Source: Mytilus californianus (lineage: Eukaryota). Taken from it: a DNA stretch of 64,000 bases. Made by a program: the position numbers and the translations under genes. Positions 1 to 64,000 of this stretch are shown here, one piece after another; positions within the stretch are counted from its first letter, which is position 1, and every line of letters starts with the position of its first letter. The notes under the pieces are model-generated. The model made no database searches. It was given only the letters and a program-made list of their open reading frames with translations, and had not been told where the DNA came from. The stretch spans positions 28,520,001 through 28,584,000 of the forward strand of contig NW_026262712.1 in assembly GCF_021869535.1 (NCBI RefSeq), read 5' to 3'.

Positions 1-498
1 AAAGTTGGAAATTCCAAGATTAAAGTTGATAATTCCAAGATTAAATCGACAATTTGAAAAAAAAAGAATGGCCTTAATACGCTACCGTAGATACCAGTCT
101 TTCAACATTTGTGTGTACCTAATATCTTTTATTCTGGAATAATTATATGCTGCCAACAGAAATCCAAGATTCTGTTGAGCATACATTTTACGATTATATC
201 ATAGTCTCTTTAGTTATCACGTGATTAATCATGCTAAAAATTGCATATGGAGATTGTGATTGGGAATTATTAGTACCTTCAATAAACCTACAAGTTTTAC
301 TCGCAGAAAACTACCAACGTTCAACGTTAAAAAAGTTCGAGCTTTGCTAGCGAGTGGGCGAAACATTACTTTCCTGAATATCACAAGAAAAATTTCGCCA
401 CAAAAACAAATCGTTATCGATTCGTTTCCTTTTTGCTACTTATTGTTCTGCTATATGAAAAAAATATTCCAGAAATTTTATGAATAATATTTTTATAG

Positions 499-620
499 AC
501 AAGGCGAGACAGACGGATAGAAGTAACATTTGAGGTTTTTGAACTGGACGTAACAAGTGGTTGTAAAGACGATTATGTTCTAGTACAAAAATCAAACAGT
601 GCATTAGATACAGGAAAGAA
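499..620 (+). CDS. Internal exon of a CUB-domain protein gene (upstream exons outside window)
   Basis: Acceptor ttttatag at 497-498, donor GTAAGT at 621. Stop-free translation TRRDRRIEVTFEVFELDVTSGCKDDYVLVQKSNSALDTGK matches the CUB core (I.VTF..FEL....C..DYV). Phase-2 end joins the phase-2 acceptor at 1965. Confidence 0.85.
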
Positions 621-796
621 GTAAGTTAAAATTATAGGTGCAATTTGTAAGTTTACAAAAAACTTTTTTATCCTATTATTATGTATCATATATTCTTGTT
701 CTTTAATAAGAGTTTGAAAAAAATAAAATATTTGCTTTATTTATTTAAGTGGGGTATATTTCAAAGATATCTGTAAAAATCTGATAATTTTAGGAA

Positions 797-1120
797 AGGA
801 CAAGGTACGATAAGGGGCGTTTTTGGCCCCCTCTCCAAATAAGTTTATATTAATATCATTGATGGTCTTAGTATAGAAACTTGAAAAAAAACAATGATTT
901 TTATTGTGGTCCTGTGAAAGGAAGGTTGCCTAGCAACGGTTTTTATCAAATATCAAAAGTATCAAAATGGTTACAGCAACAAAACATGAATTAAATCAGC
1001 GGAAGTTGACAAATCTATTGATGTTTAAAAAAATATAGGTTTTAAAATTTTAATGGCACGTCACTTTTAATTTGAATGAAAATTTTGGGCCGTTCTCTGG
1101 TACTTATAATACCTTGTCCT
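797..1120. mobile_element. MITE-like element with short TIRs (Kolobok-like, tentative) in the CUB intron
   Basis: AAAGGACAAGGTA near 795-807 is the reverse complement of TACCTTGTCCTTT near 1110-1122. No clean TSD. Confidence 0.4.
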
Positions 1121-1161
1121 TTGGCAAAATAAACATACTATTGGGTGTTGCCCAAGATAAG

Positions 1162-1240
1162 TTTTGGCGATGGGTTATTATTGATAATTTTTGGCGATGG
1201 GTTATTATTGATATTTTTTGGCGATGGGTTATTATTCAAT
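1162..1240. repeat. 27-bp tandem repeat x3
   Basis: TTTTGGCGATGGGTTATTATTGATA(A/T)T at 1162, 1189 and 1216. Confidence 0.9.
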
Positions 1241-1360
1241 CTTATAAATGCCTTCTGTTTTGGACTTAACTATTTATTATTTGTTAGTATTTATTGTGAG
1301 ACAGTATATTGTCTTCCATTATTACTTTATATGTTATTCTGTCATAGCTGTGTACGTGCA

Positions 1361-1644
1361 AAAGAGAGGCAAAAGATACCAAAGGGACACTCAAACTCAT
1401 AAGTCGAAAACAAACTGTAGTGGTGGGTCGAGGGAGGTCCGGGGTTGGAACCCCCCTTTCTTTGACATTCACTGCTTTTGAATGGGGACATATGGTTGGA
1501 ACCCCCCCCCCCCCCCCCTTTTTTTAAAAATGGCTGGATCCGCCCCTGAACTGACAATGCCATGGCAAAAAAGCAAAAAAAAAAACGACCAAAAGACAAA
1601 CAACAATACACAAAACACAACATAAAAAACCGAAGACTGAACAA
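1361..1644 (-). mobile_element. 3' end fragment of the Penelope-like retroelement family, interrupted by a MITE
   Basis: Reverse complement of the 3' tail of the copies at 13703-14542 and 35364-35919 (GATACCAAAGGGACA.TCAAACTCATA..TCGAAAACAAACTGACAA.GCCATGGC). Confidence 0.7.
1418..1548. mobile_element. GC-rich MITE with (C/T)AG...CTG termini and a 5-bp TSD
   Basis: Ends in CTGGATCCGCCCCTG, flanked by AACTG at 1413-1417 and 1549-1553. Same family as 55513-55668. Confidence 0.85.
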
Positions 1645-1964
1645 TACGATGTAACACGATAAATATAAATGGTTTGTACATATATGTAATGTTAAATGAT
1701 GAAACTTCGGTAAATTTTGAAATGGATTTTATTTAAATTCGTTCTCTATCGTTCTCAAATAAGATAACTGGGAAGCTGGCAATTGCTTTAATTCCTGTCC
1801 CACAAATCCTACAAAAAATCTAAGCAAATAGACAATATCTTTCAAATAAACTTATTGATAATTCAAATAGTACATGCATGTATGAAAAAAGGTTTAAACA
1901 CGTTGTTATGTTAAAGTATCAAGCTAAATCAGTTAATCTTAAATAATGCTTTGTTTTCTTGTAG

Positions 1965-2244
1965 ATATTGCGGCGAAGGACTGCGAAACAAAACATTGAT
2001 TTCCGATGGCAATCTTATGATCCTCACCTTCATATCAGACATGCGCACATCTGGTATAGGATTCAAAGCCAAAGTAAAGGCAATACCACCGAGGTATGGA
2101 GCTGGACGAGGAGATCCGACAAACTTTCTTGGTTCTTTCTATTCGGTTTTCTCTTCAAACAACGAACAGACCCAATCTAATTCCTATCTTGAAAGTGCGT
2201 GGAATATATTTAGAAATATGGACCTCTCAAATATTCTTCGATAA
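1965..2244 (+). CDS. Terminal coding exon of the CUB-domain protein (end of CUB plus RGD-containing tail)
   Basis: Acceptor ttttcttgtag at 1963-1964. Translation (K)YCGEGLRNKTLISDGNLMILTFISDMRTSGIGFKAKV is the CUB C-terminal half (YCG...S.GN.M...F.SD.....GF.A). Stop TAA at 2242-2244. Confidence 0.85.
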
Positions 2245-4601
2245 AAGAAGGAAAAAGACGTTTGTGTTGCAGTTCCAACAAACATTGCTGTGACAATGCT
2301 TTTTCAACATTTAGCTCTTTCCAGAAAACTTCTAAATTTGACTCTAAAATTATACGAAACAGATTTTTCCTGTTAATTTTCATTTCATGTATGCTTTATA
2401 TAAGTGTCTTCTTTTCTTTCAATTGCATAATTCTCATGACTTAAGGGAAATATAAGATGAAGCTTTTTGATATTGAATTTACATTTTCTCACATTTTTTT
2501 CTACATTTGAGTGATCTTGTATTTCTTTTTAAAATTGAATTTTGAATCACAATTTCAAATCTAAAAGTTTCGAAAATGACTTTCTGGAAATATGTGTACT
2601 GATGCCAGTTTCTTCTATATGAGATTATTTTATGTTTCTATTAATACAAAATGTATTATGTATAAAATTAAATGTATATATTTGAGTGTTAACAAACTTT
2701 GTATACAGACAGACCTACAAACCTGTTTGAAAGGTCAGTAGTGTTTTTGGAGTGGGTTGGTGGTTTATATCATTTTCGTCTAATCGGATTATGTCCACTT
2801 CTCTCATAGCTTGAGTCTCTGGTCTAACATTACCCCCAAACATGGATGGGTACATAGATGGATTTTTACGTCCCACTTGCATTTGTAAGCCTTATACCAT
2901 GTGTTTCTTTAGTACCAGAGCATGAGCCTGGTTTTGTTTGGCGAATACCAGTTCTTCGTTGTAGTAGATTAATTAGCTACATAAGCAGGATATGTGCTTG
3001 CAATGAAAGAGTCTGCATAAAAAAAAACCTGCTATCCGACCCCAATATCTGACTACGGTAATGATTCTGGTTGTTTTACCCAAATCATTGTAATTCCGAA
3101 TGACAAGGTGCGCTGTATAAAGATTGTATTTTATAAATAAAAGGAAGTGTAAAATTTAGGTAGAAAATATTACATTTGAAAATAAAATTAACCCTTTGCA
3201 AATTTTATGCATCTGAGGCACTTTTCTGGATTTATCCACATTGGGAATGCTTAAAGCGTCAAGGATGCCGTATCCCAACAACCGAAAACCCAGAAGGCAT
3301 GCACCAAGTGATCAACGTGATACTGCCATCGGCAAAAGAAAAGTGTCTATACAATATGTCACTCCGAGTCCAAAAGAAATCACAAATTAAATACAGATGA
3401 GAAGATTTTCCATCAACATCAAGTTTTCCGAATGACAAAAACTTGGGAAAGATGCAAAAGACAACAACTGACGAGATTTCTGACACGGAACAGGACATAA
3501 ATTAAAGAGGCGGGGCCTAATTCCCATTTGTTTGTTTCACTCACATGGTCAAACTCTAAAAGTTGTCAAACTATACTGGAAATGAATTTAAAAGGCGTCT
3601 ATGTCATATATTTTAAATATTTCTAATCAATTTTACATACTTCCATAACATTAAAATGTTGTTCTACGCTGCAGGTAACTGTAGAAGATCTTTTGATACA
3701 AAACTTTTAATATTATTGGTTCTTTTTCTGAAAATGTTGGACTGAAGAACGTCGATAACCAAAATGAACTGATTTGTATCCGTAAAAGAAATTACAGCTT
3801 ATTTACTTCCAACAGAATTTTGGTTTAATATGCTATCAAATAATTGGGACTAAAAATTTGACAAAGTTGCTTTTTTTGGCCATTTTACGGGCGTTAACTA
3901 TTTTGGCAATTTTATAATGAAAATAACCGATAATGTTGTTAGCACAAAGTAGGGCTTTGAAAAAATGAATTTAAGTAAAAAATGAAATATTTTTTGAAAA
4001 AGTCCCTGGTATGAAACAATTGAGGGGAAACTGGTTTTGTTTTTATTTCAACCCCTTTCAGTCTAGAACAACAGAGTAACAAATTTAAAGGTACATAAAA
4101 GTACTGCGGTTAGTTTGAGATAGACTTTTAAATAATTACATTACATGTATGTTTCATGAGAATCTGTTAGTTTGATTGGCTAACAACAATCGCACGCCAT
4201 TCAAAAATTAACCTTCATATCAAAATGAAATGTTACATTCGTGATGACACGTGCTTCCACAAAAAAGTCCACAGGTAAATAAAAGAATAACTTTATAAAA
4301 AAAAATTTTCATGGCCTTAATAGCATGGAGGGGTCGTTTACTGGATTTATCCAATCCGCCAGTGAGATGTGTGTCCGTCTGATGTGATAACAAGCTGGTT
4401 GGATACGTTTAATATAAAAATAGGTGATGACAAGCTAGTAGGATTCGTTTAATATAATAACAGTCAATCTCTGTTAAAACTGGATATACGAATTTTGATC
4501 CCTAGTGACTGTCTATAACAAAAATACAAAGACAACTTGAAGAACAACTAAATAAACGTCAATGAGACAGCAACCCAACGATACTCATGTAAAATTAAAA
4601 C

Positions 4602-4607
4602 TTTATT
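4602..4607 (-). terminator. Probable polyadenylation signal of TRIM-like gene A
   Basis: AATAAA on the minus strand about 606 nt past the stop, followed by a GU-rich block homologous to those downstream of the other two paralogues. Confidence 0.5.
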
Positions 4608-5212
4608 CCTTTATATTGTTTTGAATCAACTCTCCTTTGTACAATCGATCGAAAGCAAATTCAATATCAAAATTTGATTATAGAGATTTCAGCAACAAAT
4701 CAAAGTATTGATTATGTGCAATTTTGTTAAACGCATGGGAGATTAATATGATCGATTGGTTTTCTATATTCTATATAAATTAGTGTATGCACACATACTT
4801 TATCAAGGGACCCGGGGTTGGGAAATGATTATAATGGTTTCCTTGCGTTCCTATTTCAACATCAAAAACCCGAGGAAAAATTGTTTTACAAAAAATAAAT
4901 GGTAAGACCTAACTTAACTGTCTAAATAAATATAAATGGCCTTGTAAGAATTTGGAAAAATGATCTTGCCCAAGACCAAGACTACAACAAAATAAATATT
5001 CTGTCCCCACAAAATCAGTTTGTGTACAAAAGGGAAAGGAAATGGCCGCGTGCAACTAACCATCAGTGTCCAAACGAAATGAATGTAAGCAACTAAATTT
5101 TACAATACTGCCTTCAACAATGAGCAAAACATATACCGTATAGTTAGCTAAAACAAAGTCCCGGCATTGCAACCGTCAGTTCTATCATGAAACAATAAGT
5201 TAAAATTTCATG

Positions 5213-6877
5213 TTAGTTAGTGACTTCATAAACTGAACATTCCTTTCCGTGATCAGTCATAACAAGAAACTTATTCTTAGTCGGATGGAAAGCGATATCA
5301 CGTGGGGTTACAAGATTTTCTAAAACTGGTTCCTTGTATCCTGTAGTCGTGTTTATTCGTACAATGGAACCTACTTCTTTGTTGGAAGTACATGCATATA
5401 ATTGCCCCTTCTCATCGACGTCTAGTCCTGTGATCTCATTGTCTCTTTTCAGAGTGTAGGGAATACGACTTATTGAGCCACTTTCAGTCATATGTTTAAT
5501 TGATTTGCCATCAGAAATAAATATTCCATTATGGCCTTCCATGCACATAAACTCCAGCTTAATTTTAGTTTTTAAAGACTTAACAATTGTTTGATCTTCA
5601 TTTAAGACAATAACTTCCCGAGAGTTGGTATTTGAATAAATCGTGTCATTGTTAACCTTGACACAATTGAAACAGCCGCTTGTCTGGGTAAACCAAGGGT
5701 CCTCTGTGAAGTTCTCTTTATTAATTTTGCAGAGGCCTACGGCGGGAAAAGATGCATAAATATCATTTTTCAAATCACAAGTTATGTCTAAAGGGCAATA
5801 TTTCACTTGTGTTGATTGAACACTGGCGCTGGCAATGTCATACATACTTATCAAAAAGTGGCATGAAAATACTATGCGATTATCTAAAGTGAAACAAGCA
5901 GAGTAAATTCTTGTAATTTTGAGCTGAGAACAACTGATCTTCTGATCAAGAAGGACTTTTCCTTGTTGAAAATGATAGGTGTGATCTTGCTGACCATTTA
6001 GTGGTCCTGGAACTGTAGTTTTACTCTTTTCTATTTTTATTCCAGATATTTTAGCTAAAATTGGTTTAATCTTTCCTATGAAGTCATATGAAGACGACCG
6101 AATTTCGTATGCTGTTAATTTCTCCTGAAATTTATCTAAGAAAGCTTCCTCCTCACCTTGTAAAAGATCTAGCGTCTTAACGGCTGCGAGAATTCTTGTT
6201 TCGGAAGCATGCTCTGCAAGCGTTTTAATAGCGGTTTGCCAGGTCTCCGATTTAATTTTTCTTGTTGTCAGATCTTTAATATTCTGTTCAATTTGGTCTT
6301 TGCATTCTTTATCAAGGACATCTACTTTTTTATCGATTACCTGTTCCAGTTCATCTAAGAACCCGATAAGTTCCTTTCGAATATTTCTTAACTTTTCTTT
6401 ACATTCGTCTTTCTGGACAGATACTAAACTCAAATTGTTCTTGTAAGCCTCGACTATTCTACCTATTATAAGCGAAAAATCTGACATTCGCCGTTTTAAA
6501 TCCTCTATCGATGTTCCCGTTCTCACGCCTTTTGATGCTTTTTCCATTGACCTGACATCTTTGCATGCGCTATGCAATTCTCGAAGACAAAAAGCGCAAC
6601 AGATTGTATCATGTTGTACACAAAAGAATGAAAGTTTCTGATCCTCGTGGATATTACAAATTTCTGGAATGTCTAAAATCGATGAATCTACTTTTTCAGC
6701 TTCAAGGATTGAGATTGTCTTGTGGTTCGCTGTTATTTTCCCTTTACGGTGAAATTTCGCGCACTCCACACAGAGATATTCAATGCAGTCGCTACAACAC
6801 GAAACTGCTTTTTGATTTTCTCCATCTCGATTACATGGCTCACACCTCTGTACATGTATGTTGGAGGCGCCAGCCAT
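5213..6877 (-). CDS. RING-less TRIM-like protein A (554 aa): two B-boxes, coiled coil, NHL-like beta-propeller
   Basis: Open frame from MAGASN. B-box1 CEPC...CSDC...LCVEC...H...NH, B-box2 CNIH...FCVQHDTICCAFC...H, heptad-rich middle region, repeated beta-blade motifs at the C-terminus. Acceptor tttgttgtag at 6917-6916 just upstream of the ATG, conserved in all paralogues. Confidence 0.92.
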   Translation of the reverse strand: MAGASNIHVQRCEPCNRDGENQKAVSCCSDCIEYLCVECAKFHRKGKITANHKTISILEAEKVDSSILDIPEICNIHEDQKLSFFCVQHDTICCAFCLRELHSACKDVRSMEKASKGVRTGTSIEDLKRRMSDFSLIIGRIVEAYKNNLSLVSVQKDECKEKLRNIRKELIGFLDELEQVIDKKVDVLDKECKDQIEQNIKDLTTRKIKSETWQTAIKTLAEHASETRILAAVKTLDLLQGEEEAFLDKFQEKLTAYEIRSSSYDFIGKIKPILAKISGIKIEKSKTTVPGPLNGQQDHTYHFQQGKVLLDQKISCSQLKITRIYSACFTLDNRIVFSCHFLISMYDIASASVQSTQVKYCPLDITCDLKNDIYASFPAVGLCKINKENFTEDPWFTQTSGCFNCVKVNNDTIYSNTNSREVIVLNEDQTIVKSLKTKIKLEFMCMEGHNGIFISDGKSIKHMTESGSISRIPYTLKRDNEITGLDVDEKGQLYACTSNKEVGSIVRINTTTGYKEPVLENLVTPRDIAFHPTKNKFLVMTDHGKECSVYEVTN

Positions 6878-7227
6878 TCTTTTTAGGACGCCAGGTATGT
6901 TTGGGGAATTTTTTTCTACAACAAACAATTTTAAGTGATCAAAAGTACATGTTTTTATATATTTTTTTTAATAACACGCATTGAAAGATGTTTTAACAAT
7001 ATATTGCACTTATACTATTTGTTAAATGAATATTTGAACTTTAATAAGTTCTTATGTACCATATTTTGTTGTTTATAGTATTTATATTGAAATGTTTTGT
7101 CATATAAACGACCACGGCAATGTTCTAATATACACCTACGGCTGAAATATGCTGGCGTATGATTTGCCTATTGAGTGCAGAATGTGGAAGCCGGTCATAG
7201 GTTTTCAATAGTCGATTCCCTAAGCTT

Positions 7228-7606
7228 TATAACAAAGAAGATGTGGTATGATTGCCAATGAGACAATTCCCCACAAGAGACCAAATGACACAGAAATTAA
7301 CAACTATGGGTCACCGTACGGTCTTCAACAATGAGCAAAGCCCATACCGCACAGTCAGCTATAAAAGGCCCCGAAGTGACAATGTAAAACAATTCAAACG
7401 ATCGAGAAAACTAACTTGTTGAGTGGTCATTTAAATAGGCGCTAGGTTTTCGGTTTGTCACCTTTTTTTGTTTTATGTATTTCTGTCATAGAGTGCATCA
7501 TACAATGCATGAACGGTGACCTATTATAGTTTATAATTTCTATGTCATTTGGTCACTGATGGAGACTTGTCTCATTTTGGCAATTATACCACATCTTATT
7601 TTTATA
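7228..7606. repeat. Inverted pair of an abundant interspersed repeat (fold-back)
   Basis: AAGAAGATGTGGTATGATTGCCAATGAGAC...GGTCACCG (7235-7318) faces its degenerate reverse complement (7514-7600). Related pieces near 5100, 17545, 60700, 62240 and 63180. Confidence 0.7.
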
Positions 7607-7738
7607 TGATACACTTGCGACTTGTTATAAAGAAGGTAATTTAGTCAAAATCCAACAGAAACAAATGTTTTGAGAGAAATAAAAGAACAGAGTTCCGATG
7701 TCCCCCGCACCTTTTTGCCTGTCCAAGAGCAATAACTA

Positions 7739-8648
7739 AAACTAGAGGCTTGAAAGTGCCTGTGTCGCTAACTTTGGTCTATGTGCATATTCAACAATGG
7801 ACACTCTCCAACATTGTAGACGAGAATAGAATTCATGACAAAAATATATGTTTTGTTGTTCTTGTATTGCTGATAATTTAGTCTGTTTAGTTTCTCTCTA
7901 TCTTTTTAAGTTTTTGCTCAAAACACAAAAGAGGGTAAAAAAATCCTCATTTAAGGGCAATCACTCCTATAAAGAGTGACAGTCTACTACCTATATCGGC
8001 AAAAATTAACTTGTAAGTAGATCTTGCCTTGCTGATCATTTTTGCATATTTAAGTTTCTATCTATCTATTATAATTTTAAAGATACAAGACAAAAACGCA
8101 AAAGATTGGTAAAAGTCATCATCAAAGGGCAATAACTCTATGAGACTTATTTGTAGAACGTGTCTTGCTGAATATTTTTGCAATTAAAAGTTCCTCTCTA
8201 TCTATTATAGTTTTCAAGATAAGAGGCAAAAATGAAATGAAATAAAATGGTAAAATTTGTCATTTAAGGGCAATAACTCCTATACGAAGTTGTCTGGCAG
8301 TTTTGACGAATACGGACATTTGGTTGAGCTCAACATTCTGAACATTTCATCATCTGTAAGATTTTCTCTATTTATAATGGTTTTCAAAATAATAGACACA
8401 ACTTGCATTTAACCCCTTTGTTCTATTTTAGCCATGTCGGCCATCTTGATTGCCAGGCGGTATCATTGGACATTTTTTGTATACTAGATACCCCAATGAT
8501 AATTGTGACCAAGTTTAGTTAAATTTGGCCCAGTAGTTTCAGAGGAGTAGTTTTTTTTTATAAAAGTTAACGGACGACGACTACGACGGAAGACGACGGA
8601 CGACGAACGCCAAATAATGAGAAAAGCTCACCTGGCCTGAGCTAAAAA
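7739..8648 (+). mobile_element. Helentron-associated (HINE/DINE-1-like) non-autonomous element nested in another repeat
   Basis: Starts ACTAGAGGCT...GCCTGTGTCGCTAAC, has internal AAGGGCAATAACTC-bearing units and a GACG microsatellite, ends AGCTCACCTGGCCTGAGCTAAAAA. Same family as 40333-41885. Confidence 0.65.
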
Positions 8649-9850
8649 TATATATTTTTGGTCCTTAAAATCGTTCTATAGATATCTCATAGAAATGTAG
8701 GCTTGAGAGCGATTACAAATAAATTTTCCATATAATTAATATTTCCAAGGATATAACTTTTAAAAAAATAGTTCATCGGCACTGAGTTTCGAACTAGCCC
8801 GATACATTGCGCCAAAAGCCTTTGATGTAAATGTCATACAAATGTGGCAAGAATTGTACATATTAGAGCACTTACAATGCAATGTTTCATATACTTGATA
8901 TTGTCGATGGGCATAATTCTATGAAAAATAGAGGATCGGCACAGATTTCAAAGGTGTCAGAGACATCGCTGACATACACTTTTGAAATAAATTTCATAAA
9001 AGCTGTATAGAATTGTGCACGCACTTTTCCATATAACTGATATTTTCAAGGGGCGTAACTCTTTAAAAATAGATGATCTCATTGTTTTTCTTCCTGGTCC
9101 GAGACATAACAGACAAACAATGATACCTTTTGATAAAATTTCATAAAATTCTGGCCAGAATTGCATTCATAAGTGAGAGCGCTTACATTGCAATTATTCT
9201 TATAATTAGTATTTCCAAGGAGCATTATCCTTTTCAAAATAGTTAATCTGCACTGATTTTCGAATTTGTCCGAGATATTGCTAAAAAAAAATACATGTGA
9301 GAGTGCTTACAAGACTGGACAGGAGGACGGACAAACAAACTATCGTTATTTCTGTGTCCACTCAACGCGTCGCGGGGGGGGGGGGGGGGGGGGGGAGATA
9401 ACATTCAGATGTGCTAGCGATAGTGTACATAAATGTAAAAAATGGATAGTTCATTTTAGGTCACAAACCAAATGTGTCTTACCCTCGATGACGGTGAGGT
9501 TCAAAAAAGCATGAATCGCTCTGCTGACAAAGATATGCAATATTTTATTGCCATATTTTGTTCACCAGTATATCAATCAATTATTTTTATAAAAAATCCC
9601 AAATTATTTATTTTTATTAATATTCAGCTTTTTCAAGTGCCTCAAGTGAAATCAGTGTCTTTTAATTAATTTACTCTGTTCAGTGCCAGAATCACATTTT
9701 TTTTTTCAGCAAACGTAACAAAATATTTATAAAATCTATTAAGCCCTAATCCTTTCTCAAAATCGAATGGAACCCCGCTTAATAGTCATTAAAAGTATTT
9801 AGTACCATTGAATCATCTTAGTTTCCTTGTTTATGAAGTCAATATCTAAA

Positions 9851-10135
9851 AACAAGAATGTGTCCATAGTACGCGGATGTACTATCATTTTCTATGTTCA
9901 GTGGACCGTGAAATTGGGGTCAAAACTCTAATTTGGCATTAAAATTAGAAAGATTATACCAAAGGGAACATGTGTACTAAGTTTGAAGTTGATTGGACTT
10001 CAACTTCATCAAAAACTACCTTGACAAAAAACTTGAAACTGAAACGGGACAGGCGGACAAACGAACGGACGGACGGACGGACGGACGAACGGACACACAG
10101 ACCGAAAAACATAATGCCCCTAGCTGGGGCATAAA
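9851..10135 (+). mobile_element. Short HINE/pearl-like element
   Basis: (GGAC)n microsatellite at about 10065-10095, then 3' hairpin ATGCCCC-TAGCT-GGGGCAT (10114-10132) and an A-run. Confidence 0.65.
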
Positions 10136-11691
10136 CATAAAAGTTTTCGTAAAAGAGCACGACAGTTTCAGTCATGTGACTAATTACTACCTTTTCCCTT
10201 GCTGGTGAGGTTTGTTAATTACAATTTCTGTCTACGTATTACAGTTTTAAAGATAAAAATGTGAAAAAGTTAATATAGGTGCCAAAATGATCATTTAAGG
10301 GCAATAACTCATATAAGACAACTGGAAATTTATGTCATGTTTACTTATTTGTAGAACTAACGTTTACTAATCGTGTTTGAGGTTTCCCATATATCTCTAT
10401 TCTGTATAGCTTTCAATAATATATCGGTAAATTCCACAATCATAACAAAATCGGTAATAAATCGTCTGGCTGGACAAACGGGGGAGAAGATCTTGATATT
10501 CAATAGCACTGGCCTGCAAGATTTTCTCTATAATTGTGGTTTAAAAATATATGGTAATTGCTTCCATATAACCCTTATATTCTCTTTGGTTGTGTTTTTT
10601 TTTTTTTTTTTTGCCTATGGCGGCCTTGATGAGCTTGATAGGCAGGAACACAAAACACAATTTTATATATTACAATCACTTAGAATCATTTAGCTGATGT
10701 TTGATTGAAATTGATCCAGTGGGTTCAGATAAAAAGATGCCGATAGACGGATGCCAAGTGATGGAAATAGTTCACACGACTCAAAGGATAAGGTTATATA
10801 TATATATATATATAGCGTAACAGGAAATGCTCAAAATGATAATGAATTGATTGTGAATTCGTTACATCCAGTGGCAAATAGTCTCATGCATATTGAGGAC
10901 GTGATCAAATTTACAATTCATAAAATAGCGTGAAATTTAGGCATTCAAATACCAAACGTACATTTAAACAAAGGAATTGGACAAAAGAAAAGGCAAAGCC
11001 TATACCAATCCTTTCCCATATCATATTTATCTGATAATTCATAGCTCATTCATTATTGCAATGCGTCAAGGAAGACAACCCCTACGTCTTGATATATTTT
11101 ATTGGGTTTGCATTTTTAATAAAAAAAATTATAATTAATTCTTACCAGTTCACTACTTAAAATATTAATGTACTGTGTTATACCACATTATTAGTAATGG
11201 TAGGGAAACAACTAGAATCTTTTAAGTGATATGTACTCAAATTCACTGCAACAAAGTTTTTATACTTATATAAATAATATTATTGTTTATTCTAATACAT
11301 AGTATGACAGTATACCATCTTATTACAAAGTCAGTTAATTTCATGATTTTATTAATAAAAAAAATTAAATGAACTATTGATAAATATATTTGCAAAAAGA
11401 TTGAACACAAATTGATTATTTTTTTTTTATTTGATGTTAGATTTGTTTTTATTAAAACCCGAAAGTGGTAAAAATTACACTGTGGTTAAAGTCTAATGAA
11501 TAGTTATACTATTAGAGTGTTGTTTTATCTTTCACTGTAATTAATTTTGATATATGAAAGTTTTGGTTATCGTTTGTTAAAGTCATTTAGTTAAATGGCT
11601 ATCCTGCAATAAGATATTAGCCTAGCATGTTCTCGAGGTCACGTAGTAAATACTTTGATATGATTTATATGTTTTGTTTTTGTAAACAAAG

Positions 11692-11802
11692 AGTTGGAGA
11701 ATATTTGGAGATTATTTAGATCAGTTGGAGAATATCTAGAGATTATTTAGGTCAGTTGGAGAATATTTGGAAAATATTTAGGTTAGTTGGAGAATATTTA
11801 GG
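11692..11802. repeat. 31-bp tandem repeat x3.5
   Basis: AGTTGGAGAATATTTGGAGATTATTTAGATC-like units at 11692, 11723, 11754 and 11785. Confidence 0.8.
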
Positions 11803-11993
11803 TGATTTGAAGAATATATTGGAATTGATGGATATATAAGGGCCATCTGTTTCAGTGTTAGGAAGAATTGAGTACGAGAAGGAAACGATAAAATATGAAA
11901 CGTTAAAAAGTGTTTGTGATAGTCTAGGCAGATCTTGGCAGAACCTTGTGAGATTCAGTGAAAGTTGACTTATATAACTGTTGGGTTTTTTTA

Positions 11994-12592
11994 AACAGTA
12001 TTGGACACTGTTGCGTGTTTTTGTGCGCACAGTATTGGACAATGTTGCGTGTTTTTTTTTTTTGTTTTTTTTTTGTGCACAGTATTGGACACTGTTGTGT
12101 GGTTTTTGTGTGCACAGTATTGGATACTGTTGTGTGGTTTTTGTGTGCACAGTATTGGATACTGTTGCGTGTTTTTATGCGCACAGTATTAGACACTGTT
12201 GCGTCGTTTTCGTGCGCACATTATTGGACACTGTTGTGCGGTGTCTCCGCACAGTATTGGACACAGTTGGGCGGTTTTTGTCCGCACAGTATTTGACATT
12301 GTTTTGTGGTTTTTTGTCCGCACAGTACTAGACACTGTTGCGTGGTTTCCGCACAGTATTGGACACTGTTGCGGAGTTTTTGTCCGCACAGTGTTGGACA
12401 CTGTTGCGTGGTTTTTATGCGCACATTATTGGACACTGTTGTGCGGTTTTTTGTCTGCACAGTATTGGACACAGTTGGGTTGTTTTTGTCCGCTTAGTAT
12501 TGAACACTGTTTTGTGTTTTTTTTTTGTCCCCACAGTATTGGACACTGTTGTGTGGTTTTTATCCGCACAGTATTGGACACTGTTGCGTGTT
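11994..12592. repeat. About 35-bp minisatellite, about 17 copies (two more at about 13600-13650 beyond an insertion)
   Basis: Core CACAGTATTGGACACTGTTG followed by a variable GT/T-rich linker. Explains the many overlapping spurious ORFs here. Confidence 0.95.
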
Positions 12593-13598
12593 TTTTTGTC
12601 GAGCCTACGACTTCTGTCGCCGAAAGCTCGACATAGGGATAGTGACCTGGCGGCTGCGGCGGCGGCGTTAACTGGGAACCTTAAGTTTTCGTCTGTCATC
12701 TGTTCATTGTCCTTGATCTCATTTTCATGGTAAAGTGACTACTTGAAAAAAAAAGTTAAGATTTTTAGTATTCTGAATTTCTCTTTTATGATGAGTAATA
12801 TGATAACTATACTTGGTATGTACGAAGCTTGCAAGGTCCTCATGCCCGTCAGACAGTTTTACTTGACCTCGACCTCATTTCATGGAGCAGTGAACAAGGT
12901 TAAGTTTTCGTGGTCAAGTCCATATTTCAGATACTATAAGCAATAGGTCTATTATATTTGGTGTACGGAATGGTTTTTAGGTGTACATGTCCACCTGGTA
13001 CATGTAGCTGTCATTTGACCTTGACCTCATTTTTACGGTTCATTGCTCAATGTTACGTTTTTGTTTTTTTGTCTGTTTTTCTAATACCATAAGCAATAGG
13101 TCAACTATATTTGGCGTATGGAATAATTGTAAGGTGTATATGTCTGTCTTGCAATTATCATCGGACCATGACCTCTTTTTCATGGTTCATTGGTCAATCT
13201 TAAGTTTTCCTGGTTAAGTTTTTTTCTTAGATACTATATGCAATAGGTCAACTACGTTTAAAGCATATAATGATTGTAAGGTGTACATGTCTGTCTGGCA
13301 GGGTTCATCTGACCTTGACCTCATTTTCATGGATAATTGACAATGTTAAGTATTCATGGTTAAGTTTGTTTCTTAACGGGTAGATACTATGTGCAATAGG
13401 TCAACTATAGTTAAAGCATATTTGGTGTATGGAATGATTGTAAGGTGTACATGTATTTCCAGTTTGGTTTATCTGACCTTGACCTCATTTTCTTGGATCA
13501 TGTTAAGTTTATATGGTAGTTGTAGTAAAGCTTTATATTTAGGACTACCAAAATAAAATCAATGAAGGCGAGACATTTCAGTGTGTTCACTCGTGTGT
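12593..13598 (+). mobile_element. Helentron-like non-autonomous element with internal tandem repeats, inserted in the minisatellite
   Basis: Terminal hairpin GTCGAGCC.ACGAC-TTCT-GTCG...GCTCGAC (12598-12632), GGC microsatellite, repeated TGACCTTGACCTCATTTTCATGG units, ends AGGCGAGACATTTCAG. Inverted sibling at 55056-56430. Confidence 0.7.
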
Positions 13599-13702
13599 TT
13601 GCACAGTATTTGACACTGGTGTGTGGTTTTTTGTCCGCACAGTATTGTGTTATTAATAAGTACGATTCACTTTTGGAAGTTATGTGCCTATAGCCTATAC
13701 AT

Positions 13703-14542
13703 GACTTCATACAGGAACTTCTTAGGAAGAAAGATAAGAAGTTAGCAATATCCTTTAACTCTACGTTCCGCTATATAGATGATGTTCTCTCACTAAATAA
13801 TACAAAATTTGGTGACTATGTTGAACGAATCTATCCCATCGAACTAGAGATAAAGGATACTACAGATACAGTTAAGTTTGCCTCATATCTTGACTTACAT
13901 CTAGAAATTGACAATGAGGGTCGGTTGAAAACAAAACTTTACGACAAAAGAGATGATTTCAGCTTCCCAATTGTGAACTTTCCATTTCTATGTAGCAACA
14001 TTCCAGCAGCGCCTGCATACGGAGTATATATCTCCCAATTTATACGATATTCCCTGGCTTGTGTTTCCTATCATGATTTCCTTGATAGAAGATTGCTGCT
14101 CACAAGGAGGCTTTTAAGCCAAGAGTTCCAAATGGTGAAGTTGAAATCATCCCTTCGTAATTTTAACGAAGGCATTACGAGTTGGTTGACCGTTATGGAA
14201 TAACCGTTTCACAGATGATATCGGATATGTTCCTTATGTCGTAACTACAATACCCTTCCCTTTTCACGAATGTGACTTACCGAATTAGACTATTTACCGG
14301 ATTTGTAATAACATAAGCAACACGACGGGTGCCACATGTGGAGCAGGATCTGCTTACCCTTCCAGAGCACCTGAGATCACCCCCAGTTTTTGGTGGGGTT
14401 CGTGTTGCTTAGTCTTTAGTTTTCTATGTTGTGTCATCTGTACTGTTGTTTGTCTGTTTGTCTTTTATTTTTGGCCATGGCGTTGTCAGTTTGTTTTCGA
14501 TCTATGAGTTTGACTGTCCCTCTGGTATCTTTCGTCCCTCTT
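13703..14542 (+). mobile_element. 5'-truncated Penelope-like retroelement (Naiad-type): RT palm/thumb plus 3' UTR
   Basis: Stop-free frame from 13703: DFIQELLRKKDKKLAISFNSTFRYIDDVLSLNN...SYLDL...LKTKLYDKRDDF.FPIVNFPFLCSNIPAAPAYGVYISQ. YIDD at 13772-13783. Frameshift near 14165. No GIY-YIG endonuclease downstream of RT. Confidence 0.85.
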
Positions 14543-14789
14543 CTATATAGTTTCTCCAGCAGTTTTATTTGTGATTTGAATTATATATTGTATATTATGT
14601 AAATATTCGTCCAGATTGGAATTATAAATTAATAAACAATAGATTAGTCAATTTACTAGTATATTTTCATTTAACAAAACTGCACATTACTTGTTTATCT
14701 GTCGTCATATCGTCCGTCAATTCAATGTACCCTGACCTGAAAGTTTCGTTATACTCGACCGCCATGGCAATATTATGTAGTAGAGAATT

Positions 14790-15030
14790 GATAAATTATA
14801 AAAATCGACCAGTTTCTTGATTATATTGCTGTGTATTTATGTGTAAACATTTATTTTTATCAATATTTAGATCGTAGCAGCCCTGATGTAGGTTATCAAG
14901 ATTGCTACTGTTGAATATTCTCAGTTTTCGAAAGACCTCATATTTTTGATGAATATAAATTGTGCATATATTAAAGAAATGGAAATGGTCTTCTATCTGG
15001 TCTCCACAGACAAACAGAGAGCTGTCTGAC
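14790..15030 (-). mobile_element. C-terminal ORF2 relic of a CR1/L2-like LINE
   Basis: VCGDQIEDHFHFFNICTIY...NLDNLHQG...ETGRF resembles the C.CG..ED..HF...C..Y...LL.G...T.RF end of invertebrate LINE ORF2. Confidence 0.6.
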
Positions 15031-16019
15031 AAATGATCACAAAAGAGGGGATGTTTTATATTACTAGGCTCATTTCACAACTGACAGTGCATTATATTAT
15101 TTTTTTCGTGAATCAGTGGGAAAAAAAACTGGACAGGGACTAATATCCTCATTGAGCATTTATTTTGAATCCTGTAAAGCTTAATTATACTTATTCTTAC
15201 TTCTCCATCAAGTGAATTCCTATTTTCAGAGTATATGGGATACAACTGTTTTTTATTAGCAGACCATACTTAACATTAGTGATGGCGTACGACAAAACGT
15301 CTGCGGCAATGTAATTAAGAATATCTCCGGAAACAGTTTTATGAAAAAACAATAAATCGTTTTTCTGTCTCCTATTCTTGAGAAAATCCCAACCTAATTT
15401 TACGTATATTTCCCATCTACATGTAAGTGTTTCCTTTCTAAGCCCACCCTCAGATACAGTTTTAACAGCAACTAGTTGTACACGAGGTTAAATACAGACT
15501 CAATTATCTCTGATTCTTCTTTTGTACAGTTATCTCAAATTATGTTCCCATATTCCAATATAGGTATAAAACATACAATTTATAGACTTTCATGAAACAG
15601 TCTATCAATTTTTGTTTTTTTAAATATCTCATAATATGACATGACAGATTGAAGTATGTTTATCGAACAATGTAGTCACAAAAACGAAAGTAGATTCTTG
15701 ATTATTATATTTAAGACCATTTAACCTTTTAAATTTTACATGGGTCATACATTATCGATGCATTAAATACATACTATATTGACTAAGCTGAAATATGTAC
15801 ATACCAACTATAATATTCATTCAACAACTACCCCATTATACAGTACATACATGTATATACAATTTCAGTAACTACCACGTGATATGCTAGATATATGTGT
15901 CAGTTAATCTATGGAACTCCAAAACTGTCTGATAATGTTCATTTTCATGAAGATGTGCTTTTACCGTTATATGATGTGATTTTCCGTTATATAGTGTGCT
16001 TATACCATTATATTTTTAT

Positions 16020-16240
16020 TATAAATCTTTATTGCTAAATTAAACCCATAAGGGTCAAGCAATTCAAACAAACAATGATACAATTAAATACAATACAATG
16101 CAATGCAATGCAATGCAATACAATACAATACAATAGAACATATTTTAAGGAAGAGTTCATTTTACAAATTTATGTAAAAAATAAGACACACTTGTCTGAC
16201 ATGTGTCTGATCCCCTCAGTTCTAAGGACTGCTTAGATGA
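16020..16240 (-). mobile_element. 3' tail of a LINE with (CAATG/CAATA)n microsatellite
   Basis: Close match to 18670-18870, which is the 3' end of the LINE remnant at 18660-19280. Confidence 0.6.
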
Positions 16241-17689
16241 CGTGACTTTGTCTTTAAGTCATGTACTTTGTCTTTATATACAGTTGAATCAACATTATGT
16301 GATGGAAACTCGACATTATGTGATGTGCAATTATAAAGCATAGTTCTTTCCGGATGAGATAACATCCGTCGAAAAAAATATTGCATATGATATTGTAAGA
16401 TTCTTTCCGGAGGAAATTATTTTACTGTGAGATATTTTCCATTGACATTTAATTTTTACCGGAACGGTTTTACAGATAGACGGTGTGAAATTGTTGTTTT
16501 GAGCCAAAGTAGTAATATTTAAAGATTTAAATCGAAAAGTTAATAAAGAACTAAATCTATGCAAATACTATAGACTCATAATGAAGTTTCTTAAAAAAAA
16601 CTAAAGAAGTGATAAAAACAACCAAATAATTGTATTGTAATCGGAAATAATATCACATATGCTAGTTGTAAAATAATATCCGGAAATAATTTGTTAGTAA
16701 AAATATCGTCCGTTTGAAACCATGCAAATTTTCTATTTCATTATTACAATATAACAAAAAAATCAACTATCATGAAAAATATGTAACAGAATCAGAAATA
16801 ATGTCACATACATTTTTTATCTTATAATTATGAAATAATTTTCTGATCAATAAGAAAATACATGTAAGGTATGTGAAATACAGGTACAAATAACTGGTTT
16901 TCAGATGCGAGAACAATAAAAATGGTAAAGGTAGAAATACAGTCACATCACTACCATTACGGAACTCGACGAATCAGTTTGGTGATAATATATTCAACTA
17001 TGAAATGCATTCCGGAATATAGTTTCCGAAAAATGAAAATCTCTAATAAGCACCTCCCTTTGATTGATAATTTATGCAAATATGTCCTACCTTGGAAACA
17101 CATTTATCATTATGGTTATGTATATATAGATTGTGAGTACCTTTAGTTGTAGACAATGGGATTGTAGTTCCCAAGCGTATGTGAAATGTTAACCTGATAG
17201 AATTTACTGTTAAATACATTCTACATATTAAGATCGAAAGAATTTTTCTCCCCGACATAAATCTACCTCTAAAATACCATGTTTGGGAACTACTTACTGT
17301 GACAAATCATCCGCCGGAAAATATATCACAGAGGAGGAAATAAACCGTTATATAAACACCTTACAATGCATCGATTCGTTCCATTAAACAGTGTTGTCCT
17401 TTCACTTTTGTTAACGGGAAAAAAAATATAGCGATAAAACAAATTTGATTTGTGATCATTGAACCATGAGGTCAATGATAACTGACATCACAAGACGGAT
17501 CATACCACTGTCATTTGTATAAATAAGTTCGAAATAGAAAGCAATGTTGTATGATTGCCAATGAGACAACTATCCAACACAGTCCAAAAGAAACGGATTT
17601 AAGCAAAACTAGATCGTCGTGCGTCCTTCAACATTGAGAAAAACTTCTACCGTATAGTTGGCCATCAAACTAGGCTCCCACATAAACAA

Positions 17690-18250
17690 ACGGTAAAGGT
17701 CAGATAAAACCTGCCAGACGGACATGTACACCTTACAATAATTTCATACATCAAATACAGCTGAGCTATTGCTTATAGTATCTGAGAAACAAAACAAACC
17801 ACAAAAAAAAATTAACATTGAACAACTGCCCATGAAAATGAGGTCAAGGTCAGATGAATCCTGCCAGTCTGACAAGTAAGCCTTACATTCATTTCACACA
17901 CCAAACGTTGTGACCGTTTGATTATAGTATCTTACATAAAAACTTGAACACGATTTTACCTTAATAATTGATCGCTGATCCGAGTTATGAGGTCGAGGTC
18001 AGAGGATCTCTGTCTGACGGACATGTAGACATTGCGATGATACATATACAAAATATAGTTATCCTTTTACTCATAATAAGAGAGTATTTCACATGACAAA
18101 AAATCTATACCTTTTCCAAGCAATCGCTGAACTTTGAAGATGAGGTCAAAGGCAATGGACATATGACAGACAGAAACTTCATTAAGGCATCTACATCCAA
18201 TTGGTTTGATGTATTCTGGCTTCTGTGCATCTATCCAAAGATAAATACCA
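17690..18250 (-). mobile_element. Fragment of the Helentron-like family seen at 12593 and 55056
   Basis: Shares GAGGTCAAGGTCAGATGAA and GGACATGTACACCTTACAAT units with 55056-56430. Confidence 0.65.
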
Positions 18251-18659
18251 TGTGCCTCTACCATCTATCTTGCCATGTAACATTATTCCTTAGTGCATTC
18301 TGCAGTAAAGTTTCATGTGCAAATTCATTGCCATTTATAAATAGCCTCGGGGGGTAAGAAGACTATACTTTTAAACGCTTAAATAGAAAGGGGTAGGATA
18401 TATGTTCAACCTGTTTATACTTTGTACTTTATTGAGGTTTTTTACCCCCAAAAAGTGTCTTATATAATTGTTCTATACTCCTTGTGAACCAATGAAAAAA
18501 AAAAAACATCTTCATCTTTATTTGAATACAAACCACAAATCAAATATTGGGTACATGATTTCATTATAGGGGTTTACTGTGGATTAAACCTTCTATTTAG
18601 CATATCAAACAAAGATTTAGCTTAAAAGTGTTGGAGATTCACACACAAAAATGTTATTA

Positions 18660-19280
18660 TCAATAATATATATTGTTTATTGCAAAATTACACCCATAAC
18701 GGTCAAAGCAATACAAACAAACAATACAATTAAATACAATGCAATGCAATGCAATACAATACAATAGAACATATTTTAAGAAAGAGTTCAATTAACAAAT
18801 TAATGTAAAAAACACAATTATAAACTTATCTGACATGGGTCTGACCCCCTTAGTTCTTAAAACTGCTTAACGAAGACTCCAATATGACAAACAAGTTCAT
18901 GGGTGGGGTTTAGAATGTGTTTTAGTTTATTAAATGCATCAAGATGTTGAAATAGTGGTACATAGTCTTTTAGATAAGCAAAAACAATTTGAACGCAATG
19001 CTATGTTAATGTCACAATACAAAAAGAAATGAAATTCGTCATCTATGACTCCACATTTTTTACATAATCGTTGTGCTCTTGGAATGTTTCTATATCTGCC
19101 CAATTCAACTGCCTATGTATAAAATTATTGCAATTTAAATATTCCTCAGGCTGACAATTAGTTTTGACTTTCCCATAAAGACAAAATTTGGATGCGGAAT
19201 CCAATTTTGAAAGTTGATTTAAAGTAGTTTTTTCATATTCCTCTGAAACACACTTTTTAGTATTACATTTTAACACTTTT
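18660..19280 (-). mobile_element. 3' end of a non-LTR retrotransposon (LINE ORF2 C-terminus, 3' UTR, AATAAA)
   Basis: Minus strand gives SKLDSASKFCLYGKVKTNCQPEEYLNCNNFIHRQL, then VIDDEFHFFLYC at about 19050-19010, then KLKHILNP...FVKQF*ELR, a microsatellite and CAATAAAC. Confidence 0.75.
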
Positions 19281-19404
19281 TTGATTGTTTAAAAGGTTTA
19301 TTAATATAAGAGTGATTTTCTGGGTTTATTTTCATATCTTTAAATTATCATTCCTCATAATTTTAATTGAAACATATTTCTCGAATTCTGGAGAGACCTC
19401 GATG

Positions 19405-19545
19405 GAAGACTGGTCAAAGCAATTTATCTACGTGTCGATTTTATTGACAAGGACTGCTTTTTTTTTCCGGGTACTCCAGGTTCCTCCACCAATCAAAAAA
19501 ATGGCCGCCATGATAAAGACATGTGAGTGGCGTTAAACACCGGGG
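19405..19545 (+). mobile_element. Truncated SINE fragment (V-SINE-type core)
   Basis: TTCCGGGTACTCCAGGTTCCTCCACCAAT...GTGGCGTTAAACACC matches 56630-56858. Confidence 0.65.
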
Positions 19546-20473
19546 AAAAAAAAGAAACACAATATAATTCTGCTGGAGGCAAAATTCAGAAAGTTGGAGT
19601 TTTCAAGGTAGAGAAACTGTATTTTCTTTATCCAATAGAAAGGACAAATCATAAAAATATAAATATGTTGTATGAACGGAAATTGGAAAATGTTTGTTTA
19701 TTTTGCCCCTAGGGGTATGGGATAGACCTCATATATGTCATGTCGAGGGGAGTGGGAGTGGGAAAGACAGGCCATTCTCAATTGTGCAATATTTTTGGAG
19801 TGGAAGGTCTGCCGGATTCTTGATCCGACTGTATCTGTAGCATTTATAGCAACATGTACAAATTTATCGTTCATGTGTATGTACCGAGTGTTTTTTTTTA
19901 CTTATTTTGAGTTTACTCCCATTGTTTTGACATACAATTCAATGGAATATTTTCAAAAAGATGTAGAGGTAATAAATCATCCTGCAAGAATTATCTGGAC
20001 ACTATAATATGAAAGATCACGGTTAAAATACGTCTGGCAGTGAAGTTCACAGTGATACGCATCCAATCTCCTTATTCAAAAGTTGATTCAGTATTGCAGT
20101 TTAAGTACTGAAGTTATTCAAATTTCAATGATTATTCTGACTTCTATAATGTTCATATAGTTGAAGAAGCACTATTTCAGTAATACTATTATTCCAGTGG
20201 GTTTATATCATATCATCTGGGACAACACGGACCATTAAATGCCATATTGCCTCATTGCAAAATTTGTTCATACTTGATTGTAGCTGTTTTATGGACACTT
20301 ATAGGGTTACCCAATACGCTGACTTAAATATATTTGGCTCGTTTAATTTTCATAAAGTTTTGACACAATATGTATTTTGACCTGTTGACAAAAATATAAA
20401 AATTTCAAAAAATATCAACCCCATAAGTTACTGAAATTATTTCGTTAGATGCATAGCAATTTTAGAAACACTA

Positions 20474-20893
20474 CAGTGGAGATCACTTCTAACCTCTCAT
20501 CAAATCTGTCAGAATCTGTCAGGAGAACTGTTCTATGACAATATGTAGAACTGTTATCCTGACACCCTTTTAGACAGTTGTAGCTAGAACAGTTCTAACC
20601 TAGAACTGATTTGGTCAGTTCTACCTAGAACTGATCCTGACAGTTCTACCCTAGAACAGTTTTAGACAGTTCTACCTAGAACTGAACAAATCTTTGGTCA
20701 ATTCTACGACTAGAATAGTTCTACGGCTAGAACAGTTCTACGACTAGAACAGTTCTACGATTAGAACTGATTTGGTCAGTTCTACGACTAGGGTAGAACT
20801 GTTCTAGGTAGAACGGTTTTAGGACAGTTTAGAACAGTTCTATGACAGATTATTCTGACAGTTCTAATGAGAGGTTAGAAGTGATCTCCACTT
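20474..20893. mobile_element. MITE with 27-bp TIRs, TA TSD and an internal palindrome array
   Basis: CAGTGGAGATCACTTCTAACCTCTCAT (20474-20500) vs 20867-20893 match 26/27, flanked by TA. About 13 internal TAGAAC(A/T)GTTCTA-like units. Confidence 0.85.
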
Positions 20894-21186
20894 TAGTTGT
20901 GATCATTGAGAAGCTTGATTTTCTTTTTACTTAAAGTATGTGATTAAAACGTTCAGCTGATTTTAAAGAGTAAAATCCCATAGGTGTTATGTAACCCCTT
21001 AAAATAATGACTGTATACATATTCTGACTCAATTGTTGAATAGTTTTACTCAGTATGGAATGAAAAATAACGACTTCATGATCATGATGATTAGATTTTA
21101 ATGCAAACATCTTTTTTTTATGAATACAAGTGCATGTATTAGGTATCATAAATTAGATAGCAACCCAACGACACAAAATGTAATCT

Positions 21187-21192
21187 TTTATT
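21187..21192 (-). terminator. Probable polyadenylation signal of TRIM-like copy B
   Basis: AATAAA on the minus strand within a block homologous to 4570-4615 and 49288-49345. Confidence 0.45.
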
Positions 21193-21215
21193 CCTTTATA
21201 TTTGTTTTTCCTTAA

Positions 21216-21921
21216 AGTCATATGAAATGAGTTTCTAGAAATTTTGAGTTTGTCGAAATTATAACCAATGCATCAATATATACTAAACTTAACTAAAAGT
21301 CTTGCATGCACGTTTGTTTTATATTTATTAAACATCTATAATCTACTATTGACAAATACTATTTCATTCAGTTGTTGTTGATTGCAAGCTGATTAATTTT
21401 CGAGTTTAGTGCCGAAGTTTACTGGATCCTGACATTGATAAACATTAAAAAAAAAAGTGCACGTGGAAAGCATGACAGATAAATGAAAAGAAAGAGCCAT
21501 GACATTTGTTGTTATATTTCCCATGTATTCCCATTTGTTAATCAAGCTATTCCTTAAGAGTTGTTTAATGATTTGTTGTATTAAATTTGTTCCTTAAGAA
21601 TCTGATATTTCTATTTACCTTCAAAAGCACATGTGTTTACATTCTTTCATGACAGTTTTCCCCTCGCACTTGCGCAGTGCGGTGGCCGAAGTTAAAACGA
21701 CAGGTCTCGTTGATACGTCACTGCATACGGGAAAACATCGGCGAATTAGTGTCTTGGAAGCCAATAATTAAACATCGGTACATTTATGACGATTTTGATC
21801 ATTTGGAGGATTTTCTTTTTAAAAACAAAGTTCACATTCGCTTCTTTTAGAGTAAAACTTACCTATTCAAAAATATAAAACATGTTCAATTTTTTTTTCA
21901 AATTTGAGGTTTCGTATGATA
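21216..21921. mobile_element. Non-autonomous DNA transposon (Kolobok-like, tentative) in the putative 3' UTR of copy B
   Basis: TTAA|AGTCATATGAAA at left, degenerate TTTCGTATGATA at right. Confidence 0.45.
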
Positions 21922-22815
21922 ACACTTTCGGAGAAGTGAAAAACTTGGAATTCGTATATTACCCTTGATGATCAAATTGTATGTCAACAACTTGTAGAAT
22001 GGTATTGAATTTAGATAAGTTACATATGTACAAACTAAACCGAAGGTCTCGAGGTCTTGCAATGATTAAAATGACTAGGTTGTTCGCCTATTTCACCCTT
22101 CTAAGGCCAAGAGACACAAACATAAATAAAAAATCAAGACTCAATCTCTCAAAATTTAAGGTGGGGATATTTATATAACACCATGCATGTTACATGGAGA
22201 TTCATAAAAAAACATTTTTTTTTTAAAAGACATCCCTCTAATCTGTAGCGCTTATTCTTATATGGTTTGTTAACTCTCTGGTTTAAGTTTCAAAGTTGAT
22301 TTTTCTGTCGGGAGAAACATTGCAGCGACACTAATTCTAATACATCAGATGCAGCTAAAATAGATGTTTACTGCTGGAAATAAATGCAAAACAGAATAAT
22401 GAATAATGTCGGTGAATGTATTTTTCATTATATATAGTTGATATCTTTTCCCTAAGTAAGCTATCATGGCTATAGGGGTCTTGTTTGTTATCAGATAACT
22501 TTTCGCGTCGTAAAATGATTATTAAATTCTGATATACTCTCATTTAGCTATTGCTGTCGAAGTTTCCAGCCCGTAACCCCTGTTTGATCAATTGCAGAAC
22601 CTGTTTATGTATTGTACATTTGCACTGATATGAATGATAACTAATGAAATGTCAATGTATGTTAGACTAACAACAAGTAATCAATCAAATGTTTTAGTAG
22701 AATGAAAATAATTTCTTTGTTGCAATTTGCGATTCAATAAATTGGATACAATTCAATTGACATAACAAACAGACTGTTATAGGTTTTACGCTAAAACAAC
22801 AAATTTAAGTTCATG

Positions 22816-24476
22816 TTAATTTCTGATTTGATAAACTGAACATTCTTTGCTTTTATCAGTAATAATGAGAAAAATATTCTTGGTTGGATGAAAAGAGATG
22901 TGACGTGGGGTTACAAGATTTTCTAAAACTGGTTCCCTGTATCCTGTAGTCGTGTTTATTTGCACAACTGATCCTTTTTCGTTGTGGCAAATGCATGCAT
23001 ATAACTGTCCTTGTTCAGAAACGTCTAGTCCTCTGATCTCATGGTCACTTTTCATGTTGGTGGGAATTTCTTTGTGTGAACCAGTTTCTGTCATATGTAT
23101 AATTGATTTGCCATCAGAAATGAACATTCCACCGCGGTTATCAACGCATATAAATAAAAGAGTAATTTTACATTGCAAAGTCTTGACAACAGTTCCATCT
23201 TGACTTAAAAGTACGATAGCGTTTTCGACATTTGAATAAATTAATGCATTATTCACCTTGACCCGTCTATAAGCATTTTCTGTAGAAGTTTCCTTGTTTA
23301 TACGAGGCCCTTCTTTTAAGTTCTTAATGTCAATATTGTAAACACCTATAGGTGGAAAAGATGCATACACATCATTTGTCACATTACAAGTTACGTCTGA
23401 TGAGCTATAACCTACATTTATTGTGTGGACATTGGAGCTAGTAATGTCATAAACACGAAACGGAGAACCATTAAAAACAATCTGATTATTCATAGTAAAA
23501 GAAGCTTTGTTCAACACTTTCATTTCCAACTGAGAACACCTAATATTTTGAAGAAGTTGGTGTTTTCCTTGTTGAACTTTATAGGCGTGAACTTGTTGGA
23601 CATTCAGTGGGTGTTGAACTGTAGTTTTGATCTTCTCCACTTTTAATTTGGATAGTGTAGCTAAGATTGGTTTAATCTTTTCTATAAATTCAAACGGGGA
23701 CGAGCGCAGGTTATATTCTACCAAACCTTCTTGAAACTTTGACAAGAACATTTCTTCTTCGACTTGTAAAAGGTCTATGGTTTTGATTGCTGCAAAGATT
23801 CTTGTTTCGGAAGTATGTTCTGTTAACGTTTCTATGGCAGTTTGCCAGGATTCCGACTTGTTTTTTCTTGCGGTCAGATCTTTAATGTGCTTTTTTATTT
23901 CGCCCTTGCATTCTTCATTACAGGTATCAAATTTTGTATCGATTTCCTGTTCCAGCTCATCCAAGTATGTGTTAAGTTCTTTTCGAACATTTCTTATTTT
24001 TTCTTTATATTCGTCTCTCTGGTCAGATATTGAACTCAAATTATTCTCGTATACATTGAGTATCTTACCTATCATAAGCGAAAATTCTGACATTCGATGT
24101 TGTAAATCATCAATCGCTGTTCCCATTTTCACGCCTTTCGACGCATTTTCTATTGACTCTACATCTTTACACGCGTTATGCGATTCCCGTAAACAAAAAG
24201 CGCAGCAGATTGTATCATGTTGTAGGCAAAAAAAAGAAATGTTCTGGTCATCATGAATATGACAGGTTTCTGAAATATTTAAAACCGAAAATCCAACTTT
24301 TCCGCTTCAAGAATCGGGATTGTTTTGTGATTCGATGTTGTTTTCCCTTTTCGATGGAACTTTAGACATTCTCCGTATAATGGTTCAGAACAGTCACTAC
24401 ACCAGGAATGTGCTTGTTGGTTTTCCCCATCTCTACCACATGGTTCACACCACTGTATATTCGAGGCGCCAGCCAT
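22816..24476 (-). pseudogene. TRIM-like copy B, frameshifted (pseudogene or assembly error)
   Basis: Collinear with gene A over its whole length. One missing base in a T4 run at 24288-24291 causes TAA at 24281-24279; restoring it gives a 553-aa ORF. Also has a B-box1 Cys-to-Tyr change (EPLYGEC). Acceptor at 24501-24500. Confidence 0.85.
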
Positions 24477-25124
24477 AATCTATTTATTTGTTTGCAGTTC
24501 TACAAGAAAAGATGTATATTTTCCATTAATGTATAAAGATAATTTTCGCTTGACTGCGTTCTATTTGCATGAATTTATTAAACAAGATGTATCTGTTCGA
24601 GCTAATACTAGCATCATGGCAATTTGTATTTACCTATACATTGTACTACATGTCTTAAACCTTTTTGAAAGTTTGTACACAGCTTGAATAATGTAATACA
24701 AGGAGCATTTATGCCTAATTCAAGTTGATATTTTTCCTGGAATTTGCAATTATAATTAATGAGACTTACCAGGATGTTTAATCTACCGTTCATTTTGCAT
24801 CTCTTTTAAAATTTCACAATTTTCAATTTCAGAGTTTAATGTGAAAAAATAGCCATCTGTCATCTCTGAGAAGATATGTTCATTTATTAAAAATGGAAGC
24901 AATATAGGATTTGTATGTATATATTTTATCTCTACATTTTGCAAACTTCAGTCCAATGTTTGTTAACTACGTCTTGCCACTTTCCTGTTAAAAGACCTTT
25001 TTAAATTGTTCTGAATAGTATAAGAAAAGACCTTTAGAGCATGTTCGGATATTTTTATGCCAAAATGTAATTTTTGTTTCGCATGAAATAAGATATTTGG
25101 TATAATGATATTTTACAGTAAATA

Positions 25125-25330
25125 GTAAAATCACAACAGTCCTGAACTCCGAGGAAAATTCAAAACGGAAAGTCCCTAATCAAATGGCAAAATCAAAAGC
25201 TCAAACACTCCAAACGAACGGACAACGACTGTCATATTCCTGACTTGGTACAGACATATTCTTAGGTAGAAAATGGTGGGTTAAACCTGGTTTATAGCTA
25301 GCTAAACCTCTTACTTGTATGACAGTCGCA
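25125..25330. repeat. Abundant interspersed repeat; inverted sibling at about 42960-43265
   Basis: AAAATTCAAAACGGAAAGTCC...CTGTCATATTCCTGA...AAACCTGGTTTATAGCTAG is the reverse complement of 43085-43235. Confidence 0.7.
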
Positions 25331-26625
25331 TAAATGCGCTTTCGAAACTGACCCTGTTTAAATGAACATTGTTTTTGAAAGAGTTATATCTCCGAACATT
25401 TTTTCTTGTTACCACTACTCCTTCGTAACCGTTTAAGAAACCGACAAAATTGTTTTTCCAAATTGCTCTTATGATATAAAATAGTTTTGAACGAATCAAT
25501 CCGGAAACTCCATTTGAGAGTTTTCCTTAATGTAATCGACATAAGTGACATGTGATTGTAACTGGTAAACCGCAATTGATGGAGACCTGAGGGCTTTTTG
25601 GATGCTTAGGTCCAGCAAAAAATAAATGAAGTAAAAGTCACAGCTCAAGGTCATTTTCTAAATTTTGGCTTTTACTTGCTATCGCTACTTCTAAGAAACA
25701 GTAAAAGACATTGACAAAAGTGTTTTTTCTTCAAATTGTAGTTGCAACCTACCTAGGTCTAAATGATATGGCGACAAAGTATAGTAGTTTTTTCCTTGGA
25801 ATGTTTGAAATAAGATGTATTGTAATATAACTCATAAACCATATAAAGTAGAGACCTTTGATATTTTTATTTTGTCACGTTAAATGTCAATGTGATGTTT
25901 AAGATTTAGATTTTTGTTTAAAATTCATACCGATATGTGATATAATCTAAAGGTCTTTGCATAACGTTAAAAACATACGCCTTTGAAAATTGTCAACCAG
26001 AAATGACATTGTACTGAACCATTGTTTGCACTTATTTCAAGTTTAAGCTCATAAAACCATATATATTTGGAACTAGTGAAAGCTAACCTATTATATGAAA
26101 CTGGAAAATGATTTTATATGAAGCAGTTGTGGCAAATAATCTCCCTTTTTGCAAACAAAAGTTCATCAAAACATTTCATTTTTGGAATCACTGTTACTTT
26201 AGCTATAATTTGACACCGGATAATTAAATCTCTTATTTCCCTAGTGTGGACAGTGTATCACTTGCAATTTTTTTTTCATACACTTTCCAAATTTATTTCT
26301 TTATATTCTATGTATGAAATATTAAGTAAGGAGATTAAATTACATGTTAAAGAAATTTGGGTGCTGAATCTTTATGTTAAGTAGTTAAAAAAGGTCAAAA
26401 ACAAGTATTTCTGAAGCTGTCAAACTGAATTTTAGACCCCCTTAACATAGAATTGTCAATATTTTGAGTTAAAGCTAGTAGACTTCTCTGTTATTTTGAT
26501 ATTATTTGTCCCAATTGTAGTACACTACACTGTAAAAATCTTTTTGAGATAGAGCAGGTGAGATTTTTTTAATTTGACTTTATTGTCTAAAAGAAATGCA
26601 CTACGAAATAACTGAGTTCGCGGGC

Positions 26626-28263
26626 CTAAGAGATGCATTCAGGAAATGTAGACTCTGTACTTTGGCAACGTCCCTGAATAGTTTGCTGGTTTCAATTTGT
26701 CAAACTCAAAACAAAAGTAAAGGATTTACATCTTTATTTGAAAGAAATTCTGTTAAAATGTCCCATTTTGACATTATACGGCTAAAATAAGCATTTTAAA
26801 GCAGTTTCCATTTTAAGCCTAAGGCATGCTGACTCTCTATCTGACAGCTTTTTATGCTTTTATATTTGTGTTTCTATGATTTATTTAAATTCTATTAACC
26901 ATTTGTGAACTCTGAATATAGAGAAAAGTAGATTATCACAGAAAAAAATGTGCAAAATGTGTTGTATTTAGGCCCTAGTGGAACTGCCTGTTTAATGTAT
27001 GTGAAATGTGAAGAGCTTTGTACATAAAATGTGTAGTCCATCATTAATATTTTACTAAATCTGTAAAAAAAAAGCACTTGACAATGATCTGTGCACCTTA
27101 TCAATTTCATATACTACCTTTATTTTCTTCTGTAGGATAGTATGTGGTTCAAATATATGCCAGTTGAGACTAAATCTACATGAAAGTTTTCCATTAAAAA
27201 GTGAAAAAACTGTGCACCAGACCGTACTGTCTGCAAAAAAAATTGAATACAAGAGTCCTTTTGCAATTAGACTTCTTGTGTCATGACATCTTAGCATAGA
27301 AATGAGCAAAAAGTAACAAATTTCTATTTTTTATAGCTTCTGTATGCATTTTTATATGTAAATATGTGCTACGGCCTAAATTGACTATAAATAATGTTCA
27401 GTCTTACATAGCCTTAGACCGTTTTATACTTATTTGGTATGCTTTATGTAAATTTTCTTTCCATTTAAAGAACATTGAATATATATGGAAGAATGATTTA
27501 TGATAAAAAAAAACTTTAAAAACTTCAAATTGGTTGAAAAAAATGTATGTTTATGTAAGGCTCCCCTTAATTCGAAAATCTCTATTTTCAGGCACAGGCT
27601 TATATAAATTTGACTTTTGAATAATTGTAATAAATCTGATAAATAAAATCAGTTATCAGTTGCTTTTAATACTTAATGGTTTATATTTAAGAGCATTTAA
27701 AAAGCAATTTTTTTCAATATTTGATTTTTTAAGCCCAAATCTTGATAGTCGAAATTTTTTGATTTAAACATCAAAATTAAACATTCAAATTTCAATCTAA
27801 AAATGGCCATAGTTTCTATAATATATATCCTGTGGCCATGAAACTTGGCCAACTATCTTATAATTCCTTAAGCTTAGGTCATGCAAATTTTTAATAGAAT
27901 TGGTAAAGTCTTTCTATACTAAGAGATGAATTCAGGAAATGTAGATTCTGTACTTTGGCAACGTCCCTGAATGGTTTGCTGGTTTCAATTTGTCAAACTC
28001 AACAATAGTAAAGGATTTACATTTTTAATTGTAAGAAATTCTGTTAAAATGTCCCATTTTGACATTATACGGCTAAAATAAGCATTTTAAAGCAGTTTCC
28101 ATTTTTAAGCCTAAGGCATGCTGACTTTCTATCTGACAGCTTTTTATGCTTTGATATTTGTGTTTCTATGATTTATTTAAATTCTATTAACCATTTGTGA
28201 ACTCTGAATATAGAGAGAAGTAGATTATCACAGAAAAAAATGTGCAAAATGAGTTGTACTTAG
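26626..28263. repeat. About 345-bp direct repeat pair (26626-26972 and 27919-28263)
   Basis: CTAAGAGATG.ATTCAGGAAATGTAGA.TCTGTACTTTGGCAACGTCCCTGAAT...GTGCAAAAT..GTTGTA.TTAGG present twice, about 1293 bp apart, with high identity. Confidence 0.9.
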
Positions 28264-29299
28264 GAGCGTTGATTTTTACATCCTAAATAGGTCAAAAATA
28301 GAGATTTTTGCAAAATTTGACAAAATCGTACTGATCTCAACCAAATTAAGGCCTACGAAACAAAGAGCGCAGGCTTCGACAAACTAAATATTTAAGTCCG
28401 ATGTGTAAAATGTCATAACAAAGATTATGTTAAAAGATTTTTTCTGTCGACGCCTGCGCTCTATGTTTCCTGTCTTAGAAATCAATGGAACCTTACCCGT
28501 TTTCATTGCATTTTCGTGGAAAATCAAAATGAGTGCTATTTGTGACGTCATGAATAGAACGAAAGTACGTAAATTTTCAACAAAAAGACATATTTTCTAT
28601 CTAGTCATTGTATTAGCTATGATTCATTGTGATATTGGTCAATTAAATCTAATTTAAAATTTTAGCTAGAAATAGAGGCCATTTTAGGGCCTTATCGAAC
28701 CTACTCCTTTTCAACTTTAATAGACCACCCTGCCTGCAGGCTTAATTAAGATTGTCAGTTTAGAGAAATGTTCAACTTTAATTTTTGACTGGTCGTAGAG
28801 TCGAAGAATTGTGCAATTTTCTAAAATTTGAGGTCAAAGTTCGATAATCGAGATTTCATTAGTGTAAAAAAATTTCACGAGGGGTTATAAAAAGTCAGAA
28901 AATAATATCTGAATTGTAAAATAGGCAAGAAAATACTTTTTTAATGAAAAAGTAAATAAAAGCAATTTATTTTGGAGTCATTTTGAAAAATATGTAATCA
29001 CCAAATGCCTATTTTCATTCAGAAATTCAGATTGGCAACAAGAGAAAGACAAAAGACGAAACAGGGAATTGCTTTCAATTGATATTTTCAACATTACATG
29101 TACATTTAAAGATATATTGCTGAACTTTACGGTTTCATAAAAAGAATCGAAGAAAATTTTGTTTCTGTTTAATTAAATACTGGTTGCCAGCGGCAAATAT
29201 TTCACTATGTAACTGAGTAAAATTGTTTAAATGAAGTACTGTTGGTTAGCTTATATTTTTTTCTGTTATAAATATTGAGATTGTAAGGGTAGGAATTTT

Positions 29300-30700
29300 G
29301 ACATCAGCAACCTACCATGGACCCCCTCAGAATAATGTTGCTGCAAGGGTGCATTAACATGCAAAGTGTGCAAAGTGCACAACATTTTTCGAACACCGGG
29401 CTTCTCATTATTGATCCTTGGGTTTAAACATTCCGAACAGTTAAAGTGGTATCCACACTTCATGAGTTATATACAGTAGTATATTTGTACAATAATTTTT
29501 CCAAGATTTCCGACTTAACATATATTGTTCAGACATCCTTTTCATCACCGTCTTCTTCAGAAATGGCTTGGCGAGTAAGATGATTCCTACTTCACATACC
29601 GTGAACACGATTAAATACTTGTACAAGCCAAATTTTATGTGTTGCATACACAGCTTTTCTTTCAAGCTCTTTACCCTTGTATGTAAAAATAAGGTCTTGA
29701 AGAATCTCCGATGACATAGGTCCCTCGAAGAAAACCGGTATGTGTTCTCAATTCTTCAAACACATGTATGGTTTTTAAAAATAGTAAACAAATCTTCAAT
29801 GTTTTCAGTTGGATGAGACAAAATATTAAATTATGACAGTCAATGAACACCTTCATACGTTTGGTTCAATGCTTTTTATACAATTAATGTATATGCGTCA
29901 ATTGAAAAATGTTTTGAATGAAGGAATCATGAAAGCCTCCTATAGCAGTGTTAATTCTGGAACACCACGATTAAACTGTTCGAAAATTAGAAACTGTTAC
30001 TGTATTTCGAGCATAAATTTCAGAGTCAACATATAGGCCAAATAGCTCAGCTAAAACCAATAATTTACCAACTGTTGATGTATAAAAGATGAAAGCCCAT
30101 GAAATCCTCCTTTTCTTATAATGTTGGAGTATATAAAGTCTGACATAGACCATTTTTCTTGTAGGGCAACAATATAAGTTTGTATAGCATTTTGCTGAAC
30201 ATATCTAAACATTGTTTTATAGTGGTATATACAATAGTTGTTGCCATGTTGCTAGGGTTTGTGTCTATGACCGGAGCAAAGATTAGAAACGCATCTTCAA
30301 ATTTGAATTATGATAGCCTTCTGAAACAATTGTGGACAATTTTTTCAGAATTTTCTTCAAAAATGGGAATTGGACATAAGCTTTTCTTGAAATAAGTCGG
30401 AGAAATATCCAATATATGTCAGTTGTATCTATGTTTTCCTTCAAACAAAACTCAATGTCCCCATTAGCTAGGAGTTTTTTGTATCTTATCGATTGGTCAG
30501 CATTCCATAAGTTTGGTATTAGAATCATCCAGCGTCACAGATCTTTCTAGTTCAAGTTTAACCTTAAAGGACTTAGAATAGCGTTTGCTGTGGGTTTTTA
30601 TACTAAGAGACAGTCGTAGCTATGCAGTAAAAGTCTATTTTTAACCATCAATAGTCTCAGCATTGATGTCAACATTACATGCTCCCTTCTGTTTTATAAT
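29300..30700 (-). pseudogene. Degenerate DNA-transposon transposase (Academ-like, tentative)
   Basis: Across frameshifts the minus strand gives NVDINAETIDG (30644-30682), FAPVIDTNPS...VYTTIKQCLDM, AIQT...QEKWSM...IIRKGGFH, VGKL...VDSEIYARNT and QFNRGV...EAF, in the motif order I associate with Academ-type transposases. Cys-rich remnants near 29300-29460. Confidence 0.55.
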
Positions 30701-31993
30701 GACCACCTTCTTTCAATGTAGCGATATAGGTAAGTCCCATTGGATATGTCTAAGGACTGCGTTCAACTAGGATCTACTGAAGAGGCTGCATGTTATGTTT
30801 TGTTTTCATTTATGATTGTTGTCTTAATTTCAGTTTCAATTTTGACGTATTTTTTTCGGGTTTTAAATGGCCATTTGCTCGAACGGCTTCAACAATTTAG
30901 ATTGAACTACTGAACCCAACATTTGATTCTCGTTCCCCTTTTTGTTGCCGTACAACGATTGATTTTTTTCACAATGTTTTTTTTAAATGTTGTCAAATCG
31001 TGTAATAGGAAGCAACAGCAGATTTCATAAAGAAAAGACATGACAAAGAATGTTGGTGAACAAGCACGTCTTCGTGGATGAAACTATTGAGGCAATGAGA
31101 AGCCTTCTCGTAAATCATCCAACTCATCGTTCAATTACTTTTATCTTTGTAATGCTAAGTAAAATCATAACCAAGCAAGTCATGTAGTGAACTGCCTCGG
31201 TTTGGAATTCTTGTAAAAAAAGAGTGATCTTTTTTCTAAATCCCGTTTTTGTCCGATAATTGTACAATTTATTTTTATTCCTTCATCAGTTTCAGTATAA
31301 CGTAGATGTTTGTCGCGTTTGTACGAATTGTGCTTGCAGAAAGTACTAGAAGTCCAGTCAAAAGGAGTGGACATTGATCTGGTCAGAACAGACTAAGAAC
31401 AACATGGTTGAACAACGATCAAAAATTTATCTGTATGATCATCTAAAATATCAGGCTGTGTAAACGTTTCTAAAAAACCATACATGTACTAGTGTATGAT
31501 TTGCTATACGATTTGTGATACCTTAAAGTTTATATATCAACATCATCAAGCTAACTAGACTAATGTTATTGAGTCGGTGGTACACATCCTACTTTCTTAT
31601 ATTCACAGCATTATAAATGGTTCCTTTAGCAGTTACATGTAAACAAGAAAGTTTATTACTTGTTTTAATCAGATGTTTAATTCAACAAAATTCCAATTGT
31701 TTGAAGCACAACTTCTTTTAGCTTGCGAAAATTTCAGTATTAGTAGACTTCTAAAAGTAAATGTATTTCTGGAATACCACTTATTCGCCACAATTTGACT
31801 TTTAATGTTAGAAAAAATCTATTTTTAACTTTGAAAAAAACACGATAAATGTTTTTTTGACAAAACAATATCAAACAAAAACGTTGAAAAACGTTGTTCA
31901 ATGGTCATGTGATAAAACAAAATATCCACACTATTATATTTAATTGACACAAACACGAACTATGGTTTGATGCATTCGACGATTAAAAGCAAA

Positions 31994-32624
31994 CTAGAAC
32001 ACACCCGCGAAATCGCAGACATTTAGAGCGTGGTTGAAAGTATGTAAACTGTTGTAGGATGAATTTTTGTAAAAGACTTTATGACTGGAGAATTTCAGGA
32101 AAGGTATCAAAAGATATAGGTACTTGGGGACAGGTCAATTTGTTTAGCCCTTCCCCTTTTTTTCAACATCCGTTATGTTTTTGTTTTCTAGTTTTTCTGT
32201 ATACTGTGAACAAACATATACTATAATCTCTTTATCATATATGACCGCCGATGATATTAAACTTGGAATTGATAGTAAATAGCAAATACACATTTATTTG
32301 TAGTATATGTATGTTCATAGTATATAGAAAAAGCGACAATAATTGTCCTGTCCCCAAATACCTATGAAAATTATGTGTAATTTTAAACAGTCCTAAACGG
32401 AAGTCTTGTCTATGACTTAAAAGTCCGTCCGATGACGGAAACAATTTTCGGACGCCTTTATTTTCGTTTTCCTCCCAAAATAACCCAAACGGAATAATCA
32501 TAGGCGAGGATGACAAATGCGACTAGGCATGGTACCTATAGGACACAAAGGCATGATGATTAATGTATTGTGGAAGGAAGAGAAGCGACGCACAAAATGA
32601 GGTCTTCTCATTTAATAGTATAGA
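31994..32624 (-). mobile_element. Non-autonomous Helitron
   Basis: Minus strand begins A|TCTATACTATTAAA and ends with a GC-rich hairpin-like tract then CTAG|T: canonical 5'-TC, 3'-CTAG and A/T target, no TSD. Confidence 0.8.
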
Positions 32625-35363
32625 TGTAATTCGTATCGGTTAGAGAAAGAAATTGGGAAATTCACTGAATTACAATATCTATTGAAAATATGTCGAAAAA
32701 CGTGAAATTATTTGAAGAACTGAGCCGAAGTGTTCTCACATGTTTACAAAATGAAGTGTTATTACTTTTTATCTTGAAAATTTGAAAGATATCGATATAA
32801 TGTAAATTTACAAAAGTCCACATTTTCAAAACTGAGCGAAAACGTTGATAATATGGATAACTAGAGAAAATTACAGTTTCACAATATGAATAAACACTTG
32901 AACTCTTCATAAAATGCCAAATCAAGAGTTTGAGGACTATAAAAAAGGCACAAAAGAAAATTTGTTGTCGAGTTGCATTTTGAATGAAAACCTCAACATG
33001 TTTTTTCCTTTCCATTTTATGAAAAACTGCACCGCAGGAAATAGCTATGACCGGGCAAAAAAATAAGATTAAGGTATTGGCTTTGCAAAACAATAATTTT
33101 CAGCCTGCAGTTATGCCGGTCCATTAAAGTCGTAAAATAAGTACTCTTTTCTTGATTTGTCACTCCACTATTTATAAGAACCTGAACATGCTGAAGCAGG
33201 GTGGAATATTTTCAAAAAGAGTAAAAAACATTAAAAGAAAAATATGCTGATCTCATTGGTTTCTAAAAAATTATCGCTGGGGAATGGCATTTTGATTTGC
33301 ACAGAGTGCTTACAGTGAAACCAATTGGAAATTGAGATATGATTCATTACTATAGTATGATAAACAATTATCAGGAATCAAACATTTCGCACATTGTAAG
33401 AACTTTTAATGGCATATTATTTAGAATAACCCACATTCTATGTTTAAGATTTGGTGTAAACATCATGGTAAAAGGGTATGCATCTATGGTAAACAGAAAA
33501 GCGAAAGTAGAATCTTAAAATGAACTTAAATTAATATTATTGCATACATCATGGTAATGACAGATTTAATTTCGCCTTACCGTGAAATTCTTATACTTTT
33601 ATCTTAATCAGACTGAGCAAAATAATTGTCAACAGACTAACAAAATCTGCGTGTATCCAATATCCCATAATTCCTTTGTCTACCTGCACGATGGGTTTTA
33701 CTTGGTCGGCCAAGTATTGTCAGTTAAATCAAGTAAGATACGTGTGTTTGTAAACCTTAGATAATGTACTTTGTGTATTGTGTCAATTTAAAAACAAATA
33801 CAAAAACAAATTAACTAAACATGCCATGCAGTTTGATGCAATTTTCAAACAAACATCAGTTATTACTAGAGTTGATCTTGAAATATATTTTTGGACACTG
33901 GATGATGCTGATGCAAATGCTGATCGTTGATGATGATGCTCTACGGTACTAATATAGTTATGTATAACTTGCAGCGGCAAATTGAATGCATATTCATTAC
34001 GAGAAGCACACGTATATAACGTGTTATATGGAATCCTGGATATGTTTCTGCTTTATATTAAACCGACACATTGAGCCGGATGTTTAACCTGCTAATTTAC
34101 AAGGTAACAGTCCACATGAAGACATGTCCACCTACTCGGATATATTATTAGGAGGCAACCAGTTTATATCTAATTAAATGGTTGTTTGACTAATCTGAAT
34201 GCAAATATCATTAAATCTTTAATTTAAATATTTAAGGGACAATGACTTCTGACCGCTTTGGACCAATGAACCAAATGTAACCATTATAATAATCAAAACA
34301 TTTTGCGCCTCGCCATATATTCCTGTACCTGTCCCAAATCAAAAATGTCTTTCATTATATATCAATGAGATTGTTGTTGGTGTTCGATCTTTGATTTTCC
34401 GCTTTTTTAACTTATACACTAATTCTCTAGCTTCGGGGCGATTACATATAATTATGAGGGATGCCAACTCGATGATGAAAAACTAATCTCCATTTTACTG
34501 ATTTTGTGACGTTGTTTATTGGACATAAAACCCTCAACATTATTATCTATGATTAGATGATAGTTGTACCAGGAATTCCATACCGTAATGAATAGCTCAT
34601 TTACTACATATACATGATATACTAATCATTTTAAAAAATAATCTAATAAACCGCCATTGAAAAATGATTGCAAATCAAAGCAGATCAAACAACAGTATAA
34701 GTCAATACATTCAGGTTTTAATGAAACGAAAATCTGACGAAAAGGCGAATCTGAAATATCATTTAAATGATTTGTAGGCTTGTGCTTAAACCAATGTTTT
34801 CGTTTCGATATTCACTTTCGCGTTCTGTTCCACAAAAACCTTGACTGCATCGTCGAATTTAAATATATTTCTGAAAGAATAAAAGCATAAGTGCTAGGAG
34901 TTAATCTGTAATGAAGTAGAAGTTTATTCATAATATAAGTTCCAAGTGGAAGAAATATTATGTTATATCATTTCTACTTGAACAAATATTACAGTGTTTG
35001 ATCCTTACGGAATAAAGAGTATAAAATATTTGTTCCAACAACTTTTGTTATAACAAAGTTTCCGTTTGAAACTTCTGTAAGGCGAAACAAATATAGGTTG
35101 CACTTTGTAAATACAGCTGTTTCACAAACCACGCCTCTCTTGGGGAGATATATAATATTCATAGATATTTTGTAATTTTTTTACCTACTGGTTCCCAGAT
35201 ATGATCTCTATGTTTTATCTCGTAGAGACATAACTTGGGAATGTAACAAGTATACATTCACATGAATCGCGGTCAACTTGAAATCTGTGGAAGACCCAAA
35301 GTGACGGGAGGGGTATGCAGAATTTTAGTTTAAACTCTTAGAAGTTCGGGGCATATAAATCTT

Positions 35364-35919
35364 TGTAGCAACATTCCAGCAGCGCCTGCATATACGGAGT
35401 ATATATCTCCCAATTGATACGATATTCCCGGGCTTGTATTTCCTATCATGATTTACTTGATAGAGGATTGCTGCTCACAAGGAAGCTATTAAACCAAGAG
35501 TTCCAAATGGTGAAGTTGAAATCATCCCTTCGTAAATTTTACGGACGCCATCACGAGTTGGTTGACCGTTATGGAATAACCGTTTCACAGATGATATCGG
35601 ATATGTTCCTTATGTCGTAACTACAATACTCTTCCCTTTTCACGAATGTGACCTACCGAATTAGACTATTTACCGGATTTGTAATAACATAAGCAACACG
35701 ACGGGTGCCACATGTGGAGCAGGATCTGCTTACCCTTCCGGAGCACCTGAGATCACCCCCAGTTTTTGGTGGGGTTCGTGTTGCTTAGTCTTTAGTTTTC
35801 TATGTTGTGTCATCTGTACTATTATTTGTTTGTTTGTCTTTTTATTTTTGGCCATGGCGTTGTCAGTTTGTTTTCGATCTATGAGTTTGACTGTCCCTCT
35901 GGTATCTTTCGTCCCTCTT
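35364..35919 (+). mobile_element. 5'-truncated Penelope-like (Naiad-type) retroelement
   Basis: Nearly identical to 13990-14542. ORF end IRYSRAC...KLKSSLRKFYGRHHELVDRYGITVSQMISDMFLMS* followed directly by the 3' UTR. Confidence 0.85.
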
Positions 35920-36407
35920 TTGAAATATGCCGCACAGCCCTATATATTGACCTTTGAAAAAAAAGTAGTGCATATGAGCTTTCAATTCCAATATATTATT
36001 AAGAGTTATAAAACGTTAGTTGTGACAAAAATTTAGCTCCAAAATCCAGGTCGTTCATCGCTGTGTTGTCTGGTTAAATACTGTTTGCAAACATTGGGCC
36101 ATACATTAGATGCACTTATGTGATTTCTGTTTGTTTTTTTATTGTTTGTGTGTTGTTGCGTTGTTATCTCTTATGCAGTGTAGACACATTCTTTAATTCA
36201 TATGCCATTATAAGGAAATGTGAATTTAGATTTCTCGGAAGTACATAACTGACTATGATTAACATACGTGCAGCCACCCTTTCATGCATTAAGTTCAAAA
36301 TATTGACATCAAATAGCGCTAGATGAATATAAACAGATTCATTATACACGAGCGTTATCCATCCGAGTCCAAATAACGTATATCTTGGTTAAAGATTTCC
36401 TTCAACG

Positions 36408-38308
36408 CCAAATTTTCAACAACATTTAAAAATAGGGAAATGGTATCAAAGTTGTTAACAATGTTAAGCTCTAAAAACATTTTGAATTAATGAATATATG
36501 CGTGAAGTTATTGAAAAATCTTTAATTTGTTTCATTTATTAAACTTTTAAATTCTCAAATTACATTAGGTTTTAAAATTTTAAAATGCTGACCCTTCGAT
36601 CGACATGAGTTTACCTTACTTACATCAAATTAACGCAAGTTTTATATGAGACAAAATATATGAATACTTTCAATGATTTCTGAAGTTGACCTTTGAACTT
36701 GGTTTTTAATTGAAATATAATCATCTCTGAAATTTACGACAGGCATATTCTTAAAGTACAAGGTGTCGTCTTTCAAATGATAAATAATTTAGGTGTATGT
36801 TCGATGGGGTGATTGAATCCTTGGTCAACGAACTGTAACGTTAAAAAACACACGTGTATGTCACCTGATTTAACTAACAATTCTTCGCCAACCAGGTAAA
36901 AACTCAACAGAGATACAGGTAAATAAAGGAATTATGGGACATTAGCAACATGAAGTTTTGTAAGTCAGTTGACAATATTTTGCTCAGTGTATATCTGCTA
37001 TAACGTACGTATACTATGCTTATACCGGGGCTTATACGCAAACAATGTATAATCAAATTCAAATTTTTCAACAAAATTTAAAAGTAGGAAAATGGTATCA
37101 AAGTTGTTAACAATGTTGAGCTCTAAATAAAATTTTGAATTAATGAATATATGCGTAAAGTTATTGACAAATCTTTAATTTGTTTTATTTAAACTCTTAA
37201 ATTCTCAAATTCCAGTAGGTTTTAAAACTTATAGATTTTGACGCTTCGATTGAAAAGAGTTTACTTTACTTACACCAAGTTAGTGCAAGTTTTTTTTATG
37301 AGATAGAATATATTAAAAAAATCAACGGTTTCTGAAATTGACCTTGGAAGTTAGATTTTAATTGAAATATGACCATCTTTGAACTTTACGACAGGTATAG
37401 TCTTATAGTACAATGTGTCGTCTTTGAAATGATATATAATTTAGGAATATGTTCGATGGGGAGATTAAATCCTTGGGCATCGAAATGTAAGGTTAAAAAA
37501 CACACGTTTATATGTCACCTGATTAAACTAACAATACCTCGCCAACCAGGTAAAACATCATCTAAGATACTGGTAAATAAAGGAATTATGGGACATTAGC
37601 AACATGAAGTTTTGTAAGTCACTTGACAATATTTTGCTCAGTGTATATCTTATATAACGTACGTATACTATGCTTATACGCAAACAATGCATAATTAAAT
37701 TCAAATTTAAAAAATTTAAAAGTAGGAAAATGGTATCAAAGTTGTTAACAATGTTAAGCTCTAAATAAAATTTTAGATTAATGAATATATGCGTGAAGTT
37801 ATTGAAAAAAAATTTCCAGTAGGTTTTAAAACTTTCAGATTTTGACGCTTTGATCGAAAAGAGTTTACCTTACTTATACCAAATTAGTGCAAGTTTTTTT
37901 ATGAGACAAAATATATGAAAACGTTCAATGGATTCTGAAGTTGACCTTTGAACTTGGTTTTTAATTGAAATATGACCATCTCTGAACTTTACGACAGGCA
38001 TATTCTTATAGTACAAGGTGTCGTCTTTGAAATGATATATAATTTAATAGGTGTATGTTCGATGGGGAGATTAAATCCTTGGGAATCGAACTGTAAGGTT
38101 AAAAAACACACGTATATGTCACCTGATTAAACTAACAATACTTCGCCAACCAGGTAAAACATCATCTAAGATACAGGTAAATAAAGGAATTATGGGACAT
38201 TAGCAACATGAAGTTTTGTAAATCTGTTGACAATATGTTGATCAGTGTATATTTGCTATAACGTACGTATACTATGCTTATACGCAAACAATGTATAATC
38301 AAATTCAG
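36408..38308. repeat. Large tandem repeat, 3 units of about 652, 638 and 605 bp
   Basis: Anchor GGTATCAAAG at 36442, 37094 and 37732. All internal blocks are repeated in the same order. Confidence 0.92.
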
Positions 38309-38562
38309 GTATAGGCAAGATTAGAGCTGTTCTGTATCTCATACTATTGATTAATTTCAGTCAGAATTCTGATTCGTAAAAATTATCTCCATTTTATACC
38401 ACCTTAATTTTTCATTCATGAATATGGAAGCCAGTGTAAAGGTGACACGCTGTCAATTTAGCTCTTGAAACCGATTAATTTATTCACATGGAATTATTAA
38501 GATCCTTATACTTTTGTCCTTTTTGGTGGATTATGAACTTAATTTTTGTGAGAAATTCGACA

Positions 38563-39185
38563 TTTATGTCGCGAAAGCGAGACAAGGCGATCCTATATTC
38601 AGTCGTCGGCGTCGGCGTCGGCGTTCATCATTTATGTTCAGGCTGGGGTTAAACTTATAAAAGACATCAATAACTTTTTCAATTATGAAATTATGAAATT
38701 TAGACAGAAGCTTATTTATTAACAAAAGACAGTACCCAGAGCCAAGTATTGAAAATATGTATTTTCCTATTTCCGCATTTACTGATAAATGGACTTAGTT
38801 TATTGTACTATTAACATTCAGATTAAGTGCGAGGTTAAAGTTTTTTTTAGAAATCAATAACTTTGTCAAACCGTCATGGAATTTTTATGAATTTTGGACA
38901 AAATCTTGTTTATGATCAAAAGACAGTTTTTCCAAATTAATATTCATGTTGAATCAGAGGTTAAAGTTTGTTACACATCAATTATTTTCAAATTGTCAAT
39001 TCTTCAAAGAATTTTATTAAATTTGGCAGAGCTTATTTATGGTTAAGAGAAAATGTCTGTAGCAATCTTTGAAAAAATATTTTTATTTTAGTTTCTGTAT
39101 TTTTCTGATAGATTTAGTTTTTTTTCGTTTTTACACCGTCAGCAACAATCACGGGCGAGACACAAGTTCAAATGTGCATCTGGTT
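38563..39185 (+). mobile_element. Degenerate Helentron-like element
   Basis: Remnant GTCGCGAAAGCGAGAC end, (GTCGGC)n microsatellite, distal GGGCGAGACAC. Same layout as 53474-54472. Confidence 0.5.
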
Positions 39186-40332
39186 CAGGAAAAATGGTAC
39201 CGGTATTTATTGCTTTTTACATTGAATTTGTATGTTAAAAGACAAAAGTATCTTCCAACTATTAAGCATCATTTACCGGTCTTTTGGGATTTTTGTCAAC
39301 TAGAAATGACTTATCGGTTATCAGGGTGAAATTTCGAAATTTCAATAAATCACAAATTGCTTTTATTAACATATTTCATGGAAGGGTAGGTTTGAAATTT
39401 TCAGAGGTTGTAGACTGAAAAACTTAGCTAACAGACACAAAAAAAATTAAGTTAAGTTACATATTTCTAACTGATAAATATGGCCGTTTTTCTCAACAAA
39501 ATTTCCGCTTACCGTTAAGACAAACATGTGCACCTGAATATTTGTAAAAACATGGCAGGACTAGATAAACATATTTTAAATGCATTTTATGTTTCAGAAA
39601 ATTAAAAGCTTTTCGGGATTTTGGGATATCTTTTTTTTGTTTCGTTCCTACAGAAGATGTATTCATTTGTAAACGATTAAACTCGTGAATCACTCCTTGG
39701 CTGCTCCGTTGATAGAATATGGGACGGAACCGAAACCCTGGTGGGAGAGCAGCAAACATCACAAGTTAAAGCTATCGTATCAAAGTCTTTGAGTAACAGC
39801 TCGTTTGTCTCGCTGTTGCTAGTTCGCCTTAGGTGCAGGAGGTCATGGTTTCGGCTAGGATTCAAAATAATGTGCCATGGTAGCTATAGCTATATATGTC
39901 TTTCTGCAGAATGCCACATTGTGCGCTAGCACGTAAAAAATCCGGCTCAGTGTGTCGATCTAGTACAAAACATGGTTTTTATTGATGTTCTCTTTCTGAA
40001 TAAACACTCAATTTGTCAATGGACGTCGCACAAAGGTCTAAAGTTTTGTCTATATAAATTGATGTGGTATCGTCTTTATATTTCAGGAAAAATTCAATGA
40101 TTCAATTTGTTGATATATGATGTGTACGAACGTTTTGGGTCTTTGGTTTAAAACATAACCCATTATGTCTCTATGTTATTTTTGTTAAGTGTTGAATACT
40201 TGATGGAGTTTGTATAAATAGTGAAACAGCCTTCCAATAAACGTCAAGACTATTTTGTTCGTGATAGCAATACAACATAGACATATCTAAATTCTAAATG
40301 AATGAGTGAAGAGCTGTATTTACATAAAAAAA

Positions 40333-41885
40333 ACACTAGAGGCTCCCAAGAGCCTGTGTCGCTAACCTGTATCTACTGTTGTTTTGGAAATCATGTAAAG
40401 TAAGGTAAAAATCATAATCAATAGTATTAGATACCCTAATAATGATTGAGGTCAAGTTTGGTTTAATTTGGCCCAGTAGGTAAATTAAAAGCAGGTCATC
40501 CCATTGTAGTCTTACAATAGTTGCTGAAGACCCCTCATCATTATTTAAATTAGTTTTCAAGTTGTGACCATTTGAAATTGGTTTTTTTTACAATTTTCCC
40601 TTAGACTTCTATAGTACACCCCTATGTTCACTTTTTATTCATGGCGCCCATGTTGGTTGTATGACAGGGTCATGGGATACATTTTTTAATCAAGATATCC
40701 TTTTGAAAATTGTGGCTAAATCTTATTCTATTTGGCCCAGTAGATTAAGTGGAGAAGATTTTTGTAAAAGATTACAAAAATTTACGAAAAATTGACTATA
40801 AAGGTCAATAACTCCTTAAGGGGTCAATTGACAATTTTGGTCATATTGACTTATTTGTAAATCCTACTTTGCTGAACATTATTGCTGTTTACAGTTCATC
40901 TCTATCTATAATAATATTAAGATAATAATCAAAAATTGCAAAATTTTCTTAAAATTACCAATTCAGGGGCAGCAACTCAACAACAGGTTGTCTGATTCGT
41001 CTGAAAATTTCAGGGCAGATAGATCTGAATCTGATGAACATCTTTAATCAGGCAGATTAGTTTTTGAGATATAAGCCAAAAACTGCATTTTACCCTTATG
41101 TTCTATTTTTAGCCATGTCGGCCATCTTGGCTGGGAGGCGGGGTCATCGGACACATTTTTTAAACTCGATACCCTAATGATGATTGTGGCCAAGTTTGGT
41201 TAAATTTGGCTCAGTAGTTCAGAGGAGAAGATTTTTGTAAAAGATGACCAAAATTTTCGAAAAATTGTTAAAATTGACTATAAAGGACAATAACTCCTTA
41301 AGGGGTCAATTGACAATTTTTTTATCATATTGAATTATTTGTAGATCTTACTTTGCTGAACATTATTGCTGTTTACAGTTTATTTCTATCTATAATAATA
41401 TTCAAGATAACAACCAAAAACTGCAAAATTTCATTAAACTAATCAATTCAGGGGCAGCAATCCAACAACCAAAAACTGCAAAATTTCATTAAACTAATCA
41501 ATTCAGGGGCAGCAATCCAACAACGGGTTGTCTGATTCGTCTGAAAATTTCAGGGCGGACAGATATCAACCTGATAAACATTTTAACCCCTGTCAGATTT
41601 GCTCTTAATGCTTTAGTTCCAGAGATATAAGCCAAAAACTGCATTTTACCCCTATGTTCTATTTTTAGCCATGTCGGCCATGTTGGATGGCAGGCGGGGT
41701 AATCGGACACATTTTTTAAACTAGATACCTTAATGATGATTCTGCCTAAGTTTTGTTAAATTTAGCCAGGTAGTTTCAGAGGAGAAGATTTTGTAAAAGT
41801 TAACGGACGACGACGGACGACGGACGACGGACGCCAAGTGATGAGAAAAGCTCACTAGGCCCATTGGGCCAGGTGAGCTAAAAAA
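40333..41885 (+). mobile_element. Full-length HINE/DINE-1-like element with internal tandem units
   Basis: 5' hairpin AGGCTC-CCAA-GAGCCT (40340-40355), three homologous internal units starting at about 40619, 41093 and 41649, (GACG)n, 3' hairpin AGCTCACTAGGCCC-ATT-GGGCCAGGTGAGCT (41849-41879), A-rich flanks. Confidence 0.75.
41411..41520. repeat. Perfect 55-bp tandem duplication inside the HINE
   Basis: CAACCAAAAACTGCAAAATTTCATTAAACTAATCAATTCAGGGGCAGCAATCCAA x2. Confidence 0.95.
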
Positions 41886-41889
41886 GATG

Positions 41890-43733
41890 ATGGCTAATAT
41901 AACAACTCATATTGATATCATAAACAATATCAAGCAGGACTCAAAGCATAAAAGACATTTTAAAAACTGGCCTAAGAAATTCTAGTTTCAACACCGTAAA
42001 GTTAATCTGTATATCTAAATATGAGTACATATAGTTTTAGCAGAAGCCGGTGTTAATAATCAACAGCTACTTTCATAAATGAAAGTGTATGGTTTGCTTG
42101 CATGTCTGATCCCCGGGTTTATAATTGCAGCCATCATGGCTTTATAAATATGCCAACCGATGTTAGGAATTAAACCTTGGTCAGTAAACTGGTCTTTATT
42201 TCACGGGATGCAGAATAACCTTCGCACCTTTCGTCTTCCGTACTTTTTTTTGGTCTATTTTCTGGAAGAATATCATTTCAGAATACATGTACTAATTACT
42301 AGAATATTAATGTTCTGCTTTTACATTTTATACTGTCACTATTTATATTGATAACGTTATATCGGTATTACGTCCCTGGTGGACATCAATTAGAACTGCG
42401 ACAAGAAAAACACGTTCTTTGTAGTACCTTTCTCAAAAATAATTTTGCAAAAACAAGAACATGTTGAAACGTATGAAAACAATTGATTCTCTTCTAAATT
42501 TCTAAAATTAATAAAGGTAGTCACATAACACCGGGGTTCTTGAAATATAAATACATGTATATAAATTGTACTTACCTAAGGCCAATACTGCTTCCATTTT
42601 AAAATCATCAAAACAGTTTTTCAAATTTCAGAAAAGGTGTAAAAAGCTTTGAAGGGGGTTAAATGTTCATCGTAAACTGTGACATTGCCAAATGTGGAAA
42701 CTAAAAGGAATGTAGCTTTGACATCCTGGAAAGTCCTGTGATTCGACGAAACATTATTTAAGGATGTAAGGATATTATTTACAATTTAGCATAAATGGTC
42801 CTTATATTATTGTATTCTAAATTAAGCTGTATCCAATTGTCTTTTAAAATGAAGTTTTATTACATAAAACAGTTAAAGAAATGTAATATTGTGCTATGGT
42901 CATTTTTTTTATTCGTGTCTTTCATATTGTTTTTCTTTTTTGACATAGTTATTTTTTTATAGTGATTAAGATTATAACATAATATGCTGTACCCCAATTT
43001 TTGACTTTTTTACCTATTATGTTTGTTTGTTTTGCTCACACATTGTTGTCAATATAATGGAAATCTATGCCCCTGTCATATAAGTGAGAGGTTTAACTAG
43101 CTATAAAACCAGGTTTAATATACAATTTCTACATAAGGAAATATCAGGAATATGACAGTTGTGTCCATTCGTTTGATGTGTTTGGGCTTTTGATTTTGTC
43201 TTGTGATAAAGGACTTTCCGTTTTGAATTTTCCTTGGAATTCGATATTTTTGATATTTTACCTTTTAAAAATACATATATGAGACAATAAAAATTAAGGT
43301 ACTCTGTGTGACGATACGCGGTAAAATGTTGTTTAAGATAACGTTATCGATGAATAACCTGCTCTATTTGTCTCTAATTGTATCACGGTAATTAATAAAT
43401 GCGATTTGAATAATGACGATAATTTTTATACTATTCCTACAACATAAATGTAGCCAGCCAAGTTAAGATCATAGTACACCAAAGTCATTATAATATCTCT
43501 TTATATATTTGTTTTATTTGAAAACTTTTTTTTTTGTAGAACTGAGGAAAAAAAGATATTATGGCTGGCGCCTCGAACATGGAGTGGTGTAAACCATGTG
43601 GAAGAGAGGGAGAAGAACAAAGAGCTCATTCATGGTGTAGTGGCTGTTCAGAACCATTGTGTGAGGAATGTCTAAATTTCCATCGGAAAGGAAAAACAAC
43701 AGAAAACCACAAAACAACTTCAATCCTCAAAAT
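41890..43733 (+). repeat. Local segmental duplication of the upstream region and 5' CDS of TRIM-like gene C (sister copy about 45325-47152)
   Basis: Collinear blocks such as CCGTAAA.TTAATCTGTA.ATCTAA (41994/45431), TGTTCTGCTTTTACA (42311/45761) and AAATGTAGCCAGCCA (43446/46836). The ATGs are 3421 bp apart. Confidence 0.9.
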
Positions 43734-43737
43734 GTAA
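43561..43737 (+). CDS. B-box1-only partial duplicate (58 aa): truncated paralogue, microprotein or extra upstream exon of gene C
   Basis: MAGASNMEWCKPCGREGEEQRAHSWCSGCSEPLCEECLNFHRKGKTTENHKTTSILKM*, too short for the ORF track. Acceptor at 43538-43539, all Cys/His ligands intact, possible donor GTAAGG at 43734. Confidence 0.7.
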   Translation: MAGASNMEWCKPCGREGEEQRAHSWCSGCSEPLCEECLNFHRKGKTTENHKTTSILKM

Positions 43738-44938
43738 GGTTTTGTCTATATGAAAATATGTGATATTGTCCGTTTGACTTTTAAACATTTGCAGAAAATA
43801 ATATGAAAAAAAACTAATCATATTATTTTTGATGTATGTTTATATATGATAAATACGAACTATGACGATCAAATTTATAATATCAGTTCTATAATTAAAA
43901 TAGTTACGTATTAGGACTATATATCATTTTGATTTTTGAAGTGTTAAATACTTACTCATGTTACTGGAGTTAGTATAGATTTTGAATCAGACTTTCAATC
44001 AAAACAAAAACAACAACTGTCATGTGTCCTGAATGTCTGTTTAGTTGTACTTTGTGACTTAACATATTCAAATGCTAAGGGACACTAACAAAAATAATCA
44101 TCACTTAACATTTTGATTAAAAAAATAATAGTTAATATATTTATGCTATTGATTCCTTAAACAAAAATGTTTCAAAAAAATCTTTTGTCTTTGTTTTATA
44201 AATTATTTCTATAATCTAAAAAGGACTATTTGCAAGCTTTGTATTCATTTCGCATGGTGAATTTCACAAAACAAAGATGCTCTGAAAAGATTTAGCAAGA
44301 AACACAGACGGAAAAATCCTTATATAAATATCTTTTCTTGGCAAAATACACATCTTTTGAGCGTTAAAATAAAAAAAAAACTAGAATAAGAAAATACAAT
44401 TGTGAAAAGGCCTTAATGGCTCAATTAAAATAGATTGGTATTAATTGTCTACCTTACTTAAATTTAAAGAAAACATTACAATTACACCCAAAATTTAAAA
44501 AAAGAATATATAATTCCGAAAGTGTATAATTGTTTTGATGCAGAGTTGTAACAAAATCATTCGTTTCATTCATGGAATAGCATTGCCAAAATGAACTGCC
44601 TAATGTTTTATAATAAGTGAAAACAAATTTCAACAATCACATGACATTAAACTGGACTAAAATCTAATTTTGTTTCCCTGTCAGTTAAGGTCATTTTAAT
44701 ATCTTAATAAAGGCGACAGTAGTATACCGCTGTTTAAAAAGTTCTAAATGTGTAAAATCTCATATTTCAATGAAGCAGACATTCAAAGCACATGTATGTT
44801 GTAATGGTTTTAATTGGAAGACTGATACACTCTGTTTACTTATTCAAACAAGTCTTTATCCTTCAAAAAAAAAACAATTAGCAAAGAGACCTGATGGTTA
44901 CCTTTTAAAACTATTGACCCACAATTTAAGAATTAATA

Positions 44939-45119
44939 CTGTGGATTCATTATTATTCGTTGGATACCAATTTTCGTGGTTTTCGTGGGTACAGGTGAAC
45001 CACGAATTGAAATGTTCAACGAATTACAAATTTTCTATCAGGTTGTATGCATGCTTTGGCAAAACCACGAAATCTGGTACCACGAAAATTGGTACCAACG
45101 AAAATAAATGAATCCACAG
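44939..45119. mobile_element. Tc1/mariner-type MITE
   Basis: TA|CTGTGGATTCATT ... AATGAATCCACAG|CA: 13-bp TIR, TA flank intact on the left and one mismatch on the right. Confidence 0.75.
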
Positions 45120-46166
45120 CAGTCAGTGTTCGCATATATCATATAGCAATATATACTAACAACAAAAATGTCGATTTGTAAAAATGGATGTTCAAGAAAT
45201 TGTTTTCTTCAAATATGTAGAGGTCAAACGAACAATACGATTATGTCTTGTTTATTAGTTATATAATCCCACACCTACATTGGAAGCGGGTTCAATGAAA
45301 AGTGTTATTTACATAAACAATGATGTTTTATGTAGCAACTCATATGGCTATCATAATCATTACGAATTAGGGTTAATTTGAAGCATTAAAGACATTTTGG
45401 AAATTGACCTATTAAACGTTTGTTTCACTACCGTAAACTTAATCTGTAAATCTAAGTATGGACACATATAGTTTCTGCAACAGGCTTTGTAACTAATTAT
45501 TAGTTTGTCTCATAATTAAAAGTGTTTGGTTCGCTACATGACTTTTCCCCAGCTCTATCATGGCAAGCATTATGGTTTTATAAAAATGCCAACCAATAGG
45601 AAGAAACAAACCTTAGTCAATGAACTGATCTCTACCTCTACGGGATATACAGAATAATTTCCACAACTTTCGTCAAATGTTCTATGGTCTATTTTCTGAA
45701 AGAATATCATTACTTGAAAACAGACATAATTATATAATGTTTCAATTGCTAGACCATAAATGTTCTGCTTTTACAGTTTATACTGTCACTTTTCATATTG
45801 ATAAGGCTATATGCAGTATCAATTGATGCCCCTGGTTGACAAAAATCATGTTCTTTGTAGCACCTTATTCAAAAATAATTTTGCTTTTGCAAAATCGTAC
45901 CTGAAATGCATTAAATAACTGTTTCACTTCTACACTTTCAATAAATATAGGTTATTTGATAACACCGAGGTCCTTGAAATATAAAGATATAAATTGTACT
46001 TATTCAAGACCAATACTGCTTCCAGTTCACAATCATAAAAATCGGTTATTCAAATAACAGAAAAGGTGGAAAAGCTTGAAAGCTAGTTTAATTCCTTTCC
46101 GCTGTAGACTGTGAAATTGCCAAATTAGGGATAATAAAAGGAGAATCAAGAGGTACGGAACTTTAA

Positions 46167-46453
46167 AAAAGAGGCAGAGGATACCAAAAGGACATCCAAA
46201 TAAACTGCCAACGACATGGCTAAAAAAGAAAAAGACAAACAAACAAACAAAAGTACACAAAACACAACATAGAAAACTGAAGACTGAGCAACACGAACCC
46301 CGCCAAAAACTAAGGGTGGTCTCAGGTTCTCTGGAAGCAGATCTGGCTCCACATGCGGCACCCGTCGTGTTGCTCCCGTTAGTACAAACCCGGCAATAAG
46401 TCTTATTCGGTACGTGACATTCGGGGAAAAGGGGACGGGATTGTAGTTACGAC
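46167..46453 (-). mobile_element. Diverged 3' UTR fragment of the Penelope-like family
   Basis: Reverse complement of GTCGTAACTACAAT...CCACATGTGGAGCAGGATCTGC...GGTATCTTTCGTCCCTCTT. Absent from the sister duplicate at about 42760. Confidence 0.75.
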
Positions 46454-46981
46454 AATTGGAATTTAAACATCTAATTCTATGAATCAAGGCATACATTATT
46501 TTCTGAAGTTTCGGATGGGAATATAACAATAGTATTTACAATTAAGAATAAATAGTCCACATTATTTGATTCTTTATCTGGCTGTATCCACTCGTTTTAA
46601 AATTTTATATTAAAATGGTAAAAAGATATAGGAGATGCATATATGAGGGGGGAAAGGGACACCCGTATGATGATAAACGATACAATGTTGTTAACTTTAA
46701 CGATGAATATTTTGCTCTATATATCGCTAATTATAAAAATGACGATAATTTCTAGGTTCATTCGACGCTAACAGAAGCGTAAAATGAAAGAAGAGGTCGT
46801 TTGACGATTGCAATTAAATACCATTTCTACAGCACAAATGTAGCCAGCCAGTATAAGCTTATAGCAGTATACACGTATATACATCTTAATTCGTAATTCA
46901 TACACATTCAAAATTTCTCTTAATATGTTTGTAATGGAAAATATATATTTCTTTTCTTGTAGAACTGGAAAAAAAGATAGT

Positions 46982-48676
46982 ATGGCTGGCGCCTCAAACA
47001 TGAAGTGGTGTAAAGCATGTGGTAGAGACGGAGAAGATCAAAGAGCTCATTCATGGTGTAGTGACTGTTCAGAACCATTGTGTAAGGAATGTCTAAAATT
47101 CCATCGGAAAGGAAAAACAACAGAAAACCACAAAACAATCCAAATCCTCAAAAGTTTTGGTTCATCGCGATCGGTTATCGAGATTCCAAAAACATGTCAT
47201 ATCCACGATTATAAGAAATTTTCTATCTATTGTATACATCACGATCAAATCGGTTGCGCCTCTTGTTTACGGGATCTGCACATCGAATGTGAAGAAGTAA
47301 TTTCAATAGAGAAAGCTTCACGAAGCTTGAAGAGAACCGCGATTGAAGATTTACAACGGCGAATTTCAGATTGTTCGCTTATAATAAGAAAAATAATCGA
47401 ATTGTATCAGAAAAATTTGAGTTCAATATCTGAACAGAAAAACGAATATAGAGAAAAAGTAAGTAAAGTTCGAAAGGATCTTAACACGTGTTTGGATGAG
47501 CTAGAACAAAATGTCGATAGAAAATTAGATGATTGTGATACAATATGCAAGGACGAAATTGAAAAAAGTATTAAAGATTTGACCACTAGAAAAAGTAAGT
47601 CAGAGTACTGGCACACTGCTATTGAAACGTTAACAGAAGATGATGATGATGGTTCCCAATCCAGAATCTTTGCAGCAATCAAGACGATAGACCATTTACA
47701 AGTCGAAGAAGAATCATTCTTGTCAAAGTTTCAAGAAGATTTGGTGGCATATGAACTGTTCTCGTCTCCATTTGACTTTTTAACAATTAAATCAATGCTA
47801 GCCACAATAGCTGATATAAAAATAGAGAAAATGAAAACTACAGTTCAACAATCATCGAATACCCAACAGATTGACACCTATATCCAACAAGGAAAAATCC
47901 AACTTCTTCACAAAATTAGCAGTTCTAAATTGGAAATGACAGCATTTGGCAAAGCCTGTCTTACTATGGACAATCGTATAGTTTTTGTCGGATACCCACT
48001 TCGTGTTTATGACATTAGTAGCTCCAGTGTTCACACAATACAAGTAGAATCTATATGGTCATCAGACATAACTTGTGATTTGAAAAACAATGTTTATGTG
48101 TCTTTTCCTGGTGACGGTATTTACAATATTGACATTAAGAACTTGAACGAAGGCCATCGTATCAACACAAAACAGGGTATATATCAACGGGTCAAACAGA
48201 AGAATGGCTTACTTTATTCAACCTGGGATGACGAGATCGTACTTTTCAATCAACAAAAAACTATAGTAAAGAAGATCGTACTTTTCAATCAACAGAAAAC
48301 TATAGTAAAGACCTTGGAATGTATATTCAAGCCAGTATTTATGTGCGTCGAAAACTGCGATGGAATATACATTTCTGACGGTAAATCAATCATACGTATG
48401 ACTGAAACTGGTTCACATAATATTGTTCCTACCATAATGGAGATGGGTGAAGTCATTACAGGACTAGACGTAGATGGGCAAGGGCAGTTATATGCATGTA
48501 TTTATACCGATGTAGTAGGAACAGTTGTGCGAATAAACACGACTACAGGATACAGGGAACCAGTATTAGAAAATCTCGTAACTCCGTGTTATATCTCTTT
48601 TCATCCGACTAAGAATATGTTTCTTGTTATCACTGATCGCGGAAAGGAATGTTCAGTTTATTTTGTCACAAATTAA
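46982..48676 (+). CDS. RING-less TRIM-like protein C (564 aa): two B-boxes, coiled coil, NHL-like beta-propeller
   Basis: Intact ORF from MAGASN, paralogous to gene A along its full length. Acceptor ttttcttgtag at 46961-46962. Carries a 13-aa internal duplication and a DDDD insertion. Confidence 0.92.
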   Translation: MAGASNMKWCKACGRDGEDQRAHSWCSDCSEPLCKECLKFHRKGKTTENHKTIQILKSFGSSRSVIEIPKTCHIHDYKKFSIYCIHHDQIGCASCLRDLHIECEEVISIEKASRSLKRTAIEDLQRRISDCSLIIRKIIELYQKNLSSISEQKNEYREKVSKVRKDLNTCLDELEQNVDRKLDDCDTICKDEIEKSIKDLTTRKSKSEYWHTAIETLTEDDDDGSQSRIFAAIKTIDHLQVEEESFLSKFQEDLVAYELFSSPFDFLTIKSMLATIADIKIEKMKTTVQQSSNTQQIDTYIQQGKIQLLHKISSSKLEMTAFGKACLTMDNRIVFVGYPLRVYDISSSSVHTIQVESIWSSDITCDLKNNVYVSFPGDGIYNIDIKNLNEGHRINTKQGIYQRVKQKNGLLYSTWDDEIVLFNQQKTIVKKIVLFNQQKTIVKTLECIFKPVFMCVENCDGIYISDGKSIIRMTETGSHNIVPTIMEMGEVITGLDVDGQGQLYACIYTDVVGTVVRINTTTGYREPVLENLVTPCYISFHPTKNMFLVITDRGKECSVYFVTN

Positions 48677-49294
48677 CATGAACTTTTTAAATACAGTCGA
48701 CTCTCGTTATTTCAAAGTCAGCCAGACCAGAGAAATATTTCGACATACCCATAGTTCGACTCAAACGGAAACAAGAATTTTGACATACTAAGGGACACAA
48801 CACTTGCTTAGCCAGATCGATGTATTTGTATGTTATGGCCTTTATATTTTATGTCTCTTATCTATTTTTTTGTACTTGATAAAGTTGAATTAAGTTTTAA
48901 TCTTTAAATTATAATTGACATGCTTGTTAAATACACATAAAATTTATCTTGAATCACAAATTATATTGTCTTCATCGTTCAAATAAGTTCATTGTTTGAA
49001 TTTTATTTCCTTAATGTTCAGTGGCAAATATTTCATTCATATCCAGACCAGGACAAATCAACAACAACTTCAAGAAAGTTCTGAAATATAAATGATCTGG
49101 GAGGAAGGGCGGGACATTGCACTGCCACTAGTAAAAATGGACAATTTAATGTCACATACTTCTAACAAATTGCCCCTCTTTAAAATGTTTTACTAACACC
49201 AATTTCGTCTAATTATCTCGTTTTTGACATGTACTATTCGATCATGATGGTTGTTGTATTAAGAAAAAGTCTTTTAAAAAGCATCTGTAAAGGA

Positions 49295-49300
49295 ATTAAA
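49295..49300 (+). terminator. Probable polyadenylation signal of TRIM-like gene C
   Basis: ATTAAA about 620 nt after the stop, in TAAAGGAATTAAAG...TTTTGTGTCGTCGGATTTCTGTC, homologous to the blocks behind genes A and B. Confidence 0.5.
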
Positions 49301-49806
49301 GGTATAAAAATAAATTTTGTGTCGTCGGATTTCTGTCTAAGTGATGTATAACTAGGATATTTTATTCATAATGTTGAGCATTTACATTCACTGAATCATT
49401 GAATTGAGTTGCAAGGTTTGATTCCAAACTCGAAAAAAAAAAATGAACGAATGAGCCTCTTTAACAATTGACAGAAAATTTCAATTTTTTAGACTAACAG
49501 CTAAGCTGTTAATTGAACAATAATCCATCTGAATTTTGCATTTCAATAGGATATTAAAAACTGCGGGTTTTGAGTACAAATTAACTGTTTGATGGACACT
49601 ACATTGTTTCACAAAAAAGTATCAATAACCAAAAGTATACAGAAGTGCGTGCATGCAGATACATTGTGTATATTTCAATACATTGAGAGCATGGCGTGTC
49701 GAATTCCTGATAGCATAATTTTCAGCGACACATATTTTACATTTACACATTGTTTATAGTCAAGCGGATATAAACTAATTGGGATATTCAAGTTCTAGAC
49801 ATAGTG

Positions 49807-50086
49807 GAGGGTCTTGATGGGTTTGGTTTACAGAATAGGGAATAATGGGCAAAAAGTGCTGAATAAATGGCTAAAAATTAATGAATAGAGAAAAAAAGGC
49901 TAAAATTTAAAGAATAGAGAATAATGTGGTGCTAAAATATAAAGAATAGAGACTAATGGGGTGCTAAAATATATAGAATAAAGAATAATGAGCAAGATGT
50001 ATAAACAAAAGTGAAAAATGGCTAAAAATTAAAAAATACAGAATTGAAGACACTCCCCCCCCCCCCCCCTACAATTCCAGACCCTC
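49807..50086. mobile_element. MITE with GAGGG termini, internal A-rich tandem units and a probable 6-bp TSD
   Basis: GAGGGTCTTGA vs TCCAGACCCTC (10/11). Flanks ATAGTG and ACAGTG. Confidence 0.65.
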
Positions 50087-50506
50087 ACAGTGATGATACT
50101 ACATTGGATCGGCTCTTTGTATTAAGCAAAATACATATCTTGTATATAGATCATGACTTAGGGCCTGGGGTTTCAGTCTTGCATATGTCCAGTCATTGAC
50201 ACTAAAACTCAATGTTTTCATAATCACTACTTTTTTCCCAGTTATCATGGGTTAAAGGACAACAATGTGTGTTGGATAAATTTATTGCAAGATGTTCATA
50301 CAGGGTTCATCTCAACTTGACCTTATTTCATGGTTCAATGATCGATGTTACTTTTTTTCCTTACTAGGTCCATTTTTTAGATACTATCTGTTTGGTCAAC
50401 TGCTTTGATTGTATATAATGATTACAAAGTGTACATTTCGGTCTAACAGGAATTGTGAAAAATCTTTTTCTCAGAAACTATCAGCAGTAGATCAAATACA
50501 CTGTAT

Positions 50507-50645
50507 GAGGGGCCTTATGGGTTATTTTCGTTCTTCGTGATCGGCGCATTTTCGCTATCGTGATCGGTTTTTCTACAGATTTATTTTTTTTTTATATTTT
50601 CGTGATCCGTGACCCCCCCCCCCCCCCCCCCCCATCAGGCCCCTC
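50507..50645. mobile_element. MITE with GAGGG termini and a perfect 6-bp TSD
   Basis: GAGGGGCCTTATGGG vs CCCATCAGGCCCCTC (14/15). CTGTAT at 50501-50506 and 50646-50651. Confidence 0.85.
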
Positions 50646-50957
50646 CTGTATGTGCAGAAACTTGTAATGTTTACATGTTCGTTTGACATACCTTGGCCAA
50701 TTGTTTCATAGTTCATTGGTCAACGTTAAGTTTTCGTGATTATGTCCGTTTCTTAGATACTTTTAGTAAAAGGTCAAATACACTGTAAGATGTGCATGTC
50801 CTTCTGACAGGGTTATTCTTAATTTTGAGGTACCAAGTTAAATTATCCCTTTATATATCCGACTCCGCTTAACGTTTTGTACAAAGCAGGGTATATTCTA
50901 TCTCATTTACAAGTGTATGTACATGGTCAAGGTCGGATGAACCCTGTAACCAATAGT

Positions 50958-51155
50958 TAAAATTGAGAATGGAAATGGGGAATGTGTCAAAGAGACAACA
51001 ACCCGACCATAGAGCAGACAACAGCCGAAGGCCACCAATGGGTCTTCAATGCAGCGAGAAACTCCCGCACCCGGAGGCGTCCTTCAGCTTGCCCCTAAAC
51101 AAATATGTATACTAGTTCAGTGATAATGGACGTCAAACTAAACTCCAAATTATAC
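50958..51155. repeat. Probable interspersed repeat
   Basis: GC-elevated block AAAATTGAGAATGGAAATGGGGAATGTGTCAAAGAGACAACAACCCGACC that I recognise as a common bivalve repeat. Single copy in this window, so support is from recall only. Confidence 0.45.
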
Positions 51156-52841
51156 GCAAGTTGTTTATTTGTCACCGGACGTTAAACAGTCTTTTATTTA
51201 GCATGCGCTGCAGAAGGAAGCATACATGTTAGAAGGATCGAATTGGGTCTATAATACAATGGAACTTAAAGAATTTCATCATCATGTCGGGTGTTAAATC
51301 TCTTACATTTTTCTTTCAACATCATAAAGAAGCATAATATTTGTCGCAATTTTGTAACTGAGGAGATCTCGAATTCCCGCAGTTTTGTATAGCTGATTAC
51401 CGAAAAGAATAAAGATTAATAAAACAATCAGGCCCCAGCCTCATATAAACTTTAGGCTCATTCAAAAGTCATTTGGTCTTTTGGATAATATTTGATGGCA
51501 TTTGACCTTAACCTAAATCAACCGAAATGAACTTTATAGTAACCAAATGTAGTTGTTTTTGCACTCATTTTATGGAAAAGTCCATGAAAACCAGATATTT
51601 CTACAATTAGTTTACAATAACCTAGAAAAGACACCAAAAGTAACAATGTGTAAACCGATAGTGACAAATAATATCCCGTATTGCATGCAAAAGTACATAG
51701 AAATCATGTATTTGTCTTTAATCCGTATTATGTTAGCCAATATTCGACGAAAATTAACTTTGATTAAACATATTAAATTGATAAAAAATACAATATTGTT
51801 TTATTGATATTCTAACAAACCCTTATTCTCTAGTTGGAGTAAAATAACGGTGTGTATGGGTAACCAGAATAGAGAATAATGAGCAGAAAATATAATGAAC
51901 AGAGAAAAATGGACCAAAAAAGTAAAGAATAGAGAATAATGGGAAAAAAGTATAAAACAAATATAGAAAAATGTCATAAAAAATTATAGAATACACAATA
52001 CCGTGCATTAATTGTTTATCTTATTTTGTCTCAAAATTAATGAAATACTTGTCACTGAACGTTAAGCAAGCAAAATTAAATCGTTTTCAAACTTTTTTAT
52101 TTCGTTTTTTTTAAAGTTCGAACTATCTCGTCTCCTTAAAGATAAATACAACATAAATAGTAGTTTATTACAGTTTAGAAATAATTTAATATCCTAATTT
52201 CCAGAAGATCTTTTTGTGTCGTTTTAGATAAAATTATAAATAGACATAATAGTGTAACCTTTTGTAACATGTCAAATCTTTTCGTGAAAAATTCGAATCA
52301 ACTTTTATTTCTGTCGTACTACACTTTAACAAGGTTATCATGTGACTATTTAAACCACCGTCTACGCATTATTATCTAAATCTTTTTTTAATACTAACTG
52401 CACTGCACTGATGTATTTTTCTTATACACGCTCGCATTATATACTAACTCTTTAACTTTCAACTTTATTTGATCACTCAGACACATTACATATACGTGTA
52501 ACAAGAGGAATACAATATTTACATATGTACAAACAATACAAAGTAATAGTGGGAATGAAAAAGAAAAAAAATATACATTATTATAAAATCACTTCACAAA
52601 ATGTTTATAAGTTTACTAATAAACAGTTATAGATTTTTTATGACCCACTTTAAGCTAGCTTTTCCTGAAATGAAGTTTTGCAACACCTCTATTGAAAGAA
52701 ATGGAGGTTAAACTTTGACGGTTCGTACATATCTTTTTATGGAAATGCTTAAAATGATTTGAAATTAACAGCAGTTAAGGATGTTGAATTGATTAAAGAA
52801 GTACTCTCTAGAAAATACAGTAAACAATTTTGGGTAAAAAA

Positions 52842-52947
52842 CATCTTCGCTAGCCAAGGGTTACAATCCAGTCCCCTCCTCTTCGAGAGAGGGAAGAGGA
52901 GAGGGAAGAGGAGTGGACTGGATCGTAACCCTTGGCTAGCGAAGATG
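52842..52947. mobile_element. 106-bp hairpin MITE with a 9-bp TSD (Mutator-like)
   Basis: CATCTTCGCTAGCCAAGGGTTAC.ATCCAGTCC is mirrored at the right end. GGTAAAAAA at 52833-52841 and 52948-52956. Confidence 0.88.
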
Positions 52948-53282
52948 GGTAAAAAAGTGCTCTCCGTTTTCTTTTTTTTTATTATTTTTATTTGCGAGGA
53001 AAATGTTTGTTTCAGTTCACATGTAATCATTTATGCCATCAGATTCACCCCTTCGTTAATTTTGTGCGTTGTAGACATTTTTTTTTAACGAGCCCATGTG
53101 AAAACAATTATAAAAAGTGTTATTTTCAGTCAGAAGTTGTGTTGGTTAACCTTTTTTTGAATAGTAATAATCATCAACAACTACTATGTATTAAAAAAAT
53201 ATATTAAATTCCATTTTTGTAACCACAGGCTTTTATTTTCCTTCCACGTTTTGACATTTTTGAAACTTTATTTTACCTTTAA

Positions 53283-53478
53283 AATACGACAATTGCCACT
53301 ATAGTAGAGCAGATTATCCTTCCAGAGAAATCGAGTTTGCCCGAACTATGTTTATGTTCTTGTTTAAATCTTCAGTTTTGAATACGACAATTGCCACTAT
53401 AGTAGAGCAGATTTCCCTTACACAGCAATCGAGTTTGCCCAAACTTTGTTAATGTTCTTGTTTAAATCGTCAGTTTTT
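53283..53478. repeat. 98-bp tandem duplication
   Basis: AATACGACAATTGCCACTATAGTAGAGCAGATT... at 53283 and 53381. Confidence 0.9.
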
Positions 53479-54472
53479 GTCTCGGCTTGACGGAGTCAAA
53501 AAGCGAGACATAGGTATGCTGTTTCCGGCTGCGGCTGCGGCGGCGGCGTCAACAATGTATTGGTTTGTGATTAGGTCTATTTCATGGTGAACCACTAGTG
53601 GTAGGTCAATGATATTTGGTATGCAGTTGTATAAGCATTGGCACATCTCATTACCATGGAGATTATTTGACCCCGCCCCCTCAGTCAAGGTCTATTGACT
53701 TTGAAACTTTGCTTAGGTTACATGTATTAGTTTGTGATTAGGTCAGTTTATGGGGAACCACTAGTGGTAGAACAGTGATATTTAGTATGCAGTTGTATTA
53801 GCATTGGCACATCTTGTTACCATGGAGATTATTTGGCCCCGCCCCCTCAGTCAAGGTCTATTGACTTTGAAACTTTGCTTAGTTTACATGTATTAGTTTG
53901 TGATTAGGTCAGTTTATGGTGAACCACTAGTGATAGGTCAATGATATTTGGTATGCAGTTGTATAAGCATTGGCACATCTCATTTCCATGGAGATTATTT
54001 GGCCCCGCCCCCTCATTCATGGTCTATTGATTTTGAAACTTTTGCTTAGTTTTCATGTATTAGTTTGTGATTAGGTCAGTTTAAGATGAACCACTAATGT
54101 AAAGTCAATGATATTTGGTATGCAAATGTATTGGCATTTGCAAGTTACATTTCCATGGAGATTATATAACCCCACCCCTAATTATGGTTCATTGACTTTG
54201 AAACTTTTACATAGTTTATAAGTTAATGTTTGTGTTTAGGTTTGTTTAAAGGGAACGACTTACGAAAAGACAATGGTATTTGGTTTGCAATTGTATTAAC
54301 ATTGGCACATCTCATTTCATGGAGATTGTTTAGCCCTGTACCGTCAGTCATTGTTCATTGACTTTGAATATATGCATAACTTACATGTTAAAGTATTGCT
54401 ATTTTAATTTCAACATTTGAATTATCAAAATAACAAATAGGCGAGACATATCTCTGTGTTAACAGTTTATGT
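53474..54472 (+). mobile_element. Helentron-like element carrying about 5 tandem 167-bp units
   Basis: Terminal hairpin GTCTCG..TTGAC-GGA-GTCAA....CGAGAC (53479-53509), GGC microsatellite, units at 53556, 53723, 53889, 54056 and about 54222, distal GCGAGACATA, T-run target. Confidence 0.75.
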
Positions 54473-55055
54473 AATTGATGGTGAGTGACTGTTCTTCGTC
54501 TCTAATACTATTTTCTTAATTGGTATTCTTTGTATTCTTTCGACTGAAAGCTTTGACTGCATGTTTGGTATAATCTTACGTTTGAAAAGCCAAATCTGGA
54601 ATTTTTAAAATCGGGTTTAAAGATATCAGATAATCAAAAGCAAACAAAAACAGCTATTTTTACGAACAAAATTTTAAAAAAGGTGTGTCTGAAAGTAGGA
54701 AACTGCTCTACTTTTTATTTAAATGACCATAAGGTAGCAATATACAGTTAGGTAAATAAATAAAATTTTACCGTAATAAATTTTACCATCCCCTTTTCCT
54801 TGCTTTCTTACAAATTAAGCCTACAGTTTGTGTCATATATGTGCATATGTATGTAATCAGTATCTTCCAAAGATTTGATTTCCAGTAGTTAAAATGATTA
54901 AATAAAGTTTCTTTTAGGTGTATCTATGGCAACAGTCTGCATTTAATAGCTATAAAATATTGCAAAAAGGGGGGTAAAGTTGACCAAAAGCAGGATTTCA
55001 ATCCCTTGGAGTGATACCTTTTCTAAAACTGTTTGCATATATCTATCAAGAGATC

Positions 55056-56430
55056 AAACAAGAGTGCACACGCTGAAATGTCTCACCTTCTTTACTCAAC
55101 ATTGATATTATGTTGATAGTCCTAAATATAAAGCTTTACTACAACTATCACATCAATTAAACATGATCAAAGAAAATGAGGTCAAGGTCAGATAAACCAA
55201 ACTGGAAATACATGTACACCTTACAATCATTCCATACACCCAATATGCTTTAAATATAGTTGACCTATTGCACATCAAATAAACAAACTTTAACCAGGAA
55301 CACTTAACATTGATCAATGAACCATGAAAATGAGGCCAAGGTCAGATGAACCCCGCTCGACAGACATTTACACCTAACAATCATTACATGCTTTAAATAT
55401 AGTTGACCTTTTGCATATAGTATCTAAGAAACAAACTAAACCAGAAAAACTTAAGATTGACCAATGAACCATGAAAATGAGGTCATCGTCAGATGATAAT
55501 TGCAAGACAGACCAGTGGCGGATCCAGAGGAGGGGTTCCGGGTGTTGGAACCCCTCCTTTTTTCTTGACGATCAATGCATTTGAATGGGGACATATAGTT
55601 GGAACCCCCCCCCCCCCTTTATCCTGGGTTGGGAATCCCCCTTTTAAAAAATGCTGGATCCGCGCCTGCAGACATATACACCTTACAATCAATCCATACA
55701 CCAAATATAGTCGACCTATTGCTAATAGTATTAGAAAAACATACCAAAAAAACAAATATTTAACATTGAGCAATGAACCGTAAAAATGAGGTCAAGGTCA
55801 AATAAAACATGCCAGGCTTACATGTACATCATAAAATAATTTCATACACCAAATATAGTTGACCAATTGTATACAGTATTAGAACAACAGACCAAAACAC
55901 AAAAACTTAACTTTAACCACTGAACCATGAAAATGAGGTCAAGGTCAGATGACACCTGCCAAATGGACATGACCACCTTACAATCATTCCATACACTAAA
56001 TATGGTAGACCTATTGCTTATAGTATCTGAGATATGGACTTTACCACTAAAACTTAACCTTGTTCACTGATCCATGAAATGAGGTCGAGGTCAAGTGAAA
56101 ACTGTCTGACAGGCATAAGGACCTTGCAAGGTACGCACATACCAAATATAGTTATCCTATTACTCATAATAAGAGAGAAATTAAGAAACTGAATACTAAA
56201 AATCTTAACTTTTTTCAAGTAGTCACTGAACCATGAAAATGAGGTCAAGGGCAATGGACATATGACAGACGGAAACTTTATAACATAAGGCATCTAGGAT
56301 CCAGCTAGGTCTTCTACCTTCTAAAATATTAAGCTTTTACGAGGTTAGCTAACACCGCCGCCGCCGCCGCCGGATCACTATCCCTATGTCGAGCTTTCTG
56401 CGACAGAAGTCGCAGGCTCGACAATAAAAA
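55056..56430 (-). mobile_element. Full-length Helentron-like element (inverted sibling of 12593-13598) with a nested MITE
   Basis: AACAAGAGTGCACACGCTGAAATGTCTC at one end, (CCG)n and hairpin GTCGAGCTTTCTGCGAC-AGAA-GTCGCAGGCTCGAC at the other. Internal ATGAGGTCAAGGTCAGAT units. Confidence 0.75.
55513..55668. mobile_element. GC-rich MITE with CAG...CTG termini and a 5-bp TSD
   Basis: CAGTGGCGGATCCAG ... CTGGATCCGCGCCTG, with CAGAC at 55508-55512 and 55669-55673. Confidence 0.9.
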
Positions 56431-56629
56431 TTATATGTCTTTTGTCTCATTTTTTGGTAAAATTGTGTCAAAAAGTTCGTGTAAAAAAAGTGTTTGTAAA
56501 CATATCAATAATTTCTGGATCTATGACCGGTCTGGCTATGAAAATACGGACAGTCAAACAGAAAATAGCCCATAAAACATGTAAAAAATAATCCTGAAGT
56601 TCTTATAATCCCACTTTGAAGGCTAAATT

Positions 56630-56858
56630 AGTCATCAGCTGTCTAATCACTAGCCAGTCAACACTGTGGTTGTGAGTTCGAATCCCACACGGGGCAGGTC
56701 CACTCCAAGGACTCCAATTGACTAGGATTTGTCTGTTTTCCTACTGAAGGTCGGTGGTTCTCTCCGGGCACTCCGGCTTCCTCCACCAATAAAAACTGAC
56801 CGCCACAAAATAGCACAATAGTGTTGAAAGTGGCGTTAAACACCAATCAATCAATCAA
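56630..56858 (+). mobile_element. tRNA-derived SINE with V-SINE-type central domain
   Basis: Pol III B-box GTTCGAATCC at 56676-56685, core TCTCTCCGGGCACTCCGGCTTCCTCCACC, (CAAT)n tail. Confidence 0.8.
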
Positions 56859-58637
56859 AAATAACTTTCATATTTGAAAAATTCACCATGGCCAAAATGC
56901 GAAACTTCATTCCTAACTGTGTATTGCTACCTAAGTTATATTTAAGATAAAATTAAAGCCAAATCTGCGAGGTTTCTAAAGTCATTGATAGGTCATTATG
57001 TGAAATTTTTTTATACAACTAATATATCGCAAATACAAAAGTCCGACTTTTGTTGAATTTTCTGAATGAAATAAATGTTTTGTCCGAATCTTATACCCAA
57101 ATATGTAGAGTTGTAGCGCGTAACCGTTAATGTGTTTCCGTTTTATTATATTTATGAACATTCCTTATTTAATCACGTAAACTTGTATTTATTTTTAAAT
57201 TCCGTTTTTAAATGGTTAAATAAGAATATTAAATATCGCCAATATAGAGTAAACATGCTATCGATTTCAAATTTAAATTTTTTTCATGGTTTTCATTTTT
57301 CAATTAGCTTCATTGAAAATTAATGATCCAGTCAAGTAGATAAACATTTTGTTCAAATCAAAACAATAGACTTGTTTATACCTTCTTTTTAACATGAAAG
57401 GAATTGGTTTATTTTCGGACCCATCTACAAATTTAAACACTGACCGAATTTTTGTAGACCAAATGAGAAGGATAATATAGAACAAAATGGTGAGTAAGAA
57501 TATAGGTGTAAAATTTTACATTTTAAGTATTAAGAGAAGCTAATGTTTTGTTGAAATTGGCAAACTGAGTTATTTCAAAAGTCATAATATGTTTTGTCTC
57601 GTTCTTAAGGGACCCTTATGTCACGTCTTTGATTGAATTTTGTGTATTTATTGAGGACGTGTAGCGTTGCTCGTTTGGAATTTTGATCTTCCTCTGCTTA
57701 AAATCCTTTAATATTTTCTTTCCTTTTTTTTTAACTTTGGGAAATCGGTAGCAAGCATTATTTTCATTGTCCTTTAAGAAATATTAACTTTTTAAAAATG
57801 TTAAATTTGAAATGTTTGTGTTATAATGATTTGAAGGGGGGAAAACAGATTAAAAATTTATCAATGCTATCCCACAAGTGATTTCACACAAAAAATGGCA
57901 TAACAATTTTGCTATTGACAGGTCTATAAATGTTACTACAAAGAACAACTATTCAATATGACTAATTACCAAAACAGTTATATTGACTGTCCTGAATTAT
58001 AAGCACCATTTTTCACATTCCAGGAGTAAGGTTACGCGAGGAAGGGGAAAAGGGGGAGGTGTAATATGGGCTCCGTTCTAGATCTTAATTGTATCGTTTA
58101 GCTCCAGGCTCAAGATTATGAATTGTAGGTTAATTTCAGCAATTTTGGGGAGGGTGTTCCGGGCACCACTGATAGGACTCCAGTTTCCTCTTGCTGGAAT
58201 CTTGGCTCCGCTGATAGGCTTCGAGCTCTAGTGATAGGGAACCAGACGACAAATTGACAGGGGTGTGATTGTCAGAAAAGTAAAGCGGCCGTACTTTTTT
58301 ACACCACATAAAACCATTCATTATTTATAACTAAAATATAGAAGAGTATCAAAATGACCTTGCTAATAAGAAAAAAATAGAAAATTTTGAATCGGGAAAA
58401 TATGTAATAGACAGTGATTCAAATAGCAATAACATTTATTTACTAATAAATTAAATAAAACAAGAGCTGGGCTGTTAGAAAAAGACTATATGGAGGAGAG
58501 TTGTCTCATTAGCAATCTTCTTATATTTATAATAAAATCTCTTCGACAATTATAGCAAAATCTAACATAAGCATGTGAATAAAGAGTAAAGGATTATGTA
58601 TATGAAAGCGTAATTTCATTCCACCATGTATTTATTT

Positions 58638-58953
58638 GACTCGCAACTCGACTTTCGTAACTCGCAACTCGACTTTCGTAACTCGCAACTCGACTTTCGT
58701 AACTCGCAACTCGACTTTTGTAACTCGCAACTCGACCTTCGTAACTCGCAACTCGAATTTCGTAACTCGCAACTCGACTTTCGTAACTCGCAACTCGACT
58801 TTTGTAACTCGCAACTCGACTTTTGCAACTCGCAACTCGACTTTTGTAACTCGCAACTCGACCGTCGTAACTCGCAACTCGACTGTCGTAACTCGCAACT
58901 CGACTTTCGTAACTCGCAACTCGGCCTTTTCAACTCGCAACTTGCAACTCGAC
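58638..58953. repeat. CpG-rich 21-bp minisatellite, about 15 copies
   Basis: Unit TCGCAACTCGACTTTCGTAAC, itself three related 7-mers. Confidence 0.97.
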
Positions 58954-59220
58954 GATAAGAAACCTCGTATTTATTCCGGGTAACTGTTTTTCACTAGAGA
59001 ATATTGGATGTAAATAGTGGAAAAGCGTCGATCTTGATATCGTTGTTTTGTTTATATTAGACCGGTTTATTGTTTACATAAATTAAAAGGTTAAAATTAG
59101 AATAATTTTCAAGGAACCAGTTTAATTAATCTGAATCAATCTTGCGCTATTTTATGATATATTATAAAGTCGTACAACATAAAATGTAATTTTGACGGGG
59201 TTTTCGCACTTACTTCAGAA

Positions 59221-59365
59221 ATGGATGAGAAGGAATATGTACTTAAAAATTGCAAAAATATCCTGAAGATTTAAGTGAAAATGAAAAAAAAAGAATAAGA
59301 GCAAAAAAGGACGTATTTGTAATCAAAACACACGATGGAATGGATTGTCTGTATATAAAAACTGA
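59221..59365 (+). pseudogene. Relic N-terminus of a Ginger/GIN1-like transposase or integrase (tentative)
   Basis: After a ttcag acceptor: MDEKEYVLKNCK, frameshift, then YPEDLSENEKKRIRAKKDVFVIK...DG..CLY, resembling the YP..LS..EKR..R.K...F....G.LY segment that precedes Ginger/Gypsy integrase zinc fingers. Confidence 0.45.
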
Positions 59366-59773
59366 GGTTCAAAATAACTGGAACAAAATCACTAGTGTAA
59401 TCCTCCATGGTAGAAAAGCACTAGTGTAATCATTCCTGCATGGTTCAAAAACACTAGTGTGAACATTCCTTGGATGAAAAACACTAGTTTACTTTGTCCT
59501 TTTATTACATAAATCAACTATGCAAGTTTCAGTTCATTCAAATACCCCCCCCCCCCCCCCCCCCCTCCAAAAAAAATACCAAGCCCCATTTTTTATATAT
59601 TTCCCCTGTGACCACTATAACACATGTGTTATAGCAGTCTCAGATTTCCCGTTCAAAAATCAAAAAACCCTCTTTAGAATCTCATGATGTGTGGTGGATA
59701 TTTTACACTGGACCCAGATTAAAAAAAAACTAGTGATTTTTAAAAACACTAGGAATTTTCATCCTCCGGATAT

Positions 59774-62700
59774 CACTGTGTATCATCGCCACCGGAAATT
59801 GGGTACTAACGAAGAGGAGAGAAATGAAAAAAAAGTAAACAAGGTAAGAATTCATTCAATTTAAAGCATTTCTACTGATTTGACGAGGGTACCGCTTAAG
59901 AAATGATTTTCTGATATATAATTCTTTAAATTATTAGGCCGATAAGTACAAAATTATGTCAAGATTTTGTGTTATACTCCAAAACTTGCCACTTAGTACC
60001 CGAAAATTTCGAGGTCGATCGTCCTTTGTCGCCCCATTGGCAAGATATTCAACTATTTTTCATTATTTTTTCAGACACACTTTAAGATTATTATAGTGTG
60101 GCATCATATTTACTGAGATTTGTAGTCAAAAAGATGTTTTTTTTAAGAATATAGACCATAAAAAATAAAGTCTAGGGTACGGCAACTTGCTCGTGTTGAC
60201 AAATTTACTGTATGGCAACTTGTATTCAACTGTATGGCAACTTGCTAATTTTAAAATATTTATTTGCCGTCCTTTTAAAGAAAATAAAGTATTAAGTTCA
60301 TATATCCAATTATGCATTTGATAAAAATACAATTCGCTTGACAGCATTTAAGATGTATACACAATATAAGGCTTGAACACAGTCCTATTAGTACATCTTT
60401 TACATACTCGATTTATACAATATGAATACGGCATATATACAAAAGCTGGCAAATGTTGCAACTTTCGAAAAGGCATGTCACTGTTTCACTGACCTATTTT
60501 TATGCCCCTGACGTTATATGTGTCTGTCCCCGGTGAGGAACATGTATAATATAGCGGCTGTCGTAGGTTGCTGTCTGACATTTGTTCATGATTTTGTCAT
60601 AAATCAGGCAATTTTGATACAGTATATGGGTTTTGTTCATTGTGAAGTGTATAATGACCATTAGTTGGTCAAATCCGTTTCATTTGGACTTTGTTGGATA
60701 GTCCTCTCACTGAAAATCATTCCACATCTCCTTATTCAATTAATGTTATTGTCTTATTTGTAAAAGGCAGATACAGCCAATATATTATAATAAAGAAATG
60801 AACAAGCTCGGTGGCTAACACTGTTTGAATTTTTAAAAATATCAACCTTATATTAATCATTTTTGGAAAGAATGAAAGAAAAATCCGATACCAGGGATAC
60901 AAATCCCGCTGTGGCTTCGGCATAAACTATTTATATAAACTTTTTACTTGAGAATAAAGATGACCTTGTATGAAGTTTTTTTGGTTGTCATTTTAATGCT
61001 ATATACTTATAAATACAATACACAAAAGCTAGCATCTTCGACTTGTAAGTTAATGAAATATAATCAAATAACATCATGATAAGGACAGGTTGAAATATTT
61101 TTTAATTCCTGATGATGCATACTCATAAATTCTTTTGGAAAAATCTATGAAAATTTAAATGTTGATTTGAAAGCGTTCTTTTATTTATTTGCCCTCGTAA
61201 ACAGTTTTGTTAAAATACCGAAATCGGTAAATTCTTATCGTGAAAGAATAAGTCGGGTACACCTTTTTACATTCAGTCGTGCTTTAGTTGCAATTTTTTC
61301 TTCTTATTAAGAAAAATGATTTTAAGCACTTTTTTCTTCTTATTAAGAAAAATGATTTTAATTTTAGCATCTATCTAAAGATTATATTGTTTACACACAC
61401 CCAAAAATAGGGCTAACTGTTGATTTTGAAACACTTTGAATTTATATCCAACCAAACAGATAGGCCGAGATCCATACATTTATAAGTTTCAAAACAGAGA
61501 AGGTGTGTTTGAAAACAAATAATCACGTGCTGCTACATGTATATCTTTTAAAGCAAATGCAAGTCTTACTTGTATTAATTATATAATTTTAATTGGCACA
61601 ATATCACATTAAAATTTACTGAGAAATATTATACATAGTAATCATGAAAATTTAAGTACATTGAGAATTCGGACTAATACACTCCATCTCACTACCCCTC
61701 CATCTACTCCTTTAAGTTTAGGCCAAACAGCCTTAGCAAAAGTCTTTTATTCTTTTATCCCTGTAAATAAAAAGATTGAATGAATTTACTTAAACTAAAA
61801 AAAATACAATCTTATTTTCGATAAGAAACAAGAAAATTAATTCGAAACACAATTCATGATTTATTTCTCCTAATTTTCAATGAAAAAAAGGTATTTTCTT
61901 CACTTTTCTTTCAACAAATTATTCGTTTCAGAAATTAAAAAATAAACAACGAATTTTACCCAGGACATTCTTAAAGTGTCTGTCCGAAGTCACGAGCCTG
62001 TACATGTAGTTCGGTGGTTGTCGTTGGTTCATCGCTATCATATGTGTTGTTTTTCGTACATTGTTTTGTTATGAGTTAGGCCGTTAGTTTTCTTGTTGAA
62101 TCCTTCCACATTTTTCATGTCGGGGCTTTTTATAGCCGACTATAAGGTACGAGTTTTAGTTGTTGAAGGCTGTACGATAGCATATAATTGCTTACATACA
62201 ATTTATTTGACCCTGGTGAATAGTTCTTATTTGCAATCATACCACATCTCCACTGTTTATATTAAAAAAAAAATTCTTTCAAGCACCAAGGAAGGATGAA
62301 TGGTCGTTTTTTTTTATTGAACTTACAAAATTTCACCCTGACAACAAATAAGACAACAGTCGTTAGTATTATAACGATATATGAATGTATTTAGGATAAT
62401 ATGGTTGAAAAAAACCTTTTTGTCTTTAAAAACACAAAGTCGAATAGAGGTACGCAACGACGACTTCTGAACAAAAGTAACGGCATATATTTTATAATAT
62501 TTGATATGTAGTTTATTTTGTATATTTGGAAGCCGGTAAAGCTTTAATATGGACAAAATATCGTCACTTGATATTTTCTAAACAGTGATTAATTTCATCT
62601 TTAAATTACAATATATTGCAAGACGCCGTACAGACAAAAGTTGTTATTCTGCAATTCGCCGTACAACGTTCTGCAATTCGCCGTACAATAAACAAACAAT

Positions 62701-63088
62701 ATGTTGATCCATATTCTTTAAAAAACATCTTTATGACAACAAATCTCAGTAAATATGATGTCACACTATCATAATCTAAAAACATGTCTGGAAAAATAAT
62801 GAATAACAGTTGAATATCTTGCCAATGTGGCGACAGAGGACGATGGACCTCGAAATTTTCGGGTACTAAGTTGCAAGTTTTGAAGTATAACACAAAATCT
62901 TGACATAATTTTGTACTTATCGGCCTAATAATTTAAAGAATTATATATCAGAAAATTATATCTTAAGCGGTACCCTCGTCAAATCAGTAGAAATGCTTTA
63001 AATTGAATGAATTCTTACCTTGTTTACTTTTTTTTCATTTCTCTCCGCTTCGTTAGTACCCAATTTCCGGTGGCGATGATACACAGTG
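59774..63088. mobile_element. Non-autonomous Transib/RAG-like DNA transposon (3315 bp, about 385-bp TIRs, 5-bp TSD)
   Basis: Starts CACTGTG, ends CACAGTG, with GATAT on both flanks (59769-59773, 63089-63093). TIRs have about 8 mismatches in the first 280 bp by manual alignment. No transposase ORF inside. Confidence 0.85.
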
Positions 63089-63357
63089 GATATGGCGGAA
63101 TCTATCCACTGTTACATATACACCATACAGTGACCAATGGTGGCTAACTTCCGTTACATTCGGTCTTTTCTGGATAGTTGTCTCATTGGCAATCATACCG
63201 TGGCCACACCTCCTTATTTGTATATTGATCAACATGGGGAAAAAACTGAAAATGAATATTGAGTCGTTTGTAATATTTATTATGACTTAATATACGCATG
63301 ATGATTTTTAATATATTTAGAAATTTACAACATTACATTTTTACGTTACACTTGTAG

Positions 63358-63476
63358 GAATTGTCGTACGATGTCCAACTTTGCAACGAAGTTTTAATGT
63401 ACTTTATGGACAGGAAATCTGATGGTGCAGATTCAAACATAAATGAAGTCTACAAAAACCTATTTGTAGGAAATGA
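63358..63476 (+). CDS. Exon of an atypical dual-specificity phosphatase (DUSP3/DUSP13/DUSP29-like)
   Basis: Acceptor cacttgtag at 63356-63357, donor GTAAGT at 63477. Translation ELSYDVQLCNEVLMYFMDRKSDGADSNINEVYKNLFVGN(E). Possible starts at 63397 and 63406. Confidence 0.8.
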
Positions 63477-63936
63477 GTAAGTAAAAATATTGTCCTTTGT
63501 TTTTTTTCATTATACTTCTTTTTTTTTTTTTTTTTTTTTTCCTTTTTTTTTTTTTAGGTTAACACACATTGTTCAACTATAGGTAACTGGCCATATGTCA
63601 AGCTCTAAACTCTCCGAGTTTAGTACATAAGTTGTGAGTGAATTGAACAGATTCATAGAATACTATCATGCTTTTACAATTTTACACTGCAAAATACGTG
63701 CAGAGATTATTTACTTCATGTATGGTTCAGATCATGGCAGTCCTGAAATCATTGATTACTGAAAATGCGCCACCACATCTACAAATTCATACATGTAGCT
63801 AGAAACTGAAGCAAGTGGTAACAATTTCAGTGACACGTTTTCGGAGGATACCAAACAGGCGTTGTTTAAGTGAATAGAACAGCTAAAACAAAATGCAATC
63901 ATATTACAATGATTTACTCCATATTCCTTTTTTCAG

Positions 63937-64000
63937 GGTTATTGCACGGGATGCAGCAAAGCTGAAGGAACTTGGAATAAATCTTGTTATAAATCTGTCC
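63937..64000 (+). CDS. Next exon of the atypical DUSP (continues beyond the window)
   Basis: Acceptor ttttttcag at 63935-63936. The phase-2 join gives INEVYKNLFVGNE-VIARDAAKLKELGINLVINLS, the typical start of the DSPc domain. Confidence 0.85.

Follow-up and report, generated by a model that had tools for sequence, protein, structure and literature searches.

The segment at 43540-43733 of the window, a 64,000-nucleotide stretch of Mytilus californianus DNA, is very probably exon 2, where the coding region begins, of a TRIM-like gene with three exons, LOC127704926. The first-pass annotation had placed it as an extra piece upstream of a TRIM-like "gene C"; it is instead exon 2 of that gene, which has a non-coding exon 1 at about 37.5-38.2 kb. 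The gene model is corrected to three exons, with the true start codon at 43561 rather than 46982. The 628-residue product is already public in RefSeq, and a literature search found no description of this exon duplication.

Exon 2 and the structure of the gene

The acceptor, ending in ttgtag, lies directly 5' of 43540, the ATG occupies 43561-43563, and the frame stays open to 43733, where GTAAGG follows (GT at 43734-43735). Searching the genome with exon 2 found matches at four places only, exon 2 itself and genes C, B and A. The copy in gene C lies 3421 nt away and differs at 13 of 171 coding nucleotides (92.4% identity). The eight zinc ligands are intact (C10-x2-C13-x12-C26-x2-C29-x4-C34-x2-C37-x3-H41-x8-H50). 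Acceptor, start codon, ligands, mismatch count and spacing are all as first annotated. The exon 2 products of all three lineages compared here follow the B-box type 1 spacing C-x2-C-x7-12-C-x2-C-x4-C-x2-C/H-x3-4-H-x4-9-H. The 58-residue piece alone exceeds the Pfam gathering scores of both zf-B_box (27.1 bits, cut-off 24.1) and ANCHR-like_BBOX (34.2 bits, cut-off 27), so the B-box match is not due to chance.

In gene C the acceptor AG is at 46961-46962, the exon starts at 46963, the ATG is at 46982 and the stop codon at 48674-48676, giving 564 residues from 46982. Joining 43733 to 46963 combines AT with A to make an isoleucine codon, after which the frame runs on as TGKKDS-MAGAS with no stop. 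Read unspliced, exon 2 ends ...K-M-stop after 58 residues. The first-pass account of the break in homology at the GTAAGG donor, the in-frame phase-2 join and the 628- and 58-residue readings thus holds.

Exon 1 exists in three tandem copies (about 36.9-38.2 kb), one of which would supply the start of transcription. Splicing would join exon 1 to 43540 and then 43733 to 46963, with translation from 43561. The 18 nt of former 5' UTR in the main exon would become a six-residue linker and the old start codon at 46982 an internal methionine. Copy b of exon 1 carries two 3-codon upstream ORFs, the second ending in a TAA made across the exon 1-exon 2 junction. An Rfam search of 36000-49500 gave no match.

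Table 1. Features of the LOC127704926 region, in window coordinates.
Feature	Position	Strand	Remarks
Non-coding exon 1, copy a	36857-36959	+	most diverged, 89% to M. coruscus transcript; GTAAGT donor
Non-coding exon 1, copy b	37511-37613	+	96% to L007:19-121; GTAAGT donor
Non-coding exon 1, copy c	38115-38217	+	96% to L007:19-121; GTAAAT donor
Duplication copy 1	40038-43733	+	part of intron 1 and first 194 nt of ancestral coding exon
Exon 2	43540-43733	+	21 nt 5' UTR; ATG 43561; 57 codons + 2 nt; B-box type 1; phase 2 end
Duplication copy 2	43734-47153	+	intron part and 5' end of exon 3
Intron 2	43734-46962	+	3229 nt, GTAAGG to TAG; first ~270 nt homologous to 40039-40250
MITE-like short high-copy element, inverted ends	44939-45120		within intron 2; precisely missing from L012
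Exon 3, coding part	46963-48676	+	linker TGKKDS, former ATG 46982, B-box1', B-box2-like finger, predicted long helix and six-bladed propeller

Splicing in M. californianus and M. coruscus

The first-pass annotation had proposed the splice from 43733 to 46963 and a protein with three B-boxes. The four RefSeq accessions XP_052065113.1 to XP_052065116.1 (LOC127704926; P0017), from the same contig as the gene B product, are exactly this 628-residue protein. Residues 1-57 of XP_052065113.1 match 43561-43731 and residues 59-628 match 46964-48673, both at 100% identity, and residue 58 is the split isoleucine codon. The same junction in M. californianus is supported by the RefSeq model; the splicing support in this species consists of XP_ entries, which are computed models.

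In the M. coruscus orthologue both B-box copies sit in one mRNA, joined in frame at canonical sites. Three intronless contigs (L007, L010 and L011, from runs SRR13891805, -811 and -816) each carry a 5' exon, the B-box exon and the main exon as one continuous sequence, with the joins where they were predicted. Each encodes a 612-residue protein with the junction ...PILE-I-IGKKES-MTGAS. Aligned to the window, L007 covers 37511-37613 (or 38115-38217), 43540-43733 and 46963-48685, breaking exactly at the GT/AG sites. An assembly chimera was rejected as the source of these contigs: a k-mer switch would swap paralogues at homologous positions, not set them in tandem, and the tandem order, with joints exactly on GT/AG, was seen in three runs. 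A processed retrocopy is also unlikely, since L007 is 99.67% identical to the M. coruscus genome locus (L007:318-2119 against L009), with colinearity that extends through the 3' UTR, and has a remnant of a sequencing adapter at its start.

The depositors' model of the M. coruscus gene (CAC5401352.1, 548 residues) omits exon 2. In the M. coruscus assembly exon 2 was found neither within the 10 kb that precede the gene (L009) nor around two paralogues (L013 and L014). L012, a genomic contig of a third mussel lineage, is colinear with 43213-45710 of the window, across the duplication breakpoint, and retains the acceptor, ATG, open frame and GTAAGG donor of exon 2.

Probable origin by tandem duplication

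The first-pass annotation described a partial duplicate of gene C. The copying is real, and its extent is far larger than was described, with about 40038-43733 set against 43734-47153. Alignments pair 43735-44005 with 40039-40250 and 45320-47153 with 41887-43733. There are two colinear copies and one breakpoint, and the sequence after the break matches the start of the unit, the pattern expected of an exon formed by tandem duplication. As sequence from 43735 is homologous to that from 40039 onward, the likely source of exon 2 is a tandem duplication spanning about 3.4-3.7 kb. Its flanks are more diverged than the exon, as had been noted: they are 71% identical over 860 columns (41887-42709 against 45320-46142) and about 76% identical between 42764-42850 and 46521-46603. 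A satellite-like array, a later feature, occupies about 40430-41800 inside the first copy.

Judging from this anatomy, the duplicated unit would have begun within intron 1 and extended as far as codon 58 of the coding exon, and the novel joint would have brought intron sequence beside a truncated exon copy. The joint hexamer is GTAAGG, compared with CTAAAG at the start of the unit (40038). A new donor would have formed at the joint, the splice phase fitting by luck. The duplication would be older than the split between the M. californianus and M. coruscus lineages, with the exon since then probably under moderate purifying selection.

Gene conversion is neither needed nor shown as a cause of the high exon identity, as in the site table the M. 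californianus pair uniquely share a single site, and there is no contiguous tract. Synonymous changes between these copies (3 in about 33 sites) are low compared with the flank rate (P about 0.006-0.02).

Domain gain by internal tandem exon duplication is a general mechanism, of which the mussel gene is an unexceptional example. The gene shares the colinear copies, the one breakpoint, the reused acceptor, the retained frame and the presence of both copies in one mRNA. It differs in that the unit ended inside an exon, so that a donor was needed from the adjoining intron sequence, and in that former 5' UTR became a coding linker. These features make it a clean and datable domain gain, in which the duplication ended within an exon, the donor came from the intron at the joint and the 5' UTR was turned into a linker.

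Constraint and orthology

Compared with the third lineage, the M. californianus coding sequence shows 92.5% identity and no gaps; in the introns identity is 87-88% and gaps are numerous. The check proposed at first pass, dN/dS within exon 2, gave 0.22 between the M. californianus and M. coruscus orthologues (six synonymous and six non-synonymous changes; binomial P 0.017), which indicates moderate purifying selection. Among the exon 2 orthologues 9 of the 15 variable sites fall at third codon positions (P 0.03), and no copy has lost any of the eight ligands. The two M. californianus copies compared with each other give a dN/dS of 0.78, so constraint on the protein sequence is not tight.

The 171-nt segment was used for a maximum-likelihood tree, which does not resolve the pair of M. 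californianus copies; the evidence for orthology is therefore the common breakpoint, four fixed diagnostic sites and the four-point sums of the tree-segment distances (32 against 41 and 42).

Alternative readings of exon 2

Exon 2 could be a regulated cassette, with skipping (exon 1 to 46963) giving a 564-residue isoform with two B-boxes beside the 628-residue form. The context of the two start codons is equally favourable (A at -3, G at +4), the acceptors of exons 2 and 3 are duplicates of each other, and the upstream ORF of exon 1 ends in TAA with either next exon, because both begin with AACTG. Against this, exon 2 is included in all three M. coruscus contigs, the four RefSeq accessions are all one 628-residue protein, and no 564-residue product is on record, a weak point as each gene is represented in the collection by its longest product alone. 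We consider such a cassette somewhat unlikely; it is compatible with, rather than opposed to, the three-exon gene. A broader version, in which regulated inclusion switches the gene between proteins with three and two B-boxes, and perhaps a 58-residue peptide, with a donor produced by point changes at the joint, seems improbable. If it were true, self-assembly of a bivalve-expanded immune TRIM-like family would be tuned in this way.

The first-pass annotation also raised the possibility of a stand-alone 58-residue B-box microprotein. Such a peptide would arise by retention of intron 2 or early polyadenylation and would titrate the full-length paralogues. The unspliced reading resembles the plant B-box microproteins (miP1a/miP1b, BBX30/31) in being about 60 residues long and B-box only. 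M. californianus and the third lineage alike have the unspliced stop two codons into the intron, giving 58 residues in each. However, this stop belongs to the donor motif (ATG-TAAGG or GTG-TAAGG), and its conservation is explained by that of the donor. The sole 58-residue database entry (P0016) comes from reading a genomic contig without splicing; that contig is colinear with 2.5 kb of genome and is not a short transcript, and no contig was seen to end shortly after exon 2. The proposal found no support and is extremely unlikely; unlike the plant microproteins, the mussel exon is joined to a full-length gene.

Nor is exon 2 at all likely to be the decaying leftover of a partial duplication, with the RefSeq model an artefact and the M. 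coruscus contigs valid for M. coruscus only. The dN/dS of 0.78 against gene C's own B-box would fit such decay, but three lineages keep an intact acceptor, ATG, frame, donor and set of eight ligands, despite flanks that differ by about 12% from lineage to lineage, with abundant indels, and by about 29% from one copy to the other. Synonymous and third-position changes are in excess, and the M. coruscus orthologue is spliced as predicted.

The three-B-box protein and its relatives

Read from its N terminus, the 628-residue protein is predicted to have the new B-box1, the old one (B-box1'), a B-box2-like finger and a long helical region, and to end in an NHL-like six-bladed beta-propeller. Pfam places B-boxes above threshold at residues 9-55 and 73-119, and the finger at 134-164 is weak (15.7 bits, under the cut-off). 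The protein starts with a B-box at residue 9, and the Pfam search found no RING family at threshold. The profile of the mussel family matches the B1-B2-coiled-coil of TRIM28 (6h3a, E 1.8e-10) and the tandem B-boxes of MID1 (2jun, E 1.2e-6). Long helices were modelled at 182-340 with pLDDT below 50. The C-terminal region (370-628) gives a confident all-beta model (pLDDT 80-94) with TM-scores of 0.70 to the NHL domain of Brat (1q7f) and 0.67 to that of Thin (6xg7); in the fold search SMP30 and WD40 propellers had E-values similar to the NHL matches, and the Pfam NHL repeat model had no match in the protein.

One close parallel is with the TRIM-NHL proteins (Drosophila Brat and Thin/TRIM32; TRIM2/3/71), in which one or more B-boxes precede a long helical stretch and a six-bladed propeller at the C terminus, an arrangement that the mussel protein would share; the NHL domains of Brat and Thin are the best fold matches by target TM-score. 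The mussel protein differs from them in having no RING and in carrying two tandem B-box1-type fingers ahead of the B-box2-like finger. The profile match also relates it to the B-box1-B-box2 tandems of TRIM28/KAP1 and MID1. It is unlike these in having no RING, PHD or bromodomain, a different C-terminal domain and an extra B-box1. TRIM28 is the M. coruscus depositors' name for the orthologue; it is a similarity label and not a statement of orthology.

TRIM B-boxes are zinc-bound modules of protein-protein interaction or self-association, and the TRIM-like family is linked to innate immunity. The added B-box1 may provide one more such module before the B1-B2-helix core and, if functional, would change the valency or the partner range of the protein. 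The finding opens no long-standing question. A B-box orthogroup is among the bivalve expansions (PMC8382680), and B1-B1'-B2 adds one lineage-specific architecture to this expanded family.

The added B-box exon and its splicing

The region upstream of gene C (the TRIM-like gene LOC127704926) is as the first-pass annotation described it. Exon 2, the exon copy, begins at 43540, immediately behind a pyrimidine tract and a TAG whose last base is 43539; from an ATG at 43561, 57 codons and two bases run up to 43733, where GTAAGG follows. In gene C the acceptor AG lies at 46961-46962, and the frame from the ATG at 46982 to a stop at 48674-48676 encodes 564 aa. Spacing between the two B-box exon copies is 3421 nt, with 13 mismatches over 171 coding positions. 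Joining the exons splits an Ile codon into AT (43732-43733) and A (46963), after which 18 nt encoding TGKKDS lead to the old start codon; the frame stays open with no stop.

The spliced product of 628 aa predicted from the sequence is the public model. In the searches each exon was queried on its own. The 58-aa reading of exon 2 returned a single cluster, and the RefSeq protein of Mytilus californianus gene LOC127704926 (XP_052065113.1 to XP_052065116.1, 628 aa) is its second member. Residues 1-57 of XP_052065113.1 are identical to the translation of 43561-43731 and residues 59-628 to that of 46964-48673. The extra exon is thus already in public annotation, an ordinary, if neat, example of domain gain by internal duplication.

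Only mussel proteins were among the matches to the 564-aa protein in a word search. The best was a 612-aa M. coruscus orthologue (P0001) encoded by an intronless 2119-nt contig (L007) from run SRR13891805, and runs SRR13891811 and SRR13891816 gave two further 612-aa members. P0001 reads B-box, ...PILE-I-IGKKES-MTGAS..., B-box. In the window L007 maps to 37511-37613 (alternatively the tandem copy at 38115-38217), 43540-43733 and 46963-48685, three blocks whose breaks coincide exactly with GT and AG sites. Over the third block and 3' end, L007 is colinear with the M. coruscus genome at 99.67% identity; its 5' end is an adapter remnant. A search of the 10 kb fetched upstream of the gene in the M. 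coruscus assembly did not find exon 2. Shared words could produce an assembly chimera, but not B-boxes placed in tandem order and joined at splice sites in each of three contigs, and near-identity to the parent through the UTR is not expected of a retrocopy. The simplest reading of the three contigs encoding 612 aa is that they are M. coruscus mRNA contigs.

These contigs and the RefSeq model together support in-frame splicing in M. californianus, where the exon anatomy and intact signals are seen directly; very likely this species splices exon 2 in vivo in the way seen in the M. coruscus contigs. Some transcripts could skip the exon and give the 564-aa form. The other product suggested earlier, a stand-alone microprotein, corresponds to the unspliced frame, which runs through a Met to a stop after 58 aa. 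By itself this piece exceeds the Pfam cut-offs for two B-box models and has the ligand spacing of a type-1 B-box, but its stop codon is merely part of the donor motif, and a microprotein is unsupported.

Origin by tandem duplication

The duplicate noted in the first pass is present, but it is part of a larger duplication (table). In the self-comparison 41887-43733 is colinear with 45320-47153, with about 71-76% identity in non-coding and 92% in coding sequence. A more sensitive comparison showed that 43735-44005, directly past the break, is homologous to 40039-40250, the signature of a head-to-tail duplication. The counterpart of the GTAAGG donor, at 40038, is CTAAAG; either point changes after the duplication created the donor, or it was lost from the other copy.

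Duplicated segments, insertions and exon 1 copies (window positions)
Feature	Positions	Location or strand	Detail
Duplication copy 1	about 40038-43733		self-comparison
Duplication copy 2	43734-47153		self-comparison
Satellite-like array	about 40430-41800	intron 1, copy 1	period about 474-556 nt
MITE-like element, ~180 nt	44939-45120	intron 2, copy 2	inverted ends 44939-44980 and 45079-45119
Dispersed repeat, ~260 nt	46198-46454	intron 2, copy 2 only	83% identity among copies
Further copies of this repeat	14237-14496 and 35613-35873	- strand	83% identity among copies
Non-coding exon 1, three tandem copies	36857-36959, 37511-37613, 38115-38217		~604-654 nt apart

Both copies carry later insertions. 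The MITE-like element is precisely missing at the corresponding site in L012, a genomic contig from a third mussel lineage, which indicates insertion in the M. californianus lineage; a preliminary genome scan gave thousands of candidate copies. A stretch related to the satellite-like array lies at 8144-8637, near the paralogous gene A. A GTAAGT or GTAAAT donor follows each exon 1 copy, and the three copies may explain why RefSeq lists four transcript variants with one common protein.

The other paralogue, gene B (24528-22807, - strand), looks impaired. Tyr replaces the fifth zinc ligand of its B-box1 (...EPLYGEC...), the longest ORF, which starts with GTG, reaches just 438 aa, and the gene is without the upstream duplicated B-box exon.

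Conservation and age

L012 (2.5 kb, SRR29152236), from a lineage closer to M. coruscus, is colinear with 43213-45710 through the breakpoint and retains the acceptor, ATG, frame and GTAAGG, so that the exon 2 signals are intact in three lineages. Its coding part is 92.5% identical to the window and gap-free, against 87-88% at aligned bases, with many gaps, in the flanking introns. Of 12 differences between M. californianus and M. coruscus in exon 2, 6 are synonymous and 6 non-synonymous (dN/dS 0.22; P 0.017 for at least 6 of 12 synonymous). Third positions make up 9 of the 15 variable sites among the orthologues (P 0.03), and every zinc ligand is retained among the copies compared.

In a maximum-likelihood tree of this short segment the placement of the M. 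californianus pair of copies is not resolved. Diagnostic sites fixed between the copies number four (22, 42, 83, 103), and our own four-point sum of the distances from the tree analysis is 32 versus 41 and 42. With the shared breakpoint, these indicate that the duplication predates the species split. In the M. coruscus lineage the older copy in exon 3, B-box1', has changed rapidly, and replacements predominate (15 non-synonymous versus 5 synonymous, L007:337-507 against 46982-47152); it retains all ligands and may have undergone relaxed or diversifying evolution since the duplication.

Protein architecture

Pfam places B-boxes at 9-55 and 73-119 of the 628-aa protein and a sub-threshold B-box2-like finger at 134-164. 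It detects no RING and names no domain at the C terminus; by the RING criterion the protein falls outside TRIM membership. Searching with a family profile gave hits to TRIM28, in its B1-B2-coiled-coil part (E 1.8e-10), and to MID1. AlphaFold, given an alignment of nine sequences, modelled the fingers and helices poorly and an all-beta domain at 370-628 confidently (pLDDT 80-94). This modelled domain resembles NHL propellers (best target TM-scores Brat 0.70, Thin 0.67), although other six- and seven-bladed propellers reach similar E-values. Domain order and the NHL-like propeller model predict a RING-less TRIM-NHL-type protein, and the product may work like one. The added B-box1 would provide an additional zinc-bound surface for interaction or self-association.

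The propeller domain also holds a perfect-frame 39-nt tandem duplication at 48236-48313 (13 aa, IVLFNQQKTIVKK / IVLFNQQKTIVKT, 3 nt differences). The proteins of M. coruscus and the third lineage lack it, and in the model it falls on a drop in confidence at residues 483-492.

What the first reader, a model, noticed from the sequence alone, without database searches (positions are those of the whole stretch)
59769..63093. Transib/RAG-like transposon with exact RSS-heptamer ends and unusually long TIRs
Seen: a 3315-bp element reading CACTGTG inward from both ends (plus-strand right end CACAGTG, the V(D)J heptamer consensus). Its TIRs are about 385 bp with only 1 mismatch in the first about 128 bp, and loose subterminal GTA(T/C)GGCAACTTG repeats follow. 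The GATAT duplication fits 5 bp only; 2, 3 and 4 bp do not fit, which argues against CACTA/Chapaev. Known: CAC termini plus a 5-bp TSD characterise Transib and RAG-like transposons, the relatives of RAG1/2. Inference: a fairly young non-autonomous member, implying a Transib or RAG-like transposase elsewhere in this genome. No nonamer at 12/23 spacing is visible and the two ends are symmetric, so it looks more Transib-like than ProtoRAG-like.
Basis: partly seen in the sequence, partly recalled or inferred. Interest (0 to 1): 0.8.

Follow-up and report, generated by a model that had tools for sequence, protein, structure and literature searches.

The report
Gene-less Transib-type jumping element in mussel
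This is a 3.3-kb gene-less copy of a high-copy cut-and-paste transposon in a mussel genome; its ends and 5-base target duplication fit the Transib group (relatives of the antibody-gene enzyme RAG1), which is known in molluscs, and its enzyme was not identified here.

Summary
Element 59774-63088 (3315 bp) has inverted arms of 369 nt without gaps (about 385 with gaps). Both ends read CACTGTG inward, and an exact GATAT duplication flanks it. Each end carries three subterminal repeats. It contains no gene, Pfam domain or Rfam RNA.

Contigs from four public runs of three coded organisms show the whole 3.3-kb unit is repeated roughly 100-300 times relative to the unique flank. It is therefore a real, amplified, non-autonomous family.

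CAC ends plus a 5-bp duplication are the published Transib/RAG-like signature. The end does not fit the protostome RAG-like consensus and has no nonamer at 12 or 23 bp. It is therefore Transib-type rather than RAG-like.

- The inward heptamer differs from the RSS consensus CACAGTG at position 4.
- hAT5 elements also make 5-bp duplications.
- I could reach no other copy, no empty site and no transposase, so superfamily assignment rests on one copy's hallmarks (confidence about 0.65).

The scan has noted the same signature before on other DNA of this genome: at least 13 unchecked first-reader notes, plus RAG1-like transposase genes.

Verdict: a new member of a known kind, of modest interest.

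The parts
59769..59773 (.). Left copy of the 5-bp target site duplication, GATAT
   Evidence: Read directly; identical to 63089-63093; chance about 0.0017
59774..60142 (+). Left terminal inverted repeat arm, starting with the heptamer CACTGTG (59774-59780). The first 128 nt are nearly identical to the right arm
60177..60244 (+). Three left subterminal direct repeats with core GTAYGGCAACTTG, start-to-start spacing 33 and 22. This is the degenerate inner continuation of the arm
   Evidence: families D1, D5; alignment
60245..62613 (.). Non-coding interior. It holds pieces of a hyper-abundant short repeat (about 60640-60736 and 61976-62251) and a 36-bp tandem duplication (61290-61361)
   Evidence: No ORF of 100 aa or more; no Pfam family reaches its curated cut-off; no credible Rfam match; depth and contigs
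62614..62688 (-). Three right subterminal repeats. Read as the reverse complement: GTACGGCGAATTGCAG x2 and GTACGGCGTCTTGCAA. Spacing matches the left side, but the motif differs at its centre
   Evidence: families D2, D9
62720..63088 (-). Right terminal inverted repeat arm. The plus strand ends in CACAGTG (63082-63088), which is CACTGTG read inward
63089..63093 (.). Right copy of the 5-bp target site duplication, GATAT

Best explanation
This is a non-autonomous copy of a high-copy cut-and-paste DNA transposon family in a mussel genome, most likely of the Transib superfamily. It encodes nothing itself.

Inferred mechanism: a RAG1-core-like DDE transposase made elsewhere in the genome binds the conserved terminal ~130 bp of each arm. 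It nicks at the 5'-CAC boundary and releases the element by the nick-hairpin route established for Transib and RAG. It reinserts the element with strand transfers staggered by 5 bp, which produced the GATAT duplication.

The three subterminal 13-16-nt repeats per end, about 400-470 bp inside, are candidate accessory binding sites. They may also be only the decayed inner part of an old inverted duplication.

Shown here: the anatomy, the lack of coding capacity and the high copy number in several organisms. Inferred: the superfamily, the enzyme and the chemistry.
For: - Anatomy: exact 5-bp duplication and perfect CAC...GTG boundaries. The 36-nt end is unique to the two arms.
- No coding or RNA signal: no ORF of 100 aa or more and no Pfam or Rfam match.
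- Copy number: single contigs matching the arms and interior have depths of 620-1638 in X3, against 5.8 for the unique right flank. In X18 they are 654-1325 against about 6-16. Summed depth steps up 5- to 40-fold exactly at 59767. The whole unit is therefore repeated on the order of 100-300 times, in three coded organisms.
- Terminal conservation: a contig over 59847-59979 differs from this copy at 2 of 133 bases. Interior contigs differ by 4-7%. The arms diverge from 0.8% to 11.5% moving inward. This is as expected if only the terminal ~130 bp is constrained for transposase binding.
- Literature: Transib is defined by 5-bp duplications and CAC-heptamer ends (PMC1131882). Hztransib duplications are invariably 5 bp (PMC4840297). 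Hztransib has long TIRs (PMC1852546). CMC elements make 2-4 bp duplications (bioRxiv 10.64898/2026.08.26.747230).
- Leads not checked by me: earlier notes report RAG1-like transposase genes and many CAC + 5-bp elements in this genome.
Against: - The duplication length comes from a single copy.
- No transposase with matching ends was seen.
- There is no nonamer-like block at 12 or 23 bp; the only A-run lies 45-46 bp from the heptamer.
- The duplicated pentamer is AT-rich, whereas Transib targets tend to be GC-rich.
- Long graded arms with subterminal repeats look more like CACTA-type architecture than like most Transibs, which have 13-40 bp TIRs.
- hAT5 elements also make 5-bp duplications.
- In this same genome other lineages (Sola-like) are noted with CAC termini.
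- The literature warns that duplication length and end sequence support but cannot override transposase-based classification.
Confidence: 0.65

Rival explanations
1. It is a non-autonomous element of another branch of the wider CACTA/Mirage/Chapaev/Transib clade, for example a Chapaev-like or still unnamed lineage. That branch would happen to make 5-bp duplications.
For: The clade shares CA..TG ends and makes 2-5 bp duplications (PMC12730594). Long arms with subterminal repeats resemble CACTA-type architecture. Duplication length is labile even within Transib. Earlier notes describe CMC-type transposases in this genome (unchecked).
Against: Described CACTA, Mirage and Chapaev lineages make 2-4 bp duplications, and here only 5 bp fits. 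The CMC element noted in this genome has CGCGGG ends and a TA duplication, unlike this one.
Confidence: 0.15
2. It is a non-autonomous element of a different superfamily that uses CAC ends in this genome, such as the Sola-like lineages noted earlier or an unclassified one. The 5-bp duplication would be its own trait.
For: Earlier first-reader notes report Sola-like transposases between CAC...GTG termini in this genome (s1-287965, s1-328215; unchecked).
Against: One of those two notes (s1-328215) reports a TATA/TA duplication; the other states none. Here a 2- or 4-bp reading requires unequal ends.
Confidence: 0.1
3. It is a non-autonomous hAT5 element. hAT5 is a hAT subgroup that makes 5-bp instead of 8-bp duplications.
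For: hAT5 makes 5-bp duplications and occurs in invertebrates (PMC9004415; PMC12730594). hAT elements often carry subterminal short repeats (my own knowledge).
Against: According to the legend of Figure S7 in PMC1131882, the third base of hAT 5' termini is always G. Here it is C on both ends. hAT TIRs are usually short.
Confidence: 0.05
4. It is not a mobile element but a local inverted duplication, and the flanking pentamer match is chance.
For: Only one copy could be read directly.
Against: The whole unit is repeated on the order of 100-300 times in runs of three organisms, with a sharp step at the left boundary. The chance of the 5-mer match is about 0.0017.
Confidence: 0.02

Closest known systems
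Transib superfamily, non-autonomous families (Transib-N type; Kapitonov and Jurka 2005, PMC1131882) and Hztransib of Helicoverpa zea
   Same: 5-bp target duplication; 5'-CAC...GTG-3' ends with an RSS-like heptamer; non-autonomous copies far outnumbering autonomous ones. Hztransib (3518 bp) is also described as having long TIRs (PMC1852546).
   Different: The heptamer is CACTGTG, not CACAATG. There is no A-rich nonamer at 23 or 12 bp. The arms are about 385 bp, graded, with three subterminal repeats. The duplicated pentamer is AT-rich. The transposase is not identified.
Protostome RAG-like (RAGL) transposons of oysters and ribbon worm (Martin et al. 2020, PMC7204232)
   Same: CAC ends, 5-bp duplication, mollusc host, and non-autonomous derivatives exist.
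   Different: The consensus end CACTWMCAAACKTYKBB has a conserved AAA at positions 8-10. This element reads CACTGTGTATCATCGCC, with TAT at 8-10. RAGL similarity between ends is confined to about 13-15 bp, and copy numbers are low.
CACTA/Mirage/Chapaev (CMC) transposons
   Same: CAC(T) ends, subterminal repeats, and membership of the wider clade that shares the RAG1-like catalytic core.
   Different: CMC elements make 2-4 bp duplications. Only 5 bp fits here.
hAT5
   Same: 5-bp target duplication; found in invertebrates.
   Different: hAT ends have G at the third position and short TIRs. This element has CAC ends and about 385-bp arms.

Membership tests
Transib superfamily (non-autonomous member) | 5-bp target site duplication | tested here: met
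   GATAT at 59769-59773 and 63089-63093; other lengths do not fit. One copy only.
Transib superfamily (non-autonomous member) | Ends begin 5'-CAC with an RSS-like heptamer (consensus CACAATG) | tested here: met
   CACTGTG inward on both ends: CAC invariant, 5 of 7 to the Transib consensus and 6 of 7 to RSS CACAGTG.
Transib superfamily (non-autonomous member) | A-rich nonamer-like block about 23 (or 12) bp after the heptamer | tested here: not met
   Best 9-mers near these spacings match 3 of 9 or fewer. The only A-run is at spacer 45-48. Hztransib also has little or no nonamer similarity, so this feature is not universal.
Transib superfamily (non-autonomous member) | Shares its ends with an autonomous element encoding a RAG1-core-like DDE transposase | not testable with these tools
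   No eukaryotic genome collection is searchable. Metagenome, viral and prokaryote scans were blank. Earlier notes of RAG1-like genes in this genome give no termini.
Transib superfamily (non-autonomous member) | Preference for GC-rich targets | tested here: inconclusive
   The pentamer GATAT has 1 of 5 G+C but sits between CCG and GGCGG. One site only.
RAG-like (RAGL/ProtoRAG) transposons | Protostome end consensus CACTWMCAAACKTYKBB with AAA at positions 8-10 | tested here: not met
   Positions 5-8 and 10 disagree; 8-10 read TAT.
RAG-like (RAGL/ProtoRAG) transposons | Convergent RAG1-like and RAG2-like genes between the ends (autonomous copies) | tested here: not met
   No ORF of 100 aa or more and no Pfam domain inside. 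Not required of a non-autonomous copy.
CMC (CACTA/Mirage/Chapaev) | 2-4 bp target site duplication | tested here: not met
   Flanks ...GGATAT and GATATGG... give no 2-, 3- or 4-bp duplication abutting the perfect inverted repeat.
hAT5 | hAT-type ends with G at the third position | tested here: not met
   The third base is C on both ends; criterion from the legend of Figure S7 in PMC1131882.
hAT5 | 5-bp target site duplication | tested here: met

The most novel reading that the evidence does not exclude
This abundant family, with recently inserted copies, could be the non-autonomous partner of one of the unannotated RAG1-like transposons that earlier agents reported in this mussel genome. Those are the 18-kb element and the two-gene RAG1-like plus chromodomain element. 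Its long graded arms, with subterminal repeats that differ between left and right, might reflect end recognition that goes beyond heptamer plus nonamer. If so, hundreds of natural insertion sites would be available to study a recently active RAG1 relative in a protostome.
Probability: 0.15. Interest if true: 0.6.

Novelty: new member of a known kind. Interest (0 to 1): 0.3.

Why it matters
Transib and RAG-like transposons are the living relatives of the enzyme that assembles vertebrate antibody genes. Molluscs are already known to carry them. A family with hundreds of copies, some apparently recent, suggests that a transposase of this type, if the classification holds, was active not long ago in mussels. 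Its insertions would be a ready data set for target choice and end recognition. One large survey of mollusc genomes found only a single Transib transposase (PMC10294476), so such families may be under-described in bivalves. For this window it is ordinary repeat annotation. The copy lies in repeat-rich DNA about 11 kb beyond the last B-box ORF of a TRIM-like cluster and disrupts no recognisable gene.

Tried and rejected
1. Other copies. Exact-pattern scans with the 22-nt end and with a conserved 21-mer of the arm found nothing in metagenome contigs, viral contigs or prokaryote genomes. These collections hold no mussel DNA, so the blanks say nothing about the family.
2. Copies via predicted proteins. 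I used the 95-aa ORF inside the right arm as a handle to fish out other copies. No word matches were found.
3. Orthologous locus. I looked up the nearest large ORF (TRIM-like, 46925-48673) to find this locus in other assemblies. It is not on record. No called gene lies within 10 kb of the insertion.
4. Paralogous empty site. The flanks have no other copy across the insertion point in the window.
5. Empty allele in reads. The one joint reported at the boundaries (59772 to 63094, X8) carries 9 other letters and has depth 374, about 11 times the unique depth. It comes from other copies of the host repeat and is not a clean empty site. Low-depth joints were not listed, so presence or absence of an empty allele is undecided.
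6. Earlier notes by sequence: blank.
7. Martin et al. supplement: no end matching CACTGTGTATC.
8. Rejected target duplication types: MULE (9-10 bp), Tc1/mariner or pogo (TA), piggyBac or Kolobok (TTAA), PIF/Harbinger (3 bp) and ordinary hAT or P (7-8 bp). None fits the flanks. These lengths are from my own knowledge of the superfamilies.
9. Typing in a Transib or RAG1 protein from memory to search for a mussel partner: not done, because such a sequence would be unreliable.

Full report
**What is in the sequence**

The plus strand reads ...TCCTCCG GATAT CACTGTGTATCATCGCC... at 59769 onward and ...GGCGATGATACACAGTG GATAT GGCGGAATC... at 63093. The element spans 59774-63088, which is 3315 bp.

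- The repeat finder reports arms 59774-60142 and 62720-63088, 369 nt and 95% complementary.
- A gapped alignment extends recognisable similarity to about 385 nt, and more weakly to about 470 nt.
- The terminal 36-mer occurs at these two places only, with 0 expected by chance.
- The arms differ at 1 of the first 128 positions, at 5 of positions 129-250 and at 13 of positions 251-363. That is 0.8%, 4.1% and 11.5%.
- The GATAT match has a chance probability of about 0.0017 at this base composition.
- With the ends fixed by the perfect inverted repeat, no other duplication length fits.

Each end carries three short direct repeats about 400-470 bp inside, with the same start-to-start spacing (33 and 22) on both sides. 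The motif differs between the arms. It is GTAYGGCAACTTG on the left. On the right, read as the reverse complement, it is GTACGGCGAATTGCAG or GTACGGCGTCTTGCAA. The two ends are therefore not fully symmetric.

Read inward, both ends are CACTGTG. The RSS consensus CACAGTG appears only when the right end is read on the plus strand. The inward heptamer matches the RSS consensus at 6 of 7 positions and the Transib consensus CACAATG at 5 of 7.

**No cargo**

- No ORF inside reaches 100 aa.
- The seven longest ORFs match no Pfam family at or near its curated cut-off.
- The only Rfam match scores 25 bits against a gathering score of 90.
- The interior holds a 36-bp tandem duplication (61290-61361).
- It also holds pieces of a hyper-abundant short repeat at about 60640-60736 and 61976-62251. 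The same repeat forms the right flank at 63103-63241.

**It is a repeated family**

I laid Logan contigs of four public runs on 59350-63500. The runs were X1 and X3 (coded organism A, two studies), X8 (organism B) and X18 (organism D).

- The unique right flank (63242-63500) has depth 5.8 in X3, 10-12 in X1, 34 in X8 and 3-13 in X18.
- In X3, single contigs inside the element have depth 1638 (59847-59979), 866 (60049-60251), 785 (60580-60797) and 620 (60932-61100).
- In X18 they have depth 1325, 832, 838 and 654.
- Arms and interior are thus repeated on the order of 100-300 times the unique depth, in all three organisms.
- Summed depth steps up 5- to 40-fold between the bin ending at 59766 and the one starting at 59767, which is the left boundary.

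The tool warns that summed depths are not copy numbers, so these ratios are rough.

**Terminal conservation and age**

- The abundant terminal contig differs from this copy at 2 of 133 bases.
- The abundant interior contigs differ by 4-7%.
- Together with the inward gradient between the arms, this fits a family in which only the terminal ~130 bp is held constant across subfamilies.
- One mismatch in 2 x 128 terminal bases points to little change since this copy inserted. My estimate is about 0.4%, with a Poisson upper bound of about 2%. Conversion between the arms cannot be excluded.

**Classification**

Published hallmarks:
- Transib elements are flanked by 5-bp duplications. Their ends carry a CAC-initial heptamer, a 23-bp spacer and an A-rich nonamer (PMC1131882).
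- Hztransib duplications are invariably 5 bp, and its ends resemble the heptamer but hardly the nonamer (PMC4840297).
- Protostome RAG-like transposons have 5-bp duplications and the end consensus CACTWMCAAACKTYKBB, with a conserved AAA at positions 8-10 (PMC7204232).
- CMC elements make 2-4 bp duplications (bioRxiv 10.64898/2026.08.26.747230).
- The wider clade shares CA..TG ends and 2-5 bp duplications (PMC12730594).

How this element compares:
- It meets the 5-bp and CAC criteria.
- It fails the nonamer criterion. The only A-run lies 45-48 bp from the heptamer on both arms.
- It fails the RAG-like consensus, reading TAT at positions 8-10.
- Long arms are unusual for Transib, where TIRs of 13-38 bp are typical. 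They are not unprecedented, because the original Hztransib description says it 'has long TIRs' (PMC1852546).

Two cautions:
- hAT5 elements also make 5-bp duplications (PMC9004415). However, hAT ends carry G at the third position (legend of Figure S7 in PMC1131882), and this element has C.
- A 2026 preprint shows that duplication length and end sequence vary even among true Transibs. It argues that they support but cannot override transposase-based classification.

**What could not be done**

- None of the searchable DNA collections holds mussel DNA. Scans of metagenome, viral and prokaryote contigs were blank.
- A protein word search with an ORF from the arm was blank.
- The nearest large ORF is not on record in the contig index.
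- The window holds no second copy and no second copy of the flanks across the insertion point.
- The single read-laying run listed no clean empty allele. The one joint at the boundaries carries nine extra letters at about 11 times unique depth, so it comes from other copies of the host repeat.
- As a result, I tested neither the family-wide duplication length, nor the empty site, nor the identity of the transposase.

**Earlier notes of this scan**

These are unchecked leads, not evidence.
- The genome is described as a Mytilus mussel.
- At least 13 first-reader notes on other DNA of the same genome describe CAC-ended elements of 1.3-5.9 kb with 5-bp duplications. Several are 3.4-3.9 kb with CACTGTG ends and long arms.
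- Follow-up agents reported RAG1-like transposase genes: an 18-kb element and a RAG1-like plus chromodomain pair.
- Other notes describe Sola-like transposases between CAC termini, which keeps a non-Transib partner possible.

**Verdict**

The most likely reading (about 0.65) is a non-autonomous Transib-type transposon. It would be moved in trans by a RAG1-core-like transposase that recognises the terminal ~130 bp and integrates with a 5-bp stagger. The chemistry is inferred from the family and was not shown here. Transib and RAG-like elements are already known in molluscs, so this is a new member of a known kind. It would become more interesting only if it is tied to one of the unannotated RAG1-like transposons of this genome.

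Noticed in passing
window 63103-63241, 61976-62251 and about 60640-60736: Pieces of one hyper-abundant short repeat ending ...GTCTCATTGGCAATCATACC. Summed contig depth is about 10^5-10^6 against 6-34 for unique DNA. One piece forms the right flank of the element and two lie inside it. Contigs of about 12-15 times unique depth bridge the interior into the 61976 piece, so that piece was already present in an amplifying subfamily.
   Followed up: partly
window 62269-62824 and the arm ends 59767-60044: In run X8 (coded organism B) these parts have summed depth 290,000-750,000 against 34 for unique DNA. That is 10-100 times higher, relative to unique depth, than in organisms A and D. A shorter derivative or satellite built from the ends and the right subterminal region may have amplified in that lineage.
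   Followed up: no
window 59772/63094: In X8 a contig of depth 374 joins the left flank to the right flank with 9 other letters (AAGTACACC) in place of the element. The two flanks therefore belong to one older repeat into which this element inserted. That repeat's other copies differ at the site, so the contig does not serve as an exact empty site.
   Followed up: partly
window 61290-61361: A 36-bp tandem duplication (97% matches). An X18 contig of depth 838 lacks one unit (joint 61289 to 61326), so the duplication is specific to this copy or its subfamily.
   Followed up: partly
window 58639-58942: A minisatellite of 14.5 units of 21 bp (93% matches) lies 0.8 kb left of the element. It creates spurious ORFs of 100-115 aa on both strands.
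   Followed up: no
window 5216-6928 (-) and 46925-48673 (+): Long ORFs with B-box zinc fingers (Pfam PF00643, E 1e-8 and 4e-7). No transposase domain was found in the ten longest ORFs.
   Followed up: partly
window 52842-52947: A near-perfect hairpin: 43-nt arms, 95% complementary, 20 nt apart. Not examined.
   Followed up: no
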